This document shows, one piece after another, positions 1-64,000 of a DNA stretch of 64,000 bases. A model generated the notes under the pieces. It was not told where the DNA came from. It saw nothing but the letters and a program-made list of their open reading frames with translations, and ran no database searches. Positions within the stretch are counted from its first letter, which is position 1. Each line of letters opens with the position of its first letter. Both the position numbers and the translations under genes were made by a program. Source of the DNA: Naegleria gruberi (taxonomy: Eukaryota); the NCBI GenBank assembly GCA_000004985.1, contig GG738895.1; one strand, 5' to 3'.

Positions 1-2999
1 TCCTTACCAACATTGATATTTCCACTAGACTTTCTTTGATATTTTTCTCCTCTAAGAATACCATGAGCAATCATGTCCAAGCTCAATTTGTATCTTCCAA
101 TCATGTACTTTTTTTTTCTGAAGAACCTCTTTCTCAGTAAAAAGTTGGTAGGTTTACCACAAGTTATCAGAGCATGCAATACCATAATGTTGTGAATATT
201 GATAAAGAAGCACTTTCTAAAAGTAGGATCAAGCATTGTTGTCGTGTCAATCTTTTGCAGCTTTCTCATTTCATTGAGAATTGTAACAAAATGTTCACTG
301 AAAGCAAAACCTTGATAGTCGAAAATTGGCAGATCGTTATACTTTGAGCTTTGATCATATTTCATCATAATTTCCTTTCCTACTTGTTTAATGACTCGGT
401 AAATGGACATGAAGGATGATTGTGGCTCGAAAACACCAATCATGTTTGGATCTATATTGAGTGTATTGGAATTTTCATATTCATCAGTGAAAATGTAGAG
501 AACATTTGGATCATCTTCAAACTTGGAGGTAAACTTGTCCATATTGATAAAAACCATTCTGTCCATCATTTGTTGAGCAAACCAGGCTGCGTCTAATCGC
601 AAAAACTTGTCATGACTATTTTCTTTAATCCAATCGACTATATCAGAACCACTGAATGATTTGGCATGCATTCTATTGAATTTAGACCGAATCAAGTTCT
701 TTTGTCTCGATATTCCTGCCTTCAATCTTTGCACAAAGGACTTTTCATCCTCCTCAAAGTTATATATACAGAGTGTTAAATCCTCAGTTGGATCAAAGAG
801 TGGATTTGTTGTAATGTACTCCTCATCGTAGAGAGGATTAATGAATGATATTTCTTGCTCGTATAAACTATTTACAATTCTTTCACCTTCCTCGAATAAT
901 CCACAATTGAACACTTCTTCAAATTCTTCATCATCGAGCTCATCCTCGTCCGTGTAGGTTTTTGGAGAAGTGAAATCCTCAAAACCTTTACTTCCCAGGG
1001 TGTGGAAGATTTGCTTGTGAACCCATTGTTGCTTTCTATAATCATCAATTATCCTCTTGATTTTATGAGAAATGAGTTGGGATTCCAATATTTTCTTTAC
1101 CACTGATTTGGATCTTCGCTTCTCACCATCCAACATGGAATTAATATTTTCCTGGTACGTGTTGTAATTAGTCTTTCTAAAGTATTTGGCGTAATCTTCA
1201 TTCTTTTCAATTTCTACATCTTTAAAAACACTTCCAATATTGAATGAAATGGTACTAGAGGAACTGAGAGCTTCAGCAAAATGACCACTCTTGCTTTCCA
1301 TCTGGTTTCTGGTTTCAGCAATAGATTTGAGACTGTGTGAGCTCATAATATCCATTCCACTAAAAGAATTGACAACAACAGGAGAGGATGTTTCTTCCTC
1401 ATCATTACAAGTAGCATCATCGTCACTACTGGCATCATTAATTGAAGAAGTGTGGCCAGACTCTGTCAAGTCTCCATTATTCATTTCCGTATCTACAGTG
1501 TCAATTGATGTCAGAATATTATCAGTAGAGTCGGTACTAAAGGTACTAGTGTTTCCTTCCTGTTTATCTGACTGAGGAGAGACAATTTCTATGGTTATGT
1601 TATTACTTTCTCTAACTTTTTGCAAAATTGACTCTACAATTGTTTTGATGACTTGTTTTGTTTCTTCTTTGATGTTATTTTCCTTTTCTTCTTGTTGATT
1701 GATTTGATTAATAGCTGTTGTTTCCACAATAATTGGAGTTATTGTTGGAATTGTTTCAGTAATTTGTTCGTTCTCTTCCTCAGGTTTGGAGATTGGAAAT
1801 GATTCTGTTAAAGTAATTGCTGATGTTTCTTCTATTGATGAATCAATAGTAGTTATTGTTGAAGGTTGTTGTTGTTGTTCTACTTCTTGTTGAACTAATT
1901 CATGGTTAATTTCAAGAGTTTCAATTGAAGAAATCTCATTGATTTCTTCTGAAATTGGCTTGATTTCTACACAAATCTCTTCTTTTTCTTTTGGAGAAGG
2001 CAATTGTTGCTCTTGTTCTGATTTGTGTAAATTTTCAGACTGTACAGATTGTTCTTGTTGTTTAGAAAGTATTTCATTTGATTTGTGAATCTTATTAGTA
2101 GTAGCATTAGAGGTTGTTTTTTGTATGAGTTGAGTAAATTTCAAAATGGTTTGACTCACTCGGGATGGTTTACTACTATTAGCACTAATTGAAACTACTT
2201 CTAATTCCTTCTTATTTGATGATGATGATTTATCCACATTGAATTCAGGTAGGGATGATGTTGTTTTCCTTGTTTCACTTGTTGCTGCTGGTATGGTATT
2301 GTTACTACTTTGTATGGATAGGGATTTTGATGGAGTTGTATAATTATTACTTGTTGTTGATGTGATTTCATGTTGTTGTTGTTTATCAGAAGATGATGAC
2401 GAAGATGATGGTGAAGATTGAAAATAGGCAGAAAGGTTCTTATTGATGGAAGTAATACTCTTTACAGGGGATATAAAACTATTGTTATTATTACTAGTAG
2501 TAGTAGAAGAGGTTACAGGTGTGGTTGCAGTCGTGACTGGTAAATAATCAATCTAAAATCAAGTCAAGTCAATATATATAATTATAATCAATTCGTTCAA
2601 AATTGTATTATATTATATGGATGATAATTAATATGATGAAATCAGCAATGATAATGATTATTCAGCACAATGACAAATATCGTGTTGATGATGATGAACA
2701 AAAAACACAAAAATTCAACAAAATACAAAAAACACAATATAACCTACCCGCACAGAATGTCTCGTCTTGACTGGATTTCGTGGTGTTGTTGAAGGACTAT
2801 TCAAGGTAGCATTCTCCTCTTTTTTAATATTTTCTTCCCAGAGTTGTTTTAGCTGTGAGACTCTACTAGAGAGTGGAGTGGATAAAGAAGTAGATGAAGA
2901 AGATGATAATGGAGAAGTGGTGATATTGGAAATGTTGTTGTTGTTTAGAGCAGATAGGTTGAGAGAGGGCGTACTTGTTGCACCACCTTCTTGTGTCAT
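1..2999 (-). CDS. DEP-domain + DUF547 protein, partial (3' end lies beyond window start). Exons 2748..2999 and 1..2552; intron 2553..2747 (GTAGGT...TTTAG).
   Basis: Exon 1 is ORF 2715..2999 (MTQEGG...), whose tail is intron read-through. Splicing at GTAGGT/TTTAG keeps the frame open to position 1. The translation contains a DEP-like segment (KSFSGSDIVDWIKENSHD...LYIF) and a DUF547-like segment (FFINIHNIMVLHALITCGKP). Not in the ORF track because there is no in-window stop. Confidence 0.72.
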
Positions 3000-4028
3000 T
3001 TTGTTCTTGAGTGTTGATTAATTGCACTTGACGTTTGATCAATCTACTCGAAAGTTCTTTGTGGTGTTGTGTTCATGATAATCCCGACTTGGAAAGTTGA
3101 AGCTCTGTATGTTGGTGGATTTTCTGTTTAAGAAGAAACAATTGATTTGATTTAAGCGATAGATTAACAAAATATGACTTTCTAATGTAAAGATATATAG
3201 TAACAATAATTTAACATTCATTAGATTTGAACAGTCTATGATAAAATCATGATAGAAACCCAAACCTTGAAATTCTGGAATATTACTGCACAAATTTTAA
3301 TTGTGTACTAAGAAGCCACATACCACAAGGTAATAAGTGCGTTTTGTGAAGTTACAATCTTAATATATTAATGTATTTCCTTATACCTTTGCGCTTATTG
3401 CCAAAGAATCTTTGGGTGACGCTGTAGTTGGTTACAAGTGTTTGGATTCATTTCAGTTGAGATGTATCCTTGCCACCATGAGGAAAATGTAGAGAAACAA
3501 TATGGAAGAATATGCTGCTTGACATGAGGGTGTGTTGCTAGAAACTTTTGTTTATTTGACATTTCTTATTCCAAATCGCTTATTTATTATTCAACAATCA
3601 CAGTTAAAAACACAAGCATATACGGAGGAGTACCATTCCTTTAAGACAACATAGATGACGGTATTGTGCGAGTTTTTATGAAGTTCCAATCTCAATATAA
3701 TTTCGTAATGCCTTAATGAAGGAAAAAGCATCTTATTCATATGCCTTATTGAACATTTTTCACGCAAGAATCTCTTTCAATGACGATATATTATTATCTC
3801 CATCTCCATTTGAGTAAGTGCCGCCTTACTTTGTGGACGTTTTTCAAACTCACCTTAATAGAAAACCAAAAAATTAAAACAACAATAAACACCGATACAC
3901 TCTCTCAGAGGTATAATTCATCTCTCATCTGCGCTCGTGGAGTGTGTACTCGCATACTTGAAGAACTTGATACAAACAACAAATAACAACAACAATTTAT
4001 AAGAAGATAATATAGCATTCTTAACAAC

Positions 4029-6574
4029 ATGACAATGAATAATAAGGTAATTCCCTCAGTGGACGAGAGTATAACCATTAAGGGTGGTTTTAAAAGTGCA
4101 TATGCTGTTGATTCGACGGCCCAAGAGAATGAACAAACAAATAAGGACTTTGATGTTGAGGAAGATATATACCAAGCACCATTCCTATCTATCAAGTGCT
4201 TGCTAATCTTTGTAATCGTGTGTCTGGTCATTTGTACAGTCCTGTTATTGACCACAATTTGGGTCTCTGCTTATAGTACCAATGTTACACAGATGGGAAG
4301 CTCACTTCTTAAAGAACAAATTGAAAAATCGATAGCCTTTACAGATGAAACCATTTCAAAAGTTTTGACCGTTTCTCAGACAACAAAGAATATTATGTGG
4401 AAGGATTTTGATTACTCAGATATTGATACAGTCTATTCTTTAACTTACCGTATTTACAAGTCGTCCTATGAATTCTTGAGCTCTTTAATTGTGACGATAT
4501 ACTTTGGTGATACAATTGGTGGAAATATTGGTGTTCTAGTAATGGGTGGCGAACCTACTCAGATGTATATTAACGAAACAGGTCAATACTATTGGTATTG
4601 TAGGGATATTTTCAATAACGAGAATTGTAACATGTCGTCACCTTCTGAACCAGATATCGTGTTGGGTCCTTTTGACATGTCCAAGATTATGGGAGTAGCC
4701 CATAAATCTCCAAACAAACCAGGATATTCATTATCTTTCACTGATCCAACTTTACCTTCCATAACTTTTATGAGTTGTGTGAATTCACATCCAGCTGTAA
4801 ATACTTCCTTAACAAATGGAGAAGTTTATGATTGGTATTTTGGAATTGATATTAGTGTATCGTCCATCTCTAAATATCTGGAAGATGTTGCCAAACATGT
4901 TTCTGGAGCTGTTTCTTTTGCTATTGAAGTTGAAACTAACTATATTGTTGTTTGTAAGTTTACAATAATATTTTCAAGATTACATTAACAATTCAAGCGA
5001 GCTTTCCGGAAATTCCTGTTTCTGAATGGAGTGCAGATGGAGTGGAAACAAGAATGACACCTCTAACTTTCAAACAAGACAAGGTTAACATGATTGGACA
5101 ATTTATCTATTCAGAATTTTCCAATAATTTGAAATCACAACCTTGCGGAACTTACAGGTATTACTCATTGGATACAATCTTTGTGTCGTCCCATAGATTC
5201 TGTAAGGCTGGAGTTGATTGGTTCTTTGTCTTTTCAGAGCCCAAAATGAATTATATTGGTGACATGATTATTGCAATTATTGTTGGATTGAGTGCCAGTT
5301 TGCTTATTGTCATTGTTGGTGTGATATTGGGAGTAGTGTCATCAATTAGAATTGTCAAACCATTGAATAATTTGATTGAACAATTTTCATCTGTTTCTGA
5401 TATGAATTTGGAGAATATTAACATTTCTCATTCGAATTTTAAGGAAATTTCACTGTTGCAACATCACTTTGAAAGTATGGTCGCTAAAGTCAAACATTAT
5501 AGAAGTTTTATTCCATCCTACCTGATTGACCAATTGGATAAAGGTCAAGCCAGTGCTGCTCCTGCATTCCATAAGCATAGTAGCAGATTTAGAAAGGCAG
5601 GTGTCACTGATTCTGTCGATGGAAAGGGTTCATTCTCTTCAATATTTGATCAATCTGGAAGAAAGAAGAGTTCAAGATCTGGTAAGGGAGTTCCAAAATC
5701 ATTATTTAGATTAGGTCTTGAAAAGAAAACAGTGTCCTTTTCCTTAATTTATTTTGAAGGTCTTTCCAATTATATTACCAATGAATCCATTATTGATGAA
5801 GTTGTTTCTCTAATTGGTGACTTGATGCTTATCGTACAGAAAACCACAAAAGCTACCAATGGATTTACCAGTAATTTTGAACATAATTCAATTATATTAT
5901 CATGGAACTCAACTTCCGATTTGAGAAACCATGAAGAGACATGTCTACTTGCCACGATTCAAATCTTGGATCGATTAAATTCATCAATAGAGAATAAGTG
6001 GAAAGATAGAGGTTATTCCATGTCTTTCAGAACTGCAACAGTTTCACAAGATGTGTTTTGTGGAAACTTGGGAACAGATGAGGCTAAAACCTTTGCAGCT
6101 GTTGGAAGTCAGATCTATAACTTGCAACTATTGTTGAAACAGGCAACCAAGTTAAATATTCCATCCATTGTCACTCAAGAAATCTATGAAAAAACCAACA
6201 ATGTATATTGTTACAGATTTGTTGGTATTAAGAAATTACTCAATCATCATGAGACAGATACATACATGCAATGTACAATTCAACAAGATCACATTCTTCA
6301 CACTCCAAATCGTCTCTATCAATTAGGAGAGACAGTTTCAGATAAGGTTGAGGATGAAGAGTGGATGTACTCACTTTCTAAACAAAATGTAAAGAATGAT
6401 CGTTGGAAACATCACATTGATGGAGCCAATTCTCTTTTACAAGGAGATTACCAAGAGGCGATTGAACATTTCAACAATCATTTGCATTACCATTCAGATA
6501 CAAATTATGGACAAGTGGATAAAGCAACAGCATATTTACTTAAAAAGTGTTTGAAATTGAGTAAACAAGAATAA
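4029..6574 (+). CDS. Membrane protein with a degenerate adenylyl/guanylyl-cyclase homology domain (receptor-type cyclase-like). Exons 4029..4953 and 5037..6574; 83-nt phase-1 intron.
   Basis: ORFs 4029..4988 and 5042..6574 (GTG-start artefact) join in frame via GTAAGT at 4954 and CAG at 5036. Two TM segments flank a ~270-aa ectodomain. The CHD-like region reads SFSLIYFEGLS...LIGDLML...FCGNLGTDEAK...IYNLQ, with the metal-binding Asp replaced by Glu and the transition-state Arg absent. Confidence 0.55.
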
Positions 6575-6683
6575 TTATGGAAATAGCTTTACAACACAGT
6601 GTTGTAAACGTTTAATTGGTTCAAAAATGTTAATAAATTTTTTCGTCAATCATCAACTGAGTTGGAATTTATTCTCGGATTAA

Positions 6684-9600
6684 TCAACAACAGCAAGAAC
6701 AACAAGAAGATTTTGAAGATGATCCAGATAATCTCTTTCTTCTCGCTCTTAACACTAAAGCAATGACCACGACAATAATGATGACTACTGTTACAATGAT
6801 AATGAATGAACCACCCAAAGTAGTTGCCAGAATGATAATTTGTTCATTGTTGAGTGAAATTAAATCATTTCTCAATTGTGAAGGTTGCGGCATTCCCTTA
6901 TATTCCGAATTTGCCTTCTTATAATTCTTGTCAATTACTGAAAAGGAAGTCAAGTGAGAAGTTTTGCAAGTAATTAATTGAACATAATATAAAATACCAT
7001 CCACTACTTCCTCATTGTAATATTCAAAAGTGGTAGAAAGTCCTTCACTATTCCACAATTGCATGGAATTATCATAGAATGAACATGTCAAATTGAAAAG
7101 TGTCAAGTTGACTTTGGGAATGTAAACTTTTCCAAATGAAATTTGAATTGGCTCGTTTAGTTGTGAAATTTTCAAAGCTTGATTACTAGAAACGAAGCTC
7201 AATGTTATTACACTAGAAAGGACTTGACCTTTGGTTTCGTCCTTAGACACGGAGGCAATAATGGAAATGTCAGATTTTGGCACTTGATTAGTTTCATTTA
7301 GGTAGGATGATAATGAGCTTGGTAACTTGATAGAAAGCCCATCAAACTTCGTAAAGTTTACCACACGAGAATTCAAATCTTCAACTGTTCCAATAGTTTG
7401 AACAATAATTTCCCTATTCGAATCTTGAATTGGAGCTAGGCATGTGAAATTCTGTTGTTGAGAGAATGATCCTACACAGAACGGAGTAGAACAATCCTTT
7501 CCCAACCAACCTGCTCTACAAGTACATTGATTAGGTGCAGAACAAGTTCCATTTCCATAATTACAAACTTGCGGAGAATTAGCTGGTTGACCAAAACAAA
7601 GATCAATTTCACAATTTAAACCAGTTGAACCAACAGCACAGTTACAAGCATCATAATTTTGGCAATCACCTCTTCCAGAACAAACACTTGCATTTTCAAA
7701 GTGAATTCCAAAACAATTAAAATCTTGACAATACTTTCCATAATATCCAAAAGTACAATTGCATGTTTCTGAAGCAATGCATTGACCTCTTGAATTACAG
7801 ACATTCACATCGGTATTTTCCAAATCGTTACAATAGGTAATATTACAATTGAAACCTGAAAAACCTGGCTTACAAGAGCATGAATTGAGATTCGTACAGT
7901 TTCCATTACGATTATTACAAACTTGTGGAGAATTACTGGCATAACCATAGCAATAAGTAGCACCACAAGCACTTCCATAGAAACCACTATTACACAAACA
8001 CAAATCCTGTTGTAAACAAATTCCATTTCCAGAACAAACATTCAACTGATCTGCCTGCACACCGAAACATGACATGTTTCTTACTTCACAATAAGCTCCA
8101 CCAAATCCATTTTCACATAGGCACGACCGAGAAGCTTGGCATTGACCTCTTCCATTACAAACCTTTGGATCATCTGACATGACATCATTACAAATACTCA
8201 ACTCACAATTTGGACCTCCAAATCCTGGATTACAGGTGCAAAAATTGTAAAACCAACAAGAGCCATGTCCTGAACAAATCTTCTGATCATTAGCCTGCAC
8301 TCCATAGCATGTTTGGTTCAATTCTCTAGTGAGTGTGAAAATATTTCCTCTTGAGGCGAAGGAAATTTCCAAAAATGTCGATTCTTTCACATAAATTGCT
8401 TTTGGATTATCAAGTTGAGAGAAGGGTGGATTGTTCAGTCCCTCCTCTACGTATAGTATTGGAGTAATGAGACCATTAGTCATTGAGATTCTAATTGTTG
8501 ATTCTTCTCCAATGATAAATTCTTTTGTTTTGGTCACGAAGAAACTTGTTGGATATTTTAATTGGGCATTAATGGATTGAATGACAGTATCTCCTGTATC
8601 AGTTCCTCCACCAATGATTCTAATGGCATAGGTCTTGTTCATAACTTGATGGATGGCCATAGTTGTACTTCCTAAAAAGTAAATCATGCCATCAGAACTC
8701 ACAAATAAGGAAGTGATATCTTCCGTTCCAATGAATGCAGTATCAATGGTCAAATTTTGATAAATAATTCTAATTCTATTCTGTGAAGACACATAGATAT
8801 CATTGTTATACAGAGCTATTCCAGATGGATTAGGAACCGATGAAGATCGACCATTGACACCATCTTTGACATTACTGATCATTCCATCACCTGCCAACGT
8901 TTGAACTATTGAATTATTGTACTTGTTAACAAGATGATTTGCTGGTAGTATGTAAAACAAAGCCCCACTTTCATCTGCAACCATTCCACCAACTTGTTCA
9001 TCCGAAACAAGTGAAACTATTCCATTTTCTAGACGATTCATTCTTCTGAAAGGTGAATACTCGGCATATTCACTGAAAAACAATCTATTACTAGAGAATG
9101 TGAATGCATCAATTCTATTAAATGAAGAAAGCAATGGTGGTTGATTACTTGTTGCTACCAAAGTTCCAACAATAGTTGAGATTATTCCATTCTTACTGAT
9201 CTTTCGAATTCTTTGATTGTCGACATCGGCAAAGATGAGTTCATCATTCTCATTGACAACCATATCACCCACTGATGAAGTTTTACTATTAATGGCCAAA
9301 CCTCCATCACCTCCAAAACCATTTTCCATTCCTGCAATTTGCTCAAATTGTCCGCTTGTGTTAAATCTGAAAATTTTGTAAACTTCACATGCAAAATAAA
9401 CATTTCCATTCGAATCAACATCAAAATAAGGATTCAATGAATCTTTCCTGAATAGAGTCAATGCAGTTCCATTCTTGAAAACTTTGTAAAATGTACCCAT
9501 TTCCTGATCGAGAGCATAAAGAGTTTCGTTTACATATTTGGTTGAGTGACTATATTGTGGAAGATTCATAAAGAAAGTAGTATTGGAGGTTCGAATATCT

Positions 9601-10231
9601 AGTTTACGATATGAGCGGGTTGCTGATGATGAGGAGTAGAGTAATTCTCTTTCGTTTAGAATGTGAAGAGAATAGGCTGAACCTTGTAGAAAGTAAACAT
9701 TGGAGACAAGTCCAGTTTTGAAGGAAATTCTTCTGATCATTGCATTTCCACCATCGAGAATATATAAATATTCATTGTTTGGATCAACTGCTAATGAAGG
9801 TATGTATGATCTATTCGAAACATGTTAGTTTCATTTCAAACTAAACCATCCTAAACTTGTAAAACTTACGAAAAGAAAGCATATGTAGCCATAACAGAAT
9901 CTCCACTATACGGTATCAAACTGTTTACTCTAGAATTCCCACCAATCGTATACACATTTCCATTCTTATCAACCTTCTTGATTAGGGGACCTTCTGTGAA
10001 GAATAATTGACCATCTTTCCAAGCCAATGAACCAAGCTGATCAGAAACTCCATAACTAGTGGCTGGAATTCCATTCGTATAGTTGGAACCAACGATGGTT
10101 TTTAGACGATAGGTTGGAGTTTCGAATAGTGCACTCACATGAGATACACACATGCAACTGATTAGCAATAGTGATAAAACCACAGCCACGCACCACAAGA
10201 AACCAAAAGGAACTTTAGGATTTCTTGACAT
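6684..10231 (-). CDS. Single-pass receptor-like protein: signal peptide, NHL-like beta-propeller, ~8 tenascin-type EGF repeats, GPS/GAIN-like motif (C..W..G...CKTSHLTSFSV), TM, short tail ending CCSCCC. Exons 9870..10231 and 6684..9810; 59-nt intron.
   Basis: ORF 9866..10231 supplies the hydrophobic N-terminal signal. GTAAGT at 9869..9864 and AG at 9811 link it in frame to the 1018-aa ORF. EGF repeats look like CNGRGQCQASRSCLCENGFGGAYCE; NHL-like repeats like ELIFADVDNQRIRKISKNG. A GPS motif precedes the TM helix. Paralogous to 19912..22929. Confidence 0.8.
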
Positions 10232-10761
10232 TTTTTATGTAGATGTTGATCCACAAGTTTCTGATTTTTTTTATCCGAATGAGAAAGCTCCAACGAAGGA
10301 TACAAGGCGAAACTGATTTATCTAAATTAGATCAAGAGGAACACCTCTCCAATCAGTGAGGATCAAGCTAATCATGAGATGATGGTTACAAATCAAAGGT
10401 TTGATTTAACTTTTGAGATTTTCATGATCAGTTTTCAGTAATGTGGATTTTTGAGTTTGGATTTTGTGGATAAATTAACAAATATGAAAGTGGGTCAGAG
10501 TATATTTGATCTATACACTTTACTGTAATTAAAATATTGTAAGTGGATTAAATGTTCAAGAATCTTAATAGTTTAAGTATTTAAATTTTGGCGCCAAAAT
10601 AAATGAAAAATGTCTTATAATGCGTTTTCCTATCTGTTCCTTAATCTCTCTTGAATAAGATTATAGCATGAAATAATCTGCACTTGATGTTTTTTGTAAT
10701 TTATTGAAAGATTACAACAGTATTAACATTTAATATTATTTAAATAAATATTTAAAAAAAA

Positions 10762-11984
10762 ATGCGCAAACAACAAGTTCTCTACGTGAGTTGAAAATCC
10801 GATGATTCAAATTCATCAATTTTTTTTTCATGATGATAACCATTGACAGAGTTACGGATCAAATGAATATTCCCTCGTTGGACATAAGGATCGGTTATTT
10901 GAGGAGTGTTTTGTATTGGGAGATGCAACACATATTAAGAGAATGGCTTGCGGAAGATCACACATTCTCTTTGAGAGTATGTTTGTGTAATGATTGAAAA
11001 TTAATTTATCTATATATTTAATATTTAATATTTAAAATATTGTGATTTTAATGATTTAATCTGCTGATGATGAATTATATAAAAGCCTTTAATGGAGAAG
11101 TATTGTCTATTGGAAGAAATGATTATTCTCAATGTGCTATAAGAAAGGCTTCCGGAGGAGAATTAATTAGTAAACCAATGAATTGTCTTTACAAAGATGT
11201 TGGATGTGATGCCAAACCTCTCATCAAGCCTTTTAAATTTACAACTGGATGGTTTCATTCAACATTTATCTCAAACGATCAGAAGAGAATTTACTTTACT
11301 GGATATTATTCTGCCTATTCATCAATGGGACAGACAAAGGATACTTGTTTTTATGATATTACTGATACAGTATTGGAAAAGGATATGCTTGCTGATGATA
11401 GTTACAAAATTACTGATATTGGCAGTGGAGATCACTTTTTTGCATTTGTTGTAAATAACGAGTTTATTGTAGTTGTGGATCAAACAAGAAAAGTTTTTCA
11501 CATTCCAGATTTGAAGGAATTCTTGGTGTTCAAGTCAGGAGTTGCCTTCACAAGAGGAAATGGAAATTTATACTTGGCCAAGAATTATCCAGACAGTGTA
11601 AGCGAGTATGATGGAAAATTTGTGAAAAATCTTCGTTCTACATCTGTTGCCGATTCATTCTCATTCGTATTAAATGGACAAAATCTAAGATTTGGTCACA
11701 GTAATCAACATGGATCAATTGAGATTTACGAGTCGTTCTGTACTGCCTATCTATATGATTCAAAGGAACGTAAATTCCCAGATGAAAGATTTAAGAAAAT
11801 CAATGACGAATTAGAAAAGCACAAAGATTGGGAAATTCTCCAATTCATTACAGGTTCTGACAGTGTTCATATATTGTTGGGAATTAGAGAAACTAAGGAA
11901 GAGCAACGATTCTTTGAGAAATTGAGCAATATTAGACAAGGCACTCATTACACTGATATGCTTGTCAGCTACACTTTCAATTAG
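10762..11984 (+). CDS. RCC1-repeat-like protein. Exons 10762..10785 (24-nt first exon), 10850..10976, 11086..11984.
   Basis: ORF 11067..11984 lacks a proper start. Upstream, ATG (MRKQQVLY) is followed by GTGAGT. Exon 2 encodes SYGSNEYSLVGHKD...VLGDATHIKRMACGRSHILFE (RCC1-like G.N.yGQLG / CG..H motifs). Donor GTATGT at 10977 (phase 1) and acceptor AG at 11085 restore the ORF frame. Confidence 0.5.
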
Positions 11985-12161
11985 TAATCCTTCCAAATAA
12001 TCTTAATCTTGCATGACAAAGCGAGAAATGGTTACACCATTTCAAACTCCGCTTCCCGTTTCTCTTGTTTGGAAATGTTTTACTAGTGAAATTACCCAAT
12101 CACCTTCATCAATCATTGAAAAGTGAAATGTGAAAATATCAAACAGAAAAAAAATACAACA

Positions 12162-14067
12162 ATGAAAAGACCATCCAAACAGCATACCAAGTTGGTGGTC
12201 CTGTTTGTTTTTCTAGTTCTATTGTTAATAGAATGTTGTTTATCGTCGAATCCGACGTTATCGTTTCTCACGAGCACTCCGTTCGAACAGTCAAATGTAT
12301 TGACAGCCATCAATCACAGAAATAATCATAATTCAGAAATTTACTATACCAATAACGTGCAAGAAACCACACAATCATCAAGCAAATGTGAAATTTTCGA
12401 TTTGATGGATCAAGCAGTTGCAGTTCCGTCCGATAGTGCTGCCAATGTGACTAACTATTACTCAACCAAGTCATGTAATTTCGTCAAGTTATTCGCAAGT
12501 GCAGGAGACTATATTCAATTGCAAGGAATTGATTTATTTTACGGACCTAAAGGAGTTTCTCTCTGTGGCATTAGTGATCCAAGTTTAATTTCCACAATCT
12601 ATCCAAGTTTTTCGTGTATGGATTTTTTAAATGACACCTTCACAAAGGAAGAAGGAATTTTGGAAGATCTCTCTGCAATTTCATCTCTATTGGAAGCAAG
12701 ATTTAATAATTCTAGTCCTGATCTGATTCAATGGCCATTCAAGGCCATGTCCAAAGCATTGGAACTTCAATTTGTGAACAAGACATCAACCACCAAAATT
12801 TCAGAATTATTGGATTTATACAATTATTGTAATTTCTGTTCTCATCCTAATTTTGCTTCGTTCCATGCAAAGAAGGCAGTTACACCAGCCCTTCAAATGC
12901 CAATGTTACAAAAAGCATTCACAAATTCACACTGTGGCTCTGGTATTCCAACATTGAATGCCATTGTAACCAATGAATATGATGGCTACTTTGTCACCAA
13001 TGTTGTCATTCAATGTACTTGTAGAGGTGGAGTGGTAACAAATGAGTGTGGAATTTTCTCTGAATTTTTATATCCAATGTTTTCTGGACCAGGTCTTCAT
13101 TCAATTTCATTGATTTTCTATACTTCCATTGGTGTTGTTTCCTTCTTTGTCAATTTCATTCCAATTTTAATGTTGTGTGTTAGAAGATTCCAAAAATCAT
13201 CACATGGTATCAGATCATTCTTTTATCACTTTTTGGATTTGAGATTGCAAGCTGCTGTTTTGTTCTTGTGTTCTGTGATTACTGCCATTACTTCAAGTTG
13301 TCTTGGTTTGGCAGAAAATTCATATGTTGTCTTGTTGATGACTATTGCTGCCTGTTTACAATTTATTTCAACTGTTCCAATTTTGTTCTGTTGGATTGAT
13401 GTCATTTATAGAACTGAAATGAATATGAAAGAAGCTTCATCCCTTGTTGTGTAAGTTAATTTTTAGAGCTTTTCTTATAATAATTTATTTGAAATAGTTC
13501 ACTTTCATTTGGTTTATCTTCAGCTTTGGTGTTTGCATTGGCATTGTATATTGTTGGTTATTCAATCCTTTCAACAGTTAGTGGATACAGAGTCTTGTTC
13601 ATCATTGTTCAAGTTTTCTTGATTGTTGTCATTATGGCTGCTGTCATGATTGCCATTATTTTGACAATTACAGCTGCCAGATTATTGTTCATTATTTCCA
13701 AAACAAAGAAGATTCAAATTTTCAGTTTCAGATTTACCAGATTCTTGTTATATGCAACAATTTGTGGTTCTCCATTCCTTTTGCAAGCAGCTTATTATAT
13801 TGTAATCATTATCGATACGTAAGTAGTTTCAATTTTCAATGAATTTCCAGCATTTTCTCAATAATAATTTGCACAATTCCCAATAATATGATAATAATAA
13901 TTTGAAATTACAGTAAGATGATTTGCAGATTCTATCTCATGTTTTCATACTATTTGGCATCCCTATGTGTCACTTTCATTTCATTTGGTTACATGTACAT
14001 TCTCTTTAACTCTGATGATGTCATGAAATGTTATCCATTCTTGGAGAAACTTTCAAAGAAGAAGTAA
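12162..14067 (+). CDS. 7TM receptor-like protein with signal peptide and ~300-aa Cys-rich ectodomain. Exons 12162..13450, 13498..13818, 13914..14067.
   Basis: First ATG at 12162 gives MKRPSKQHTKLVVLFVFLVLLLIECC. Seven or eight hydrophobic helices are spread over three exons, with GTAAGT donors at 13451 and 13819 and a 47-nt and a 95-nt intron. The ectodomain motif NYCNFCSHPNFASFH is shared with the paralog at 25409..27230. Confidence 0.6.
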
Positions 14068-14277
14068 TACTATAATTTCCATTTCATCATTAAACTACTA
14101 AATTATCAAAAATTGCAACTTTATTTGCAACGCCTCTATTAACAAATTGCCAATTGTTTTGTTAATCATTTCAGTTTGTTTTCGAATATGTACAACCAAT
14201 GTTCTATTCTCTTGTCAAAAATTCATATGAGCTTGCTGTCAAATCCACTTAAGTATTTGACCAAGCATATTGACATT

Positions 14278-14487
14278 CTAACGTTTAAATGATGAACTTT
14301 CCAACCAATCCATAAAGATGTACTCTACAGCTTCCTTGCTCAAATGTTGAGAGAGATGATTTGAAGAAATATGAGGAGTGGTAGAGAAGAGGATATTCGG
14401 TCTTGGAGATGATAATTTAACCGTAAGAGTTGGAGAAGCTCTCTTCTTTGATTGTTTACTTTCAGCAGGGTCAGTTCCTTGAGTCAT
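14278..14487 (-). CDS. Hypothetical small ORF (69 aa); coding status uncertain.
   Basis: ORF track only; sits in a 1.4-kb gap between genes; no recognisable motif. Confidence 0.15.
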   Translation of the reverse strand: MTQGTDPAESKQSKKRASPTLTVKLSSPRPNILFSTTPHISSNHLSQHLSKEAVEYIFMDWLESSSFKR

Positions 14488-15460
14488 GGTATAGCTAGGT
14501 ATTTAGTTATTTTGTTGAGTTGGTAAATTTAATAAGTATTAGTCGTTGATTATTTTAGCAGATATTTGTAGTGTGCTAAATTTATAAGATTCTTATAGTG
14601 ATACTATTATTATATTGTATGCAATATTGTAGATGATGATACAACTGCAGCACGAATACAATTTGATATAGGCTTTATATTTGTAATGATGATAAAGGAT
14701 GATGCGCACCAAGCTAATCAACAACAACTCGTACTTAATCAGCACCACCTCGATATTCGCTGCTGATAATGATGATGGTGGACAATCAATCCGAAAAGCA
14801 ACACACACTGCTTGTTTTTTTCAAAAATGTGTTTGTGGTAGATACCTTTGGATGCTGAACCATCATGAATCAATTATTTCCGGAATGTCACCGTTGTTGA
14901 AAGGATCGTTGATCGTTTTATCGGATTTTAAATTTTACGGTCGCTTTAAAAATAATTTTAAAAATTTAATTTTTGAAATACGTTTTGGGAGGGAAGGACT
15001 AATTTGGACTGGTAGTAAGTAGAGCTAAGGAAATCACTGTAGTCAAGGGAACAAATTTTTTGGTCCCTAGTTGATTTGGGTATTAAATTTATTGAGAATT
15101 TTGAATTTCAAATATTAGAGAGTTGACCAAAATGACAAATTCAGAATTTTACATGAAAACCAATGAAAATAATGAAGAAATAATTGTATTCATTGTATAT
15201 TCATTAGGGGAGATCATCTTGTTTAATTTTGGAAGGAAACATTCATATATTTGATTGTTTCAAAAAGGAAAATCTCTCTCCTGAAAATAATTTAGGAAAA
15301 TTGAATTATTTATCACAGTGAGATATAATCCCAATGGGAACAGGCACAAGTTGTATAAAACAGAATCATGTATAATAACATACAATAGAGCACTCATTGT
15401 GATATTCTTCAATTTTGTAATAAATATTCAAAATTTACATTTCCAAATTGAAAAACACTT

Positions 15461-16588
15461 TTGAAATCAAAGGACCTTGTGTTTCATTTCCAAATGAAAC
15501 TTTTCAAAAAAATGATTCAACATCAACCTACTCTTCATGAAGACGATGAATCAATCACTTATTCGAATGATCATTTATTTGATTCACTCGGTGTTGATGT
15601 CATGATTGGAGAAATATTTCCACATTTTGAAGTTGAAACTCTACACTCAATTTTCACACTAGTATCCAAGTTTTGGTATGTGTGTGTTTGTTTGTATAGA
15701 GTGGAGTTTCTATCATTGAGAGGAGAATCGAATATTTTAGCTCTTTGTTCGAATTCTCCAAGAATGGTGGAAGTCAACAGTTTGGAGTTGATGCAATTGA
15801 GAGGTGAAACCTTGGTGATGAAAAGGATATTTCTTTCGGATAAGTGTTTTCCTAATAGATTTTCTTCACTTACTAGTCTTTCGTTTTATGGATCGAAAAT
15901 TGGAGATTCTTCTCTCAAATATTTAACACATTCGGCTATCTTACCTAATTTAACTGAATTGGATCTGTATCACAATAACATTACTGATAAAGGAATGAAA
16001 TCCATTTGTGAAGGAAATTTGAAACTTTCCATTCTGAAACTCAATTTAAATCGTGTAGGAGATTTAGGTTTTGAATTTCTCAAAAATTCTCAAATTTTGA
16101 AAGAAAATTTAAAAGAACTTTACATGACCTACAATGAAGTTACATCAAAAGGATTGGAAATTCTGAGCGGAATGGAAAATTCACGTCTCGAAACCTTAGT
16201 TCTAGTGAGCAACCGAATAGAATCGAATATTACAAACTTCTGTGCTAGCTCTCTTGCATCTCAATTGAAACATTTAAATTTGTCAAATAACTTATTGGGA
16301 AATAGTGGAGTCTTGGACATTTGTTCGGGAAATTTTCAATCCTTAGAAACCTTAATATTATCAAAGAATGCAATTCCAAAGGAATCCATTAGTATGCTAT
16401 TTGAAAGTAGTAATGGATTAAATTTGAAGAAATTGAAACATTTGGATTTGTATGGAAATGATTATATTCAAGTTGACGAGTTGGCAATTCCAACTTTCAA
16501 TTCCTTAGAAACTCTAATCTTTTCACATAGCTATAGGAACCCTTATTACCACCTATTCTGGCAAACCAAACAATTTTCAGCAAATTAA
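15461..16588 (+). CDS. F-box-like / RNI-type leucine-rich-repeat protein.
   Basis: 375-aa ORF. N-terminal F-box-like stretch (IGEIFPHFEVETLHSIFTLVSKFW), then repeated LxxLxLxxNxI units (LTELDLYHNNITDKGM..., LKHLNLSNNLLGNSGV...). Confidence 0.55.
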   Translation: MKSKDLVFHFQMKLFKKMIQHQPTLHEDDESITYSNDHLFDSLGVDVMIGEIFPHFEVETLHSIFTLVSKFWYVCVCLYRVEFLSLRGESNILALCSNSPRMVEVNSLELMQLRGETLVMKRIFLSDKCFPNRFSSLTSLSFYGSKIGDSSLKYLTHSAILPNLTELDLYHNNITDKGMKSICEGNLKLSILKLNLNRVGDLGFEFLKNSQILKENLKELYMTYNEVTSKGLEILSGMENSRLETLVLVSNRIESNITNFCASSLASQLKHLNLSNNLLGNSGVLDICSGNFQSLETLILSKNAIPKESISMLFESSNGLNLKKLKHLDLYGNDYIQVDELAIPTFNSLETLIFSHSYRNPYYHLFWQTKQFSAN

Positions 16589-16605
16589 TAAGGAATATTA
16601 ATTTT

Positions 16606-16615
16606 AAACCAAAAA
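16606..16615 (+). promoter_or_regulatory. Upstream element AAACCAAAAA, 70 nt 5' of tRNA-like gene copy 1 (DUSE-like).
   Basis: The same decamer lies 69-71 nt upstream of all four tRNA-like genes. It resembles the dictyostelid ncRNA upstream element (A/T)CCCA(C/T)AA, which sits about 60 nt upstream of ncRNA genes. Confidence 0.4.
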
Positions 16616-16675
16616 TGATTTGAATTATTAAAAGAAAATTCACAAATATAGTTAGTGGGAAGATTGCAGATTTGT

Positions 16676-16751
16676 GGGTGAATAGTTTAATTGGGAGAAC
16701 GTAGCCGTTGCACTAGAAGCTAAGGCGGTAGATCGAACCTACCTTCACCTA
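16676..16751 (+). ncRNA. tRNA-like Pol III gene, copy 1 (non-canonical 21-nt anticodon arm: stem TAGC/GCTA, loop 13 nt).
   Basis: Acceptor GGGTGAA/TTCACCT, D-arm GTTT-AATTGGGA-GAAC, T-arm GGTAG-ATCGAAC-CTACC, discriminator A. A T5 run at 16760..16764 follows immediately. Confidence 0.6.
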
Positions 16752-16871
16752 CGCTTAGCTTTTTCCCCACCAATTCTTAATAATTATTTAATAATACTAT
16801 ATAAATAATATTTAAAGAAATCATATCATACATTAATATTTAGGGTGAATATTTAAAGATATGATGTTAAA

Positions 16872-18472
16872 TTATGATTTTTCCTTTTCACTATTCTCTT
16901 CGTTCATCATAACCAATATTTGTTGAATAATTTCACATAAGGCAGTATCTTGGTCAGAATGCATCATTTCTTCGAGAGTATCCCTTATTCCACACTTATT
17001 CATTTCCTCTCTGAAATTATTGTTTTTCAATAGACTCAAAAGAGTACTCAAACAAATTTGGTTAACAGCTACTAATGACAATCCTTGATGAAGTATTGGT
17101 ACAACTCCAATCTTAATTAAATAATCAATAATATCGTCCGTTGCCGTAGTACATAAATTGTAGATAACATAGTAAGGTTCCTCTTTCACTATTAATTCGG
17201 TATTTTGTTTGACAGCTTCAATCACTAATTCAATAATTCCAGACTCAACAGCCGCTCTAATATGATCAATGGTTCCAGCAGTAATATTTGAAACGATAAA
17301 AATTGCTTCTTTCTTTAGAAAAGCATTCTCATTTAAAATGAAGGATGATAATGCAGATAATAATCGAATATTCAACATGTGGTCTGTATGAGAATTATTT
17401 CTTGTAACTATATATCCAACTAATTGAAGACAACCACTGAAAATATGAATATATTAACGTGAAATATTAAAGAATAATTTGAGAATAGATACTTACACTT
17501 GTATACTTGTACATTCAGAGGAAAGCAGCAAAATAACTTTTTCGATAATATTACCATAAGCTTGAATAAGTATTTCGATATGATCATCACTTATTGCTAT
17601 TTGAATAAGTGCCCAACAAACATTATTGACAACATCCTCATCAGAAGTATTAATTAATTTGGAGAGAACTGGCAGAACCATTTTGACATATTTGATAGAT
17701 ACATATGGTATTCCTCTCATCAAATTTACTAAGCACCATGAACCTAAATTAATCATAAGCCAATCATATCAAATAATATAGACCTACCCGTTCTTAGTAA
17801 ATTTACGAGAAATGTTTCATTTAAAAGATCTAATAAAGGCGTTAATACATCCCACTCCAGGACGAAATCTCTGAACCTGATAGAATCTCCACAAATATTT
17901 CCCAAAGCCCAAATGGCTTGTTCTCTCACGTTACAATCTGTCGAGTTTTTCAGTAGATTGATAAATGTAGGAACACATCCCAGCTCTACAACATGTGCTG
18001 TATCATATGGTGATCCACTAGCAATATTTGTCAATGACAATACTGATTCAAAAATCAATTTGTCAACCTGCACTTTTGTAATTGGATTTTCAGATTGATT
18101 ATTCCCATTTTCAATAGTGTAATATTTTGTAATATTCTCATGATCAAGAAAGTTTACCAACATTTTTGTACTACCGGCTTCAATGACCTTTCGAATATTG
18201 GCCGGTCGGTTATCCTCTCTCACTAATAGGCTTCTAATTGTCGTTACAGTTTCCAATACAGTTTTAAAGGAATTACATTGCATATCCAAATAATAATTTA
18301 AAATTCCGAGTTGATCAAGAGACAAGACTATTTCTCTTCTCTTGAGATGACGATTGCAAAATTTGGTTCGGGATTTATCAGAAATGCTTTTTCTAATTTT
18401 TTGTTTTTCTTTCCAAATGATTGCATTGGCGTGGAAAGATGATGAAATTGTTGCTGATTGTTGTTCACGCAT
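16872..18472 (-). CDS. Divergent importin-alpha (karyopherin-alpha)-like ARM-repeat protein. Exons 17788..18472, 17497..17743, 16872..17436; introns 44 and 60 nt.
   Basis: ARM repeats resemble importin-alpha (LTNIASGSPYDTAHVVELGCVPTFINLL...VREQAIWALGNICGDS; NVCWALIQIAISDD; KEAIFIVSNITAGT). N-terminus is basic and IBB-like. Splice junctions GTAGGT...TTTAG and GTAAGT...TTTCAG restore frame between the three track ORFs. Confidence 0.7.
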
Positions 18473-18638
18473 TTTTTTTTAAAAATTTGCTTGGAAATGA
18501 AAAATTCCATAAATATTTATGCAATCATTGTAAACTAAAAGATACAACAGCAATGATTGAAAATTTATTGAATGAAACCAAATATTTGCATAAATAGCAT
18601 ACAAGTTTTATCAATTTTTCGATAATGTTATTAATTTT

Positions 18639-18648
18639 AAACCAAAAA
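18639..18648 (+). promoter_or_regulatory. Upstream element AAACCAAAAA, 71 nt 5' of tRNA-like copy 2.
   Basis: Same decamer and spacing as copies 1, 3 and 4. Confidence 0.4.
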
Positions 18649-18709
18649 CTGTTGGAAATTTCCAAATAAAATTTCTCGAAAAAGGTTAATTATGAAATTG
18701 ATTTTTTGT

Positions 18710-18784
18710 GGGTGAATAGTTTAGTGGGAGAACATAGAAGGTACGGTAGATTCTAAGGCGGTAGATCGAAACTACCTTCACCTA
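18710..18784 (+). ncRNA. tRNA-like Pol III gene, copy 2 (anticodon arm stem TAGAA/TTCTA, loop 11 nt).
   Basis: Acceptor GGGTGAA/TTCACCT, D-arm GTTT-AGTGGGA-GAAC, T-arm GGTAG-ATCGAAA-CTACC. T-runs at 18793..18796 and 18800..18804. Confidence 0.6.
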
Positions 18785-18871
18785 CACAAAACTTTTAAAT
18801 TTTTGAGTTTACAATAAATGTTTATTTTCTTTAAATAGGCATTTTCAATGCAATTTAAAAAGAATAATTGT

Positions 18872-18881
18872 AAACCAAAAG
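18872..18881 (+). promoter_or_regulatory. Upstream element AAACCAAAAG, 69 nt 5' of tRNA-like copy 3.
   Basis: Variant of the decamer conserved upstream of the four copies. Confidence 0.35.
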
Positions 18882-18940
18882 ATTGATTGACATATTTTGA
18901 GAACTTTTACAATAATGATTGGTTCGAATTTCTGATTAGT

Positions 18941-19016
18941 AGGTGAATAGTTTAATTGGGAGAATGCAGTGGTCTATGTTGAATCTGCGGTGGTAGATCG
19001 AAACTACCTTCGCCTA
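18941..19016 (+). ncRNA. tRNA-like Pol III gene, copy 3 (A1:U72, with U4:G69 wobble in acceptor; anticodon arm stem GCAG/CTGC, loop 15 nt).
   Basis: Acceptor AGGTGAA/TTCGCCT, D-arm GTTT-AATTGGGA-GAAT, T-arm GGTAG-ATCGAAA-CTACC. T5 run at 19020..19024. Confidence 0.6.
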
Positions 19017-19152
19017 CTCTTTTTCCCTCCAAAATATGAGATAAATCATTTGATGCCTAGAAGACAAAGTACTGTTGAGATATATGATAAAGATCAAGTT
19101 TAAAAAATATGTGGAAATGTCATCATCTCTTTGAATATAGAAAATTAATTGT

Positions 19153-19162
19153 AAACCAAAAA
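19153..19162 (+). promoter_or_regulatory. Upstream element AAACCAAAAA, 71 nt 5' of tRNA-like copy 4.
   Basis: Same decamer and spacing. Confidence 0.4.
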
Positions 19163-19223
19163 TTGAATTACAATATTTTTAGAAATTTCACAATTAGGGT
19201 TGAGATCATAATTGGTCGTTGTT

Positions 19224-19300
19224 AGGTGAATGGTTTAATTGGGAGAACGCAGAGGTCCAGAGTAGAATCTGAGGTGGCAGATCGAAACTGCCTTCACCTA
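19224..19300 (+). ncRNA. tRNA-like Pol III gene, copy 4 (A1:U72; T-stem GGCAG/CTGCC compensatory; anticodon arm stem CAGA/TCTG, loop 14 nt).
   Basis: Acceptor AGGTGAA/TTCACCT, D-arm GTTT-AATTGGGA-GAAC, T loop ATCGAAA. T5 run at 19303..19307. Confidence 0.6.
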
Positions 19301-19368
19301 ACTTTTTACAACAATATTAAATTTTTTTAAATATTGTAAAGTTTTATTATAAATATACACAGTTTCCA

Positions 19369-19734
19369 CTAATCTTCAAATTGAGGTGGTCTTTCATGAT
19401 CTGCAGAAGGTTCTCCTTTAAAAACTTTTGAAGTTCCCTTTCCAACAGTTTCCTTGTCGATGGAGGACGAAACTCCTCTTTGCATATTAACTTCTGGATT
19501 GTAATTAGTTGAGATTGGATCAAATCTCGATTCTGGAATGTGTTCTGATGAATGGTGAGGATGACTAGTTTCGAATAATTCTGAATCTCTTCCAACAAGA
19601 TTACCTGAATGATGTTGTTGTTGGGAATTGTTTAGGATAGGTTGTTTATCATCTTGGCCAACTGATAATGAAGATGATCTGCCAGTGGAGGGAAGTGGTG
19701 GAGAGCCACCAAGAGATGGTCGATTTGGAAACAT
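19369..19734 (-). CDS. Hypothetical Ser/His/Pro-rich protein (121 aa).
   Basis: ORF with ATG at 19734, divergently oriented to the 19912 gene across a ~180-bp shared 5' region. No motif recognised. Confidence 0.35.
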   Translation of the reverse strand: MFPNRPSLGGSPPLPSTGRSSSLSVGQDDKQPILNNSQQQHHSGNLVGRDSELFETSHPHHSSEHIPESRFDPISTNYNPEVNMQRGVSSSIDKETVGKGTSKVFKGEPSADHERPPQFED

Positions 19735-19911
19735 TTTTTTATATTCGAAACTTGGTAATTTCCAACTTTAAAGAATTTTAAAAAAGGAAAGTTTACTTTT
19801 GGGATGTTAAAAATCGTACATGCTTCCCACCAATCATCAAACTGTGCTGGAAGATTCTAGTTGTTGGCATCAGAAAGTAGACGAAAGAAAGGGAACCATT
19901 AGAAAAAAAAA

Positions 19912-22900
19912 ATGGTAAAGCTCTGGTATTTTCTGACAGTTTTATTGTCAATATTGATACTAGTGAGCCATTCATGTCAAGCAAAAGTCATTGATCCAAA
20001 TTCTCTCAACGCGGCAGTTGCTACTCATCTATACGAAAGAAAATTTCTGGGAGCTTTATGTGATGGAACTACTGGACTTGCATGTTATACTGGATATGTA
20101 AAACAAACCTTTCTCTACAATGAAACAGAATTGTATTTTACTAATAGTTTTACCAAGTCCATTAACAAGTATAATCTTCAGACGAAAGTGGTGGAAACTA
20201 TTGTTGGAACAGGTTCTTATCACAGAGCTCCTTTAACGCTCAGCGATTTGTATGCAACTCCAAAGGAAACTAATATTGGAGAACCTAATAGCGTTGCTGT
20301 TTATCAAGGATTCGTCTACTTTACAACAATTGAAAATACTGACGTGATTTTCAGAGTCAAAAGTGAAGGTAGTGGACTTGTTACAATCTTTGCTGGTGTT
20401 TCTGGGTCAACTGGTTATAATCCTTTGGTAATTTCAAGAACCTCTTCACCACTTTCTGGTCCAACTTATCTGAATTTCTATTCGAATGGTAATTTAATCT
20501 TGTATGAGAGTGAAATTTGTACCATTCGATTAATTTCTGGTAATAATATTACAACACTCGCAGGAAATGGCCTATGCAACTATGCCTATGTAAACAACAC
20601 ACTTTCGAATGGAATTTCGGCCATGACAATTTCCACCGATCAAATACTCTACATTTCCACACCTAGTGGAGTTATAATGAAATGGAATGGTGCAGATTTC
20701 GTAACTGTCTATGACACCCAAGCTTTTGTCAGCAGTTTGGCAGCAAACTCTGCAAATATTTACTTTACAACAGATACGAATGAGTTAAGCTCAGTTTCTA
20801 TTGATGGTTCGAATAGAGTTGTGTTGATGGGACCTAATCTAGGTTTCATGAGTGATGGCCAAGTTCTTTCTGGTGGAAAGACTGCCTCTCCAATGGCATT
20901 GTCCATTAGTAAGGCAAGTTCAACATTATTCTTTTCCGAAAATGGAAATGCCAGAATTAGAACTTATTTAAATGCCAATGTTAAAACCCTTATTGGATTT
21001 AGCTCATCAGGTTCAGCAGCTACTACTCTTGTCAATCCAACAAAGATGGCTCTCGTTGGATCCAATCTCTATGTTTTAGAGACCATGTCCGGCAGCATCC
21101 TCAATTATGATGTTAGTGGAAACGCTCCTGCTGGAGGTGGTGGTTACAAATTAGTGACATCCATTGCAGGATGTTCCAGTATTGTTGCCATTAATAATAC
21201 AGTCTATGTTGGCTCAACTCTATATAATTCAGTGTATAAGATTGAGGGAACTAAGGCGATAAGAATTGCTGGAAATGGAACTAATTTATCTAGTGGAGAT
21301 GGAAAGTATGCGAATGCTTCAACCATTTCAAATCCATTGGCGTTGGCTTCTGATTCGAGTGGAAGTTTATACATTCTTTCTACAAATATTATTAGAAAGG
21401 TCGATAAGAATGGAATCATTTCCACTCTATACAATTATTTTAGCACTGGATTGAATGATATTTACATTAGTGAAAAGGATGAAATATTAATCAGTGATTT
21501 GAAAGGTTATGTTTATCAATTGACCTGTACAACAGATTTATTTCAATTTTGTGGCTATATCCAAATTGCTGGTGTTTCTAATGGATTAGCCAGAAGTGTT
21601 GGTTTTAATAATGCATTAGAAGTGCCAATTAAGCCACTCACCATCTCTGCAGTGTCAAATTTCAAAACTGGTTACTGGAATACTTTGTTAATTTCTGAAT
21701 CGACAAGTATTTCAGTAGTTTCAGAAGGACTTATTTCTGGATTAGTCTACAATCCAAAGAATAGCCCAACAGTTAGTTTTCAAACCCTTCAAGTGACTGG
21801 CTTTGCAGTCAACCAAACCAATGGAGTCATTTACGTTTCAGGTCCTTACGGAATTTCAACATTAACTCCTTACAAATTACCAAGGGAAGCTTGTCCATGT
21901 TCTGGAAATGGAATTTGCTATTCGAATAATCCAAATCTCTGTCTTTGTGATCAAGGATGGAGTGGAACCAAATGTGCACTTCCATTGTGTAATGGAATTC
22001 TTTCTACAAATCCACAAGTTTGTACGAATGGTCAAGGAGTTTGTAGTGCTCCAGATAGTTGTGTTTGTAAATCTGGATTTGTTGGAACTCAATGTCAAAT
22101 TCCATTCTGTGTAGGATCAACTCTGAATGAAAACTTTACTTGTTCTGAAAGTCAGTCAAATTCGGGAAGCAATTCATCGACAAGTACAAAACAGGAAATT
22201 ATTGTTGAGGTTGTTGAGACAGTGACTGATCTAAATTCCAAGAATTTGACATTTACTACTGTTGACACTATTGAAGTTGTCTTTCCTTCAAACTTTTCAA
22301 GTTATCTTTCACAAACCATTTCACAAATTGCCAATAATCCAATTACACTAGTTTCGTCTGTGGTTGACTCTACAAATTCAAGCACTAATCCAAGTGAAAA
22401 TCCTGTCAAACCTCAACTCGTAGTCAGTCCAGTAATCACTCTCTCACTATTTACCAATTCTTCCATGATAATTTCTGTGAAAAACTTGGAGAAACCAATC
22501 GAATTACTCTTCACAAATATTCAACTCTCAAAAATTGAATCTTCCTCCAATCTTACATGCATGTTTTTCGATACCTCAATCAATGATTGGAGCGACGAAG
22601 GAATTTCCTCAAAAATCATTTCCATTCAACAAGCCGATTCTCAATTCGTAATTTCCATGAAATGTGAAACGAAACATTTAACTTCCTTTGCAGTAATTGA
22701 TAAGAATTATAAGAAACAAGTTTCGTCTCCCAATGAAGGAGGAAACAAAATACCAGCAACTGTTTCTGAATGGAAAAGTCAATTGGAAGGATTGAGTGAA
22801 AGTGAAATTATTGCAATTTCAGTTTCGATTGGTGGATCATGTTTGATTATTGCAACTTTGGCGATTTTAATTAGTGTAGTTTGTATCATTGTCATGAAGA

Positions 22901-22929
22901 GAAAGAAAAATCGTTGTTTAACCATTTAA
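19912..22929 (+). CDS. Paralog of the 6684..10231 receptor: signal peptide, NHL-like propeller, EGF repeats, GPS/GAIN-like motif (CMFFDTSINDWSDEG...MKCETKHLTSFAVI), TM, short tail ending CLTI.
   Basis: 1005-aa intronless ORF. Collinear with the 6684 gene through the segments IIVEVVETVTDLNSKNLTF / IIVQTIGTVEDLNSRVVNF and KHLTSFAVIDKNYKK / SHLTSFSVIDKNYKK. Confidence 0.8.
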   Translation: MVKLWYFLTVLLSILILVSHSCQAKVIDPNSLNAAVATHLYERKFLGALCDGTTGLACYTGYVKQTFLYNETELYFTNSFTKSINKYNLQTKVVETIVGTGSYHRAPLTLSDLYATPKETNIGEPNSVAVYQGFVYFTTIENTDVIFRVKSEGSGLVTIFAGVSGSTGYNPLVISRTSSPLSGPTYLNFYSNGNLILYESEICTIRLISGNNITTLAGNGLCNYAYVNNTLSNGISAMTISTDQILYISTPSGVIMKWNGADFVTVYDTQAFVSSLAANSANIYFTTDTNELSSVSIDGSNRVVLMGPNLGFMSDGQVLSGGKTASPMALSISKASSTLFFSENGNARIRTYLNANVKTLIGFSSSGSAATTLVNPTKMALVGSNLYVLETMSGSILNYDVSGNAPAGGGGYKLVTSIAGCSSIVAINNTVYVGSTLYNSVYKIEGTKAIRIAGNGTNLSSGDGKYANASTISNPLALASDSSGSLYILSTNIIRKVDKNGIISTLYNYFSTGLNDIYISEKDEILISDLKGYVYQLTCTTDLFQFCGYIQIAGVSNGLARSVGFNNALEVPIKPLTISAVSNFKTGYWNTLLISESTSISVVSEGLISGLVYNPKNSPTVSFQTLQVTGFAVNQTNGVIYVSGPYGISTLTPYKLPREACPCSGNGICYSNNPNLCLCDQGWSGTKCALPLCNGILSTNPQVCTNGQGVCSAPDSCVCKSGFVGTQCQIPFCVGSTLNENFTCSESQSNSGSNSSTSTKQEIIVEVVETVTDLNSKNLTFTTVDTIEVVFPSNFSSYLSQTISQIANNPITLVSSVVDSTNSSTNPSENPVKPQLVVSPVITLSLFTNSSMIISVKNLEKPIELLFTNIQLSKIESSSNLTCMFFDTSINDWSDEGISSKIISIQQADSQFVISMKCETKHLTSFAVIDKNYKKQVSSPNEGGNKIPATVSEWKSQLEGLSESEIIAISVSIGGSCLIIATLAILISVVCIIVMKRKKNRCLTI

Positions 22930-23000
22930 TTCATTGTAAAATATATAATACTATTTAATACAAGTTACAAAAAAAATTATTTAAAAAAATATTAAAAAAA

Positions 23001-24462
23001 ATGCAGCAACATCACAATCAACCTTTCCCGTCCAATTCATCATCATCATCATCACTACCACATCACCATCATCATCAAAATAATAATATTCACCAAATAG
23101 TTAATCATCAACATTACATGGAAAATCCGCTTTCCCGAATAAATTTCCGAGCAGAAAAACAATTTCTCGAAAGGCGGGAATTTTATGGCAAGTGTAGGAA
23201 CGTGGAAGAGTTTGAAAAGTTGGAGAAGATATTTGAGAATGTGTACAAGGCAAGGGATTTGAAGAGTAATGAGATTGTGGCGTTGAAGAGATTAGATTTT
23301 AGTTCGAGATATGAGGAGGGAATTTCGTTGGCTTATTTGAGAGAAATTTCATATTTGCAACAATTTTGTCAAGAATTGAAACATGGAAATATTTTGGGAT
23401 TGAGGGAGATGGTGGTTGGAAGTAAATTGGATAGTGTATTTATTGTGATGGATTTTATAGAGAATGATTTGACGACTGTGATTGATAAATCAAAGAGATT
23501 TGCATTGCTTGAATCGGAAATTAAGTGTATAATGTTACAAATTTTAGAGGGTGTGAATTATTTACATGAAAATTTGATTATTCATAGGTAAATATTCGAT
23601 TTTGAATGATTCAAAACCTTTGAGTAGAGATTTAAAACCCTCTAACATTTTATATGATAGAGGAATTATTAAGATTATTGATTTTGGATTGGCAAGGAGT
23701 GACACAAAGTTTTTGGATGGAGATCTCGCCTATGGAAGTAGTCATCAAAAGGACTCTATCATTGAAATGTTCAAGAAAAAGACGCCAAATCTCATAACCC
23801 TCTGGTATAGACCTTTAGAACTCTTGTTGGGGACATTGGACTATGACAAGTCGATTGATATGTGGAGTGTTGGATGTATTTTTGCTGAAATACTATTGAG
23901 GAGGCCATTATTTGGAGCTGATACTGAAATTCAAGCATTTGATATGATATTCAAACTGTTAGGAGCACCAAGTGAATCATGGCTCAAGTCAGGGAATTTC
24001 CCTTCTGCCTCCAAATACCTTTCCCCTAATTTACTGAAAAAGTATGAAAATGTGAATGCCCGTGAAAATATTAGAAGAACATTCTCTCAAGCTAATGTAG
24101 ATCCGAAATGTATTGACCTCATTGAAAAGCTTCTCGTTATTGATCCAAAGAAACGACTCACATGTAAGGAAGCACTCAATCATGACTATTTCAAGACTTA
24201 TCCACTTGCATGCTCACCCAAACAATTACCCTCCTTTATTGAGAGAGATTTTGTGCAATATAAACGATCATCACACAATCATCGTCATTTATACGATGAT
24301 GACAATTATGAGAGAGATGGTTATCAGCATCAGCAGCACCACCATCAGCACAATAATTATTCCACACATAACGATCAGCACAACGAATATCAGCAACACA
24401 ACAAACGAGGAAGAAATGATTACAATTCCGAAAGAAATGATCAGTGGAAGAAACGAAAGTAA
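23001..24462 (+). CDS. CDK-family Ser/Thr protein kinase with His/Ser-rich N- and His/Gln-rich C-terminal extensions. Exons 23001..23587 and 23628..24462; 40-nt intron.
   Basis: Kinase subdomains VALKRL, a PSTAIRE-like ISLAYLREISYLQ, HRDLKPSNIL reconstituted across the intron (GTAAAT at 23588, AG at 23627), DFGLAR, and WYRPLELLLG. Confidence 0.8.
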
Positions 24463-24610
24463 CAATATTCGCCAATCCATCCAATAATGAGCTCATTCAA
24501 GAAATCAAAAAACCAATATTACAAAATTCAATTAAATATTAATATATAATAGTTTAAATAAAAGTAAACACAAAAATTGTGATTATTTTCCAATAACAAT
24601 CACACACATA

Positions 24611-25243
24611 TTAGAGATTCTTTGAAAGCCAATCCAGACCTTCCTTCAATCCATCACCACTCACAGCACTACACAATTGCAAATTCCACACTTGTTTAAT
24701 TTCCTTCAATCCCAAAAACGATTCCAATTTTTCTCTGGACTTGTTTGCTTCATCCAGATCTTGTTTGTTGGCAAATATCAGAATTTTAGCTTTGGCCAAC
24801 AAGGGATCATTAATTACGGAAAATAATTCTTCTTTACATTCTTCCATTCTGTCACTATCCGCAGAATCTACAACAAAGACAAGAGCTTGTGATTTGGAAA
24901 AGTAATGTTTCCAAAGTGTTCTCACTTGTTTTTGTCCACCTAGTGAAATTAAAGTGACATTTTTGAAATTATTGAATCAAAATTAAAATCATCATTAGAT
25001 GTAGTACATACCTAAATCCCACATACACAATTTAGTTCCGTTGTAATCCAACTCTTCTACATTGAAACCAATAGTTGGAATCGTCTGTATTGTTTGATTA
25101 ATTTGAAGTTTATAGAGAATGCTTGTTTTACCAGCGCCATCAAGACCTAAAAATTTAATGGGATGATGACAGAGATACTACATACCTAGAAGAAGTATTC
25201 TTGGTGGCGAGAGAGCGAATAATGGTTTTATAAAATTGCCCAT
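24611..25243 (-). CDS. ARF-like small GTPase (N-myristoylation MGN...). Exons 25186..25243, 25012..25146, 24611..24939; introns 39 and 72 nt.
   Basis: Spliced product reads [33 protein letters not shown]...[12 protein letters not shown]...[17 protein letters not shown]...FANKQDL...[19 protein letters not shown], with ARF family motifs GLDGAGKT, WDxGGQ, NKQD, SA. Confidence 0.8.
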
Positions 25244-25408
25244 GTTTGACAGTTGGCAGGTAGAGGTTGAATGATGGTAATACTCCTTTTGGCGTTTTTT
25301 TTGTTGTTTTTTGCGCTTATTCCGGTTTGTTTTCCACTACGATATTTGTTGAACACAAGCATCAAAATAACAAATTCAATATTCTTAACTTTAAATATCT
25401 ATTCGAAT

Positions 25409-27230
25409 CTAATGAATCTTATTATCTGAAACTGTAGAACATATCGAACTGTCCTTTGTTACAAATGAATTGTCTGGTGGAACATAGGTAGAGTCTCGGT
25501 TATCTTTAAAGGAATCATCTTTTCCAATGAAAGGTTCTTCATTTTCTGCAGAATGTTCATTTAGGATAATCTTCTTACTCTTCTCCAATGTTGAAAAGAT
25601 CTTTCTCACAACGTTGCAATTGTAGCACTCTTTAACGTGTTCCTTGTCAAACATGGTTGACATGGTATTGAGAAATGCACAAAATGCAAAAAGTGGCGAG
25701 ATGAAATCAAAATAGTATACAATGCTGAATTCTAATGAACTAGTTCCTTTTAACGTAAGAATATAACTTGCTGTACTCAACAAAAGGGGAATTGCAAGTG
25801 TCAAGGTAAGAAGAACGAATCTTTTAAAATACTATACTCATTGTAATGAATTAGAAGCCATTGCTACTTACTGTTGTTTTGAAAAAGTTGACATTTGTTA
25901 CAGTTCTCAATGCTTTCACCAATCTTATTGAAAGAATGATAAAGAGTGTTGAGGTAACCACAAGTGGGACATACCACGCCACAATGACACTGATAATACC
26001 GTTCGGTATTAAACTCTCGCCGATCATTATGAATAAACTTGTTGTAATTACTGATAAAAAACAACAAGCGTAAATAACACCAGCCCCAAAGGTTAAAATC
26101 TTGAAAATCTTACTGTTTGCCTGTTCCTTTGTTGTTAAGAACATGTAAATTCTGTCAAAAACCAAAAACGCTGGCAACATTGCATAGTAAATAGAGAATA
26201 GAGCTATGGCTGAGAATATCGTTCCCATTCCATACAGTATCAGATTATCAGAGAATGGAGGAGATATTGAATAGCATGTGACCAGAATCTCTCCAATTGT
26301 TGAAGTTATCAAGAGGAATAGAGTTGACAACTCAACAGATCTAAACTTTCTTCTTTTAACAATATGAACAAAATAAGGAATCACAACAAGGAAGAAACTC
26401 AGCACAACTGTTGGAATGCCAAACAAGAAAACGACAACTATTCTCGAAACGACTGGTGAATTTGAAAATTCTACAAAACAATCACTCGAAAAGGCATTGA
26501 GAGAAGAACAATAGCAAATAAATGGAGTCAATAAACTGAGATATCTGTCATTGGCAAAATAAATGGGTATTCCTTTCGAAAATCCTCCACAAAGAAAGGT
26601 CGAAGGATATTCCACCATTGTTGAATTGTCCAGACTCATCTTCCAATCAATAATTTTCAAGTGATGTTGCAGATAGTTCTTGGCACTCGAACAATACTGA
26701 CAATAATTAATTGCCATATAATCGGAAGTGTTTCTTCTCTGATACAACTCAAGACAATCCAAATCCTTGAATAATGAACATAAATCCTCTCTTTCCCTAC
26801 TAGCAACCACAGGAGAATATTGAAATTTGTTGCTGCTTGCATCTCCAAAGTATATCGATCGGATCGTTAAGGGAATCATTACTTTCTCACAACCAAAAGC
26901 GAAGGGTAATTCAGGAAACTTGTCCATGAATTCAGAATTCCATTCCACTTTTTCAAATACATACTCTCTTCCCGGTTTAATAAAGAAGGAACAATTCTTC
27001 CACTCCCCATCGACATAATCATTCTTATTAAATTGTATATTATTTCTTTCCGTACTTAGTCCATTCACCATTAAGGCACTACTCATCAAACAAAACCACA
27101 TCATTGTTATTATCATCATCATCATGTACATTAATAAATTATTCTTCCTTCCATTTCCCTTACACTTTCTATAAGCACATCGCCCGAGTGCTCTAGAAAA
27201 AAACGCACAAAAACTCGCAGCTGTTTTCAT
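25409..27230 (-). CDS. 7TM receptor-like protein, paralog of 12162..14067 (Cys-rich ectodomain + 7 TM helices). Exons 25872..27230 and 25409..25831; 40-nt intron.
   Basis: GTAAGT at 25871..25866 and AG at 25832 join the two track ORFs in frame (...VNFFKTT|YFKRFVLLTLTLAIPLL...). The ectodomain motif NYCQYCSSAKNYLQH matches NYCNFCSHPNFASFH of the paralog. Confidence 0.6.
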
Positions 27231-27494
27231 CCTCCTGTTTTTTTAATTGATTAAATATCTAAACACAATACGTAAGGAAAAAGAAAGCCGCTTTCAAGTG
27301 TATTAATAGCTTTGCCTTATCTGTTTGAAGATCTTCAATTATGATAATAAGGAAAGCGTAGCAGGCACTATTAAGGATATTGTCCAATATTATAAATATA
27401 AAATCGCCTATATTATAAATAATGGACGTATACAACAACCTTCCATTACAAAACCAAATAACTTTCATTCAAGCAAATATAATACATTTAAAAA

Positions 27495-29318
27495 ATGGCG
27501 TTCCTTCTTGGTCGTATGAAGATGAACTTTGGGAGACTCACTTCATCATCTTCATCACCCACAAATGTATCCACAACGATAGCAGCAAATTCAGCCGCCG
27601 ATTTTCAGTCAAATGCAAATTCAATATCATCACCATCTTTATCATCGTCGTCATCATTGTTTTTTCCATCGGGTGATGAATTAATAATTGTGAATATTTT
27701 AGAGTTTTTAAATTCGGGTGTGGTGGATATTATTGCGTGTGCTAATGTTTGTTCGGATTGGAGGAGAGTGTGTGAGTCTGCTTTGGTTGATTTGCAATTT
27801 TCTAATCATGTGTATAGTAGAAAGATATTAGGAAAGGTTTATAGAGAAATTGAGAATCCAGACAAGTATCGTTTCTTTGATTATTTCTCATCGATAAAGA
27901 TTACATTGCCAAATAGTGAAGTATCTCAGAATATTATACAGAGATTGCTGAAAACAAAAAAGTGTGAAAAATTGGGATTGAGGAATTTCAAAGTCAAGTT
28001 TAGTGAAATTTATAAGAAAAATATCGTTGCTGCGAGGATAAAGTTTATAGAGCTGAGCAAGTGTGAAGTGGATTCATTGGAATATTTCGATAAAATATTT
28101 CCCAACTTGAAGAGTTTCAAATTTAGTGGAACAATACAAAAGTCATCTATTGAGAGCTTTGTAAAAACAACATTTACTAATTTGGAGTCTATTAATTTGG
28201 AAATTCAGACAGAGGAACAATTTACCTGTTTGGTTTGTCCAAAAAATCCGTGTGTAAATATGAAAGAATTTCAGCTCTACTCCAAATTGCAAAACTGTGG
28301 TGATTATCAAGTCAAGTTCAATAGAGAATTCTTCCCAAATATGAAATCTCTATTCTTTTCCATGCATTCAGCTTACAATGAAAAGGTATTACAAAATTGT
28401 GATTTGGAAGTTGACTCTTTACGGATAAGGGCAAGAGTTTCATCTGTGGCTCTCTCAAAGTTGACCAGTCTCGTCCATTTGGAAGTCAAGACACTTTCAA
28501 GTTTGGATAATTTACGACTACCAAATTTAAAAACCCTCACACTAGATAGTAATTATGATTCGAAATCTCACACAGTCAAGCTTCCATACATGCACTTGCC
28601 AAACCTTGAGAGCTTGACCATTTCGGATAGAAAAGGCATTGTGGAACTTTCTAACTTGATTCAGTTTACAAAATTGAAAACTCTCGATATTGATTGCGAT
28701 TCACTGAAAGAGGTTAAAACCGTTCGAGAATTAAAAACATTGGAAGATATTTCAATTGGTTGTCATTTCAAAGAAGGAGGCATTGAACATTTGGCAGATT
28801 TGAAAATTACCAAGTTGAGAATATTTTCAGGTCAAGTAGAAAACGAGAATATGTATGTCATTTCCCAATTGGAGCATTTGAAACACTTGGAAATTACAAT
28901 TGAAACTATTGGACAATTGGTGCTCCTTTCAGAAGGAAAACTTTCAAATCTAACCTATATCAAATTCTACAAGACGAAGAAGCGTCTGGATTTATATGGA
29001 GCATTGGCTCAAGCTAACTGTAAAAACCTTGTACAAATCAAATTCCAGAGTTTGGATATTCGCTCGGCAAGTGAATTATTACTCAATAATCCATTTCCAA
29101 AGTTGAGAATTTTAAAATTAAGGAAATCATTTGACTTGAAAACAGCAAAGCACTTGGATTTGTTGAAAGTACTTTTAACTACTGATAGCTCTGAATCTCC
29201 ACTACAGGAAATTCACATAAAATGCAAAGGAGACTATACTAACAATAAGGAAATTCAACAAATGATTGAAAAATCATCAAGAATCTTATACATTCAACCA
29301 AGAAATAGCAAGAAATGA
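27495..29318 (+). CDS. F-box-like / leucine-rich-repeat protein.
   Basis: 607-aa ORF. Ser-rich N-terminus, then an F-box-like segment (ELIIVNILEFLNSGVVDIIACANVCSDWRRVC) and many L-rich repeats. Confidence 0.5.
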   Translation: MAFLLGRMKMNFGRLTSSSSSPTNVSTTIAANSAADFQSNANSISSPSLSSSSSLFFPSGDELIIVNILEFLNSGVVDIIACANVCSDWRRVCESALVDLQFSNHVYSRKILGKVYREIENPDKYRFFDYFSSIKITLPNSEVSQNIIQRLLKTKKCEKLGLRNFKVKFSEIYKKNIVAARIKFIELSKCEVDSLEYFDKIFPNLKSFKFSGTIQKSSIESFVKTTFTNLESINLEIQTEEQFTCLVCPKNPCVNMKEFQLYSKLQNCGDYQVKFNREFFPNMKSLFFSMHSAYNEKVLQNCDLEVDSLRIRARVSSVALSKLTSLVHLEVKTLSSLDNLRLPNLKTLTLDSNYDSKSHTVKLPYMHLPNLESLTISDRKGIVELSNLIQFTKLKTLDIDCDSLKEVKTVRELKTLEDISIGCHFKEGGIEHLADLKITKLRIFSGQVENENMYVISQLEHLKHLEITIETIGQLVLLSEGKLSNLTYIKFYKTKKRLDLYGALAQANCKNLVQIKFQSLDIRSASELLLNNPFPKLRILKLRKSFDLKTAKHLDLLKVLLTTDSSESPLQEIHIKCKGDYTNNKEIQQMIEKSSRILYIQPRNSKK

Positions 29319-29923
29319 TTTTTTCTCAATGAATAGCATTGTCAACAACCTCAATGAGAAACTCGTCCACCTGGGAAATAATGAATCATGAGACAATTCG
29401 CACAAGGTGCTTCTTTTTTCCAACCACCTTTTGCGTATCCTAAACTTTGCCGAGAGTTTCTTTTTGGATGAAGCTTTCTGTCGTACATATTACTTTCTGG
29501 TGATACTGACTTTATAATATTGAAATGTACGACACCTTCTCCTTCTAGAATCTAATTGCAGGTCTCCAACATTATAGACGACACCTCACAACATTATCAA
29601 CTCTAAAAACCTGGCCATTATTTTGAATTTTCAACGAAATTATAATGAAGAAAATCTTACAACTGTTTTCTCATTAAGGATTCAATCCCTTCAAATCCAA
29701 CAACAATAATTTCGGTATTACAAGAGTGAAGAATCATCTGTTACTCACTACCAAAAAACCAACTTCTCAATTTGAAACAAATTGGAAATGGAAAATTTTC
29801 GTAAATGGATGGAGCATTTATAGTTAAGAAGTTTGAAACAACACAATTTGACCGTTGTTCCCTTCTTGTTGAAAAGTTATCAGAAAAAAAGAACGAATCA
29901 CAAACTCATTTAGACGATTAAAA

Positions 29924-32050
29924 ATGTTGAATGTTAATTACTGTTGGTTGAATCATCAACAGAGGACAATTATGAAGAATCATGTGAGGAAGATTATTTT
30001 AAATGACAAATCGAAAAGATTGAACATGTTGGCAATGTTTGTTTGGTTTTGCTTGGTGCTGTGTTTGGTGTTAATAGCTTTTAGAGTGGCATTACTTCAA
30101 TTCGATCAGTCATTCTTTAATAATAATATTCAATTTCACACAACTCCATTGATACATTCATCTTCAATTAGATCATCAGCAAAAACATTGATAAGGAGGA
30201 ATTTGGAAGGTAGCAATTCACAGAAGAGATTACCACTTTCATCTTCATTGGAAATTCGACCTCAGCTTGATAAGTCAACGTTGGATTTCTCAAAGAAATC
30301 ATCAATAGCAACACTTGATGATTTGGAAAAGTTTGTCAATTCGCCACTGCAGGTGAATCCTCGTCAAGTGGAGAGAGCATTTGCTGCCTTTCTGTCAGTT
30401 TCGTCTAATGACAGAAAAGCTTTCGATTACATGATTGGAGTTTTATCTCTTTTTCAGAGTATCAAGATGAATACACAAGACATTCAACAAAATCCATTCA
30501 TTCTCGTCCTAGTTCCACCAAGAATGAATGTTGAAAAGTCATCAGTCGAAAAGACACTATACTTTATGGAACAAATTGTAAATAATTTAAGTGAACAAGA
30601 TCGACAATATTTTCACTTTTTCATTGCTAGATATATTGACAATCCAACGAATGGCAAGCACTCAGCTTCAAATTCAGTAGAGAGGAGATACATGGACACG
30701 TTCAATAAGATTCACATGTGGAGATTGGATGAATTTGGTTACAAAAAGGTTATCTATTTGGATGCGGATGTGGTGATTCTGAGACCAGAGATTGATCATT
30801 TGTTTAAATGTGGACACTTTTGTGCTGTTAGTGATTTGTGTGTACCAGATTATTTCAATGGTGGATTGATGGTTTTGAAACCTGATACGAAAGTTTTTCT
30901 TGACATGAAGGAGAAAATGGGATTGAAAGAATATCAGAGTTATGATGGTGGAGAACAGGGTTTTATTAACAAGTACTTTAATTTTCAGAAGGATAGCAAG
31001 TTTTGGCCTTTGGAAAAGCTTGCAAGAGAATCTGAATTGGCCAATCCTGTGGGTGGTTCAATTGACTTGCAAGAAAGTGTCAAGGATGATGTTTACAGAC
31101 TTCCATTCAATTACAATGGTCAAGTTCCTTTGATTTTCATCTCAAAATTAGGTTGGAACAAAAAGTTTGGTGACAAATTCGTGGCTGTTCACATAACTCT
31201 TCCTCTGAAACCCTGGGAATTTATTTCCTTTCCAATATTTGATGTTTCTTATTATTGGTATGCTTACTTTAGATTTACAAATGTTTATAGAACCTTTCCA
31301 TGGACCCTCTTCACTGTTAATATCATGCTGGTTTTGAGTGGTTTTGTAATTCTTGACAGAGTGTTGAATAGTAAGAGAAAGCTCACTTCAATATATGGCA
31401 TGCAGTGGATGGTGTCATCTATTGAAGATAGAATTAACAAGTTGAGTGGAATGAATGATAGTAGAGAATCCATGTTTACAACAATGGTATTGAATTTCGT
31501 CCCAATATTTCTCATAATCCCAACAACTGTAATTCCTGTCATTATCTACATGACTCAGTTATTTGTACAACATTATGATCCACACATGATTTGGTTGAAC
31601 TTGATTATTAGTGTTGGCGCTGGTGCTTTCATTGCATTGGGGTTGTTTTCATTGCTGGTTTCGTCTTGCACTCCCTCGAATATTTCCTTAATGAAATCAC
31701 CTTCCACAATTGTTGATTATGAACAATTAGAGAATAGACTTGGAGTTTCCAATGGCACTGGATTGAATTATTGTTTTTGGATTATGATATTTGTGAGCTA
31801 TATGTTTTTAGGATTCTTTTCACTCTTCTTGCTTCCATCATTCCTGTTTGGTTATATTTCCATCAACATTGCATGCACAATATTGTACAGTACCATCTTG
31901 TTGGCATTGGTGATATTTAAGGTTATTACTCCATTGGCTAACCAGGTAATTTTGCATTCTATCCGTGGAGGAGATTTGTCAGTCAAGAAGTCTTGTGAAA
32001 TTGATGATAGGAATGAAAAGCAACTATTGGCTCAATCTTCCAGTGCATAA
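29924..32050 (+). CDS. Glycosyltransferase family 8 (glycogenin/LARGE-like) catalytic domain fused to a C-terminal multi-TM region.
   Basis: GT8 motifs: YLDADVVIL (DxD), NGGLMVLKP, GGEQGFINKYF. N-terminal signal anchor; about 6 hydrophobic helices in the C-terminal 250 aa. Confidence 0.7.
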   Translation: MLNVNYCWLNHQQRTIMKNHVRKIILNDKSKRLNMLAMFVWFCLVLCLVLIAFRVALLQFDQSFFNNNIQFHTTPLIHSSSIRSSAKTLIRRNLEGSNSQKRLPLSSSLEIRPQLDKSTLDFSKKSSIATLDDLEKFVNSPLQVNPRQVERAFAAFLSVSSNDRKAFDYMIGVLSLFQSIKMNTQDIQQNPFILVLVPPRMNVEKSSVEKTLYFMEQIVNNLSEQDRQYFHFFIARYIDNPTNGKHSASNSVERRYMDTFNKIHMWRLDEFGYKKVIYLDADVVILRPEIDHLFKCGHFCAVSDLCVPDYFNGGLMVLKPDTKVFLDMKEKMGLKEYQSYDGGEQGFINKYFNFQKDSKFWPLEKLARESELANPVGGSIDLQESVKDDVYRLPFNYNGQVPLIFISKLGWNKKFGDKFVAVHITLPLKPWEFISFPIFDVSYYWYAYFRFTNVYRTFPWTLFTVNIMLVLSGFVILDRVLNSKRKLTSIYGMQWMVSSIEDRINKLSGMNDSRESMFTTMVLNFVPIFLIIPTTVIPVIIYMTQLFVQHYDPHMIWLNLIISVGAGAFIALGLFSLLVSSCTPSNISLMKSPSTIVDYEQLENRLGVSNGTGLNYCFWIMIFVSYMFLGFFSLFLLPSFLFGYISINIACTILYSTILLALVIFKVITPLANQVILHSIRGGDLSVKKSCEIDDRNEKQLLAQSSSA

Positions 32051-32150
32051 ATTATGAATACAGTAGATAAAGTAGCACTGTTAGGTAATTAAATCCAACG
32101 ATATTGAATCAAATTCTATAAGACGATAATTATGAAAATTGCAAAATTCT

Positions 32151-33704
32151 TTAATTTTGTAATAATCCTTCCAAAATGGCAATGTAATGAACAATAGAAT
32201 CCAAATACACATTTTCATCCAAATATTCGTTGTGGTCATGAAGCAAAACCTTGGTATTTGGCATGTAACTGTATCCGATCATGTTGACACCGGCAGCTCT
32301 TGGGAACTAATAAAGAATTAATAAATATAATGCAAAATAACTTACTCTGGCATCAGTGGCAGCTGGGAAAATTCTCAATTCTGTCTTCATTCTTGAAGAG
32401 ACAATATCTAAGAATTTCTTAACAGTTTCATCATTAAGATCAGCAACTGGATTGATCTTTGGTTGTTCAATAAACTTGATGGTACCATTAACAAAATCAG
32501 CCCATGAACGAAGCATAATTTCAATTTCCTTCAAGTCAATATGTGGTGGAATTCTCATATCAAACAAGGCAGTAGCTGTTCTTGGAATAACATTAGGACT
32601 AGAGAATTCTCCAGTTTCCTTGTTGGTATGTCCTGCTCTGAGACCTGTCAAATTGATAGTAATAACAGTACTACATTGTGTCTTTTCTCTTGGATTGTTG
32701 GTTTGCAATCTCATTTGAACTTGTTGTTGTTCTCTGAATGGGAAAACCTTTTCATTGAGCAATTTGTAAATCTTTTCAGTGGCTGTTTGAGGAATGAATT
32801 GAGAGCCGTGTCCAACATTACCTGTGGCAGTAATTTCAAACCAGTGAGCAACATTTTCACCATAATAAATTGGGATTATATCTTCATCCAATCCACTTGC
32901 CAAACCTTCATCAATACCAAAACTAACATTCAATTCCTTCCACAATTCGTTTTGAATCAAACATTCCCATCCATCATCACCTCCAATTTCTTCATCAGCA
33001 ATAAAAACAACTTGAAGATTTCTCTCTGGTTTGAATCCAGATTCCACAAGAGCAACAAGAGCTTCCATGTAACCAGTTCCGATATTCTTCATATCTTGAG
33101 ATCCTCTCGAGTAAACTCTTCTGCCCTTTCCTGTATTTTCATCAACCATTGTTGCATCAAATGGTGGATACTTCCATTGATCCTTATCAACAGGAACTAC
33201 ATCAGTATGACTATTAATCATGATACTTCCCTTCGAAGCATCTCTTCCTTTCCATGTAAATATAAAACTTGGTTTAGCAGGATTGCAATGGAAAATATAA
33301 TACTTGAGAATGGAATTTTCTCCAGTCTTTAAATTAGCATTCACTTGCACTTCCTTGATCGGATCAGTACTATCATCAATATGGAAAACACTTCTTGTCC
33401 ATTTCAACAGAAAATCAATAGCAGTGGCATAATCAGGCTTTGGATGTTGAGTAGGTAATCTCAAATAGTCTTGGAATCGTTTCATGATATCATCACGAAG
33501 GCTTTGATCCGAGTAGATTTTACTCTTGTATTGATCGGCTAAAGTTGTTGTTGTTGTTGTTGGAATGTGGATATCTACAATGGGATCTGCATTAATTTGT
33601 TGTTGTTGTTGATCCGATCCAAATACAACATTGATGAACAATACACAACACAATACAATTATTAAAATTGATGGTGATGAATTGTAAAAATTAAATCTTT
33701 TCAT
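32151..33704 (-). CDS. Aminoacylase-1-like M20 metallopeptidase, secreted (signal peptide). Exons 32346..33704 and 32151..32306; 39-nt intron.
   Basis: Matches the ACY1 family: NSHTDVVPVDKDQWKYPPFDA, SRGSQDMK, FIADEEIGG, FPAATDAR. The last exon (FPRAAGVNMIGYSYMPNTKVLLHDHNEYLDEN...) is found after GTAAGT...TTATTAG, and the track ORF end at 32307 is the acceptor AG. Confidence 0.8.
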
Positions 33705-34047
33705 TTTTTGTGGTTATATTATTTTTATTGATATAAATATTACAATCAATTGGGAAATGGAATATTCGATCATGTTTGAATAAAGAGGTATTGTATTTTA
33801 CATTAACATCGTAATAACCAAAAATTACTTAACCTGCTTGAAAGGATATGGATCTTTATTGGCAGGTCATTAGAATTCCAACAAAGTCTCAAATTGTAAA
33901 GCTTGTGGAAGAGATGATTTAAAGTAATTGAAATTTGTTTTGATGAAGACGGAATAACGAAATTTTTGCTTTAATGAACAAGAAATCAACAAGAAACGAA
34001 AAAGTTTGTCCTCTAGGTTGGGAATTCGGAAGTTTCGAATTAAAATA

Positions 34048-36021
34048 ATGGAATTACCAACCGAAAAAATGTCTCAACCAGATCTATCAACATTACCACC
34101 AAGACCTCACCATATCAAGATTCTAGGACCACCCTGTGATTGCAAACCAGTGAAACTAACCGTACTAAAACAAGTGGAAGAAAGTACAACAAATTTTGGA
34201 GCTTTCTACTACAAGTGCGCAACATGTCGATACTTTAAATGGGCAACAGATTCTGGTAATTCCATTGATTATGGTGACTTGTGGGCTCCATGTTGTCTTC
34301 TTCATCCCAACCGAAAGTGTAAATTATTGCAAATTGCAAGAAACAGCATTAATAGAGGAAAATTATTTTGGATTTGTGGAGTTTTGGATACTCCTTGTAC
34401 CCATTTTCAATTATTCGAAGGAAATATTGATGATTACAAAGAGTTTGTACCGAATTTTGATGAATCGTTATTGGAAAGTCAAGAACTAGAGAGTTCTCAA
34501 TCAAGTCAAATTGTAATGTCTCAGGCAAATTCAAGAAACATGATCGTTAGTCAATTACCAGAGGAAATCATGGCAGAAATTTTGAAATACTTGGACATGA
34601 TTCCTAATTGGGTGAAAATTATTGGAGTCTGTAAAGAATGGAAGAGAATGATTGATAATGTGATCGACCAGAAAGTGAATGATGGCTTAATTGAGCTTAA
34701 TCTTGGTTTTTTACATTCAAAAAGTCCATTTTGGTATTTTTGTGAAATTTTCAAAAGATTTTACAAAGTAAGAAAGATTACAATTTGTAACTTTGAATTG
34801 TATAGCGAATTAATGAGATTATTGGAATGGGTTGGTGTCGAAACTCTGGTATTATATAATTGCACAACCAAAATGTCCTGTAATCAGAAAGATCAAGTTG
34901 ATGACTCAGATAAGGTCTTAAATGAATGTTTTTCATTTAGGTCTAAATGCACTGAAATGTCATTCTTTCACATTCATGGAGAAACTCTATTATACAATTT
35001 CAATCATAATCATGTGGTACCTCATTTGAATGCTATTAATTCGGACATTTACTTTGAGTTTGTTAAAGAAATGGAAAGAAAAGTTGACATTACCCATAGA
35101 AGGCAGTTTCAAGAGTTGTCTCAGATTATTGCAATTAATTGCCCAGAGGATCTGAATTTTGTTTGGCTTAATGGTCCAGATGCTAGATCCTACCACAAAC
35201 ATGAGCAAGTAGACGCAAACTATGGAGATTTACTCGATTTACCTTTCGAACAAGAAGAATTGGAAAATATTGGAAAGTGTCATGTTAATGTGTATTCTCT
35301 GCCTACAGATATTGACGTTGGTTTTCTAAACCTATCTCTATTGGGACATCATAGAACACCAAAGATTTATGTGAAAAATGGAAAAAAGTACAGCTTTCCT
35401 ACCGTTGTTGATAATCAAGTAATTTCACATCCAGAAATTCAAAAGCAATTCATTCTAAACTGTGGAATTTCCAAGTATTTCAATGTTAACATGCTTGAGA
35501 TTGTCAACAAGGAACATTTCGATATTGCAGTAGAGAGTGGAATTGTACATTTTGAAAATGTTCACAAGCATGCATCCTTCAAAATATGTTTGGAAATATT
35601 GGCAAAGAATTTACTTGAAGATATACTTAAGGTTAATGGGAATGAAAGACTATTTTCCTTATGGAAAGGAACGTGTGTTTATAGACTTGTGTACTGGATA
35701 TACACTTTGCATTCGAAAGGTTTAGTCAAACCAATTCCTTCTTCAATTATTCAAATAGCCAAATCTATTGATTCAGAATGGAAGCAACGAAAACTTCTCT
35801 ACTCTCCTGTTTCAAAATTTTACGTAGATTATTCGAGAAATATTGGTGCTATTAGAGTTCCATTCTCATGGGAAGCTTTTGTTAATTATGGCGAATTGAG
35901 ATATCTTTTTGATGAATCATCTGAAAATTCAAATACAGAAATGGTGGAAAAGAATGCAAATAGAAGAACTTCCAATCAATTCGATTCTCTTAACCAACCA
36001 AAGAAGAGGAAACTAGAATAA
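34048..36021 (+). CDS. Protein with two N-terminal GRF-type zinc-finger-like motifs followed by an F-box-like domain.
   Basis: First ATG gives MELPTEKMSQP. The motifs CDCKPVKLTVLKQVEESTTNFGAFYYKCATCRYFKWA and CCLLHPNRKCKLLQIARNSINRGKLFWICG follow the C-x-C...G(R/A)xF..C...F.W pattern. The F-box-like part is SQLPEEIMAEILKYLDMIPNWVKIIGVCKEWKRMID. Confidence 0.5.
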   Translation: MELPTEKMSQPDLSTLPPRPHHIKILGPPCDCKPVKLTVLKQVEESTTNFGAFYYKCATCRYFKWATDSGNSIDYGDLWAPCCLLHPNRKCKLLQIARNSINRGKLFWICGVLDTPCTHFQLFEGNIDDYKEFVPNFDESLLESQELESSQSSQIVMSQANSRNMIVSQLPEEIMAEILKYLDMIPNWVKIIGVCKEWKRMIDNVIDQKVNDGLIELNLGFLHSKSPFWYFCEIFKRFYKVRKITICNFELYSELMRLLEWVGVETLVLYNCTTKMSCNQKDQVDDSDKVLNECFSFRSKCTEMSFFHIHGETLLYNFNHNHVVPHLNAINSDIYFEFVKEMERKVDITHRRQFQELSQIIAINCPEDLNFVWLNGPDARSYHKHEQVDANYGDLLDLPFEQEELENIGKCHVNVYSLPTDIDVGFLNLSLLGHHRTPKIYVKNGKKYSFPTVVDNQVISHPEIQKQFILNCGISKYFNVNMLEIVNKEHFDIAVESGIVHFENVHKHASFKICLEILAKNLLEDILKVNGNERLFSLWKGTCVYRLVYWIYTLHSKGLVKPIPSSIIQIAKSIDSEWKQRKLLYSPVSKFYVDYSRNIGAIRVPFSWEAFVNYGELRYLFDESSENSNTEMVEKNANRRTSNQFDSLNQPKKRKLE

Positions 36022-36223
36022 ACCGTAGACAAGTATTGTAAAATTGATAAAATCTATTCGTTAATCCAATACTGACAAGTAAATCCAAACTTGGACAAAT
36101 TGTTTGTATCATCATTACCATCCATCAAATGTCTTTACAGCTTCCAATTTGCCTTCCTTTTTCTACAGTTTTTTCCACACATTCAGTCAACCAGATCAGA
36201 ACCGTTCATCTCACTCAAAAAAA

Positions 36224-36799
36224 ATGAAACCATTCTTCGCCCTTCTCATTCTCCTCCTCATCCAACAACTTGTTTCCTGCCAATCCATCACCAAACAAAC
36301 CTATTACACTGAAGTCAATTGTGTTGGTGATATTTACACGACCATGTTCCTCGATAGTGGTTCAGCTTGCACATCGAAAGGATCAACTACTTGTAATGTG
36401 ATTACAATTTCTGGTCGTCAAGTTTACTTTACACAGGAATGTACCTCTGAAGTTCCACCTACACCAACCACTTTCACTGATGTCATTGCTTACACATACA
36501 AGAATGGTTCTTCTTGTAATGGGCAACTGAGATCTGCACAGGTCATTCCAATGGGAAAATGCATTATCGAATATGGTACCACTTATTATGCTTATTATGA
36601 TGCAACTGGATTCAAGACTTATTATTATGATAATGCTTGCAAAAGCAAAATGTTCACCACATCATTGTTTTTGAATACTTGTTTGAATGGTAATGTAAAG
36701 TACTCTTCTTTGGGAGGAAGAAATGCAGCCTCTTTGGAAACAAGTGCATCTTTGGGTGTGATTGTGCTAAGTGTATTGTTTAGTTTGGTTTCTTTCTAG
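36224..36799 (+). CDS. Small secreted Cys-rich protein with a predicted GPI-anchor signal (ponticulin-like architecture).
   Basis: Signal peptide MKPFFALLILLLIQQLVSC; about 10 Cys; C-terminal GGRNAASLETSASLGVIVLSVLFSLVSF is a typical omega-site plus hydrophobic tail. Confidence 0.5.
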   Translation: MKPFFALLILLLIQQLVSCQSITKQTYYTEVNCVGDIYTTMFLDSGSACTSKGSTTCNVITISGRQVYFTQECTSEVPPTPTTFTDVIAYTYKNGSSCNGQLRSAQVIPMGKCIIEYGTTYYAYYDATGFKTYYYDNACKSKMFTTSLFLNTCLNGNVKYSSLGGRNAASLETSASLGVIVLSVLFSLVSF

Positions 36800-36866
36800 T
36801 TAGTTTAATAAAACTAAATATTTCCAAATATGAGCTCTTTGAAATTCATAAAAACAACAAAAAAAA

Positions 36867-37444
36867 ATGTCTCAACAATCACAACAAGATTCATCATGGT
36901 TGGACTCTATGTTTATGGATCCTTTTTTAGGTGAGTATCAAAGGCTACCATTATTTACTGATTATCATCATCATTCCATAATTTTCGGAATTTGTTTAAA
37001 TTTCTATGATCACAACTTGTATTCGGAATTCATGATTTGAAAAACAAAATATGATTGATATTATTTGTAGGCTGTGCATATGAACCTGAAACTTCAATTG
37101 AAAACAAACCACCTCCAAGAAAATTACCACCTCTCAATGAACCAAATCAAAAGCCTCATCTTTCCATCTCTCACACCAATGAAGTGGTGAATATTTACTT
37201 TGATTTTAATGATACTGAGTGGACTAAACATGATGTTCATATTGATATTGATGATTTACATCACATCTTGTCCATTTCAAATATTAACAAGGCTAAACCA
37301 AGCTTTCAACGAAAACTTCATCTTCCTAAATATTTGAATACTAAAGAATCAAAGGCTAAATTTGCTGATGGATTTGTTGTCATTACATTCAAGAAGACTA
37401 TCAACTTGGAGCAGGCAACACCTAGAAAGGTTCCTTTGGAATAA
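36867..37444 (+). CDS. Small heat-shock protein (alpha-crystallin/HSP20-like domain). Exons 36867..36930 and 37071..37444; 140-nt intron GTGAGT...TGTAG.
   Basis: Exon 1 is MSQQSQQDSSWLDSMFMDPFL. Exon 2 holds the ACD-like segment VNIYFDFNDTEWTKHDVHIDIDD...LHLPKYLNTKESKAKFADGFVVITFKK. Confidence 0.55.
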
Positions 37445-37566
37445 TTGTAAATCTTTCTTTTTGTAAATATTAAATTATAATTTATACAATAATTGTAACA
37501 CAACATATTAGACTGACAAGAGTAATTGAGAGTAGCTCATTAACATGATAAAACAAGCAAAAAAAA

Positions 37567-38871
37567 ATGTCTCTAAAAGAACTTTATCCTGACCTTCTGA
37601 TAGATCAAGTTCTTCCCTTTCTCCCTGCGAGGTTCATACTAGATTATAAAATGGCTCCGATCTGGTTTAAAATTCTACCAGATGATTATCAACGCATCCT
37701 AACACAACGATCAAATGATTGGCTATTTACTAAAAGGTATGAAAAGCAGAAATCAAGTGTAGTGGATATTCTGTTGAAAATCATTATCAAATACAAGTCT
37801 GAATGCTATGGAAAATTTGAAAATATTGTCCCAACTGAATTTGGTTATCTTGTTGATAAATTGGAGGAAGGGAAGAGTAAGAATTACAAATCGATCAGGG
37901 AAGAACTAACATTCAGAGATGTGCAATTTATATTCGAGTTTGTGAGTCGATATAATTTCATATATTTGGGGTCCAAGTTTAATAGTATTATGAATAAGAG
38001 TACAGAACCTTTCGAGTTTAGCTGGGTTTATGCTCTTGATCCCTATTACCAAACTAATCAACAATTATTATTGAGAAGATTCAGAAAAAGTTACGATCCT
38101 TTAAGATATATCCACACAGATCTGAACTCGATTGAAGGATGTAAACGAATTCGAGGTCAATTCTATTTCAAGAATGGACACTATTGTTGCGAGCTTTACC
38201 ATGAATTATTCGTTAACATTGAAAAATTGGACAAGATTGAAGTTGACGCCACTTGGTCACTAATAATTTTGCATTCCTTGTCGTTTGATGACCTACATCC
38301 TGTCACTGACGAATACTTTTTGCAGAGATTCTTTTTACCTGTCATTGAATCTCGTCTGGTTTTCCAAAGTGAACGAGATCCCACGCCAACTTGTACCTTC
38401 GGTTCTGATAATGCTATATATTCACGTTTCAATGTTTCACTAATTCCCTCTCAAAACAAAATGGAAGTAGATGCCAAGATCAATAGACAGACTCTATCAA
38501 CCTTATTTTACATTGCTGTATGGTCTTTATTAATCTATTTTAAGCTGCTTTGGCCATTCAGTGATTATTTTGTTTTTCAACCTTACTTTGGAGAAAACCC
38601 ATTCCATTGGAAATCAATACTATTTATTATTTCAGATTTTTTTATACCAATCTATCCGGATTTTTTTATTCTAATCTATCTTATGAGAAGTATTCTTGTT
38701 TATTATTGGGGATTTTGGACAATTCATCATATTACCATATTGGAAACTCTGGTATTCATGTTCTTGTTCTCTGAACTCTGCAATTACATTACAATGTACT
38801 ATTTGCAACACGGAGCTGAGACACATCATGTTAGAACAATACCATGGATAAGGAAGAAAAAGAAGAATTAA
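37567..38871 (+). CDS. Hypothetical protein with F-box-like N-terminus and C-terminal hydrophobic helices.
   Basis: 434-aa ORF. N-terminus LYPDLLIDQVLPFLPARFIL; four predicted TM helices in the last ~130 aa. Confidence 0.4.
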   Translation: MSLKELYPDLLIDQVLPFLPARFILDYKMAPIWFKILPDDYQRILTQRSNDWLFTKRYEKQKSSVVDILLKIIIKYKSECYGKFENIVPTEFGYLVDKLEEGKSKNYKSIREELTFRDVQFIFEFVSRYNFIYLGSKFNSIMNKSTEPFEFSWVYALDPYYQTNQQLLLRRFRKSYDPLRYIHTDLNSIEGCKRIRGQFYFKNGHYCCELYHELFVNIEKLDKIEVDATWSLIILHSLSFDDLHPVTDEYFLQRFFLPVIESRLVFQSERDPTPTCTFGSDNAIYSRFNVSLIPSQNKMEVDAKINRQTLSTLFYIAVWSLLIYFKLLWPFSDYFVFQPYFGENPFHWKSILFIISDFFIPIYPDFFILIYLMRSILVYYWGFWTIHHITILETLVFMFLFSELCNYITMYYLQHGAETHHVRTIPWIRKKKKN

Positions 38872-39021
38872 ACTCAAAGAAGATTCCACTCCCCTCACAT
38901 CAAAGATTGAACCCTTAATCCAGCTTCCTAAACACTTGATACAAAGATGGATGCCCAAATTCTTGCTCTATTATTAGGACAAATAAAAAAGGCGCGAAAC
39001 TTAATTTAACAGCAAAAAAAA

Positions 39022-40320
39022 ATGCCTCCCCATTCTTCCCTCTTTCAAACAATCCAGTCACATTCCGATGAAACTCTTCGGAACAGAAGTACCACCAGAA
39101 AAACAACAACATCTCGGGAAAGGGAAAGTAGGAAGTGTCCACTTTGTATGAGATCACGTCTAGGGAGTTCATCTGAAGGTTGTGTTCATGCAAAGGCTTT
39201 GATTCAGAAAACTAATCTAAAGGCTCCATTCATAGGTTTACATAATAGTAGGCTATTAGATAGATGCCCTACCTCTAGTGTTAAATTTCCAGAGTTTAAG
39301 GCTTTAATTGAAAAGACAATCGAAGAGTTTACAGACTTGGTTCCAGCCAATGATTTTACAATCGATAAGAAGCCTTATAGAGAAATGCTTAATAGGCACT
39401 TTTATCAAAAGATTAATGATTTGGCTATTATCAGAGGAATATTTCCAAGAGATTCAAATGATAAGCAATCATGGAGTGATGATGCAATTGAATATGATGA
39501 CGAAAATGATGAAATTACTATTGTAAATAAGAACAATACCAGAATTGACCAACCATCAATCCCTCCTGCTAGACCTTTAAATCAACAATCACCATCCAAC
39601 ACACAAGCAATCATTCCAACCAAACAACCAAAGATCAAACCTGCCAGCAAACCGAAAACACCTAAGCAAACCACTGTAACACCACCCCTTACAACACCTG
39701 TTTCATTCACCAATACGCAACCAAAATCCCAACCATCCATAACAACCCCAAGCAATTGTACAAAGCAATTAATCCTAGATGTAGATAGTCCAATCATAAC
39801 AACACCAAAGATAACATATCCAACAATCAAGCCAGAGAAAGTCCTAACAACAACTCAATCCACTCCAAATCTAAAGAAATCTGATGATTCATTCCTCAAA
39901 CCATCCCCCATTAGTCCCGTTTCTGTAAGAAAGACTCCCACCATAACAACACCTGCCAGAAGGTCTTCTATCCCTTCCACTAAACAACCAACGTATCTTC
40001 CAAGTACTCCTCAAAAGATTCAAAAGCAAAAGATAATGCTCAAGAACAATAGAACTAAAAAGAGAGAATTAATGATGCTCTCCCAATCTGATTTTAATTC
40101 TCTACAATCTCTGGGTGAAGCACTTGTCCAAAACTGGGAAGAAAAACCACCAATCAACCAAATCAAATTTAAATACCCAGAGAATGGTAAGAAAATTCAT
40201 GTCAATACTACCGGGCTTGAAGTTATAAAGGACATGTTTGGAAAGTATGACTTGTTAGAATTTTCAATTGGTAAGAAACAAAGATACCTCACAACTCCCA
40301 ATAAAGTTCACAATATGTAA
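39022..40320 (+). CDS. Hypothetical protein with long Pro/Thr/Ser-rich low-complexity region.
   Basis: 432-aa ORF; ATG preceded by an A-run, as for other genes here. No motif recognised. Confidence 0.4.
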   Translation: MPPHSSLFQTIQSHSDETLRNRSTTRKTTTSRERESRKCPLCMRSRLGSSSEGCVHAKALIQKTNLKAPFIGLHNSRLLDRCPTSSVKFPEFKALIEKTIEEFTDLVPANDFTIDKKPYREMLNRHFYQKINDLAIIRGIFPRDSNDKQSWSDDAIEYDDENDEITIVNKNNTRIDQPSIPPARPLNQQSPSNTQAIIPTKQPKIKPASKPKTPKQTTVTPPLTTPVSFTNTQPKSQPSITTPSNCTKQLILDVDSPIITTPKITYPTIKPEKVLTTTQSTPNLKKSDDSFLKPSPISPVSVRKTPTITTPARRSSIPSTKQPTYLPSTPQKIQKQKIMLKNNRTKKRELMMLSQSDFNSLQSLGEALVQNWEEKPPINQIKFKYPENGKKIHVNTTGLEVIKDMFGKYDLLEFSIGKKQRYLTTPNKVHNM

Positions 40321-41030
40321 AACTGTCAACAACACTCTTGAAAATCGAGCTCAGACGAGACCAAGCAAACAAAAGAATTGGGCAAGCAAACAGAAGAAAC
40401 GTAATCATACACCCACCTCCCTTTTATGTGCACATAAAAGTAAGTCTGTATTACCAAATAAGAACAATAAATGCATGCTTAGTATACATAGGGACATCCA
40501 TTTGTGCAGCCTTATTCCCTGTATAGTCTTTGAGTATATTATATTCGTATCTAGTTTGTTGTTGACAGTAAACAAAATTTGCATCGTCTTTCGCTTGCAA
40601 AGAAAACTCGGTAAAACATACAACAAAAAAACAAACATTCCACTACAACATGTCGTGCTCTCACTAATTACTACTCCTCTACTAATAATATCGGTACCAA
40701 CACATCCATAGCGAAACATTGTGTTTTTCTGATTCAACAATAGCACACACAATAAATATTGCGCAGCAGCATCATTGGCCATTAATCTCCTTACTACTTT
40801 TTACTACTTTTTTGAAGCGAACTTTTTTAAAGCAGTATTATTAATAGGTTTTTTCTAGGAACAATGCCTGGGAAATTTCAGCAATGCCCAACAACAATAA
40901 GAAATGGAATATTGTAGGTGAGGTGAAATGGGATAATCTACCAACAAACAAGTAAAAAAAGAGAAAGCTCAACAGCAAGAAGAAAACTAAAGCCAACAAG
41001 AAATCAAAATCAAAAGTTTAGCAAACAAGA

Positions 41031-41702
41031 ATGCATGTCGTTGGTGACCATCAACAAACAGCACAAACACATGCCATGGAAGGAAACAACATGTTAGTAA
41101 TGCAACAACATGCACCAATGTTGCAACATGCAAGTGACATGTCTTTGATGCATCATCCTGACATGCATGAATGTGATTCGAACAGTAATGCATCACATGC
41201 AACTAGTATTTCTTCTCAACATGGACTCAATAGAAAACAGCAGCATGGAAAAACACCAATGAAATTTGTAGATGAAACAGTGAATGTAAGGAAGAAAATC
41301 AAAAAGAAACAAGACGAAAGCTGTTTTAAACGATCAAAATTGAGAAAATCACTCAGTAACGAAACATTCTTGGAAAATTACTTTGAATATGATAATATCA
41401 ATGGAACTAATCAATTGAAAAAATTCAAATTAATTGAATGTTCCCAGAGCAAAATTGTTACATCTGAAATAATCCCAAATTCTAATGTACATTCAATGCA
41501 TGTCAAGACATCTGAAAGCAAAACACTTGATGATGGTTCTACTTCTCACCATGTTGGATGTTCTCAAGCTCATGCACCTGTTAGCAACTCAAATGTATTG
41601 GAAAGTGAGCAAAATAACGAGTCAAATGATAACACTAATCTTCTCTTAGCACTGCTTTATGTACTGACCGCAGATTCTCAAACTCAAAATGTCTCAATTT
41701 GA
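41031..41702 (+). CDS. Hypothetical His/Gln/Met-rich protein.
   Basis: 223-aa ORF. Compositional bias only. Confidence 0.3.
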   Translation: MHVVGDHQQTAQTHAMEGNNMLVMQQHAPMLQHASDMSLMHHPDMHECDSNSNASHATSISSQHGLNRKQQHGKTPMKFVDETVNVRKKIKKKQDESCFKRSKLRKSLSNETFLENYFEYDNINGTNQLKKFKLIECSQSKIVTSEIIPNSNVHSMHVKTSESKTLDDGSTSHHVGCSQAHAPVSNSNVLESEQNNESNDNTNLLLALLYVLTADSQTQNVSI

Positions 41703-42080
41703 GTTTTACAATTATTCGAAAGAAGCGAATTAATTTTTTTGGACAAAATCATATTTAGAATTTTTGTCAACTGTTACTCAATAGTTCTAACTTGTTGTAA
41801 AATTACAATAGTAGCCATTAACTGTTCAATTTTTTCATAACATGATAACAGCCTTTTTCAGTAAAGGAATCGATTCTATCAATATTTTTACATTATGCTT
41901 CATTGGTTGGAATTTATCTGACTCGCTCTTTGCTACTAGATATTTCATTGTTTTTGGACCAATATGTATCAAAGTCTATCTAATGAATAATTGAAAGTCT
42001 CGGTAATCCATTTGGTAGTTTTGCATGAATGGAACAACTATTGTTAACACAAATATATTCCACGGAAAAAAAGATAAAAA

Positions 42081-42198
42081 GACTACAGCACCACAGGTTC
42101 CCAAGTTGTCTCCAACCTCAGTACTGATGTGGCTCGACGATGCTTAACTTCTCAAATCGGACGGGATGAGGTGCATTCATCGTGATATGGCCGTAGCC
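42081..42198 (-). rRNA. 5S ribosomal RNA gene (118 nt).
   Basis: Minus-strand read: GGCTACGGCCATATCACGATGAATGCACCTCATCCCGTCCGATTTGAGAAGTTAAGCATCGTCGAGCCACATCAGTACTGAGGTTGGAGACAACTTGGGAACCTGTGGTGCTGTAGTC. It carries eukaryotic 5S hallmarks (GGCCATA, CCCGTCCGAT, AGTACT, GGGAAC, GTGCTGTAG). A T5 terminator lies immediately 3' (plus 42076..42080). Confidence 0.85.
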
Positions 42199-42420
42199 AT
42201 CAATAATATAAATTCTTAGTATTTAATCAGCTTCACAAATTGTGATGATGATATAGAGTAACAGTGGATTACTAAGTATCAACTAGAACAAGACCTCTAA
42301 GATATAGAACTCATAAACTACTATCAAAAAAGAATAAAAGAAGATTGGAAATTTGAAATCACATTATACAAAAATCCACACCTAAGGATGATTGTCCTCG
42401 TAACGTTTCAATTATTATTT

Positions 42421-42620
42421 TGGACGGGAAGCCTGCCAGGAATATGGCGACAATCCCGCTACAGTCTTTGACTGTATGAACAGTGAAGGCAACGAAGACA
42501 GAATCTTGTTGGTTCAGTAAGGTTTGTTAAAGAAATTGACAGAGTTGGATCACCTTCTATTTATTGCACATTATCGAAGCTAAATTGATGGATGCAAATT
42601 TTGGTACCATATTTTCTTTA
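42421..42620. ncRNA. Unassigned GC-enriched segment between the 5S rRNA and the VOC gene; candidate small ncRNA (strand and ends undetermined).
   Basis: Local GC well above the intergenic background (GGACGGGAAGCCTGCCAGGAATATGGCGACAATCCCGC...). No ORF of 60 aa or more. An Sm-site-like AAATTTTGG lies at ~42596. Does not match 5S, U1, U2, U4, U5 or U6 as I recall them. Confidence 0.2.
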
Positions 42621-42824
42621 TCAATTCAAAATTGAAACTTCATCTATATATTTACTTACTGATAAATCTCTTTTAAATTGAATTTTTCAAAGATTCTGAG
42701 TAATGGCAGGTTATGAATCTACTAATATCCAAACTCCTTCGAGTTCTAGCGTTTACTGGAACAGTAACATATCGAAGAAAATTCTTCCTCACAAAATAGA
42801 TTCCAAATTAAATCATAAAAAATA

Positions 42825-43256
42825 ATGAGACAAAAACTGAACCTCATCACACTTGGTGTGGAAAATCTGCAAAAATCAATCAAGTTTTATTGTGATGGTT
42901 TAGGATGGAAACCATCAGAGAAGAGCAATGATAATTTAATTCTATTTCCTTTAGGTGTTGGAATGACTTTGGCTCTATATGACAGGAAACGCTTGGCTGA
43001 GGATACAACACTTCAAGATTGTGGACATGTTGGACATTTTCATGGGTTGACACTTGCTTTTAATGCTAAATCTGAAGAAGAGGTTGATCAAGTATTGAAA
43101 CAAGTTGAAAATAGTGGTGGCAAGATTGTGAAAACTGCTCAGAAGGTGTTTTGGGGAGGTTACTCTGGTTATTTTACTGATTTAGATGGTCATGTGTTTG
43201 AAGTTGCCTTCAATCCTTTCTGGAATATGGATGAGAATGATAATCTCGTTCTTTAA
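42825..43256 (+). CDS. VOC-family (glyoxalase/bleomycin-resistance/dioxygenase fold) small protein, intronless.
   Basis: 143-aa ORF. ITLGVENLQKSIKFYCDGLGWKP...FEVAFNPFW is typical of single-domain VOC proteins common in bacteria. Confidence 0.65.
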   Translation: MRQKLNLITLGVENLQKSIKFYCDGLGWKPSEKSNDNLILFPLGVGMTLALYDRKRLAEDTTLQDCGHVGHFHGLTLAFNAKSEEEVDQVLKQVENSGGKIVKTAQKVFWGGYSGYFTDLDGHVFEVAFNPFWNMDENDNLVL

Positions 43257-43302
43257 AATGATAAGTAAACAAATACGGTGTGTATATCATATATCAAAAA
43301 AT

Positions 43303-43338
43303 TGGAGTCATAGGGAATCGAACCCTAGACCTTCTGCA

Positions 43339-43369
<31 letters not shown>

Positions 43370-43375
43370 AACCCC
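43303..43375 (-). tRNA. tRNA-Ala (anticodon UGC).
   Basis: Minus-strand read GGGGTTATAGCTCAGTTGGTAGAGCGTCTGCTTTGCATGCAGAAGGTCTAGGGTTCGATTCCCTATGACTCCA. Has the G3:U70 Ala identity pair, anticodon loop TTTGCAT, a canonical T loop, and a T-run terminator just 3' (plus 43296..43301). Confidence 0.9.
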
Positions 43376-43606
43376 TTCTCGTTAATTTCTTGAAAATCAT
43401 CTATTTATTGATAATCTGAGGTGTTGTTTTAATAAGAGGAAAAATTACCTGAATCAATAATCTGCCACTCCATGTTCAGACACAATTTTGATTGTGCAAA
43501 TTGCCATGCAAGAAAGAAACAGTTAAACTTTCCTTAATACTTTCTTTGCGATTATTAATCCGCGTGCATTTTTCCAATTGTAAAAAAAATTCCAAAATCA
43601 CACCAA

Positions 43607-44445
43607 ATGTCCTCCTCTCAGTCTCCACCACCATCAGATAACACCAAGAAGGGATCCACCATTTCCCGAATCTTTTCAGTCTCTGATCAATTTGCAAATT
43701 ATTACTTTTATCACCAAAGTAAAACCAATCAGATTATTCACTTTATATTTGTACCTGTGATTGCATTTTCACTGATCATGTTGATTTTCCGAGTTGATTT
43801 GCAACATGTAGGAATTATTAAGAATATTTTGGTTGATGTTTTAGGCTTGGGAGCTGAATGGTGCAATTTGGCAACTGTTGCTTTTTGTTTTCTTGCTGTA
43901 TATTATTTGATTTTGGATTTGATTGCAGGAGTAGGTTTTTATTTTTTGATCAACCTTGCTGACCTTTTGTGTTTGATTTCACTTTAATTTTCATTTAATT
44001 TCGAATTTTGAAAATGACAGGCCTTGTTGAATGCCGAATTGTTTGCCATGCTTGTTATTTCTCGTCATCTCTTCTTAAAGTATAGTGAAGATCCAACACT
44101 TTATTTTGTTATTGCTGCTGTTTGTCAAGTTGTTGGTTGGGGTACTCAATTCTATGGCCATTATTTAGGTAAGTTTTCAAGAAGAAATTCTAAACTGAAC
44201 TATTCGAATCTAATAACCAATCGGATTAATAATTACATGAAATTTATTAATCAACTCGGTTTACAGAGGGTAAAAGACCTGCACTCATTGACAATGTTTT
44301 CCAAATCTTTATTGCTCCTCTCTTTGTCTTGTTCGAATTATTATTCATGTTGGGTCTTCGTTTGGATTTGAAGGAAATTGCTGAAAAGAAGTTGAAGGAA
44401 AAGAACCTTGCTGCTACCTATTCTAAACGTAACAAACAACAATAA
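43607..44445 (+). CDS. Mpo1-like / DUF962 (YGL010w-like) membrane protein. Exons 43607..43930, 44021..44168, 44267..44445.
   Basis: The DUF962 signature is read as YHQSKTNQIIHFIFVPVIAFS plus GWGTQFYGHYL-EGKRPALIDNVFQIFIAPLFVLFE, the latter only after splicing. Junctions are GTAGGT...GACAG and GTAAGT...TTACAG. Confidence 0.6.
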
Positions 44446-44687
44446 ACCACACTCTCGATTGTACTTTAATAAATTCTTTCATCAATTTTTTCATCATCCA
44501 ACAAGAGAAAGTCAATAATCAAAAAATATCAAAACAATCGGATTAAGATAGAACACTCCAATCATCTAAACTCTCCCCAGATAAGACAAACAAAAAGAAG
44601 AGCTGCTACTTTCACTTTCTATTCTTCCCCTCTCTATCAAAATAAACCACATCACTAGTAACGGTTATAAATTCTAGAAATCAAAAA

Positions 44688-47636
44688 ATGCCAAGGAAAA
44701 GGAGTGTCTCTAGGAAGAAGAAAGCTCCAACAACAATAACGGACAATGATATTGATGACAATCCAGAAGAAGAAGAACAACAACAAAGGGATACAGCCTC
44801 ATCATCATCATCTTCGGAGGAGAATAATAAGGAATCAAGTGCGGAAGAGACTGACAAGGAAAAATCAACAAGTAATATCTTGAAGCAACAAGTGGACGAT
44901 AATACAATGCTGACTGATGAAGACGGAGCAAGCACAGCTAATAACACTTCTGTTGTCTTAGATCCAAATGATCACGATTTATCGAGTAGTGATGAAGGGA
45001 AGGAAGATGAGATTAATCATCCCACAACAACCTCTCCTCTTTTCAGAAGAAGAACCTCAACGGCCAATAAGAACAATAATCATCGACAATCATCATCATC
45101 TTCACCACCAGAGGAAACAGATCCAACCTCTCCGTCTAGTCCCTCCACTCTACAGATAGCAAACCATTCCCCCTCTAAAACCAACACGACTACATTAGCC
45201 TCCAATACAATAACAGCAGCAACTTCTGAAGGTAATAACCACAATTCACAAGATGTTCTCATTAAAAAGACAAGAACAACACGAAGAAAACCTCTACAAT
45301 CGCCCATCACTAAGAAACAAGACGACAACAATACTTCAGACAATGATGAAGACAAAACAACAACAATAGAACAACCATCAGAGTCCTCCAACGAATCGAG
45401 TAGTACATCCACAGCTGCTGCTGATACAACAACATCACTTGCTGAGGAGGATAATACAAACAACAATCAGATGGAAGACGATGATGCCTTCCTCACTCAT
45501 AAATCAGACTATGATAGTGATGAAGTTATTATTGAAACTCCAAAGAAGACCAGAGCCAACAAAAGAGGAAGAACACCACTTCCAAAATCCACTACAAAGG
45601 ACACAGACGAGCCAAAGAGTACAGAAGAGGCAACAATCACAACATCAACAACATCGGAACCTTCAGCTGATGAAAAGGAACAAAAAGAGATGGACACTAC
45701 AGAGGAAGATACAACAACAACATCAGTTGTAAAAAGAACACCAACGAGAACGAGAATTACCAAGAGTACGAAAAGAAAAGCAGCAGCTGCTGCCTCTTCA
45801 TCGGAAAGTGACAGTGATAATGAGTCAACCAAAGGTAAATCCAAACAAAGGAAACTTGATTCTAGACCACAAAGAAAGAGAGGAATGGAGACACCAGTTT
45901 CACAAAGATGCAATCCAACGACACCACAACCATCTCCAGGTCTTGCAAGACCAAGAAAGTTGGATGTTTCAAAAAAGTTGCTCATCTTACGAGGATCTGA
46001 TTTGAAAAACTTGGCAAGTTTGAAAAAGAAAGTAACTGCTGCAATCAATGAAGCAAAAAAGGCTGCCAATAAGGCAAGCCCAAAACGACCTGATTCAGAT
46101 GTGAGCAGATTGTCAGGAAATTTGACTGATTTGGATTTGAAACTTCTCACAGATGAGAGTATTTCTACTGGTACAGTCACTCTCATTGATAGTACAAGCC
46201 AATCTAATAAGAGGTATTTCAGAGACGCTGACGAATACGATGAATTTAAAGAGTTTAGAGATGGGACAATGATACACATTGATATTCCAAACGTTAGAAT
46301 CATTGAGGAAGAGCCAGCAGGACCACCTTTTAAGAGAACTTCGGAATTTATCAAATATGAAGATCCTGATAGATATGATCGTTCTACATTAACTCTTAAT
46401 CCTATCCCAGCTCAAGCTGATTTTGACATGTACAGTCATAGAAAGATTGACATTTCTGTAGAGTATAATATTGAGAGCGAAGATGAAGAGTGGCTCAATA
46501 ACTATAATAAGGATAGTAGGTATCCTCTCTCAGAGAAGGATTTTGAATCAATAATAGCATTAATGAATCGAGCCAGTAAGAATGGAAAGTCGTGTTGGTT
46601 TTCTGTTGCTTCAGTGATAGAGTTGAGCCGATTTTTTGATGTCAGGCTGGAGGAGCGTCACATTGTACAAGTTAAAAAATTATGGGAATCCAAATACAAC
46701 CCACAACACAAGTTGTTCAAGAGTGAAGAGCTTCAGAAACGAATTGAAAATGAAAATTTACTCTATGAATACATGTGTGTAAAACAACAATTGAATACAT
46801 ACAAGGAAAGAGTAGAGCAAATCATGGGAATTTCTGAACAAAAGAAGGAGCTTTTGGACAAACACTCAAAACTAATGAAGAGAAAGAACTATAGTGTCAC
46901 AAAGGACTTTCCAAAATTTGTAACCAAATATTCTAAATTAACTTATGATGAAGAAACGGAAACCAATTCAGATGACGATGAATCCGGTGACATTTCAAAC
47001 AAATTAGAGGAAGAGCAAATCCTCAAAGACTCATTTCCTGCCGATCAAGTAGAAATTGAACTTTTCATTGCTGAAGAAAAAAAAGAGGAAGAAGAGAGAA
47101 AAAAATCCAACCAAAAAGTAACAAAATCGTGGAAGAACAAGGGGTGTGATAATCTGGAAGAGCAACACGATGAATCAACTCTCGAAAGTACAGAATTCAA
47201 CAGTAGTTCTAATGAACCTTATTCTCCACTGAGTTCAGTTCCCTCCTCTCTAGCTTCCCTAATTATTCCACCACTTCCTCCCATTTTAACTAAGAATTTA
47301 TCCAATATTCAAACACCTGAAAGTACCTCAACAAATATCGACACACCTACCTCTGCAATTTCCAACTCGGATGATCTTCATTCAACAAAGAGAAGGACCA
47401 GAAAAAAGAGAATGGATTCTGGGACTCCTACATCTAATGTTTCTCGCACTCCAACCTCTGCCTCGAATATGGATTTTCAACAATCATTTGACGAATCTTC
47501 CTCGCTGATCTCATCCCCAACTCCTTCTGATATTGTACCACCACTTCTAGAAGCTTCTTCTCCATTACCATCTCCCAATAATAATGGTAACATGATGAGG
47601 CGAAGAAAAAAACGTTCTAAAATTGTAATCAATTAA
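44688..47636 (+). CDS. Enhancer-of-polycomb-like (EPC/Epl1 N-terminal EPcA domain) protein with a large acidic/Ser-Thr-rich low-complexity N-terminus.
   Basis: 982-aa ORF. EPcA-like block: IPNVRIIEEEPAGPPFKRTSEFIKYEDPDRYDRSTLTLNPI...YNIESEDEEWLNNYNKD...LSEKDFESIIALMNRAS (compare the family motif YD-DeEDeeWL...FE.imd.lE+). Confidence 0.65.
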   Translation: MPRKRSVSRKKKAPTTITDNDIDDNPEEEEQQQRDTASSSSSSEENNKESSAEETDKEKSTSNILKQQVDDNTMLTDEDGASTANNTSVVLDPNDHDLSSSDEGKEDEINHPTTTSPLFRRRTSTANKNNNHRQSSSSSPPEETDPTSPSSPSTLQIANHSPSKTNTTTLASNTITAATSEGNNHNSQDVLIKKTRTTRRKPLQSPITKKQDDNNTSDNDEDKTTTIEQPSESSNESSSTSTAAADTTTSLAEEDNTNNNQMEDDDAFLTHKSDYDSDEVIIETPKKTRANKRGRTPLPKSTTKDTDEPKSTEEATITTSTTSEPSADEKEQKEMDTTEEDTTTTSVVKRTPTRTRITKSTKRKAAAAASSSESDSDNESTKGKSKQRKLDSRPQRKRGMETPVSQRCNPTTPQPSPGLARPRKLDVSKKLLILRGSDLKNLASLKKKVTAAINEAKKAANKASPKRPDSDVSRLSGNLTDLDLKLLTDESISTGTVTLIDSTSQSNKRYFRDADEYDEFKEFRDGTMIHIDIPNVRIIEEEPAGPPFKRTSEFIKYEDPDRYDRSTLTLNPIPAQADFDMYSHRKIDISVEYNIESEDEEWLNNYNKDSRYPLSEKDFESIIALMNRASKNGKSCWFSVASVIELSRFFDVRLEERHIVQVKKLWESKYNPQHKLFKSEELQKRIENENLLYEYMCVKQQLNTYKERVEQIMGISEQKKELLDKHSKLMKRKNYSVTKDFPKFVTKYSKLTYDEETETNSDDDESGDISNKLEEEQILKDSFPADQVEIELFIAEEKKEEEERKKSNQKVTKSWKNKGCDNLEEQHDESTLESTEFNSSSNEPYSPLSSVPSSLASLIIPPLPPILTKNLSNIQTPESTSTNIDTPTSAISNSDDLHSTKRRTRKKRMDSGTPTSNVSRTPTSASNMDFQQSFDESSSLISSPTPSDIVPPLLEASSPLPSPNNNGNMMRRRKKRSKIVIN

Positions 47637-47719
47637 TCAATTTATTAAGCACACATCTAGGTATGCAAATAATGTGTTTTTAATACAGTTTCACATAATA
47701 AAACACATTACTTGTTTTT

Positions 47720-48088
47720 TTAAATACCTGTTTTAGTGACGTGTGGCATTGGATGATTATCGACGTGATGTCTATGACCACCTTCAGCTTGATGCAATTC
47801 CAATTCTTCAAATGGAATGGACAAGTAATAATCAACTTTTTCCTTATCCTTCATAACGAAAGGTTCATTGAAAATTCGAGTTCTCTTATTATTATCTGAA
47901 ATGTCAAGACGAGACAACCTCAACTTGGCACTACCTTTGGTTTTTGGTCCAAAAGTGTGAGATTTGTATCGAGGAATGATATGAGTAACTTCCTCCTCAT
48001 AATGATCGTCTTCACTCTTGTAAATGGCAGTTACAATAGTATCAGTGTTAGTGTTATTGGTAATGTTTGAAGCAAATAATCTACCCAT
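47720..48088 (-). CDS. Hypothetical protein (122 aa).
   Basis: ORF with ATG; lies between the EPC-like and ADH genes; no motif recognised. Confidence 0.3.
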   Translation of the reverse strand: MGRLFASNITNNTNTDTIVTAIYKSEDDHYEEEVTHIIPRYKSHTFGPKTKGSAKLRLSRLDISDNNKRTRIFNEPFVMKDKEKVDYYLSIPFEELELHQAEGGHRHHVDNHPMPHVTKTGI

Positions 48089-48571
48089 TTTTTCTCTTGA
48101 ATTGAATTGTTACAATGCAACTCCATTGCGGCAACAATTTATTTCAATCCTTTATACAATTTTGGAAATTCTATCAATAAGGAAACTCTATTGAATTGAA
48201 ACTATTCTCTGATTTGAAAATAATAATACTCTTCTTTCACCACCAATTTTTTCATCTCTCCAATCATCATCATCAGTTTACTTTTTACCTAACTGCACTT
48301 AACTCTCATCAACTACAGTTGAGGTTGCACAATCCTTGGAATTTTTCCACTCTTGCGACAAAAGTGCATCCAAAATTTTTACTCCCTCACAGCATGTCCT
48401 GTAAGACAAATGAAAAGTTGTTTATTGAACATCATCGCAGATTCTTACTGGCATTTCGCACATTAGAACATATTTAAGCCAATCATCATGCATGCAACAT
48501 TCTTCAATTTAAACACAAAAAAACAACAAGATAGCGACAATTTTATATCCACATCATATTATCATCAAACA

Positions 48572-49789
48572 ATGAGCGAAGATACAACATTTAATCCAAT
48601 TAGTGTTACTGCTTATGCAGTTGGTGAGAAGAAGGACTCTCAAAAATTGGTTTCCTTTGATAAGGTTGAAAAGCAAGTTAAGAGCATTGGTCCAAATCAT
48701 GTATTTGTTGAATTGATTTGTAGTAGTATTTGTCATACGGACTGGTTTACTTTTGGATCGAAAGGTGCTGTTCCTGGACACGAAATGGTATGTAACTTTT
48801 TAATCAATTGGTTGAAATTAACATGGTAAATTGTGTGAATGAAACAACATTTACTTAATTCAGGTTGGTATTGTTAAGCATATTGGAGAAAATGTCGCCC
48901 ATGAAGGTAAAATCAAAGTTGGCATGCGTGTTGGTATGGGATATCAATTTACTTCATGTCGTCATTGTGAAACTTGCACTAATAATTTGGAAAATTTGTG
49001 TGATAGCTCCAAACCATTTTACACAGCTCCAATTGGTGGAGGATACCAAACAGGAGTTGTTTGGGATGCTCACTTTGTCTTCCCAATTCCAGATAACTTG
49101 AAATCCATCCATGCTGCTCCATTGCTCTGTGCTGGTGCCACTGTCTTTACTGCATTGCACAGATATACAAAGAATCCTCAATATAAGGTTCCAGGTAAAC
49201 CACTCAGTTGTGCAGTGTTGGGATTGGGAGGTCTTGGACATTTGGCCATTCAATACGCTAAAAAGATGGGTTTGCATGTTACTGCATTGAGTACTACTGC
49301 TAGTAAGGAGGAAGAATGCAGATCGTTTGGAGCTGATGAATTTTATGTTCACACCACTGAAGAAGCAAAGACAACTTTAGCATCAAAGTTTGATATTATT
49401 TTGAATACTGTTAGTGGAGATATTGAACTTGATAAGTTTATTGTCATGTTGAGACCTTATGGTCAATTGTGCATGTTGGGTCTTCGTAAGTATTTAACAA
49501 GATTATCAAATTGTGAAATTAACGTAATTTAGCATCAAATCCAAGATATGACTTGTCAGCATTTTCTCTCATTCTGAAGGCTCGTTCCTTGGTCTCTTCT
49601 GTCATTGGTTCTCCAGAAGAATTGAATTTAATGTTGAAGTTCAGTGCTGATCACGATATTAAACCACAAGTTGAGTTGACCACTTTGGATAAAGTTGGTG
49701 AAGCAATTGAAAAGGTTAATTCCAATAAGGTTAGATATAGAATGGTTATGATTGTCAATCAAGAACAAGTTGATAAGGAAAATCAATAA
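48572..49789 (+). CDS. Zinc-dependent alcohol dehydrogenase (cinnamyl/NADP-ADH-like). Exons 48572..48787, 48864..49485, 49533..49789; introns 76 and 47 nt.
   Basis: Zn-ADH motifs: ICHTDWFTFGSKGAVPGHEM|VGIV, a second Zn site CRHCETCTNNLENLC, and cofactor loop AVLGLGGLGHLAIQYAK. Junctions GTATGT...TTCAG and GTAAGT...TTTAG restore frame across the three track ORFs. Confidence 0.8.
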
Positions 49790-50337
49790 ATTATTTCAAT
49801 TATTTTTTAGCAATTTATTCAATCATTATCACAAACGACAATAAAATTGGTATTAAATTAAATGTTCTAAAACACAGAATGCTTACATATTGTTTAAGGT
49901 CTTTGTTCGTGAATCAGCTGGTCGTTCCAGATGCTAGTATTTTGCTTGTGGTTTCTTTGATTATGATGTTGTGACATGAAGTCTAATTGATTTCAATCTT
50001 TCATATCTTTACAATAAAAATTCAATAAAATTGTAAAAACAAATTCAATGTTGAGGAAGTGGACAAACCTCAGGACCACCTCGCACATTTTTCACAAAAC
50101 CCAATAATGATCGTAGTCAATCAGCTCAAAGTTCTCAATGTTGTGCGTACTCCTCTTATAAAATTGCACGCGCCATTATTTTGCACCTTAAAAATGCGCA
50201 AGATTTCATCACAAACTTTTAAAAACACAAAAAAATAGCAACAAGTCCTCACACCTATTGCCTCTCGCTGTTGTATTTTCCTGAATCAAATTGATCACAC
50301 ACAAAACTTGAAATCATTATAAGAAAAACAAATCATC

Positions 50338-51366
50338 ATGGAATTGCTTCTCTCATCTGTACAAAATTGTTCAACTACACAATTATCTGCTGTAGCAGCT
50401 GCTGGTCTCGGAGTGTTGTATTTGGGAAAGAAACACTTTAATGGAGGAGTTGTTCCTTCTGAATTACTCAAGGCAACATCTTTGCAGGGAAAGACAATTA
50501 TTGTAACTGGTGCTAGTCCGAATGGAATTGGATATGAAACTTGTAAGATTTTGCACTCATTGGGAGCTACTGTTATTTTGGGAGTTCGTAGTGAAAGAAA
50601 TGGAGCCGAATCTAAAAAGTTGATCATTCAAGAGAATGGAGGTGGTGCTGAACGTTTGGTTGTCATGTTAATGGATCTGACTGATTTGGAATCCGTTAAG
50701 AAATTCACAGAAGAATTCAAGTCAAAATTTACCACTTTAGATATTTTGATTAATAATGCTGGCATCATGATGTGTCCATATGCTACAACAAAGCAAAATA
50801 TAGAGATTCAATTTGGTACTAATCACTTAGGTCACTTCTTACTCACTCTTTTACTTTTAGATATGATTAAGAAATCTAATGGAAGAGTTGTTAACTTGTC
50901 ATCATTGGCTGCTTCATATATCAAGAAGGAAAGTGATGTTAAGGGATTCTGTTCATTCAAAGAAGAAACTGTCACTGGAAATTCAAGCAAATTAGCTAGT
51001 GAATATCAATTGTACTATAGATCCAAAATGGCCAATATTTTATTCACAAAGAGACTTGCTCGTGAATTAGCTAAGGACAGTTCAGCAACTTCCTATGCAT
51101 GCCATCCCGGCTTAGTCCGCACACAATTATCGAGACACCTTAGTATTGCTATAATCTTTGCTCCAATTAGCTGGTACTTTACAAAGTCACCTGAACAAGG
51201 AGCTCAAACAAGTATCTACACAGCCATTGAAGATAAGAAGAAACTTAAATCTGGTAATTATTATGCTGATTGTATTGAAAAGATTGGAAATAACTTTGAG
51301 GATGATATTAAATTGCAAGATCAATTGTGGCAAACAAGTTTGGACCTTTGTAAGAATTATTTGTAA
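50338..51366 (+). CDS. Short-chain dehydrogenase/reductase (retinol-dehydrogenase/WWOX-like SDR).
   Basis: TGASPNGIGYET (TGxxxGIG), NNAG, and YxxSK (YYRSKMANILF). 342 aa, intronless. Confidence 0.8.
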   Translation: MELLLSSVQNCSTTQLSAVAAAGLGVLYLGKKHFNGGVVPSELLKATSLQGKTIIVTGASPNGIGYETCKILHSLGATVILGVRSERNGAESKKLIIQENGGGAERLVVMLMDLTDLESVKKFTEEFKSKFTTLDILINNAGIMMCPYATTKQNIEIQFGTNHLGHFLLTLLLLDMIKKSNGRVVNLSSLAASYIKKESDVKGFCSFKEETVTGNSSKLASEYQLYYRSKMANILFTKRLARELAKDSSATSYACHPGLVRTQLSRHLSIAIIFAPISWYFTKSPEQGAQTSIYTAIEDKKKLKSGNYYADCIEKIGNNFEDDIKLQDQLWQTSLDLCKNYL

Positions 51367-51656
51367 GTGTTGGCAAGAAATGAAAATAATAAATTGTAAA
51401 TTTATTAATGTAGAGTTGTGAGGAACGATGTAACATTGGTATTTCGAAAAAATTGTTAACAATACTCATATTTTCAAAAAAATTACAAATGTAGACAATG
51501 ACCAAAATTCCACTTCATTTCCTGATTAATCTTATTTACAGAATCCAAAAAGTTCCAGCAAGCAAAACTCCCTTAAAATATTTCTCATCAAAAAAAAAAG
51601 AATCAACAACTCCTTGTTTTTAAATATCTTTGAAATCACACAACCAAAAGAGAATC

Positions 51657-53903
51657 ATGTCTTCTGATCATCAACAGACTCGTCATCGGGTGGGTCAACA
51701 CGTAGACGATGGTGATGATGATGAATTAATGAGTACAGATAATGGGCTATCCAATAATCATCAGCATCATCATCATCTTCAGGAAGGAGATCATCATAAT
51801 ATAATTATTAAACATAATCATCACGAACATGGCTCTGATGATGATTTGGAGTTGAAAAATCAACAGAGAAATCGCTCCGAAGAGGATTTGGGTTTGAATT
51901 ACTCGCAATCAATGAATACCTTTGATGAAAATTCGAATATGATCAATGATGAAGAAGAATCAAACGAACAAGATTCGAGTGAAAAAAGGAAGGAATCATC
52001 AACGATACCAACCACACCAGCACCTACCAATAATCATCAAAGGCAACAGTGGGGATCTCGTCTTTCCTTCATCTTGGCTACAATTGGAGCTGCTATTGGC
52101 TTTGGAAGTTTTGTTAGATTTCCATATCTTGCTTACAAGCAAGGAGGAGGTGCTTTCCTAATTCCATATACTGTTTGTTTAATTGTTTTGGGTATTCCAC
52201 TGTTAATTCTCGAGTTGAGTATGGGACAATTATTGAGGAAGAGTAGTATCAAAGCTCTCGGATTGTTGAACAATCGTATGAGAGGTTTGGGAGTTGCTGC
52301 TGTTCTATTTGGAGGATTTGGAATTTGTACTTATTATAGTGTTTTGATTTCTTGGATTTTTGTCTATTTCTATCACATGTTTGCATGGGAACTTCCTTGG
52401 AAAGGAAAAACTGAAGAATATTTCTATGATGTGATTTTGAGACGTAGTTCTGGTGATACAGTTGTGAGTGAATTGAATATTGCCATTACTGTTTCATTGT
52501 TTTTAGTGTGGGTTTCAGTTTACTGTGGTGTTTGGAAGGGAACTAGCTCAACAGGAATAATCACGTATATTACTGTTCCACTCCCAATATTATTGCTATT
52601 AATCTTGTTGATTACTAGTTTCTTTTTGGAGGGAAGTTGGACAGGAATGTACTATTTCATCAAGCCAGATTTTACAAAGATTTTGAATGTGGAAATTTGG
52701 TTAACTGCAGCTGGTCAGGTATTCTTTTCATTGAGTTTGGCCAGTGGTACCATGATTGCTCTGTCATCCTACAATGATCCAAAGCAAAATATTGTCAAAG
52801 ATGCTTGGATTATTGGTTTGTCCACTTACATTTTCAGTATTTTTGCTGGATTTTGCATGTTTGCTATTTTGGGATATATGGCCCATTCTAAGGGTGTTGA
52901 AATTGATCATATTGTTCAAGGAGGTTTGGCATTGGCCTTTGTTGTCATTCCTGAAGCTATTACCTTAATGCCAGCTTCACATGTTTTTTGCATCTTGTTC
53001 CTTGTTGCCATGTATACTCTTGCTATTGACAGCTGTTTTGGTATGATTGAAGGTGTTAATGCAGTAATTCATGATGCTTTTCCAAATCTCAAATTGCATT
53101 GGATTTCTTTAGTGACTTGTTTTTTGGGATTCATTTTTGGTATTCCATATTGTTTAGACAAGTAAGTATATTGATTTTTTTAGTTGGGTTTACTGAACTA
53201 CTTCAGTGGATACTATTTGATGGATATTGTGGACCATTACTTGAGTGATTTCTGTTTGGTATTGTCAGCTATTGGACAATGTATTGTTGTAGGATATTTG
53301 ATTTCAGACGAATCAGTAATTGCCAGAGTTAGGAAACAATGGAGAGAATACTCTTCTTCATCTTATGCCAATGTTGAAGAAGGTAATGCTACACCAATTG
53401 ATTCATCAGAGCAGCCAGCCACCAGACCTACTCCTCAATGGAAACTCAGAGTGAAAAAGTATCTTTCTCTCACTGATACCATTCTTTTCCATAGTATTGA
53501 TGAATTCAGACTTCGTATCAAGAAGGTCTGTAATTTTGGACCTCACAAAGAGTGGAGCATTTTCATCAAGTATATTGGACCAATTATTTTATTAATCTTG
53601 TTGATTATTCAGTTGGTTAAGGAAATCACCTCACCTTACTCTACAAAAGGTTCAGATTCAAAGGAATTCGACTGGCTCTCTCTCACAATTGGATTATGTA
53701 TCATATTTGGATATTTGGGTACTTTTACTATCTTTGCCATCTTCCCTCGATTGGCCACTCAAAAATCTGAAGATCCTGGAAATTCGTGGAGAGCTGTTTT
53801 GGACAAATATGAAAAGGAAGATTCTGAAAAAGAAGAAGAATCCAAAACTAATAATCTGGAGGAAGAATTACAAAATGTCGTTCCATCCACTCCTCAAGAA
53901 TAA
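51657..53903 (+). CDS. Sodium:neurotransmitter symporter family (SLC6) transporter. Exons 51657..53161 and 53207..53903; 45-nt intron.
   Basis: SNF signature WGSRLSFILATIGAAIGFGSFVRFPYLAYKQGGGAFLIPY. 12 predicted TM helices run across ORFs 51630.. and 53184... Donor GTAAGT at 53162; the acceptor giving frame continuity is CAG at 53206. Confidence 0.75.
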
Positions 53904-54019
53904 TTGTAATATATTTGCATAACTTTTATTTTTGATTCATTAACATTGTGATTACATTAAATTCAATTATAATTATAATCTTAATATCCTTGCATGCATG
54001 AAAATGTTTCATTAATAGA

Positions 54020-54070
54020 CGTTGATTAAATATTATTAAATATTATTAAATATTAAATTATTAAATTATT
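54020..54070. repeat. AT-rich microsatellite (TATTAAA/ATTAAAT units) in the promoter region of the rhodanese gene.
   Basis: attaaatattattaaatattattaaatattaaattattaaattatt read directly. Confidence 0.6.
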
Positions 54071-54077
54071 AAAAAAA

Positions 54078-55048
54078 ATGCTCAAAACCTCCAATCGTCT
54101 CTCCTCTCTTGTTTCTTGTCAAGCTTTAAAGGAAGCCATCAACAAGACAAGCAATATTAAAATTATTGACGGATCATGGCATATGCCAGCCATGAAACGT
54201 AATGGCTATGAAGAATATTTAAAAGAACACATTCCGAATGCTAGATTTTTTGATATTGATGGATTGAGTGATCAAAACACTGATTTGCCACACATGTTCC
54301 CTTCTGTTGAATTGTTTGAGAAGAGCATTACAGAAATGGGTATTGAAAATACTGATCAAATTGTTGTATATGATACTGCCTTTACTTCAGCATTCAGAGT
54401 TTGGTATACGTTTAAAGTTTTTGGACATGAAGGGAAGGTTAGCTTGTTGGATGGTGGATTAACCAAGTGGAAGCTATTGGGCTATCCTATCGAAAGTGGA
54501 AAACCAAATATTACTCCATCATCTCATCCGTACAAGGCCAAATATCAATCGGATTTTGTTGCAAGAATGGACGAAATTTTGGATAATTTGAATAATCAAA
54601 AATCATACATTGTTGGTATGTAATATTATTAGTGGAATATTAGTGAGATATGATACTATTTATTATACACTGAATAGATGCTAGATCAGCTGAAAGATTT
54701 AATGGAACTCAACCAGAACCTCGTCCAAATTTAAAGAGTGGACACATTCCAAATTCTTTCAATATTCCATTCCCAACTCTTGTCAATCCAGAAGATAAAA
54801 CTTTCAAGACAGATGAAGAGATTTTGAAATTATTCCAAAACTCTGGTTTGAACATTCAATACATTAATGATAAGATTGTAATTGACAAGCCAATTATTGG
54901 AAGTTGTGGAAGTGGTGTAACTGCTTGTGCCTTGCTCTATTCCCTTAATCTTCTTGGTGTTTCTCTTGATAAACTTCGTATTTATGATGGCTCCTTCTCG
55001 GAGTACGGAAAGGAATCATTCACCAATCCAGTTTCCCAAAGAAAATAA
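54078..55048 (+). CDS. Rhodanese-family sulfurtransferase (3-mercaptopyruvate/thiosulfate sulfurtransferase-like), two rhodanese domains. Exons 54078..54615 and 54678..55048.
   Basis: Domain 1: IKIIDGSWHMP...LLDGGLTKWK. Domain 2 after a GTATGT...AATAG intron: VDARSAERFNGTQPEP...SGHIPNSFNIPF...CGSGVTACAL (active-site Cys). Confidence 0.8.
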
Positions 55049-55094
55049 GTTTCAACAAGTTCCACACATCATTCACATTTCACTCAAAAAAAAA

Positions 55095-57389
55095 ATGTCA
55101 TCATATACAGAGATTATTAGTGGGTTAAGTGTTAGAGCCTCCGGTGTGCATACAAACTTGGATGAAAATGGAATGGTGACTAATAAAGATCCAAAAGAAA
55201 GACTTTTAGAAGTGTGTAAGGATATTATTTCCTACTACAATTCCTACCAAGACAAGACACAAGATTTCTGCCAGAAAATTACAGCCATATTCGAATCGTT
55301 TGTTGCAGACAAGAGGTTTAATTCAATCTTCCTTGAAAAGGATGTTGCAGCTGTTTATTCCGATTGTCTGATCAATCCGAAATATGGTATCAAATTAACA
55401 GGACACGGAGGTATTTGGAAGTTGGTCAATTTTCAACATATTGTTACGAAGGAGACGACAAAACAGTTTGTGGATATTGGTCTATTGGACATGTTCAATC
55501 AACTGAATGCCACAACTGTTGATTGTACCAATACTTCCTACACTACTTCTATCATGAATATTTATCATGTTATCGGAACTCAGAAGGAATATGCTCGATT
55601 GGTTGTTAGACCAGTGATTGCCCTGATACTCAAGCTTGAAAATAGTAGTTATGAAGCTAGAAATTATATGAATTACTTGTTTAATATTGTTGGATGTGAT
55701 AGGGAAAGAATTTTTGAAGAATATGGAAAAGATCTTGAAGAGGTCAATAAGAAATTTGAAAAGAACAAGAATCAAACAATCAAGCAACTTCTCTTTGATT
55801 TATTTGGCACAAAGAATGCAGAATTTGTTTCCCTATTGATTGACTATGCAGGAACTAAGAAGAAATACTCCTTCCCTATTGATAATGAGATTGAAACTAC
55901 TGTTGAAGATGTGACACAATTCATTTTGGAGAAGTGTGTTATGGAGGATGTAGATGTGATTGAGAGTCATGAATTACAAATTTACGATATGGATATTGAG
56001 GACTATGTGGATTTTGATTTTATTGATTCGGATATTTTTGGAAAGGATGGTAATGCTGCCAAGTTCAAGTTGAACGTTACAATTGATTATGATAAAAAGA
56101 GAAAAAAGGAAGAAAAAAGAGAATCCGAGTTGAGAGAATTATCCGAGAAGAGTATATCTAGTATCAACCTTTCAGAAAAGTCGCTGGCAGACTCTGTACC
56201 ATCTTCTCACAAATTCGATAGCAGTATTGCTAGCTCAGGAATTGAAATGTCTAGTATGGAAATGTCCGCTATGAAAGATTCAGGAAATGAAATTTCTGGT
56301 ATTCCAATGTCAGGAATCCAAATGTCTGGTATTGAAATGTCTGGAATTCAAATGTCAGGCGTTGAAATGTCAGGTATTGAAATGTCTGGATTTTCGTCAT
56401 CTCACTCAATCTCAGGTCATAATGGTCCTCTTGAAATGCCATCATTTATTTCTGCTGCTGAAAATGCTCCAAAGGTAGAGCTAACCGAGAATAGTTTATT
56501 AGGTGGCAGCTTTGAGATTCCAGATTCATTCAAAGAACCAGTTGTCACATCTCAAAAGGACAAAAAGACCAAAAAGATTGTTAATGAAACATATCAAATA
56601 TTGGATAAGATTGAATCTAATGAATCAATGATTGATAGAAAGGTTTATATTGCAAAGGATTTGGCCAACAAATCTGGTCCAAATATTGTAATCAAATATT
56701 TACCAATCAAATCAACCACCGAATTCAACAGATGTATGAAGGAAGGAGTAAATATGATTCGTATGGGAAGAACTATTCAACAAAAGAAGATTCCACTCGC
56801 AAACATATTCGATGTCTTTGAAGAAGAAGACAAGGAGAAGAATAAGGCATCCATCAGATTCCTTTGTTTTGCCATGCCTTACTATGGATCTGGAAATTTG
56901 CAAACCTATTTGGAATCAAAGAATCAACCATCCTTGGATTGGAATTTCATCTACTCTCTATTCAAGCAAATTGTTAATGGTTTGGTGTATTTGCATGAAC
57001 AAAATATTGCTCACAAGAATCTCAAACTCTCCAATGTTTTCTTTGTGGATGAGGATAAAATCGTACTGACAGATTATGGACTAAATAGTGACATTTCATC
57101 ACAAGTACCAGAACACAATTCTCTGAGCAATGTGGAAAATATTCCAATTGAGAAATTCCAAAAGGCAGATATCTATCAAGCCGGGTTAATATTTGCCTCC
57201 CTGTGTTTGCTCCTGAATGGTAACACGGTGAGTAATTTGACTACGATTTTGAAGGAAGGAGAAAGCTCATTAAGAAATTCTCTTGGTAAAATCCCAGAAA
57301 AAGCAAAGGACATGGCTGTCAAATTATTGACTCAAGATCCAAATGAAAGACCATCCATTCAGCAAGTTGTCAATTTGTTGGATATCTAG
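55095..57389 (+). CDS. Protein with C-terminal protein-kinase-like domain predicted to be catalytically inactive (HKNLKLSN, DYG), and an internal MSGIxMSG tandem repeat.
   Basis: Real start is the ATG at 55095; the upstream part of track ORF 54927.. overlaps the rhodanese exon. The kinase-like region reads YLHEQNIAHKNLKLSNVFFVDEDKIVLTDYGL, with HRD changed to HKN and DFG to DYG. Confidence 0.6.
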   Translation: MSSYTEIISGLSVRASGVHTNLDENGMVTNKDPKERLLEVCKDIISYYNSYQDKTQDFCQKITAIFESFVADKRFNSIFLEKDVAAVYSDCLINPKYGIKLTGHGGIWKLVNFQHIVTKETTKQFVDIGLLDMFNQLNATTVDCTNTSYTTSIMNIYHVIGTQKEYARLVVRPVIALILKLENSSYEARNYMNYLFNIVGCDRERIFEEYGKDLEEVNKKFEKNKNQTIKQLLFDLFGTKNAEFVSLLIDYAGTKKKYSFPIDNEIETTVEDVTQFILEKCVMEDVDVIESHELQIYDMDIEDYVDFDFIDSDIFGKDGNAAKFKLNVTIDYDKKRKKEEKRESELRELSEKSISSINLSEKSLADSVPSSHKFDSSIASSGIEMSSMEMSAMKDSGNEISGIPMSGIQMSGIEMSGIQMSGVEMSGIEMSGFSSSHSISGHNGPLEMPSFISAAENAPKVELTENSLLGGSFEIPDSFKEPVVTSQKDKKTKKIVNETYQILDKIESNESMIDRKVYIAKDLANKSGPNIVIKYLPIKSTTEFNRCMKEGVNMIRMGRTIQQKKIPLANIFDVFEEEDKEKNKASIRFLCFAMPYYGSGNLQTYLESKNQPSLDWNFIYSLFKQIVNGLVYLHEQNIAHKNLKLSNVFFVDEDKIVLTDYGLNSDISSQVPEHNSLSNVENIPIEKFQKADIYQAGLIFASLCLLLNGNTVSNLTTILKEGESSLRNSLGKIPEKAKDMAVKLLTQDPNERPSIQQVVNLLDI
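56235..56392 (+). repeat. In-frame tandem repeat of ~8 units of 18 nt, encoding (M/I)SG(I/V)(E/Q)MSG.
   Basis: atgtcaggaatccaaatgtctggtattgaaatgtctggaattcaaatgtcaggcgttgaaatgtcaggtattgaaatgtct. Confidence 0.6.
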
Positions 57390-57445
57390 TCAAATCTCTT
57401 TCTTAAATCCATTATAAACATTGGTCAAATTTATTGAGGCAAATT

Positions 57446-58779
57446 CTAATTGTTTTTTATAGAAGAGTAACACTCGGTCGTGTAATATAGTTGATCTATA
57501 GCCTCACTAAATCCTCTTTCTTCAAAGCCTTCCCCTACAATCCAGTGAACATAAGCTCTCTTGCTATACATCTTATCAAATTGTAGAGCAAGGTTATTAA
57601 GATAACTTGTTATTGAACTGGTATTGTTGGCAATGTGCATTACATTTTTAAAATGGAAAGAGGTTGGATGAATATTTACAGGTGCCTTTCTTGATATTTG
57701 ATATTGAGCTTGTTCATTGTTGTAAGTTTTGAGTACTTTCGAAAGAGAATCAGTATGATGATGTGAAAAATCTCCTCTCATTGATGTGTTCATTGCTATG
57801 GAAACTCCATCAGCCTTATTAACACTATTCAAAGAGGATTTTTTTGAAAAGAGATCCTTAATATTGAATTCAGTACTGGATGTATCTTGCAAGTTTACAA
57901 AACTATTAGATATTATATTAGTTTCGGCTGTTACACCCAAATAATCAATGACATTATTTAAACTTCCTTCATTTGAGAATCTAATCTGAGATGTTAATGT
58001 TGAAATACTTTGTGAAATTAAATGATTCATGTCCTTGAAATTAGGATTCTCAATTCCACACTCCACACAAGCATCCAATAGTGAACAATTATCAAATGCA
58101 AATATACATTTCATTCTATCATAAATATAATTCAAGCCAATAACTGAATTGTAAGTATCCAACATTGAAGTAGAATAAGTTGCACCTGGAAAAACAGTAA
58201 AGGTTGACTCGAAACATTATCTCAATATTCAACATGAAACTCTCACAAACCTACCATTGGTAATTTAAATTCATTTGCCAAACCCCAGACAATACGAGAG
58301 GTTGATCCAGATCCAGTTCCTCCACCAAGTGCTTGAGTAATCAATATACTCTCCACTGAATCACATCGTTCCAGCATTTTCCTAACTCTCTCCTCAATAT
58401 AATTAATTTCACAAGATGACATTGAAAAATAGCCTTTACCAAAGTTTGAGGCAGCATCTTCATTACCACATATTATATTTTCCTCCTTAAATTGAACATG
58501 CAATTGATGATCATTATGCAATGAACTTTGTAGTTGTTGGGGATCGGAATCAAAGAATAAACATCGAGGATGATAGACATTCTCCACTCTAATGGATTCA
58601 TCATATAAACATGATAGATTATTAATTTGTGGATCATTGTGGATATTGCTATTTTCTAAAAGTGAATTAGTGTTGTTGTTGTTGGATTGTAATCCGTGTT
58701 CATCGGCAAATAATTGCCAGAGATCAGTGCCGATCTGAGTTCCGCAATTACCAATATGCAAAAATATCAATTCTTTCAT
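57446..58779 (-). CDS. Highly divergent tubulin-family protein. Exons 58251..58779 and 57446..58185; 65-nt intron.
   Basis: N-terminus MKELIFLHIGNCGTQIGTDLWQLFADEHG (compare MREIVHIQAGQCGNQIG). Tubulin signature GGGTGSGSTS. C-terminal KRAYVHWIVGEGFEERGFSEAIDQLYYTTECY (compare [21 protein letters not shown]). No acidic tail. Splice GTTTGT...TTTTCCAG joins in frame. Confidence 0.65.
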
Positions 58780-58920
58780 TTTTTTTTTAAATATTAAATA
58801 TTTTAAATACAATAATTGTAATGTCCTTAATATTTAAAGATGTATTTTGTCAAGTGTTGAAGTTCTCTTGAACTTTGATCTTTAAATAGATTTTGAAAAA
58901 AACAATTTTCAAAAAAAAAA

Positions 58921-59832
58921 ATGATTCAATTCTTGGATCCAAATGTTGTGCAATTTGAAATTTTACCTCATCTCGATGATCGATCCGTTATTTCACTCCT
59001 ATCGACATGTAAAATTGTCAATCAGGTAATTTCTATTCCGGACTATATCGAAACAAAATTGAAAATAATGGATGAAGAAATTTTGAGTCAGAAATTCAAT
59101 GAGTTGGAACAAAGTCCAATCCAAGTGAATAGAATTAATGAAATATTTAGATTAGCATATTTGAATTTTAGAGAAGGAATGTTTCAAACTGAAAAGCAAT
59201 TGTTAGGAACAGTTAAAGTGGATGAGGCACAATGTTATGGAAAATTGAAATCTCAATATACTCTTTTGCAGAGATATGTTTTCAAGAATTCCGACAAATT
59301 ATCACCACACTGTAATAGGAGTGTTTTTTCAGGTTCAACAGGATTTTGGAATTCTCATAGTGTTGATTTTAAAATCTCAAAAGAGAATACTGTATATTAT
59401 TGGTCCATTGTCCTTACAGCATTTGATCGTAAGATATCAAATAGCTGGGCAATACTTGTAGGTTTTGCTGAAGAGGATGCTGCCTCATCATTATCTAAAA
59501 GCTGGATTCCATCTGGATATTGTGTCAAATCAAATGCAATACTTGAAAATAGTTATACATCATACACAGAGAGCCTTGTGAATACGGAAGGAGATGTCAT
59601 TGGAATTGAGTGCTATGTCCAAAACAAAACAGTCTATTTCAATGTTTACTCTCCTTCGAGGAACCATCAGACCTTTCAATTCAAATCTGTGAATAGTAAT
59701 ATAGTACCAATGGTATCTATGGTACACTCTCAATCACTCCAATTACTTTCATTACTTCCGTGGGATGGGCATGTGGAAAGCTTGAAATCCTTTGGAGAAT
59801 GTGCAACAAGGATTTGTACAGCAGAAGAATGA
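58921..59832 (+). CDS. F-box-like + SPRY/B30.2-like domain protein.
   Basis: N-terminus FEILPHLDDRSVISLLSTCKIVNQV. C-terminal SPRY-like WSIVLTAFD...WAILVGFAEE...SGYCVKSN...GDVIGIECYVQNKTVYFNV. Confidence 0.5.
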   Translation: MIQFLDPNVVQFEILPHLDDRSVISLLSTCKIVNQVISIPDYIETKLKIMDEEILSQKFNELEQSPIQVNRINEIFRLAYLNFREGMFQTEKQLLGTVKVDEAQCYGKLKSQYTLLQRYVFKNSDKLSPHCNRSVFSGSTGFWNSHSVDFKISKENTVYYWSIVLTAFDRKISNSWAILVGFAEEDAASSLSKSWIPSGYCVKSNAILENSYTSYTESLVNTEGDVIGIECYVQNKTVYFNVYSPSRNHQTFQFKSVNSNIVPMVSMVHSQSLQLLSLLPWDGHVESLKSFGECATRICTAEE

Positions 59833-59966
59833 TTTTATTGTTTGAAGAATTAAATTTCAAACAATAAATTACTATTCTATTATTGATGGATATCCAATGA
59901 TGATGTTCACTGAATATCAATGTTTTCCAGTATTGAAACCTTGATCTCTTTTTTACAACAAAAAAA

Positions 59967-61454
59967 ATGGGAAATAACAAGAGCAGAAATCCAACTCCCA
60001 TTCCACCACCATCTTTCGAATTAGATTTCCGAACCATCAAGGAAATTAATCAGGAAAAATTTGTGTTGCATCCAGATTTAACATTCGAAATGGCAACAAA
60101 TTATTTGGAAATTGGTGAAATTTTACAATTGGCATTGTCATGTAAATTATTGTACTCGTATTTGTGGTTTGATCAGGAAAAATTGTGGAACGCAGTGGCA
60201 AGGAGAGATGGCTTTACGATTCGACAGCACGAATGTAAACAACTTTATCGTACGTTGAGGAAGAAGGAGATTAGTTTATTGGAAAATCCAAAATTTAGTT
60301 TGGTTTCTCTCTTTTGGAAACCAGAATTTGTTGCTGAATTTGGGAATATTGAATTGAATCAATTAATTTACATATTAAGAAATCCACATTTTCACATAAT
60401 GGTTAAAGCCAATTTGATTGAATTTTCATTGAAACAATTCATCACTAGTGAGAATTACAAAAAATTGAAGAATCTTTTATATTCAATGTGTAGGATTGAA
60501 AATGGAACAAACATTATATTACCAGATGGTTATTTAGAGAGACCTCCATCTAAAATAACTCTCCTTTCATTATTATGTAAACATTTATTCGAAATACCAG
60601 GTGCTGATGATATTATTATAAGATTTGCACCTTTTGGATTGGTATCTGAGGAAGTGAACAAGTATTCCTCTGTCTTTACATTTGAAAAGAGAATCATTTT
60701 AATATTATTAGAAAAGTGCAAAAGAAAGGAACCTAATTTGGATCAATACTTTACAATATTCACTCAAATATTCGAGAAGAAATTACATTTACTGGAAAAT
60801 TTCTATCAATTCAAAGACTTATTGGACTCATTTCAAACACTGGACATTGAAAAAATTACTCCTACCTTAATCCATTTACTTTCCAGTAATGAGAAATTAT
60901 TTCCAGGAGCTACCTTGCTTGATCTACATGTTTATCATCCAAAAATTGTTGCAGAAATATCAAAGCTGTCTCATTTACCTTGCAATCACTCAATGAACTA
61001 CATTCTAAAGTATTTAGATAACAGTACATTTTCATCTCAAGAACAACTTGCTATACCTCTTGATTCTCTTTTTCAAATATGGGGAAAATATGGTAAAATG
61101 ATTTCTCAATATTATCTAAGAAGGATTTGTGAATTGGATTTTGAAAGAACTGTGAATCAAATATTGGAATGTGAGCCCGTGTCTTTCTGTTCTTTTGACT
61201 GGGATAATCAGCGTTACCAATTTCAGTATTTGTTTTTCTTGAAACAACTGGAAAACCATGTCAAGACTCTTGATTCTTCTGAATATGGATTATTCTTTCA
61301 GAAACTGAAAAAGGTATCAGAAACCATCCATCAGAACAGCAAAGGAGAGGGATACACGAAAATACTGAATTCTATTCTCTTTGAGATTGAGCGGTTTGCA
61401 TCCCAGTATCCATTCAGTAACTCTTTGAAAAAAGCAATTGAACGAGATTTTTAA
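59967..61454 (+). CDS. Hypothetical protein with N-myristoylation-type start (MGNNKS) and F-box-like segment.
   Basis: 495-aa ORF. MATNYLEIGEILQLALSCKLLYSYLWFDQEKLWN resembles an F-box. Confidence 0.4.
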   Translation: MGNNKSRNPTPIPPPSFELDFRTIKEINQEKFVLHPDLTFEMATNYLEIGEILQLALSCKLLYSYLWFDQEKLWNAVARRDGFTIRQHECKQLYRTLRKKEISLLENPKFSLVSLFWKPEFVAEFGNIELNQLIYILRNPHFHIMVKANLIEFSLKQFITSENYKKLKNLLYSMCRIENGTNIILPDGYLERPPSKITLLSLLCKHLFEIPGADDIIIRFAPFGLVSEEVNKYSSVFTFEKRIILILLEKCKRKEPNLDQYFTIFTQIFEKKLHLLENFYQFKDLLDSFQTLDIEKITPTLIHLLSSNEKLFPGATLLDLHVYHPKIVAEISKLSHLPCNHSMNYILKYLDNSTFSSQEQLAIPLDSLFQIWGKYGKMISQYYLRRICELDFERTVNQILECEPVSFCSFDWDNQRYQFQYLFFLKQLENHVKTLDSSEYGLFFQKLKKVSETIHQNSKGEGYTKILNSILFEIERFASQYPFSNSLKKAIERDF

Positions 61455-61593
61455 AACAAATGAAAGTCAACTAGTTGCCTCATCACAACATGATGTTTAG
61501 AAGAGAATCAAAGATAGCCACCTTTTTGAATTGAGGGTTTTATTTCAAGTCGATGGATGGGAAGTGTACCAACATACCACATTTAATGAGCTA

Positions 61594-62393
61594 CTATTTA
61601 ACAGTGAACACATCTCCTTCAACGGCAGCCCCAGGCAATGTAAGAACAATTCCTTGAAAATGAATAGCAAGTATAAATTCATTGACACATTCATCAGAAT
61701 TAATCATTTCTTCAGTTAATCCCATGAATTTCATAACTTGTTGAATTGATTTCCTTGCAGAAAAATTGTCGTTTCTACGAAAATCAATAAAAATACTATT
61801 ATTAAGCAATGGTACACTATTTTGGTAAACTGATAATACCCTTGTTAATCCTCCATTTCCATTACGTCCTCCAAAAGAAGAAAATCTCAATATTAAATCC
61901 ATTTGCTTAATTGTGTTTAAAATTTCTCCATTTACAGATGTAACAATAAGGTCATTATGTAGACTAATTTGCAAATCAGATGATGAAAATGATATAAAAC
62001 TTTTAACGAATATAAAAGGAGTTATGAGAGAAATCATTTTTCCAACCAATTCATTATTCGATTCGTTTAGAATAGCTGGTTGTTTAGTCACTACATTGTT
62101 CACAATTGCTTGTAAAAAACCGAAAATCTCAAACAAGTCAACATTAGTGCTACATTCGTCCAAGAAGAATACGAAACATTTGTTTTCTCGCAGCTGAATA
62201 TTCCTCTAACTTTCATCCCTTCCAATAACTCAGTTTCCAAACGATGACGCCAGAAATCAACAGCTCCAATCAAAGTTTCATTCCAATTCCTAATTCACAC
62301 AAGTCGGAGAACAAGTACAGACATTGGTGATGGATGAAACAAGTGTGAAATTATTTCATTGATGAAAATATCTGCTGGCATGAGTGATGACAT
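61594..62393 (-). CDS. Hypothetical F-box-like protein, probably two exons (exon 1 ~62300..62393, exon 2 61594..~62190); intron boundaries not resolved.
   Basis: The minus-strand ATG at 62393 encodes MSSLMPADIFINEIISHLFHPSPM (F-box-like), then hits an in-frame stop. The downstream 189-aa ORF 61594..62163 stays open upstream to ~62190 and has no ATG, implying a spliced first exon. Confidence 0.35.
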
Positions 62394-62503
62394 TTTTTTT
62401 AGACGAATGTTTATTGTAATGAAAACTAATCTGTACTGGAAAGTAAATCATAAACATTCTGTTGTCTGTCACAGCTTAGCGAGAGACTTTCTTATTTACC
62501 ATT

Positions 62504-63664
62504 TTAATTAAATATCAAATAATTGTTCAAACTATTAAAAAGTTCTGTATCCGAAGGTTTTGAATTCATTTCTCTAATTAATTTCTTCCAATCTTTACAT
62601 TTAATTTCTTCTGGTTGGTTATTTTTTGTAATTGTCTTGAATTGTTGAACCATTACTTGACCTGCCTTTTCTAGTAAGTTGATTTCTACATTTGGAAGAA
62701 ATTGAACTATAAATGGATTTTTTTCAACTAATTTCTCAATCAATTGTGGATCTTTTGAAAATTTTTCATCAACTATTTTCAAACATTTTGCATCCTTCGC
62801 CACCAATTCCATTTCAAATTCATCCAAATTTGGAATTTCTGAAATAATTACTGATTTGTAAAATCTATAATTCATTCCATTCAAAGAAATTGCTTTCATT
62901 AAAAAATCTCTATTTCCTACAAATTTGGAAGGTATATCATTAATGATATAATCATCCACTTCGACTGCTTTTAATACAACTTGTTCATCATTTTCCCATG
63001 GTTCAATATCTCCAATCCAATATATTGGAAGTCCATATTCGAAACTCTTAATGAGTAAATCCTTATTTTGGAGTTTCCAATCTAGACCTTGATGGGTTGG
63101 GTCAATTTCGATTTGTTTGGAGATGAATTCTCTTGAATTAAGTAGTGATTCGTCAACTCCTGAGAGGACTATTCCAGATTTCATGGCTTGGAGAACAAAA
63201 TCCACATTCGAAAGTAAACTATTGTTTTCTCTAGCCATTTCAGCATAATCCACAACTATATCCGTTTGAAAAACTGTATTCAGCAGTCTCTCCTCAGCAA
63301 TTTCATAAACAAGCTTTCTTTCTTCTTCAGTTAATTGTACTAACTTTCCAATAGCTTCAAAAACTAAACTACCTAATCTATTTCTCATATCCAGAGTCAT
63401 TTCCTTCCAAGCATGTTTCCAAAAATCTTGTCTTTTCAACACTGAGAAGGGAAGATCAAAAAGTAAATTCAATACTAATAAATGGCCATTATTAAATAGT
63501 CTGAAAATCCAATACGAATCTTGTGTGAAAAGTTTTATTAGAAATGGAGCGAACGGAAGAAGTTTTGATAATTGGTGCAAGTGATGATTGCTTTCGTATT
63601 GGTGCGATAGCAAGGCAAGGTCTTGAGATAAATCAAATAATTGGAACGAAACTTGTTCAGACAT
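62504..63664 (-). CDS. DUF4116-repeat protein (hypothetical).
   Basis: Repeated ~30-aa units of the form (D/N)xxhhhKAVxxNGxxhxFhP: DEQVVLKAVEVDDYIINDIP, NRDFLMKAISLNGMNYRFY, DPQLIEKLVEKNPFIVQFLP. Confidence 0.45.
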   Translation of the reverse strand: MSEQVSFQLFDLSQDLALLSHQYESNHHLHQLSKLLPFAPFLIKLFTQDSYWIFRLFNNGHLLVLNLLFDLPFSVLKRQDFWKHAWKEMTLDMRNRLGSLVFEAIGKLVQLTEEERKLVYEIAEERLLNTVFQTDIVVDYAEMARENNSLLSNVDFVLQAMKSGIVLSGVDESLLNSREFISKQIEIDPTHQGLDWKLQNKDLLIKSFEYGLPIYWIGDIEPWENDEQVVLKAVEVDDYIINDIPSKFVGNRDFLMKAISLNGMNYRFYKSVIISEIPNLDEFEMELVAKDAKCLKIVDEKFSKDPQLIEKLVEKNPFIVQFLPNVEINLLEKAGQVMVQQFKTITKNNQPEEIKCKDWKKLIREMNSKPSDTELFNSLNNYLIFN

Positions 63665-63800
63665 TTTTTTTCATTATAATGATAGTTTCCAATAAGTGAA
63701 GCTTCATTATCTACAAGTAACCTCCATTAATCAACTATTTGAAATCTCAATCGAGGTTGCATTCTGTCTATTCAAAAAATTTAGTTAATTGCCCAAAAGA

Positions 63801-63874
63801 TGCCTCCCTTGGGAATCGAACCCAAGACCTCTGTCTTACTAGGACAGCGCTACTGCCAACTGAGCTAGGAAGGC
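63801..63874 (-). tRNA. tRNA-Thr (anticodon AGU).
   Basis: Minus-strand read GCCTTCCTAGCTCAGTTGGCAGTAGCGCTGTCCTAGTAAGACAGAGGTCTTGGGTTCGATTCCCAAGGGAGGCA. Anticodon stem CTGTC/GACAG with loop CTAGTAA, canonical T loop TTCGATT, and 7-bp acceptor including a U5:G68 wobble. Confidence 0.88.
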
Positions 63875-64000
63875 TGACATTGAATTGAAATATTTGAGAT
63901 ATTAAGCCTATTAAAGTACAAATTTCTGTCAACACGCTTATTTTTTTGTTTATGAATAGATTTCTACTCATATGCTTATCTTTTGCACATATTAAGTTTT

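Follow-up and report, generated by a model that had tools for sequence, protein, structure and literature searches.

Four tandem tRNA-shaped genes with an enlarged anticodon arm in Naegleria gruberi: a candidate family of non-decoding tRNA mimics

Four same-strand genes in nuclear DNA of Naegleria gruberi look like an undescribed family of tRNA mimics. They lie in a 64-kb stretch, referred to here as the window, in which a 1005-amino-acid open reading frame matches an N. gruberi protein at 100% identity. [quoted passage not shown] With so large an anticodon loop these RNAs probably cannot read codons. The window also carries a 5S gene, a tRNA-Ala and a tRNA-Thr.

The four copies and their fold

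The copies occupy positions 16676..16751 (copy 1, 76 nt), 18710..18784 (copy 2, 75 nt), 18941..19016 (copy 3, 76 nt) and 19224..19300 (copy 4, 77 nt), all on the + strand. These locations, first proposed in a sequence-only reading of the window, were confirmed by a motif search and a covariance model. A 21-nt 3' motif, allowed up to three mismatches, matches exactly the four copies, with none expected from shuffles. The covariance model built from the copies, run over the 64 kb, recovers these four alone, scoring them at 93-99 bits (98.9, 93, 94.8 and 98.5 for copies 1-4); the next-best matches are two true tRNAs at 30.5 and 19.6 bits. The copies fall into two subtypes, copies 1 and 2 forming one and copies 3 and 4 the other.

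The details previously read from the tRNA body are borne out: copies 2-4 share the T loop AUCGAAA, which in copy 1 is AUCGAAC, the terminal pair is G1.U72 in copies 1 and 2 and A1:U72 in copies 3 and 4, copy 3 carries U4.G69, and copy 4 has the T stem GGCAG/CUGCC. Canonical tertiary nucleotides are kept in all copies (U8, A14, G18, G19, A21, G45, G46, G53, U55, C56, A58 and C61). Position 26:44 is G:A in copies 1 and 4, A:A in copy 2 and G:C in copy 3, and 15:48 covaries, being G:C in copy 2 and A:U in copies 3 and 4. RNAalifold independently returns a cloverleaf whose anticodon arm has a stem of 4 bp and a loop of 14 columns. Standard pairs fill 95% of pair cells, against 38-50% in slid-register controls, and three stem pairs are altered on both sides in addition to the compensatory change at 15:48. 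As the basis for covariation is four sequences in two subtypes, the independent compensatory events number only about three or four. Folded singly, the copies have energies no better than those of shuffles (z -0.5 to -1.4).

The Rfam tRNA model had been expected to reject or flag the copies, but all four pass its gathering score of 29 bits, at 44.3, 46.7, 35.4 and 41.9 bits for copies 1-4, an acceptance that requires the loop to be skipped as a local insertion. True tRNAs in the window score 72 and 54 bits with the same model. ARAGORN at default settings called none of the four, whether intron search was on or off. Their scores place the elements clearly within the tRNA clan, so the earlier statement that they were not recognised as any familiar noncoding RNA class is better put as a deviant tRNA-like family. 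Rfam holds no dedicated family for them. No description of this tRNA-like family was found in the literature.

The anticodon arm and the question of decoding

The anticodon arms read UAGCC-GUUGCACUAGA-AGCUA in copy 1, UAGAA-GGUACGGUAGA-UUCUA in copy 2, CAGUG-GUCUAUGUUGA-AUCUG in copy 3 and CAGAG-GUCCAGAGUAGA-AUCUG in copy 4. They had been described as 21-22-nt hairpins with loops of 11-15 nt; the loop is indeed oversized, but with five positions fixed per strand its length is nearly constant, at 11, 11, 11 and 12 nt for copies 1-4. Stem length across the copies is 3-5 bp. The statement that the stem sequence differs completely between copies does not hold, because all share a YAG/CUR core in which two pairs are invariant. 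Covariation in the arm comes down to two pairs: two copies each have UA and CG at 27:43, and 30:40 reads CG, AU, UU and AU. Since the copies split into two subtypes, one event may account for the exchange at 27:43. Within the loop an invariant frame, G32 and later U-(A/U)-G-A directly before the 3' strand, encloses a 5-6-nt core that varies among copies.

The earlier claim that the copies cannot be drawn with a consistent 7-nt anticodon loop holds, and an excision series, ARAGORN and the alignment agree on this point. When every contiguous segment of 0-11 nt was excised in turn, no product had a canonical anticodon arm free of mismatches. At relaxed thresholds ARAGORN proposes a different intron site and a different anticodon for each of the four copies.

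With the stem strands fixed, however, the extra 4, 4, 4 and 5 nt can be placed precisely between positions 37 and 38, the canonical intron site, and the copies could be genuine decoding tRNAs interrupted there by an ultra-short intron of 3-5 nt, a possibility we consider unlikely. The spliced loop would be G32-U33-NNN-N37-A38, with triplets UGC, (UAC or ACG), CUA and CCA, and because one body is common to all copies the products would have to be suppressor or recoding tRNAs, not isoacceptors of the ordinary kind. The near-constant excess agrees with such an intron, as does the conservation of G32, U33 (three of four copies), A38 and, counted from the putative 3' splice site, U at -3 and G at -1, next to variable positions 34-37. 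The invariant G32 could pair with the invariant U three nt before the site, and this G32.U(-3) pair would mimic the anticodon-intron pair that the eukaryotic splicing endonuclease reportedly needs; yet there is no helix to present a bulge-helix-bulge motif. For copy 4 relaxed ARAGORN does propose tRNA-Trp(CCA) interrupted at 37/38 by a 5-nt intron, but its best solutions place the intron at a different position in each copy. Introns of 3 nt would have a precedent in nucleomorph tRNA genes, whose introns are said to be as short as that. The spliced products themselves would all be anomalous, with G32 in every one, a mismatch at 31:39 in three (C.A, G.A and G.A), G33 in copy 2 and U37 in copy 3. 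Near-identical bodies with different anticodons run against known identity rules: alanine tRNA identity requires G3:U70, whereas the UGC copy carries G3:C70, and the triplet CUA would decode a stop codon. Known eukaryotic initiator tRNAs are marked by A54/A60 in the T loop and by a weak 1:72 pair, which help to bar them from elongation, so such a T loop also counts against decoding. The lack of a 7-nt U-turn loop, taken together with the A54/A60 T loop and the weak 1:72 pair, is the reason for reading the copies as non-decoding mimics.

Transcription signals, selection and a possible maturation route

In keeping with the earlier reading of the elements as Pol III genes, each copy has A- and B-box-like internal sequences and a downstream T run, and upstream boxes were found in addition. 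The box TAAACCAAAA occurs on the + strand at 16605..16614, 18638..18647, 18871..18880 and 19152..19161, in a position like that of a PSE, its 3' end lying 62, 63, 61 and 63 nt before copies 1-4. Its exact 10-mer has four occurrences in 64 kb, every one 61-63 nt 5' of a copy, and is not found at the 5S gene, tRNA-Ala or tRNA-Thr of the window. A second, semi-conserved block sits at the position of a TATA box, about -38 to -27, and reads AAAATTCACAAATATAG in copy 1 (16635..16655, +), AAATTTCTCGAAAAAGG in copy 2 (18669..18689, +), GAACTTTTACAATAATG in copy 3 (18900..18920, +) and AAATTTCACAATTAGGG in copy 4 (19183..19203, +). Runs of T resembling Pol III terminators follow on the same strand: T5 at 16760..16764, 9 nt 3' of copy 1; T4 at 18793..18796, 9 nt 3' of copy 2, with a T5 run next; T5 at 19020..19024, 4 nt 3' of copy 3; and T5 at 19303..19307, 3 nt 3' of copy 4. 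A run of at least four T starting no more than 9 nt downstream is thus found at 4/4 copies, against a background of 0.12 for a start within 15 nt.

Pairwise identity among the copies is 0.89 in the 5' half and 0.92 in the 3' half, which between them hold the acceptor, D and T arms, and 0.62 in the central arm, and falls to 0.53-0.55, equal to the shuffled level, beyond -80 and downstream. Conserved halves between flanks at shuffled level, with 95% pairing, sustain the earlier claim of a structured RNA under selection as opposed to decaying pseudogenes. It is accordingly improbable that the copies are non-functional tRNA-derived duplicates, or sites conserved at the DNA level only for the A and B boxes bound by TFIIIC and Pol III. 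Rfam tRNA scores of 35-47 bits, well below those of true tRNAs (72 and 54), are compatible with pseudo-tRNAs, as are the unexceptional folding energies, and the unusually many tDNAs reported for N. gruberi, 924 (PMC2888827), suggest that tRNA-derived copies exist. Pseudo-tRNAs would nevertheless hardly show saturated flanks around two tRNA halves that remain about 90% identical, stem changes that keep pairing and include three double changes, or a perfectly conserved 10-mer at fixed distance. Gene conversion would hardly homogenise two halves of 25-30 nt around 21 nt that are about 50% diverged, and the copies show no SINE-like A-tail, target-site duplication or tRNA-unrelated body. As to binding sites in DNA, conservation covers the acceptor-stem strands, outside the A and B boxes. 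Two metagenome scans, a viral scan and a prokaryote scan gave no further members or orthologues, only nothing or chance matches, and none of five heterolobosean-like contigs with orthologues of neighbouring genes carries a copy.

Under the preferred reading of non-decoding mimics, Pol III would transcribe each gene from a hybrid promoter comprising the PSE-like box at -71 to -62, the TATA-position box and the internal A/B-box-like sequences, and would stop at the T4-5 run close downstream. Since all tertiary-contact nucleotides are kept, the transcript would take the normal L-shape of tRNA, which would make maturation by RNase P and RNase Z probable and CCA addition possible. A 3-5-bp stem and an 11-12-nt loop would replace the anticodon arm, such that a standard 7-nt U-turn loop could not form. 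The constant body may dock onto tRNA-binding machinery, the enlarged hairpin serving as the specific end that binds protein or pairs with another RNA. Four divergent paralogues are a poor fit to one partner such as 7SL RNA.

Comparison with known systems

The copies resemble eukaryotic cytoplasmic initiator tRNA-Met in A54/A60 (copies 2-4), A1:U72 (copies 3 and 4) and a normal D/T elbow. The label "initiator-type" that had been applied to them is apt for the T loop and the 1:72 pair but not beyond, as neither the CAU anticodon nor the run of three G:C pairs at 29-31:39-41 is present, loops have 11-12 nt, acceptor and D-arm sequences are unrelated, and two copies carry G1.U72. RNAs of the mascRNA type resemble the copies in forming a tRNA-like cloverleaf whose anticodon arm is non-functional, and tRNA-processing enzymes mature them. 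They are cut from long Pol II transcripts, whereas each Naegleria copy appears to be an independent Pol III gene equipped with its own promoter and terminator. The nev-tRNAs of nematodes likewise combine one constant body with several anticodon-region sequences, but retain the canonical 7-nt loop. Natural tRNAs with anticodon loops of 8-9 nt are a further comparison; frameshift suppressors and yeast mitochondrial tRNA-Thr1 have enlarged loops, those found described, such as that of tRNA-Thr1, being of 8 nt as against 11-12 here; we know of no natural anticodon loops as large as these.

Vault RNA genes such as the human VTRNA1 cluster are similar in their tandem paralogues, conserved termini, variable centre and hybrid Pol III promoter of A/B boxes and upstream elements (PMC7916137). 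That the copies are scaffold RNAs of vault-like RNPs, or of others such as Ro/TROVE, retaining a tRNA-derived promoter and shape is nonetheless very unlikely. Candidate MVP homologues have been reported in N. gruberi, but are <20% identical to rat MVP; the Rfam Vault and Y RNA models match none of the copies at E up to 10, and complete cloverleaves of 75-77 nt contrast with vault panhandles of 80-140 nt.

[quoted passage not shown] The copies might be its heterolobosean counterpart, pairing with 7SL RNA, docking on the ribosome and supplying the elongation arrest of the Alu domain. This identity is unlikely, although the broad lineage is shared, sizes are close (75-77 nt here, 76-85 nt in trypanosomatids), each is a tRNA-like Pol III RNA that deviates in the anticodon arm (PMC2800229; PMC9283944), and 7SL RNA is recognisable in N. 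gruberi (PMC8321541). The 64-kb window contains no 7SL gene, and a literature search on SRP9/14 loss or a truncated Alu domain in Naegleria found nothing. Trypanosomatids have one such RNA, which pairs with 7SL, whereas Naegleria has four divergent paralogues whose differing loop cores would be unexpected for a single 7SL partner. The SRP RNA does not decode, as is proposed for the Naegleria copies, which differ from it further in having a T loop of initiator type and an upstream box of their own.

A cluster of tRNA-like genes and its surroundings

Four tRNA-like elements (copies 1-4) lie on the same strand of the window, nuclear DNA of the amoeboflagellate Naegleria gruberi, at 16676-16751, 18710-18784, 18941-19016 and 19224-19300. 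The sequence-only reading had placed them there, and the placement is confirmed by a 21-nt motif of their 3' ends, which matches the window at precisely these four sites where shuffled sequences predict 0, and by a covariance model. Such a model had been proposed with that reading; built from the four copies (model R1) and scanned across the whole window with filters off, it recovers just those four, at 93-99 bits, the next best matches in the window being two true tRNAs at 30.5 and 19.6 bits. A weak match at 54452-54522 lies inside coding sequence and was rejected as a member. All family results rest on four sequences (n=4) from this single locus. No true homologue emerged from two metagenome scans (0 matches in the first, nine chance matches without a tRNA fold in the second), one viral scan (0 matches) and one prokaryote scan (two matches, both chance).

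The family falls into two subtypes. Upstream of copies 1 and 2 the sequence is 80% identical over 45 nt (16596-16640 vs 18629-18673), and upstream of copies 3 and 4 it is 76% identical over 62 nt (18860-18921 vs 19141-19202). This pairing, together with concordant differences at G1/A1, at pair 27:43 (tRNA standard numbering throughout) and at position 48, defines the subtypes, which hold although a protein-coding gene separates copy 1 from copy 2.

That gene, at 16872-18472 (-), encodes an armadillo-repeat (importin-alpha-like) protein, contains at least two short GT-AG introns (~17379-17437 and ~17747-17789), and is oriented divergently from copy 2, its start codon 237 nt away. It had no Naegleria entry among the results of the protein search, and may be unannotated or differently modelled. 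Downstream of the cluster, an ORF at 19912-22929 (+) encodes 1005 aa identical over the full length (100%) to an N. gruberi predicted protein; the product is secreted and membrane-anchored, with NHL-type beta-propeller repeats and EGF-like domains, and its closest relatives among the search results, the N. gruberi entry aside, are mostly bacterial, of Acidobacteria type, at 22-31% identity. The product of a neighbouring gene, a CDK10-like kinase, has a 98% match among N. gruberi proteins. Five contigs from environmental samples or sequencing runs, presumably of other heteroloboseans (L010, JGI 3300002220; L011, Logan SRR29240419; L012, ENA ERZ2098899; L013 and L014, ENA), carry orthologues of the Naegleria kinase and armadillo-repeat genes at 52-57% protein identity; gene order around these orthologues is unlike that of the window, and neither a tRNA-like copy nor a tRNA was found on the five contigs. 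Elsewhere in the window, ~11 units of a 15-nt (five-codon) tandem repeat occupy 56235-56404 (+) within an ORF at 54927-57389, and GC content is ~33% throughout.

A tRNA body with an enlarged anticodon arm

From the alignment alone, RNAalifold folds the copies into a cloverleaf with a 7-bp acceptor stem, a 4-bp D stem and a 5-bp T stem, in which the anticodon stem is reduced to 4 bp around a 14-column loop; single-sequence folding energies are unremarkable. The nucleotides on which tRNA tertiary structure depends accompany this fold, with U8, A14, G18, G19, A21, G45, G46, G53, U55, C56, A58, C61 and the discriminator A73 present in all four copies. Tertiary pair 15:48 covaries, being G15:C48 in copy 2 and A15:U48 in copies 3 and 4, while copy 1 has A15 with C48; pair 26:44 is G:A in copies 1 and 4 only, A:A in copy 2 and G:C in copy 3.

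Eukaryotic cytoplasmic initiator tRNA is characterised by A54 and A60, and initiator-type features had been claimed for the family. Copy 1 has AUCGAAC as its T loop and copies 2-4 have AUCGAAA, unlike the elongator loop with its T54 and pyrimidine 60. A54 is common to all four copies, A60 is confined to copies 2-4 (copy 1 has C60), and A1:U72 occurs in copies 3 and 4, the first acceptor pair of copies 1 and 2 being G1.U72.

The anticodon-position hairpin is where the copies depart from tRNA. With five positions fixed on each stem strand, its loop measures 11, 11, 11 and 12 nt in copies 1-4 and begins with G32 (4/4) and U33 (3/4), followed by 5-6 variable nucleotides and then by an invariant U-(A/U)-G-A directly before the 3' strand; the stems conform to YAG-N-N/N-N-CUR. 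Inspection of the loop by eye found no K-turn, sarcin-ricin or Ro-binding motif. In none of the copies does the arm take the tRNA form of a 5-bp stem and a 7-nt loop with U33 and a purine at 37, and a loop so enlarged cannot present a U-turn anticodon. ARAGORN under default settings finds no tRNA at any of the four loci, whether or not introns are searched for. Contiguous stretches of every length from 0 to 11 nt were also excised throughout the central region of each copy, and none of the resulting arms combined a mismatch-free 5-bp stem with a 7-nt loop carrying U33, R37 and a consistent anticodon. These two results bear out the original assertion that no canonical 7-nt anticodon loop can be drawn. 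The accompanying expectation that the copies would be rejected or flagged went too far for the Rfam tRNA model (RF00005), which accepts all four at 44.3, 46.7, 35.4 and 41.9 bits (gathering threshold 29), though in every alignment it does so only by passing over the anticodon loop as a local insertion. The same model gives the genuine tRNAs nearby 72.2 and 53.9 bits. No other Rfam family matched the copies at E values up to 10.

The copies might still be decoding tRNAs from which an ultra-short intron at site 37/38 is removed. The 4-5 extra loop nucleotides fit exactly at that site, and the invariant G32 could base-pair with an invariant U that precedes the putative 3' splice site by three nucleotides, an anticodon-intron pair being known from yeast pre-tRNAs. 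The predicted spliced products, against this, would all carry G32, three of them would be mismatched at 31:39, copy 2 would have G33 and copy 3 would have U37, so no single 37/38 intron restores a canonical arm. ARAGORN at a lowered threshold does call all four copies, but with four different intron positions and with the anticodons TTA (stop), GTA, TTG and CCA. Splicing at 37/38 would furthermore give one shared body four different triplets, among them UGC, CUA and CCA, one of which would decode a stop codon, and the body carries no identity elements to match them: established tRNA identity rules lead one to expect G3:U70 in the UGC copy, where G3:C70 is found. Only an exotic recoding version of this explanation survives, and it is an unlikely one.

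Signs of selection on structure, and promoter-like signals

Mean pairwise identity among the copies is 0.89 in the acceptor and D half, 0.92 in the T and acceptor half and 0.62 in the central arm, as against 0.53 at -120 to -81 and 0.55 over the 60 nt downstream, with shuffled sequences at 0.50-0.53. Flanks at the identity of shuffled sequence indicate duplications old enough for neutral sequence to have become saturated, and despite this the identity of both halves of the RNA stays near 90%. Under gene conversion the intervening 21 nt would not be ~50% diverged. Standard pairs occupy 95% of the cloverleaf pair cells, compared with 38-50% in slid registers. Both sides have changed at 27:43 (two copies with UA, two with CG), 30:40 (CG vs AU) and 51:63 (UA to CG), and elsewhere in the stems GU alternates with AU or UA with UG; two positions do not conform, 30:40 in copy 3 (U30.U40) and 31:39, mismatched in three copies. 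Because the family comprises two subtypes, the compensatory changes represent some three or four independent events. As read from the alignment they are suggestive of selected structure, short of statistical decisiveness, and the stem covariation first described is upheld to that extent, with 31:39 outside it.

An exact copy of a 10-nt box, TAAACCAAAA, precedes each element, at 16605-16614, 18638-18647, 18871-18880 and 19152-19161 (+), its end 61-63 nt upstream, and has no further exact occurrence in the 64 kb. A second, semi-conserved block resembling TTTCACAAWTA occupies about -38 to -27, the position of a TATA box. Within the copies the D-arm region is A-box-like, the GGYAGATCGAAMC stretch keeps the invariant B-box positions, and a T4-5 run starts 3-9 nt past the discriminator in all four (background within 15 nt, 0.12). 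Upstream and internal boxes combine in a hybrid Pol III promoter layout, as judged from sequence motifs, and transcription of the copies is predicted on the same grounds. Hybrid layouts of this kind are known from vertebrate tRNA-Sec, vault RNA and 7SL genes. Ordinary tRNA genes of this window show another layout. Also in the window are a 5S rRNA gene at 42080-42198 (-; 105 bits), a tRNA-Ala(UGC) gene on the same strand ~1.1 kb away at 43303-43375 (-), and a tRNA-Thr(AGU) gene at 63801-63874 (-). Exact TAAACCAAAA is absent upstream of all three, tRNA-Thr having a one-mismatch, A-rich look-alike, TAAACAAAAA, ~69 nt upstream. A one-mismatch copy at 49660 was dismissed, as it falls within coding sequence. 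TAAACCAAAA is a candidate Naegleria snRNA-type promoter element; searches for other Pol III genes, or constructs expressing small RNAs in Naegleria, could make use of it. The possibility that the copies act as a trypanosome-style promoter for a divergent snRNA was rejected, as no conserved or Rfam-detectable opposite-strand gene was seen upstream and the spacers measure just 156 and 207 nt. A role as retroelement primer-binding site was likewise set aside, no extra match to their 3' end being present on either strand of the window.

Decay of tRNA pseudogenes, a SINE or a purely DNA-level function has little probability here: the selection pattern speaks against these explanations, as do the conservation of the acceptor strands and the constant position of the upstream box. 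The same evidence sustains the initial preference for a selected structured RNA over a decaying pseudogene. No tRNA-unrelated body follows the copies on the 3' side, an A-rich tail, duplicated target sites and decay without compensation are likewise absent, and the T run comes within 3-9 nt of the discriminator. Vault RNA genes have a comparable organization, with a hybrid Pol III promoter (predicted in the copies), clustered paralogues and a variable centre. A vault-like RNA is nevertheless highly improbable, the copies being 75-77-nt cloverleaves rather than 80-140-nt panhandles, with no match to Rfam Vault at E values up to 10.

Possible roles and relation to known tRNA-like RNAs

The tRNA-like gene family is real and probably functional. 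Its interpretation as a lineage-specific family of non-decoding tRNA mimics is given an even chance. An intact L-shape with an acceptor/T minihelix would make such mimics substrates for RNase P, RNase Z and perhaps the CCA-adding enzyme, and the initiator-type T loop and weak 1:72 pair may, by analogy with known systems, exclude them from elongation. A constant body with a variable hairpin suggests a common docking partner and copy-specific working ends. A bolder proposal, rather improbable, is that Naegleria keeps tRNA-shaped adaptor RNAs whose body engages tRNA-handling or ribosomal machinery and whose loop supplies a copy-specific 5-6-nt core. In one version the trypanosomatid SRP tRNA-like RNA would have in this family its relative or ancestor among free-living excavates; in the other its members would be recoding tRNAs with 3-5-nt micro-introns at 37/38 on one common body, including CUA (stop-reading) and CCA members, with anticodon stems of effectively 4 bp.

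Searches of the literature on Naegleria tRNA-like RNAs, tRNA introns, SRP RNA and Pol III, on enlarged anticodon loops and for the literal sequences returned no description of these genes, which appear undescribed; they may already be included in the 924 tDNAs reported for N. gruberi (PMC2888827). If expressed, the copies would be free-standing tRNA mimics of a new class, belonging to a free-living heterolobosean and having a promoter architecture of their own, unlike that of ordinary tRNA genes of the same genome. They would extend the re-employment of tRNA bodies as scaffolds for other functions beyond the trypanosomatids, and could bear on older Discoba roots of the trypanosomatid two-RNA SRP. 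Were the micro-intron reading true, they would set a new minimum for nuclear tRNA intron length and would be tRNAs that violate identity rules.

Among known systems, the SRP tRNA-like RNA of trypanosomatids (sRNA-76 of Trypanosoma brucei, sRNA-85 of Leptomonas collosoma) is a Pol III transcript of 76-85 nt, tRNA-shaped with nucleotides inserted in the anticodon stem, which pairs with 7SL and touches the ribosome as a tRNA does (PMC2800229, PMC9283944). Compared by description, it and the copies are both tRNA-like with an altered anticodon arm, Pol III transcription being predicted for the latter (PMC2800229). Naegleria belongs to the same supergroup as the trypanosomatids and has a recognisable 7SL RNA (PMC8321541). 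That the copies are its counterpart, with a 7SL-linked function, is improbable all the same, for a single 7SL partner does not predict four divergent paralogues; the window contains no 7SL gene, and literature searches found nothing on Naegleria SRP9/14 or a truncated Alu domain. Initiator tRNA-Met, which has A54 in common with all copies, A60 with copies 2-4 and A1:U72 with copies 3 and 4, differs in having a CAU anticodon, absent from the loop register of the copies, and three G:C pairs at 29-31:39-41, which the copies lack. In the literature on enlarged anticodon loops, the natural example of stated size has a loop of 8 nt, as against 11-12 nt in the Naegleria copies.

Follow-up and report, generated by a model that had tools for sequence, protein, structure and literature searches.

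A conserved 17-bp upstream block and a candidate composite Pol III promoter at four tRNA-shaped genes of Naegleria gruberi

Four tRNA-like genes of Naegleria gruberi, all on the plus strand of the 64,000-nt stretch of DNA analysed here (contig GG738895.1 of assembly GCA_000004985.1, referred to as the window), share a selectively conserved block at a fixed upstream position, terminator-like T-runs, and a tRNA-like fold with compensatory changes. On the strength of these sequence features, the four loci are probably (a likelihood of roughly 60%) paralogous Pol III genes with a composite promoter, part external and part internal, the predicted product of which would be a tRNA-shaped, non-decoding RNA of ~81–90 nt. 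With the outermost bases of a 10-bp terminal stem as their limits, the genes lie at 16673–16753 (copy 1), 18707–18786 (copy 2), 18938–19018 (copy 3), and 19221–19302 (copy 4), with scores of 101.5, 96.7, 98.4, and 100.6 bits, respectively, against the covariance model constructed for this analysis (CM R1); tRNA position +1 falls at 16676, 18710, 18941, and 19224. All four are paralogous and fit within 2.7 kb, with three arranged in tandem.

The sequence-only reading had described the decamer AAACCAAAAR at a constant distance upstream of each gene, and this spacing was reproduced, with starts at 16606, 18639, 18872, and 19153, which places it 70, 71, 69, and 71 nt upstream of tRNA position +1. 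The conserved block extends beyond the decamer first noted. All four copies carry the 17-mer TAATTKTAAACCAAAAR, with the AAACCAAAAR core inside it. Zero-mismatch matches were located on the plus strand at 16599–16615 (copy 1, TAATTTTAAACCAAAAA), 18632–18648 (copy 2, also TAATTTTAAACCAAAAA), 18865–18881 (copy 3, TAATTGTAAACCAAAAG), and 19146–19162 (copy 4, TAATTGTAAACCAAAAA); the window contains exactly these four, each at a tRNA-like gene. Relative to the start of the terminal stem, the 17-mer occupies ~-74 to -58 in 4/4 copies, a position like that of a PSE-like element (~-50 to -70).

The decamer alone has seven occurrences in the window where 1.85 would be expected, a count that 0 of 100 shuffles reached. 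Nothing tRNA-like was found downstream of the other three occurrences (3863, 10200, and 26159), so that the background rate of the decamer is approximately that of chance. As had been proposed for the window's bona fide tRNA genes, tRNA-Ala and tRNA-Thr are without the -70 block, and their flanks are also without an extension of the acceptor stem; the 5S gene of the window likewise lacks the block, and TAAACCAAAAR was absent from 42/42 other loci checked. In copy 1, the 17-mer begins 11 nt past the stop codon of an LRR ORF (15461–16588) and lies between two convergent genes, a context that assigns this block to the small gene rather than to the promoter of a protein gene.

Inside the genes, A-box-like sequences are found on the plus strand at 16683–16695, 18717–18728, 18948–18960, and 19231–19243 (copies 1–4). 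The corresponding B-box-like sequence of copy 1 is GATCGAACC at 16731–16739, a B-box pattern match within a T arm at 16727–16743, and those of copies 2–4 are at 18764–18772, 18996–19004, and 19280–19288. An A-box-like sequence and a partial B box had both been suggested, and both were supported: TAGTTTAGTGGG matches TRGCNNAGTGG at 10/11 positions, GATCGAAAC is the initiator-tRNA form that also occurs in the N. lovaniensis tRNAi-Met gene, and each is present and invariant in the four copies. Because internal A- and B-box-like sequences are present, the arrangement would be hybrid rather than purely type 3. By analogy with ordinary tRNA genes, the internal boxes alone might suffice, in which case the upstream block would act as a modulator and not as a core element.

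The expectation of T-run terminators was borne out in 4/4 genes, with a T4–T5 run starting 1–7 nt after the terminal stem. In copy 1, a T5 at 16760–16764 starts 7 nt past the last stem base (6 nt between); in copy 2, a T4 at 18793–18796 is followed by a second T5 at 18800–18804; in copy 3, a T5 at 19020–19024 starts 2 nt past the last stem base (1 nt between); and in copy 4, a T5 at 19303–19307 directly adjoins the stem, all on the plus strand. The longest T run inside any of the four genes is T3. Of random sites, 8% would be expected to have a T4 that starts within 9 nt, which puts the probability of 4/4 by chance at about 5e-5. The 5S, tRNA-Ala, and tRNA-Thr genes of the window also end in T-runs. 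A T6 lies immediately before the copy 2 stem, at -8 to -3, and excludes a Pol III start farther upstream of this copy, because transcription would stop there. Together, the T-runs and internal boxes point to Pol III as the probable enzyme.

An alternative that we regard as unlikely is that the block belongs to a snRNA-like gene of Pol II as its PSE-type element, or is a site at which some regulator, insulator, or chromatin factor outside the basal Pol III machinery acts, with the T-runs incidental. PSE and USE elements are used by Pol II and Pol III small-RNA genes alike, and AAACCA would fit the WAACCA type of Myb site. A copy of the 17-mer with two mismatches is present at 3856–3872, upstream of a protein-coding ORF, with TATAAT ~40 nt further downstream. 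DUSE, too, is common to Pol II and Pol III small-RNA genes (PMC7919456). Such a role is opposed by the T4–T5 runs directly after 4/4 genes with none internal, by A and B boxes that are of tRNA type and near consensus, and by the predicted transcript itself, which is tRNA-shaped and in which an Sm site and a 3' box were not identified.

Conservation around the genes was then compared segment by segment. In an alignment of n = 4 related sequences from one 2.7-kb cluster, the phylogenetic independence of which is limited, 15/17 columns of the 17-mer are invariant versus 9/38 in the remaining upstream unit (P about 3e-8). Pairwise identity is 0.87 in the 17-mer and 0.86 and 0.87 in the two conserved halves of the gene; it is 0.48–0.50 in the intervening segments and 0.38–0.39 in the flanks, the latter close to random, and unrelated AT-rich DNA put through the same alignment procedure gave 0.31 ± 0.05. 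That the 17-mer is as conserved as the gene halves while the flanks are near random argues for its maintenance by selection rather than by recent copying. The proposal that promoter and gene were duplicated as one unit is supported by the alignment of the upstream unit and gene across copies.

Duplication of this kind also offers a reading in which the block has no promoter function and is leftover similarity, or a gene-conversion tract, from tandem duplication that included ~80 bp of upstream DNA. The clustering of all four paralogues, three of them in tandem, is compatible with this, and block-to-gene similarity above random (0.48–0.63 versus 0.31) implies that divergence within the unit is unsaturated. 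We nevertheless consider it quite improbable: a block that matches the constrained gene halves and so far exceeds the adjacent upstream sequence is not what it predicts, conversion tracts are contiguous and would not be expected to leave out the 57 bp that separate the block from the gene, and within the gene itself the anticodon arm has diverged to an identity of 0.58. Neither a simple, recent duplication nor one gene-conversion tract fits interrupted conservation of this type.

Similarity between copies had been described as continuing across -70 to -1. This stood for the 17-mer, which is strongly kept; over -60 to -1 the similarity is patchy, and only an A/T-rich block at ~-40 to -21 from tRNA position +1 stands out. 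This proximal block, a possible TATA-like element, lies at 16636–16655 in copy 1 (AAATTCACAAATATAGTTAG), with equivalents at 18669–18688, 18902–18921, and 19183–19202 in copies 2–4 (all plus strand). Its ungapped pairwise identity is 0.61, versus 0.28 for background and about 0.30–0.33 for neighbouring segments, with 8/22 invariant columns (P = 0.13, not significant). No TATA-like word was found in the -30 region of copy 4, nor a clear TATA box in the -30 region overall. The tRNA-Ala gene carries a similar CAATAAATAG at ~-38 to -29. A motif search upstream and downstream of the four genes returned no additional shared motif.

Across the four copies the full cloverleaf is kept, with 23 pairs, 98.9% of stem cells paired, and five compensatory pairs; in copy 4, a compensatory change (GGCAG/CTGCC) is seen in the T stem. 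RNAalifold independently recovers the same structure. The D loop, T loop, and tertiary-interaction positions are invariant, and the 15–48 pair covaries in 3/4 copies (model A2). Three extra pairs beyond positions 1 and 72–73 lengthen the acceptor stem to 10 bp in every copy, and the outermost of them covaries as UG, UA, AU, or GC. The T loop is of the initiator type AUCGAAA (A54, A60), and A1:U72 is present in copies 3 and 4. Anticodon loops are enlarged to 11–15 nt and hypervariable, with no consistent U33 or anticodon. Stem pairing, the compensatory changes, and the agreement with RNAalifold indicate, at the level of sequence, that the genes are under selection, and because of the 10-bp acceptor stem, initiator-type T loop, and enlarged, hypervariable anticodon loop, the RNAs are not decoding tRNAs.

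Automated tRNA annotation gave mixed results. The Rfam tRNA model (gathering score 29) placed copies 2 and 3 above threshold, at 46.7 bits with an 11-nt anticodon-loop insert and 35.4 bits with a 15-nt insert, respectively; copies 1 and 4 were not reported at E ≤ 10. ARAGORN called 0/4 copies with default settings, and relaxed settings returned contradictory isotypes, namely Trp for copy 4 and, with a 4-nt intron, Tyr for copy 2. Decaying tRNA pseudogenes with a relic architecture, to which these calls, the wide anticodon loops, and the unusually large number of tDNAs reported for N. gruberi (924; PMC2888827) would lend themselves, are a very unlikely explanation, given substitutions that are non-random and preserve stem pairing out to the three extra terminal pairs, loops and tertiary positions that do not vary or, at 15–48, covary, and a block and terminators kept in 4/4 copies.

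Several known classes were also considered and rejected. Real tRNAs with mini-introns would have inconsistent anticodons (Ala, Arg, amber, and Trp in one register), would require a 2-nt variable loop for a Ser reading in another, and would have nearly identical bodies across the supposed isotypes. A mascRNA-like 3'-end element was set aside, as only copy 1 follows a gene. For vault RNA, no Rfam vault match was obtained at E ≤ 10, and Heterolobosea, represented by Naegleria, are without full-length MVP genes (PMC12547018).

Searches for relatives were carried out in several collections. Of two pattern scans of a metagenome collection, the first gave 0 matches and the second 17, all of which fell in unrelated tRNA or in coding sequence of bacteria. 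Viral contigs, scanned twice, gave one 22-nt match (L040), inside an RNA-virus replicase ORF, and one scan of prokaryote genomes gave none. No match to CM R1 was found over 84 kb of N. lovaniensis, Willaertia, and environmental heterolobosean contigs, and Rfam at E ≤ 1 across the whole window revealed no further ncRNA gene. With regard to the neighbourhood, the importin-like neighbour had no Naegleria homologue among indexed contigs, and relatives of the CDK10-like neighbour sit in non-syntenic contigs. One window ORF is identical to an N. gruberi protein up to an intron, and a kinase encoded nearby matches another at 98% identity.

The composite Pol III promoter that we favour would have three parts. 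The first would be the 17-bp external TAATTKTAAACCAAAAR, centred ~66 bp upstream of the likely start, which we infer to be a promoter element in a PSE/USE role, to which a SNAPc-like or Myb-type factor would bind. The A/T-rich proximal region around -30 would form the second, and the internal A and B boxes the third, the B box being the weaker, initiator-type GATCGAAAC. Transcription would probably start in the 10-bp terminal stem, at its first or second base, and terminate in the T4–T5 run beyond it.

More tentatively, and with considerable doubt, the loci may define an undescribed, Naegleria-specific class of stable tRNA-mimic RNAs expressed from the first heterolobosean element of PSE/USE type to be identified. 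Such an RNA would be L-shaped, with a hypervariable 4–5-nt patch in the enlarged anticodon loop, and its 10-bp closing stem would leave it neither processed nor charged. By analogy with trypanosomatid sRNA-76/85, it could be ribosome- or SRP-associated.

Nothing published on small-RNA promoters of Heterolobosea, or on gene-external Pol III elements there, was found in the literature searched. If validated, the -70 element would provide a handle for annotating Naegleria ncRNA genes, as DUSE does for dictyostelids, a Pol III cassette for guide or hairpin RNAs in N. gruberi and possibly in the pathogen N. fowleri, and a data point on the age of the USE/PSE system. The RNAs themselves form an unexplained family, with the shape of a tRNA, a T loop of the initiator type, an acceptor end that is sealed, and a loop that evolves fast.

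Among known systems, canonical tRNA genes share with the Naegleria genes the cloverleaf and its conserved tertiary positions, as well as internal A and B boxes and termination at a T-run, but have a 7-nt anticodon loop with U33 and a readable anticodon, and a 7-bp acceptor stem with a free discriminator and an unpaired leader and trailer, in place of 11–15 nt and 10 bp. Initiator tRNA-Met is closer in its AUCGAAA T loop and in A1:U72 (copies 3 and 4), and the N. lovaniensis tRNAi shares GATCGAAAC. An extended acceptor stem on a tRNA-shaped gene is also known from tRNA-Sec, an identity rejected here because the Naegleria RNAs are without the UCA anticodon, long variable arm, and 9/4 geometry.

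In trypanosomatids, which are also Discoba, the promoters of small RNAs rely on a divergent tRNA gene upstream and not on a -70 block; a companion-tRNA promoter of this kind was rejected for the Naegleria loci, where the upstream space is too small for a divergent gene. The trypanosomatid sRNA-76/sRNA-85 is a stable, ~76–85-nt tRNA-like SRP RNA, a non-decoding RNP component that contacts the ribosome (PMC2800229). It resembles the Naegleria RNAs by description, as a tRNA-like small RNA; the latter differ in being several paralogues with a hypervariable loop.

With regard to promoters, vertebrate tRNA-Sec, vault, 7SL, and EBER genes are established cases of an upstream PSE/TATA combined with internal boxes. 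Like the Naegleria genes, those with hybrid and type-3-like Pol III promoters have an external element at ~-55 to -75, A/T-rich sequence around -30, and a terminating T-run, and internal A/B-type boxes contribute in tRNA-Sec, vault, and 7SL, as proposed here; U6 and 7SK are of the purely external type, unlike the Naegleria arrangement with its internal boxes. The metazoan PSE is unrelated in sequence to the Naegleria element, in which setting the TATA box is also not clear.

The likeness to DUSE that the sequence-only reading had drawn did not survive as a match to the quoted consensus: ACCAAAAA mismatches (A/T)CCCA(C/T)AA at 2/8 positions, and the host is N. gruberi (Heterolobosea), not a dictyostelid. 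It is by analogy only that the two can be linked, each being an element with a CC(C)A core that lies upstream, at -60/-70. In the DUSE study, the authors expected no validity of the element beyond Dictyostelia, and some dictyostelids have a two-C DUSE (PMC7919456); this form, described there in words, is closer to the Naegleria ACCAAAA/ACCAAAAA than the three-C form is. DUSE and plant USE are alike in being short elements with such a core, placed at a fixed distance of ~60–70 nt in front of small ncRNA genes with a T-run at their end, but their hosts are Amoebozoa or plants, whereas Naegleria belongs to Discoba. DUSE lies at about -60 and serves many ncRNA classes; the Naegleria element lies at ~-67/-58 from the putative start and was examined in one family. 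If the Naegleria element is indeed of this type, its CC-A core would correspond, in Discoba, to plant USE, dictyostelid DUSE, and insect PSEA, pointing to an ancient SNAPc-type mode of recognition.

The sequence-only reading had placed the decamer AAACCAAAAR at a fixed position near −70 of four tRNA-like genes (copies 1–4: 16673–16753, 18707–18786, 18938–19018 and 19221–19302, all + strand). This was confirmed in 4 of 4, with distances from decamer start to tRNA +1 (3 nt inside a 10-bp terminal stem) of 70, 71, 69 and 71 nt, respectively. Within the window, the decamer was observed seven times against 1.85 expected. Nothing tRNA-like was found downstream of the three occurrences away from copies 1–4; the excess is therefore wholly gene-linked, and the non-gene background equals chance expectation. 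Conservation extends past the decamer: the 17-mer TAATTKTAAACCAAAAR has four perfect matches in the window, every one at copies 1–4 (16599–16615, 18632–18648, 18865–18881 and 19146–19162, +), and TAAACCAAAAR was found in no other locus examined. As had been claimed, the window's two bona fide tRNA genes lack the element, as does its 5S rRNA gene. A convergent LRR gene has its stop codon 11 nt before the start of the copy 1 block, which therefore belongs to the small gene. Near-copies of the 17-mer, each with 2 mismatches, were also observed on the + strand. One, TCATTGTAAACTAAAAG (18525–18541), lies 107 nt upstream of the copy 2 block. No gene follows it at a distance of 70 nt, and it may be either what is left of a decayed promoter or a chance match. 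Another, TAATAGAAAACCAAAAA (3856–3872), precedes the ATG of an ORF (4029–4988) by ~160 nt and has TATAAT ~40 nt downstream; going by this case, the motif might be present in Pol II promoters too.

Mean pairwise identity was determined from an alignment of the four units (upstream region plus gene). Values were 0.38 far upstream, 0.87 in the 17-mer, 0.50 in the 18 columns after it, 0.63 in alignment columns 79–100, 0.48 in the final 20 columns before the gene, 0.86 and 0.87 in the conserved gene halves, 0.58 in the anticodon arm, and 0.39 downstream; unrelated AT-rich 60-mers put through the identical procedure gave 0.31 ± 0.05. The similarity previously described as running from −70 to −1 thus holds for the 17-mer, but is uneven over the rest (0.48–0.63). 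Invariant columns make up 15/17 of the 17-mer versus 9/38 of the unit's remaining upstream columns (binomial P = 3e-8). A second upstream block, AAATTCACAAWTAKRGTT at about −40 to −21, is only suggestive as a conserved element (8/22 columns invariant, P = 0.13) and overlaps A/T-rich words resembling those at about −30 of tRNA-Ala. Among the four copies, no further positionally common motif was found beyond the unit, upstream or downstream. Plain duplication or a single conversion tract is at odds with the order of conservation along the unit (conserved block, diverged, weakly conserved, diverged, conserved gene); this interrupted pattern points to the −70 block as a target of purifying selection.

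For the encoded RNA, a cloverleaf is backed by the four-way alignment, and RNAalifold predicts the same fold unaided. Stem cells are 98.9% paired, falling to 36–47% in slid-partner controls, and compensatory changes occur in five pairs among the four copies. The Rfam tRNA model matched copy 2 (46.7 bits) and copy 3 (35.4 bits), but only when 11 and 15 nt, respectively, of the anticodon loop were skipped; ARAGORN called none of the four genes at default settings and gave mutually contradictory isotypes when relaxed. Three extra acceptor-stem pairs, reaching into the would-be leader and trailer (16673–16675 with 16751–16753 in copy 1), extend the stem to 10 bp, and the outermost covaries across copies (UG, UA, AU, GC). 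Such a stem would seal the RNA ends, which argues against the usual RNase P/Z processing and charging. The anticodon stem has just 3–5 bp and its loop 11–15 nt (loop regions 16706–16720, 18739–18751, 18971–18985 and 19254–19268, +), with a hypervariable centre of 4–5 nt (TGCA, TACG, CTAT, CCAGA) between conserved G(G/T) and (C/G)T(A/T)GA(A/T); neither a consistent anticodon reading nor a target was found for this enlarged loop in copies 1–4. The T loop is AUCGAAA, and A1:U72 is present in copies 3 and 4, both characteristic of initiator tRNA in eukaryotes. The tRNAi-Met gene of N. lovaniensis shares GATCGAAAC with copies 1–4 but differs in other arm sequence. In the four-way alignment, U8, A14, G18G19 and the triples 12–23–9 and 13–22–46 are invariant, and the 15–48 pair covaries in 3/4 copies. 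The product is thus read as a tRNA mimic that folds into an L and whose structure is under selection. A decoding tRNA or a pseudogene was rejected on these tertiary positions, the 15–48 covariation and the distinct stem and loops.

A T4–T5 run begins 1–7 nt past the terminal stem in all four genes, and internal runs reach T3 at most. By chance, 8% of positions would have a T4 this near, giving ~5e-5 for 4/4, which upholds the proposed terminators. The A box is near-consensus (TAGTTTAGTGGG versus TRGCNNAGTGG, 10/11 positions agreeing) and the B box is of the weaker, initiator type; together with the T-runs, these putative boxes indicate Pol III. A T6 just before the copy 2 stem would stop Pol III arriving from upstream, so that initiation would be placed at the first bases of the terminal stem. 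Relative to this start, the 17-mer would lie at about −74 to −58 and the A/T-rich block between about −37 and −22, a spacing that is, by analogy, PSE/USE plus TATA promoter geometry. On this geometry, the loci are most likely hybrid Pol III promoters: the internal promoter, itself sub-optimal, would be aided by a PSE/USE-like external element, an arrangement known from vertebrate tRNA-Sec, vault and 7SL genes. We infer that a SNAPc-like complex or other Myb-type protein would bind the block. The copies, four paralogues in one cluster, argue strongly that block and fold are conserved by selection, and indirectly for promoter function.

The 465-aa M20 peptidase ORF (32307–33704, −) is identical, residue for residue, to an N. 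gruberi protein up to an intron boundary, and a CDK10-like gene (23001–24462) has 98% identity to another N. gruberi protein encoded on the same contig; by these sequence matches, the host is identified as a heterolobosean amoeboflagellate and a dictyostelid is ruled out. G+C is 31–38% in 2-kb windows, with short introns and high gene density. Copy 1 is separated from copies 2–4 by an importin-alpha/ARM-like gene (16872–18472, −) that contains two short introns; its first exon matched no Naegleria protein in a 5.8-billion-sequence index, and the gene may be unannotated or very divergent. Paralogous ~1000-aa proteins with teneurin-like NHL and EGF domains are encoded at 6684–9740 (−) and 19912–22929 (+); the latter gene lies directly downstream of the tRNA-like cluster, and its product has an additional C-terminal hydrophobic segment and a weak, below-threshold GPS-motif match.

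Scans of metagenomes, viral contigs and prokaryote genomes yielded no further family members, nor did 84 kb of heterolobosean DNA from N. lovaniensis, Willaertia and environmental contigs. No other ncRNA gene suited to testing the block was found in the window, and literature searches found no published account of these genes or of any Naegleria small-RNA promoter. Pol III genes appear to cluster in Naegleria; a dispersed 5S rRNA gene of N. gruberi (42080–42198, −) lies 1.1 kb from tRNA-Ala (43303–43375, −). On an N. lovaniensis contig, a 5S gene (8325–8443) lies 225 nt after tRNAi-Met (8029–8100) and ~1.6 kb upstream of the M20 peptidase orthologue. The metagenome contig Ga0209048_10124278 carries six tandem tRNA genes and an apparent intron-containing initiator-type tRNA-Met (contig regions 56–715 and about 1500–1640 (−)); the T arm of this tRNA-Met, GGTAGATCGAAACTACC, is identical to that of the Naegleria tRNA-like genes.

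The hybrid external plus internal promoter put forward in the sequence-only reading is retained in its conserved −70 block, boxes and T-runs, but not in its link to the dictyostelid upstream sequence element (DUSE), (A/T)CCCA(C/T)AA. In dictyostelids, DUSE precedes ncRNA genes by ~60 nt, has a CCC core (CC in some groups) and is used by Pol II as well as Pol III genes; it was not expected by its authors beyond Dictyostelia (PMC7919456). The resemblance noted earlier stands for the common logic and the CC-A core; however, the Naegleria block misfits the quoted consensus, and its host belongs to a supergroup unrelated to dictyostelids, so that the relation is best described as analogy, not membership. 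A vault RNA is unlikely, since full-length MVP is absent from Naegleria (PMC12547018). Copies 1–4 are tRNA-like putative Pol III genes that have an external element conserved among them, and their nearest functional precedent in Discoba would, by analogy, be trypanosomatid sRNA-76/85, the SRP tRNA-like RNA (PMC2800229).
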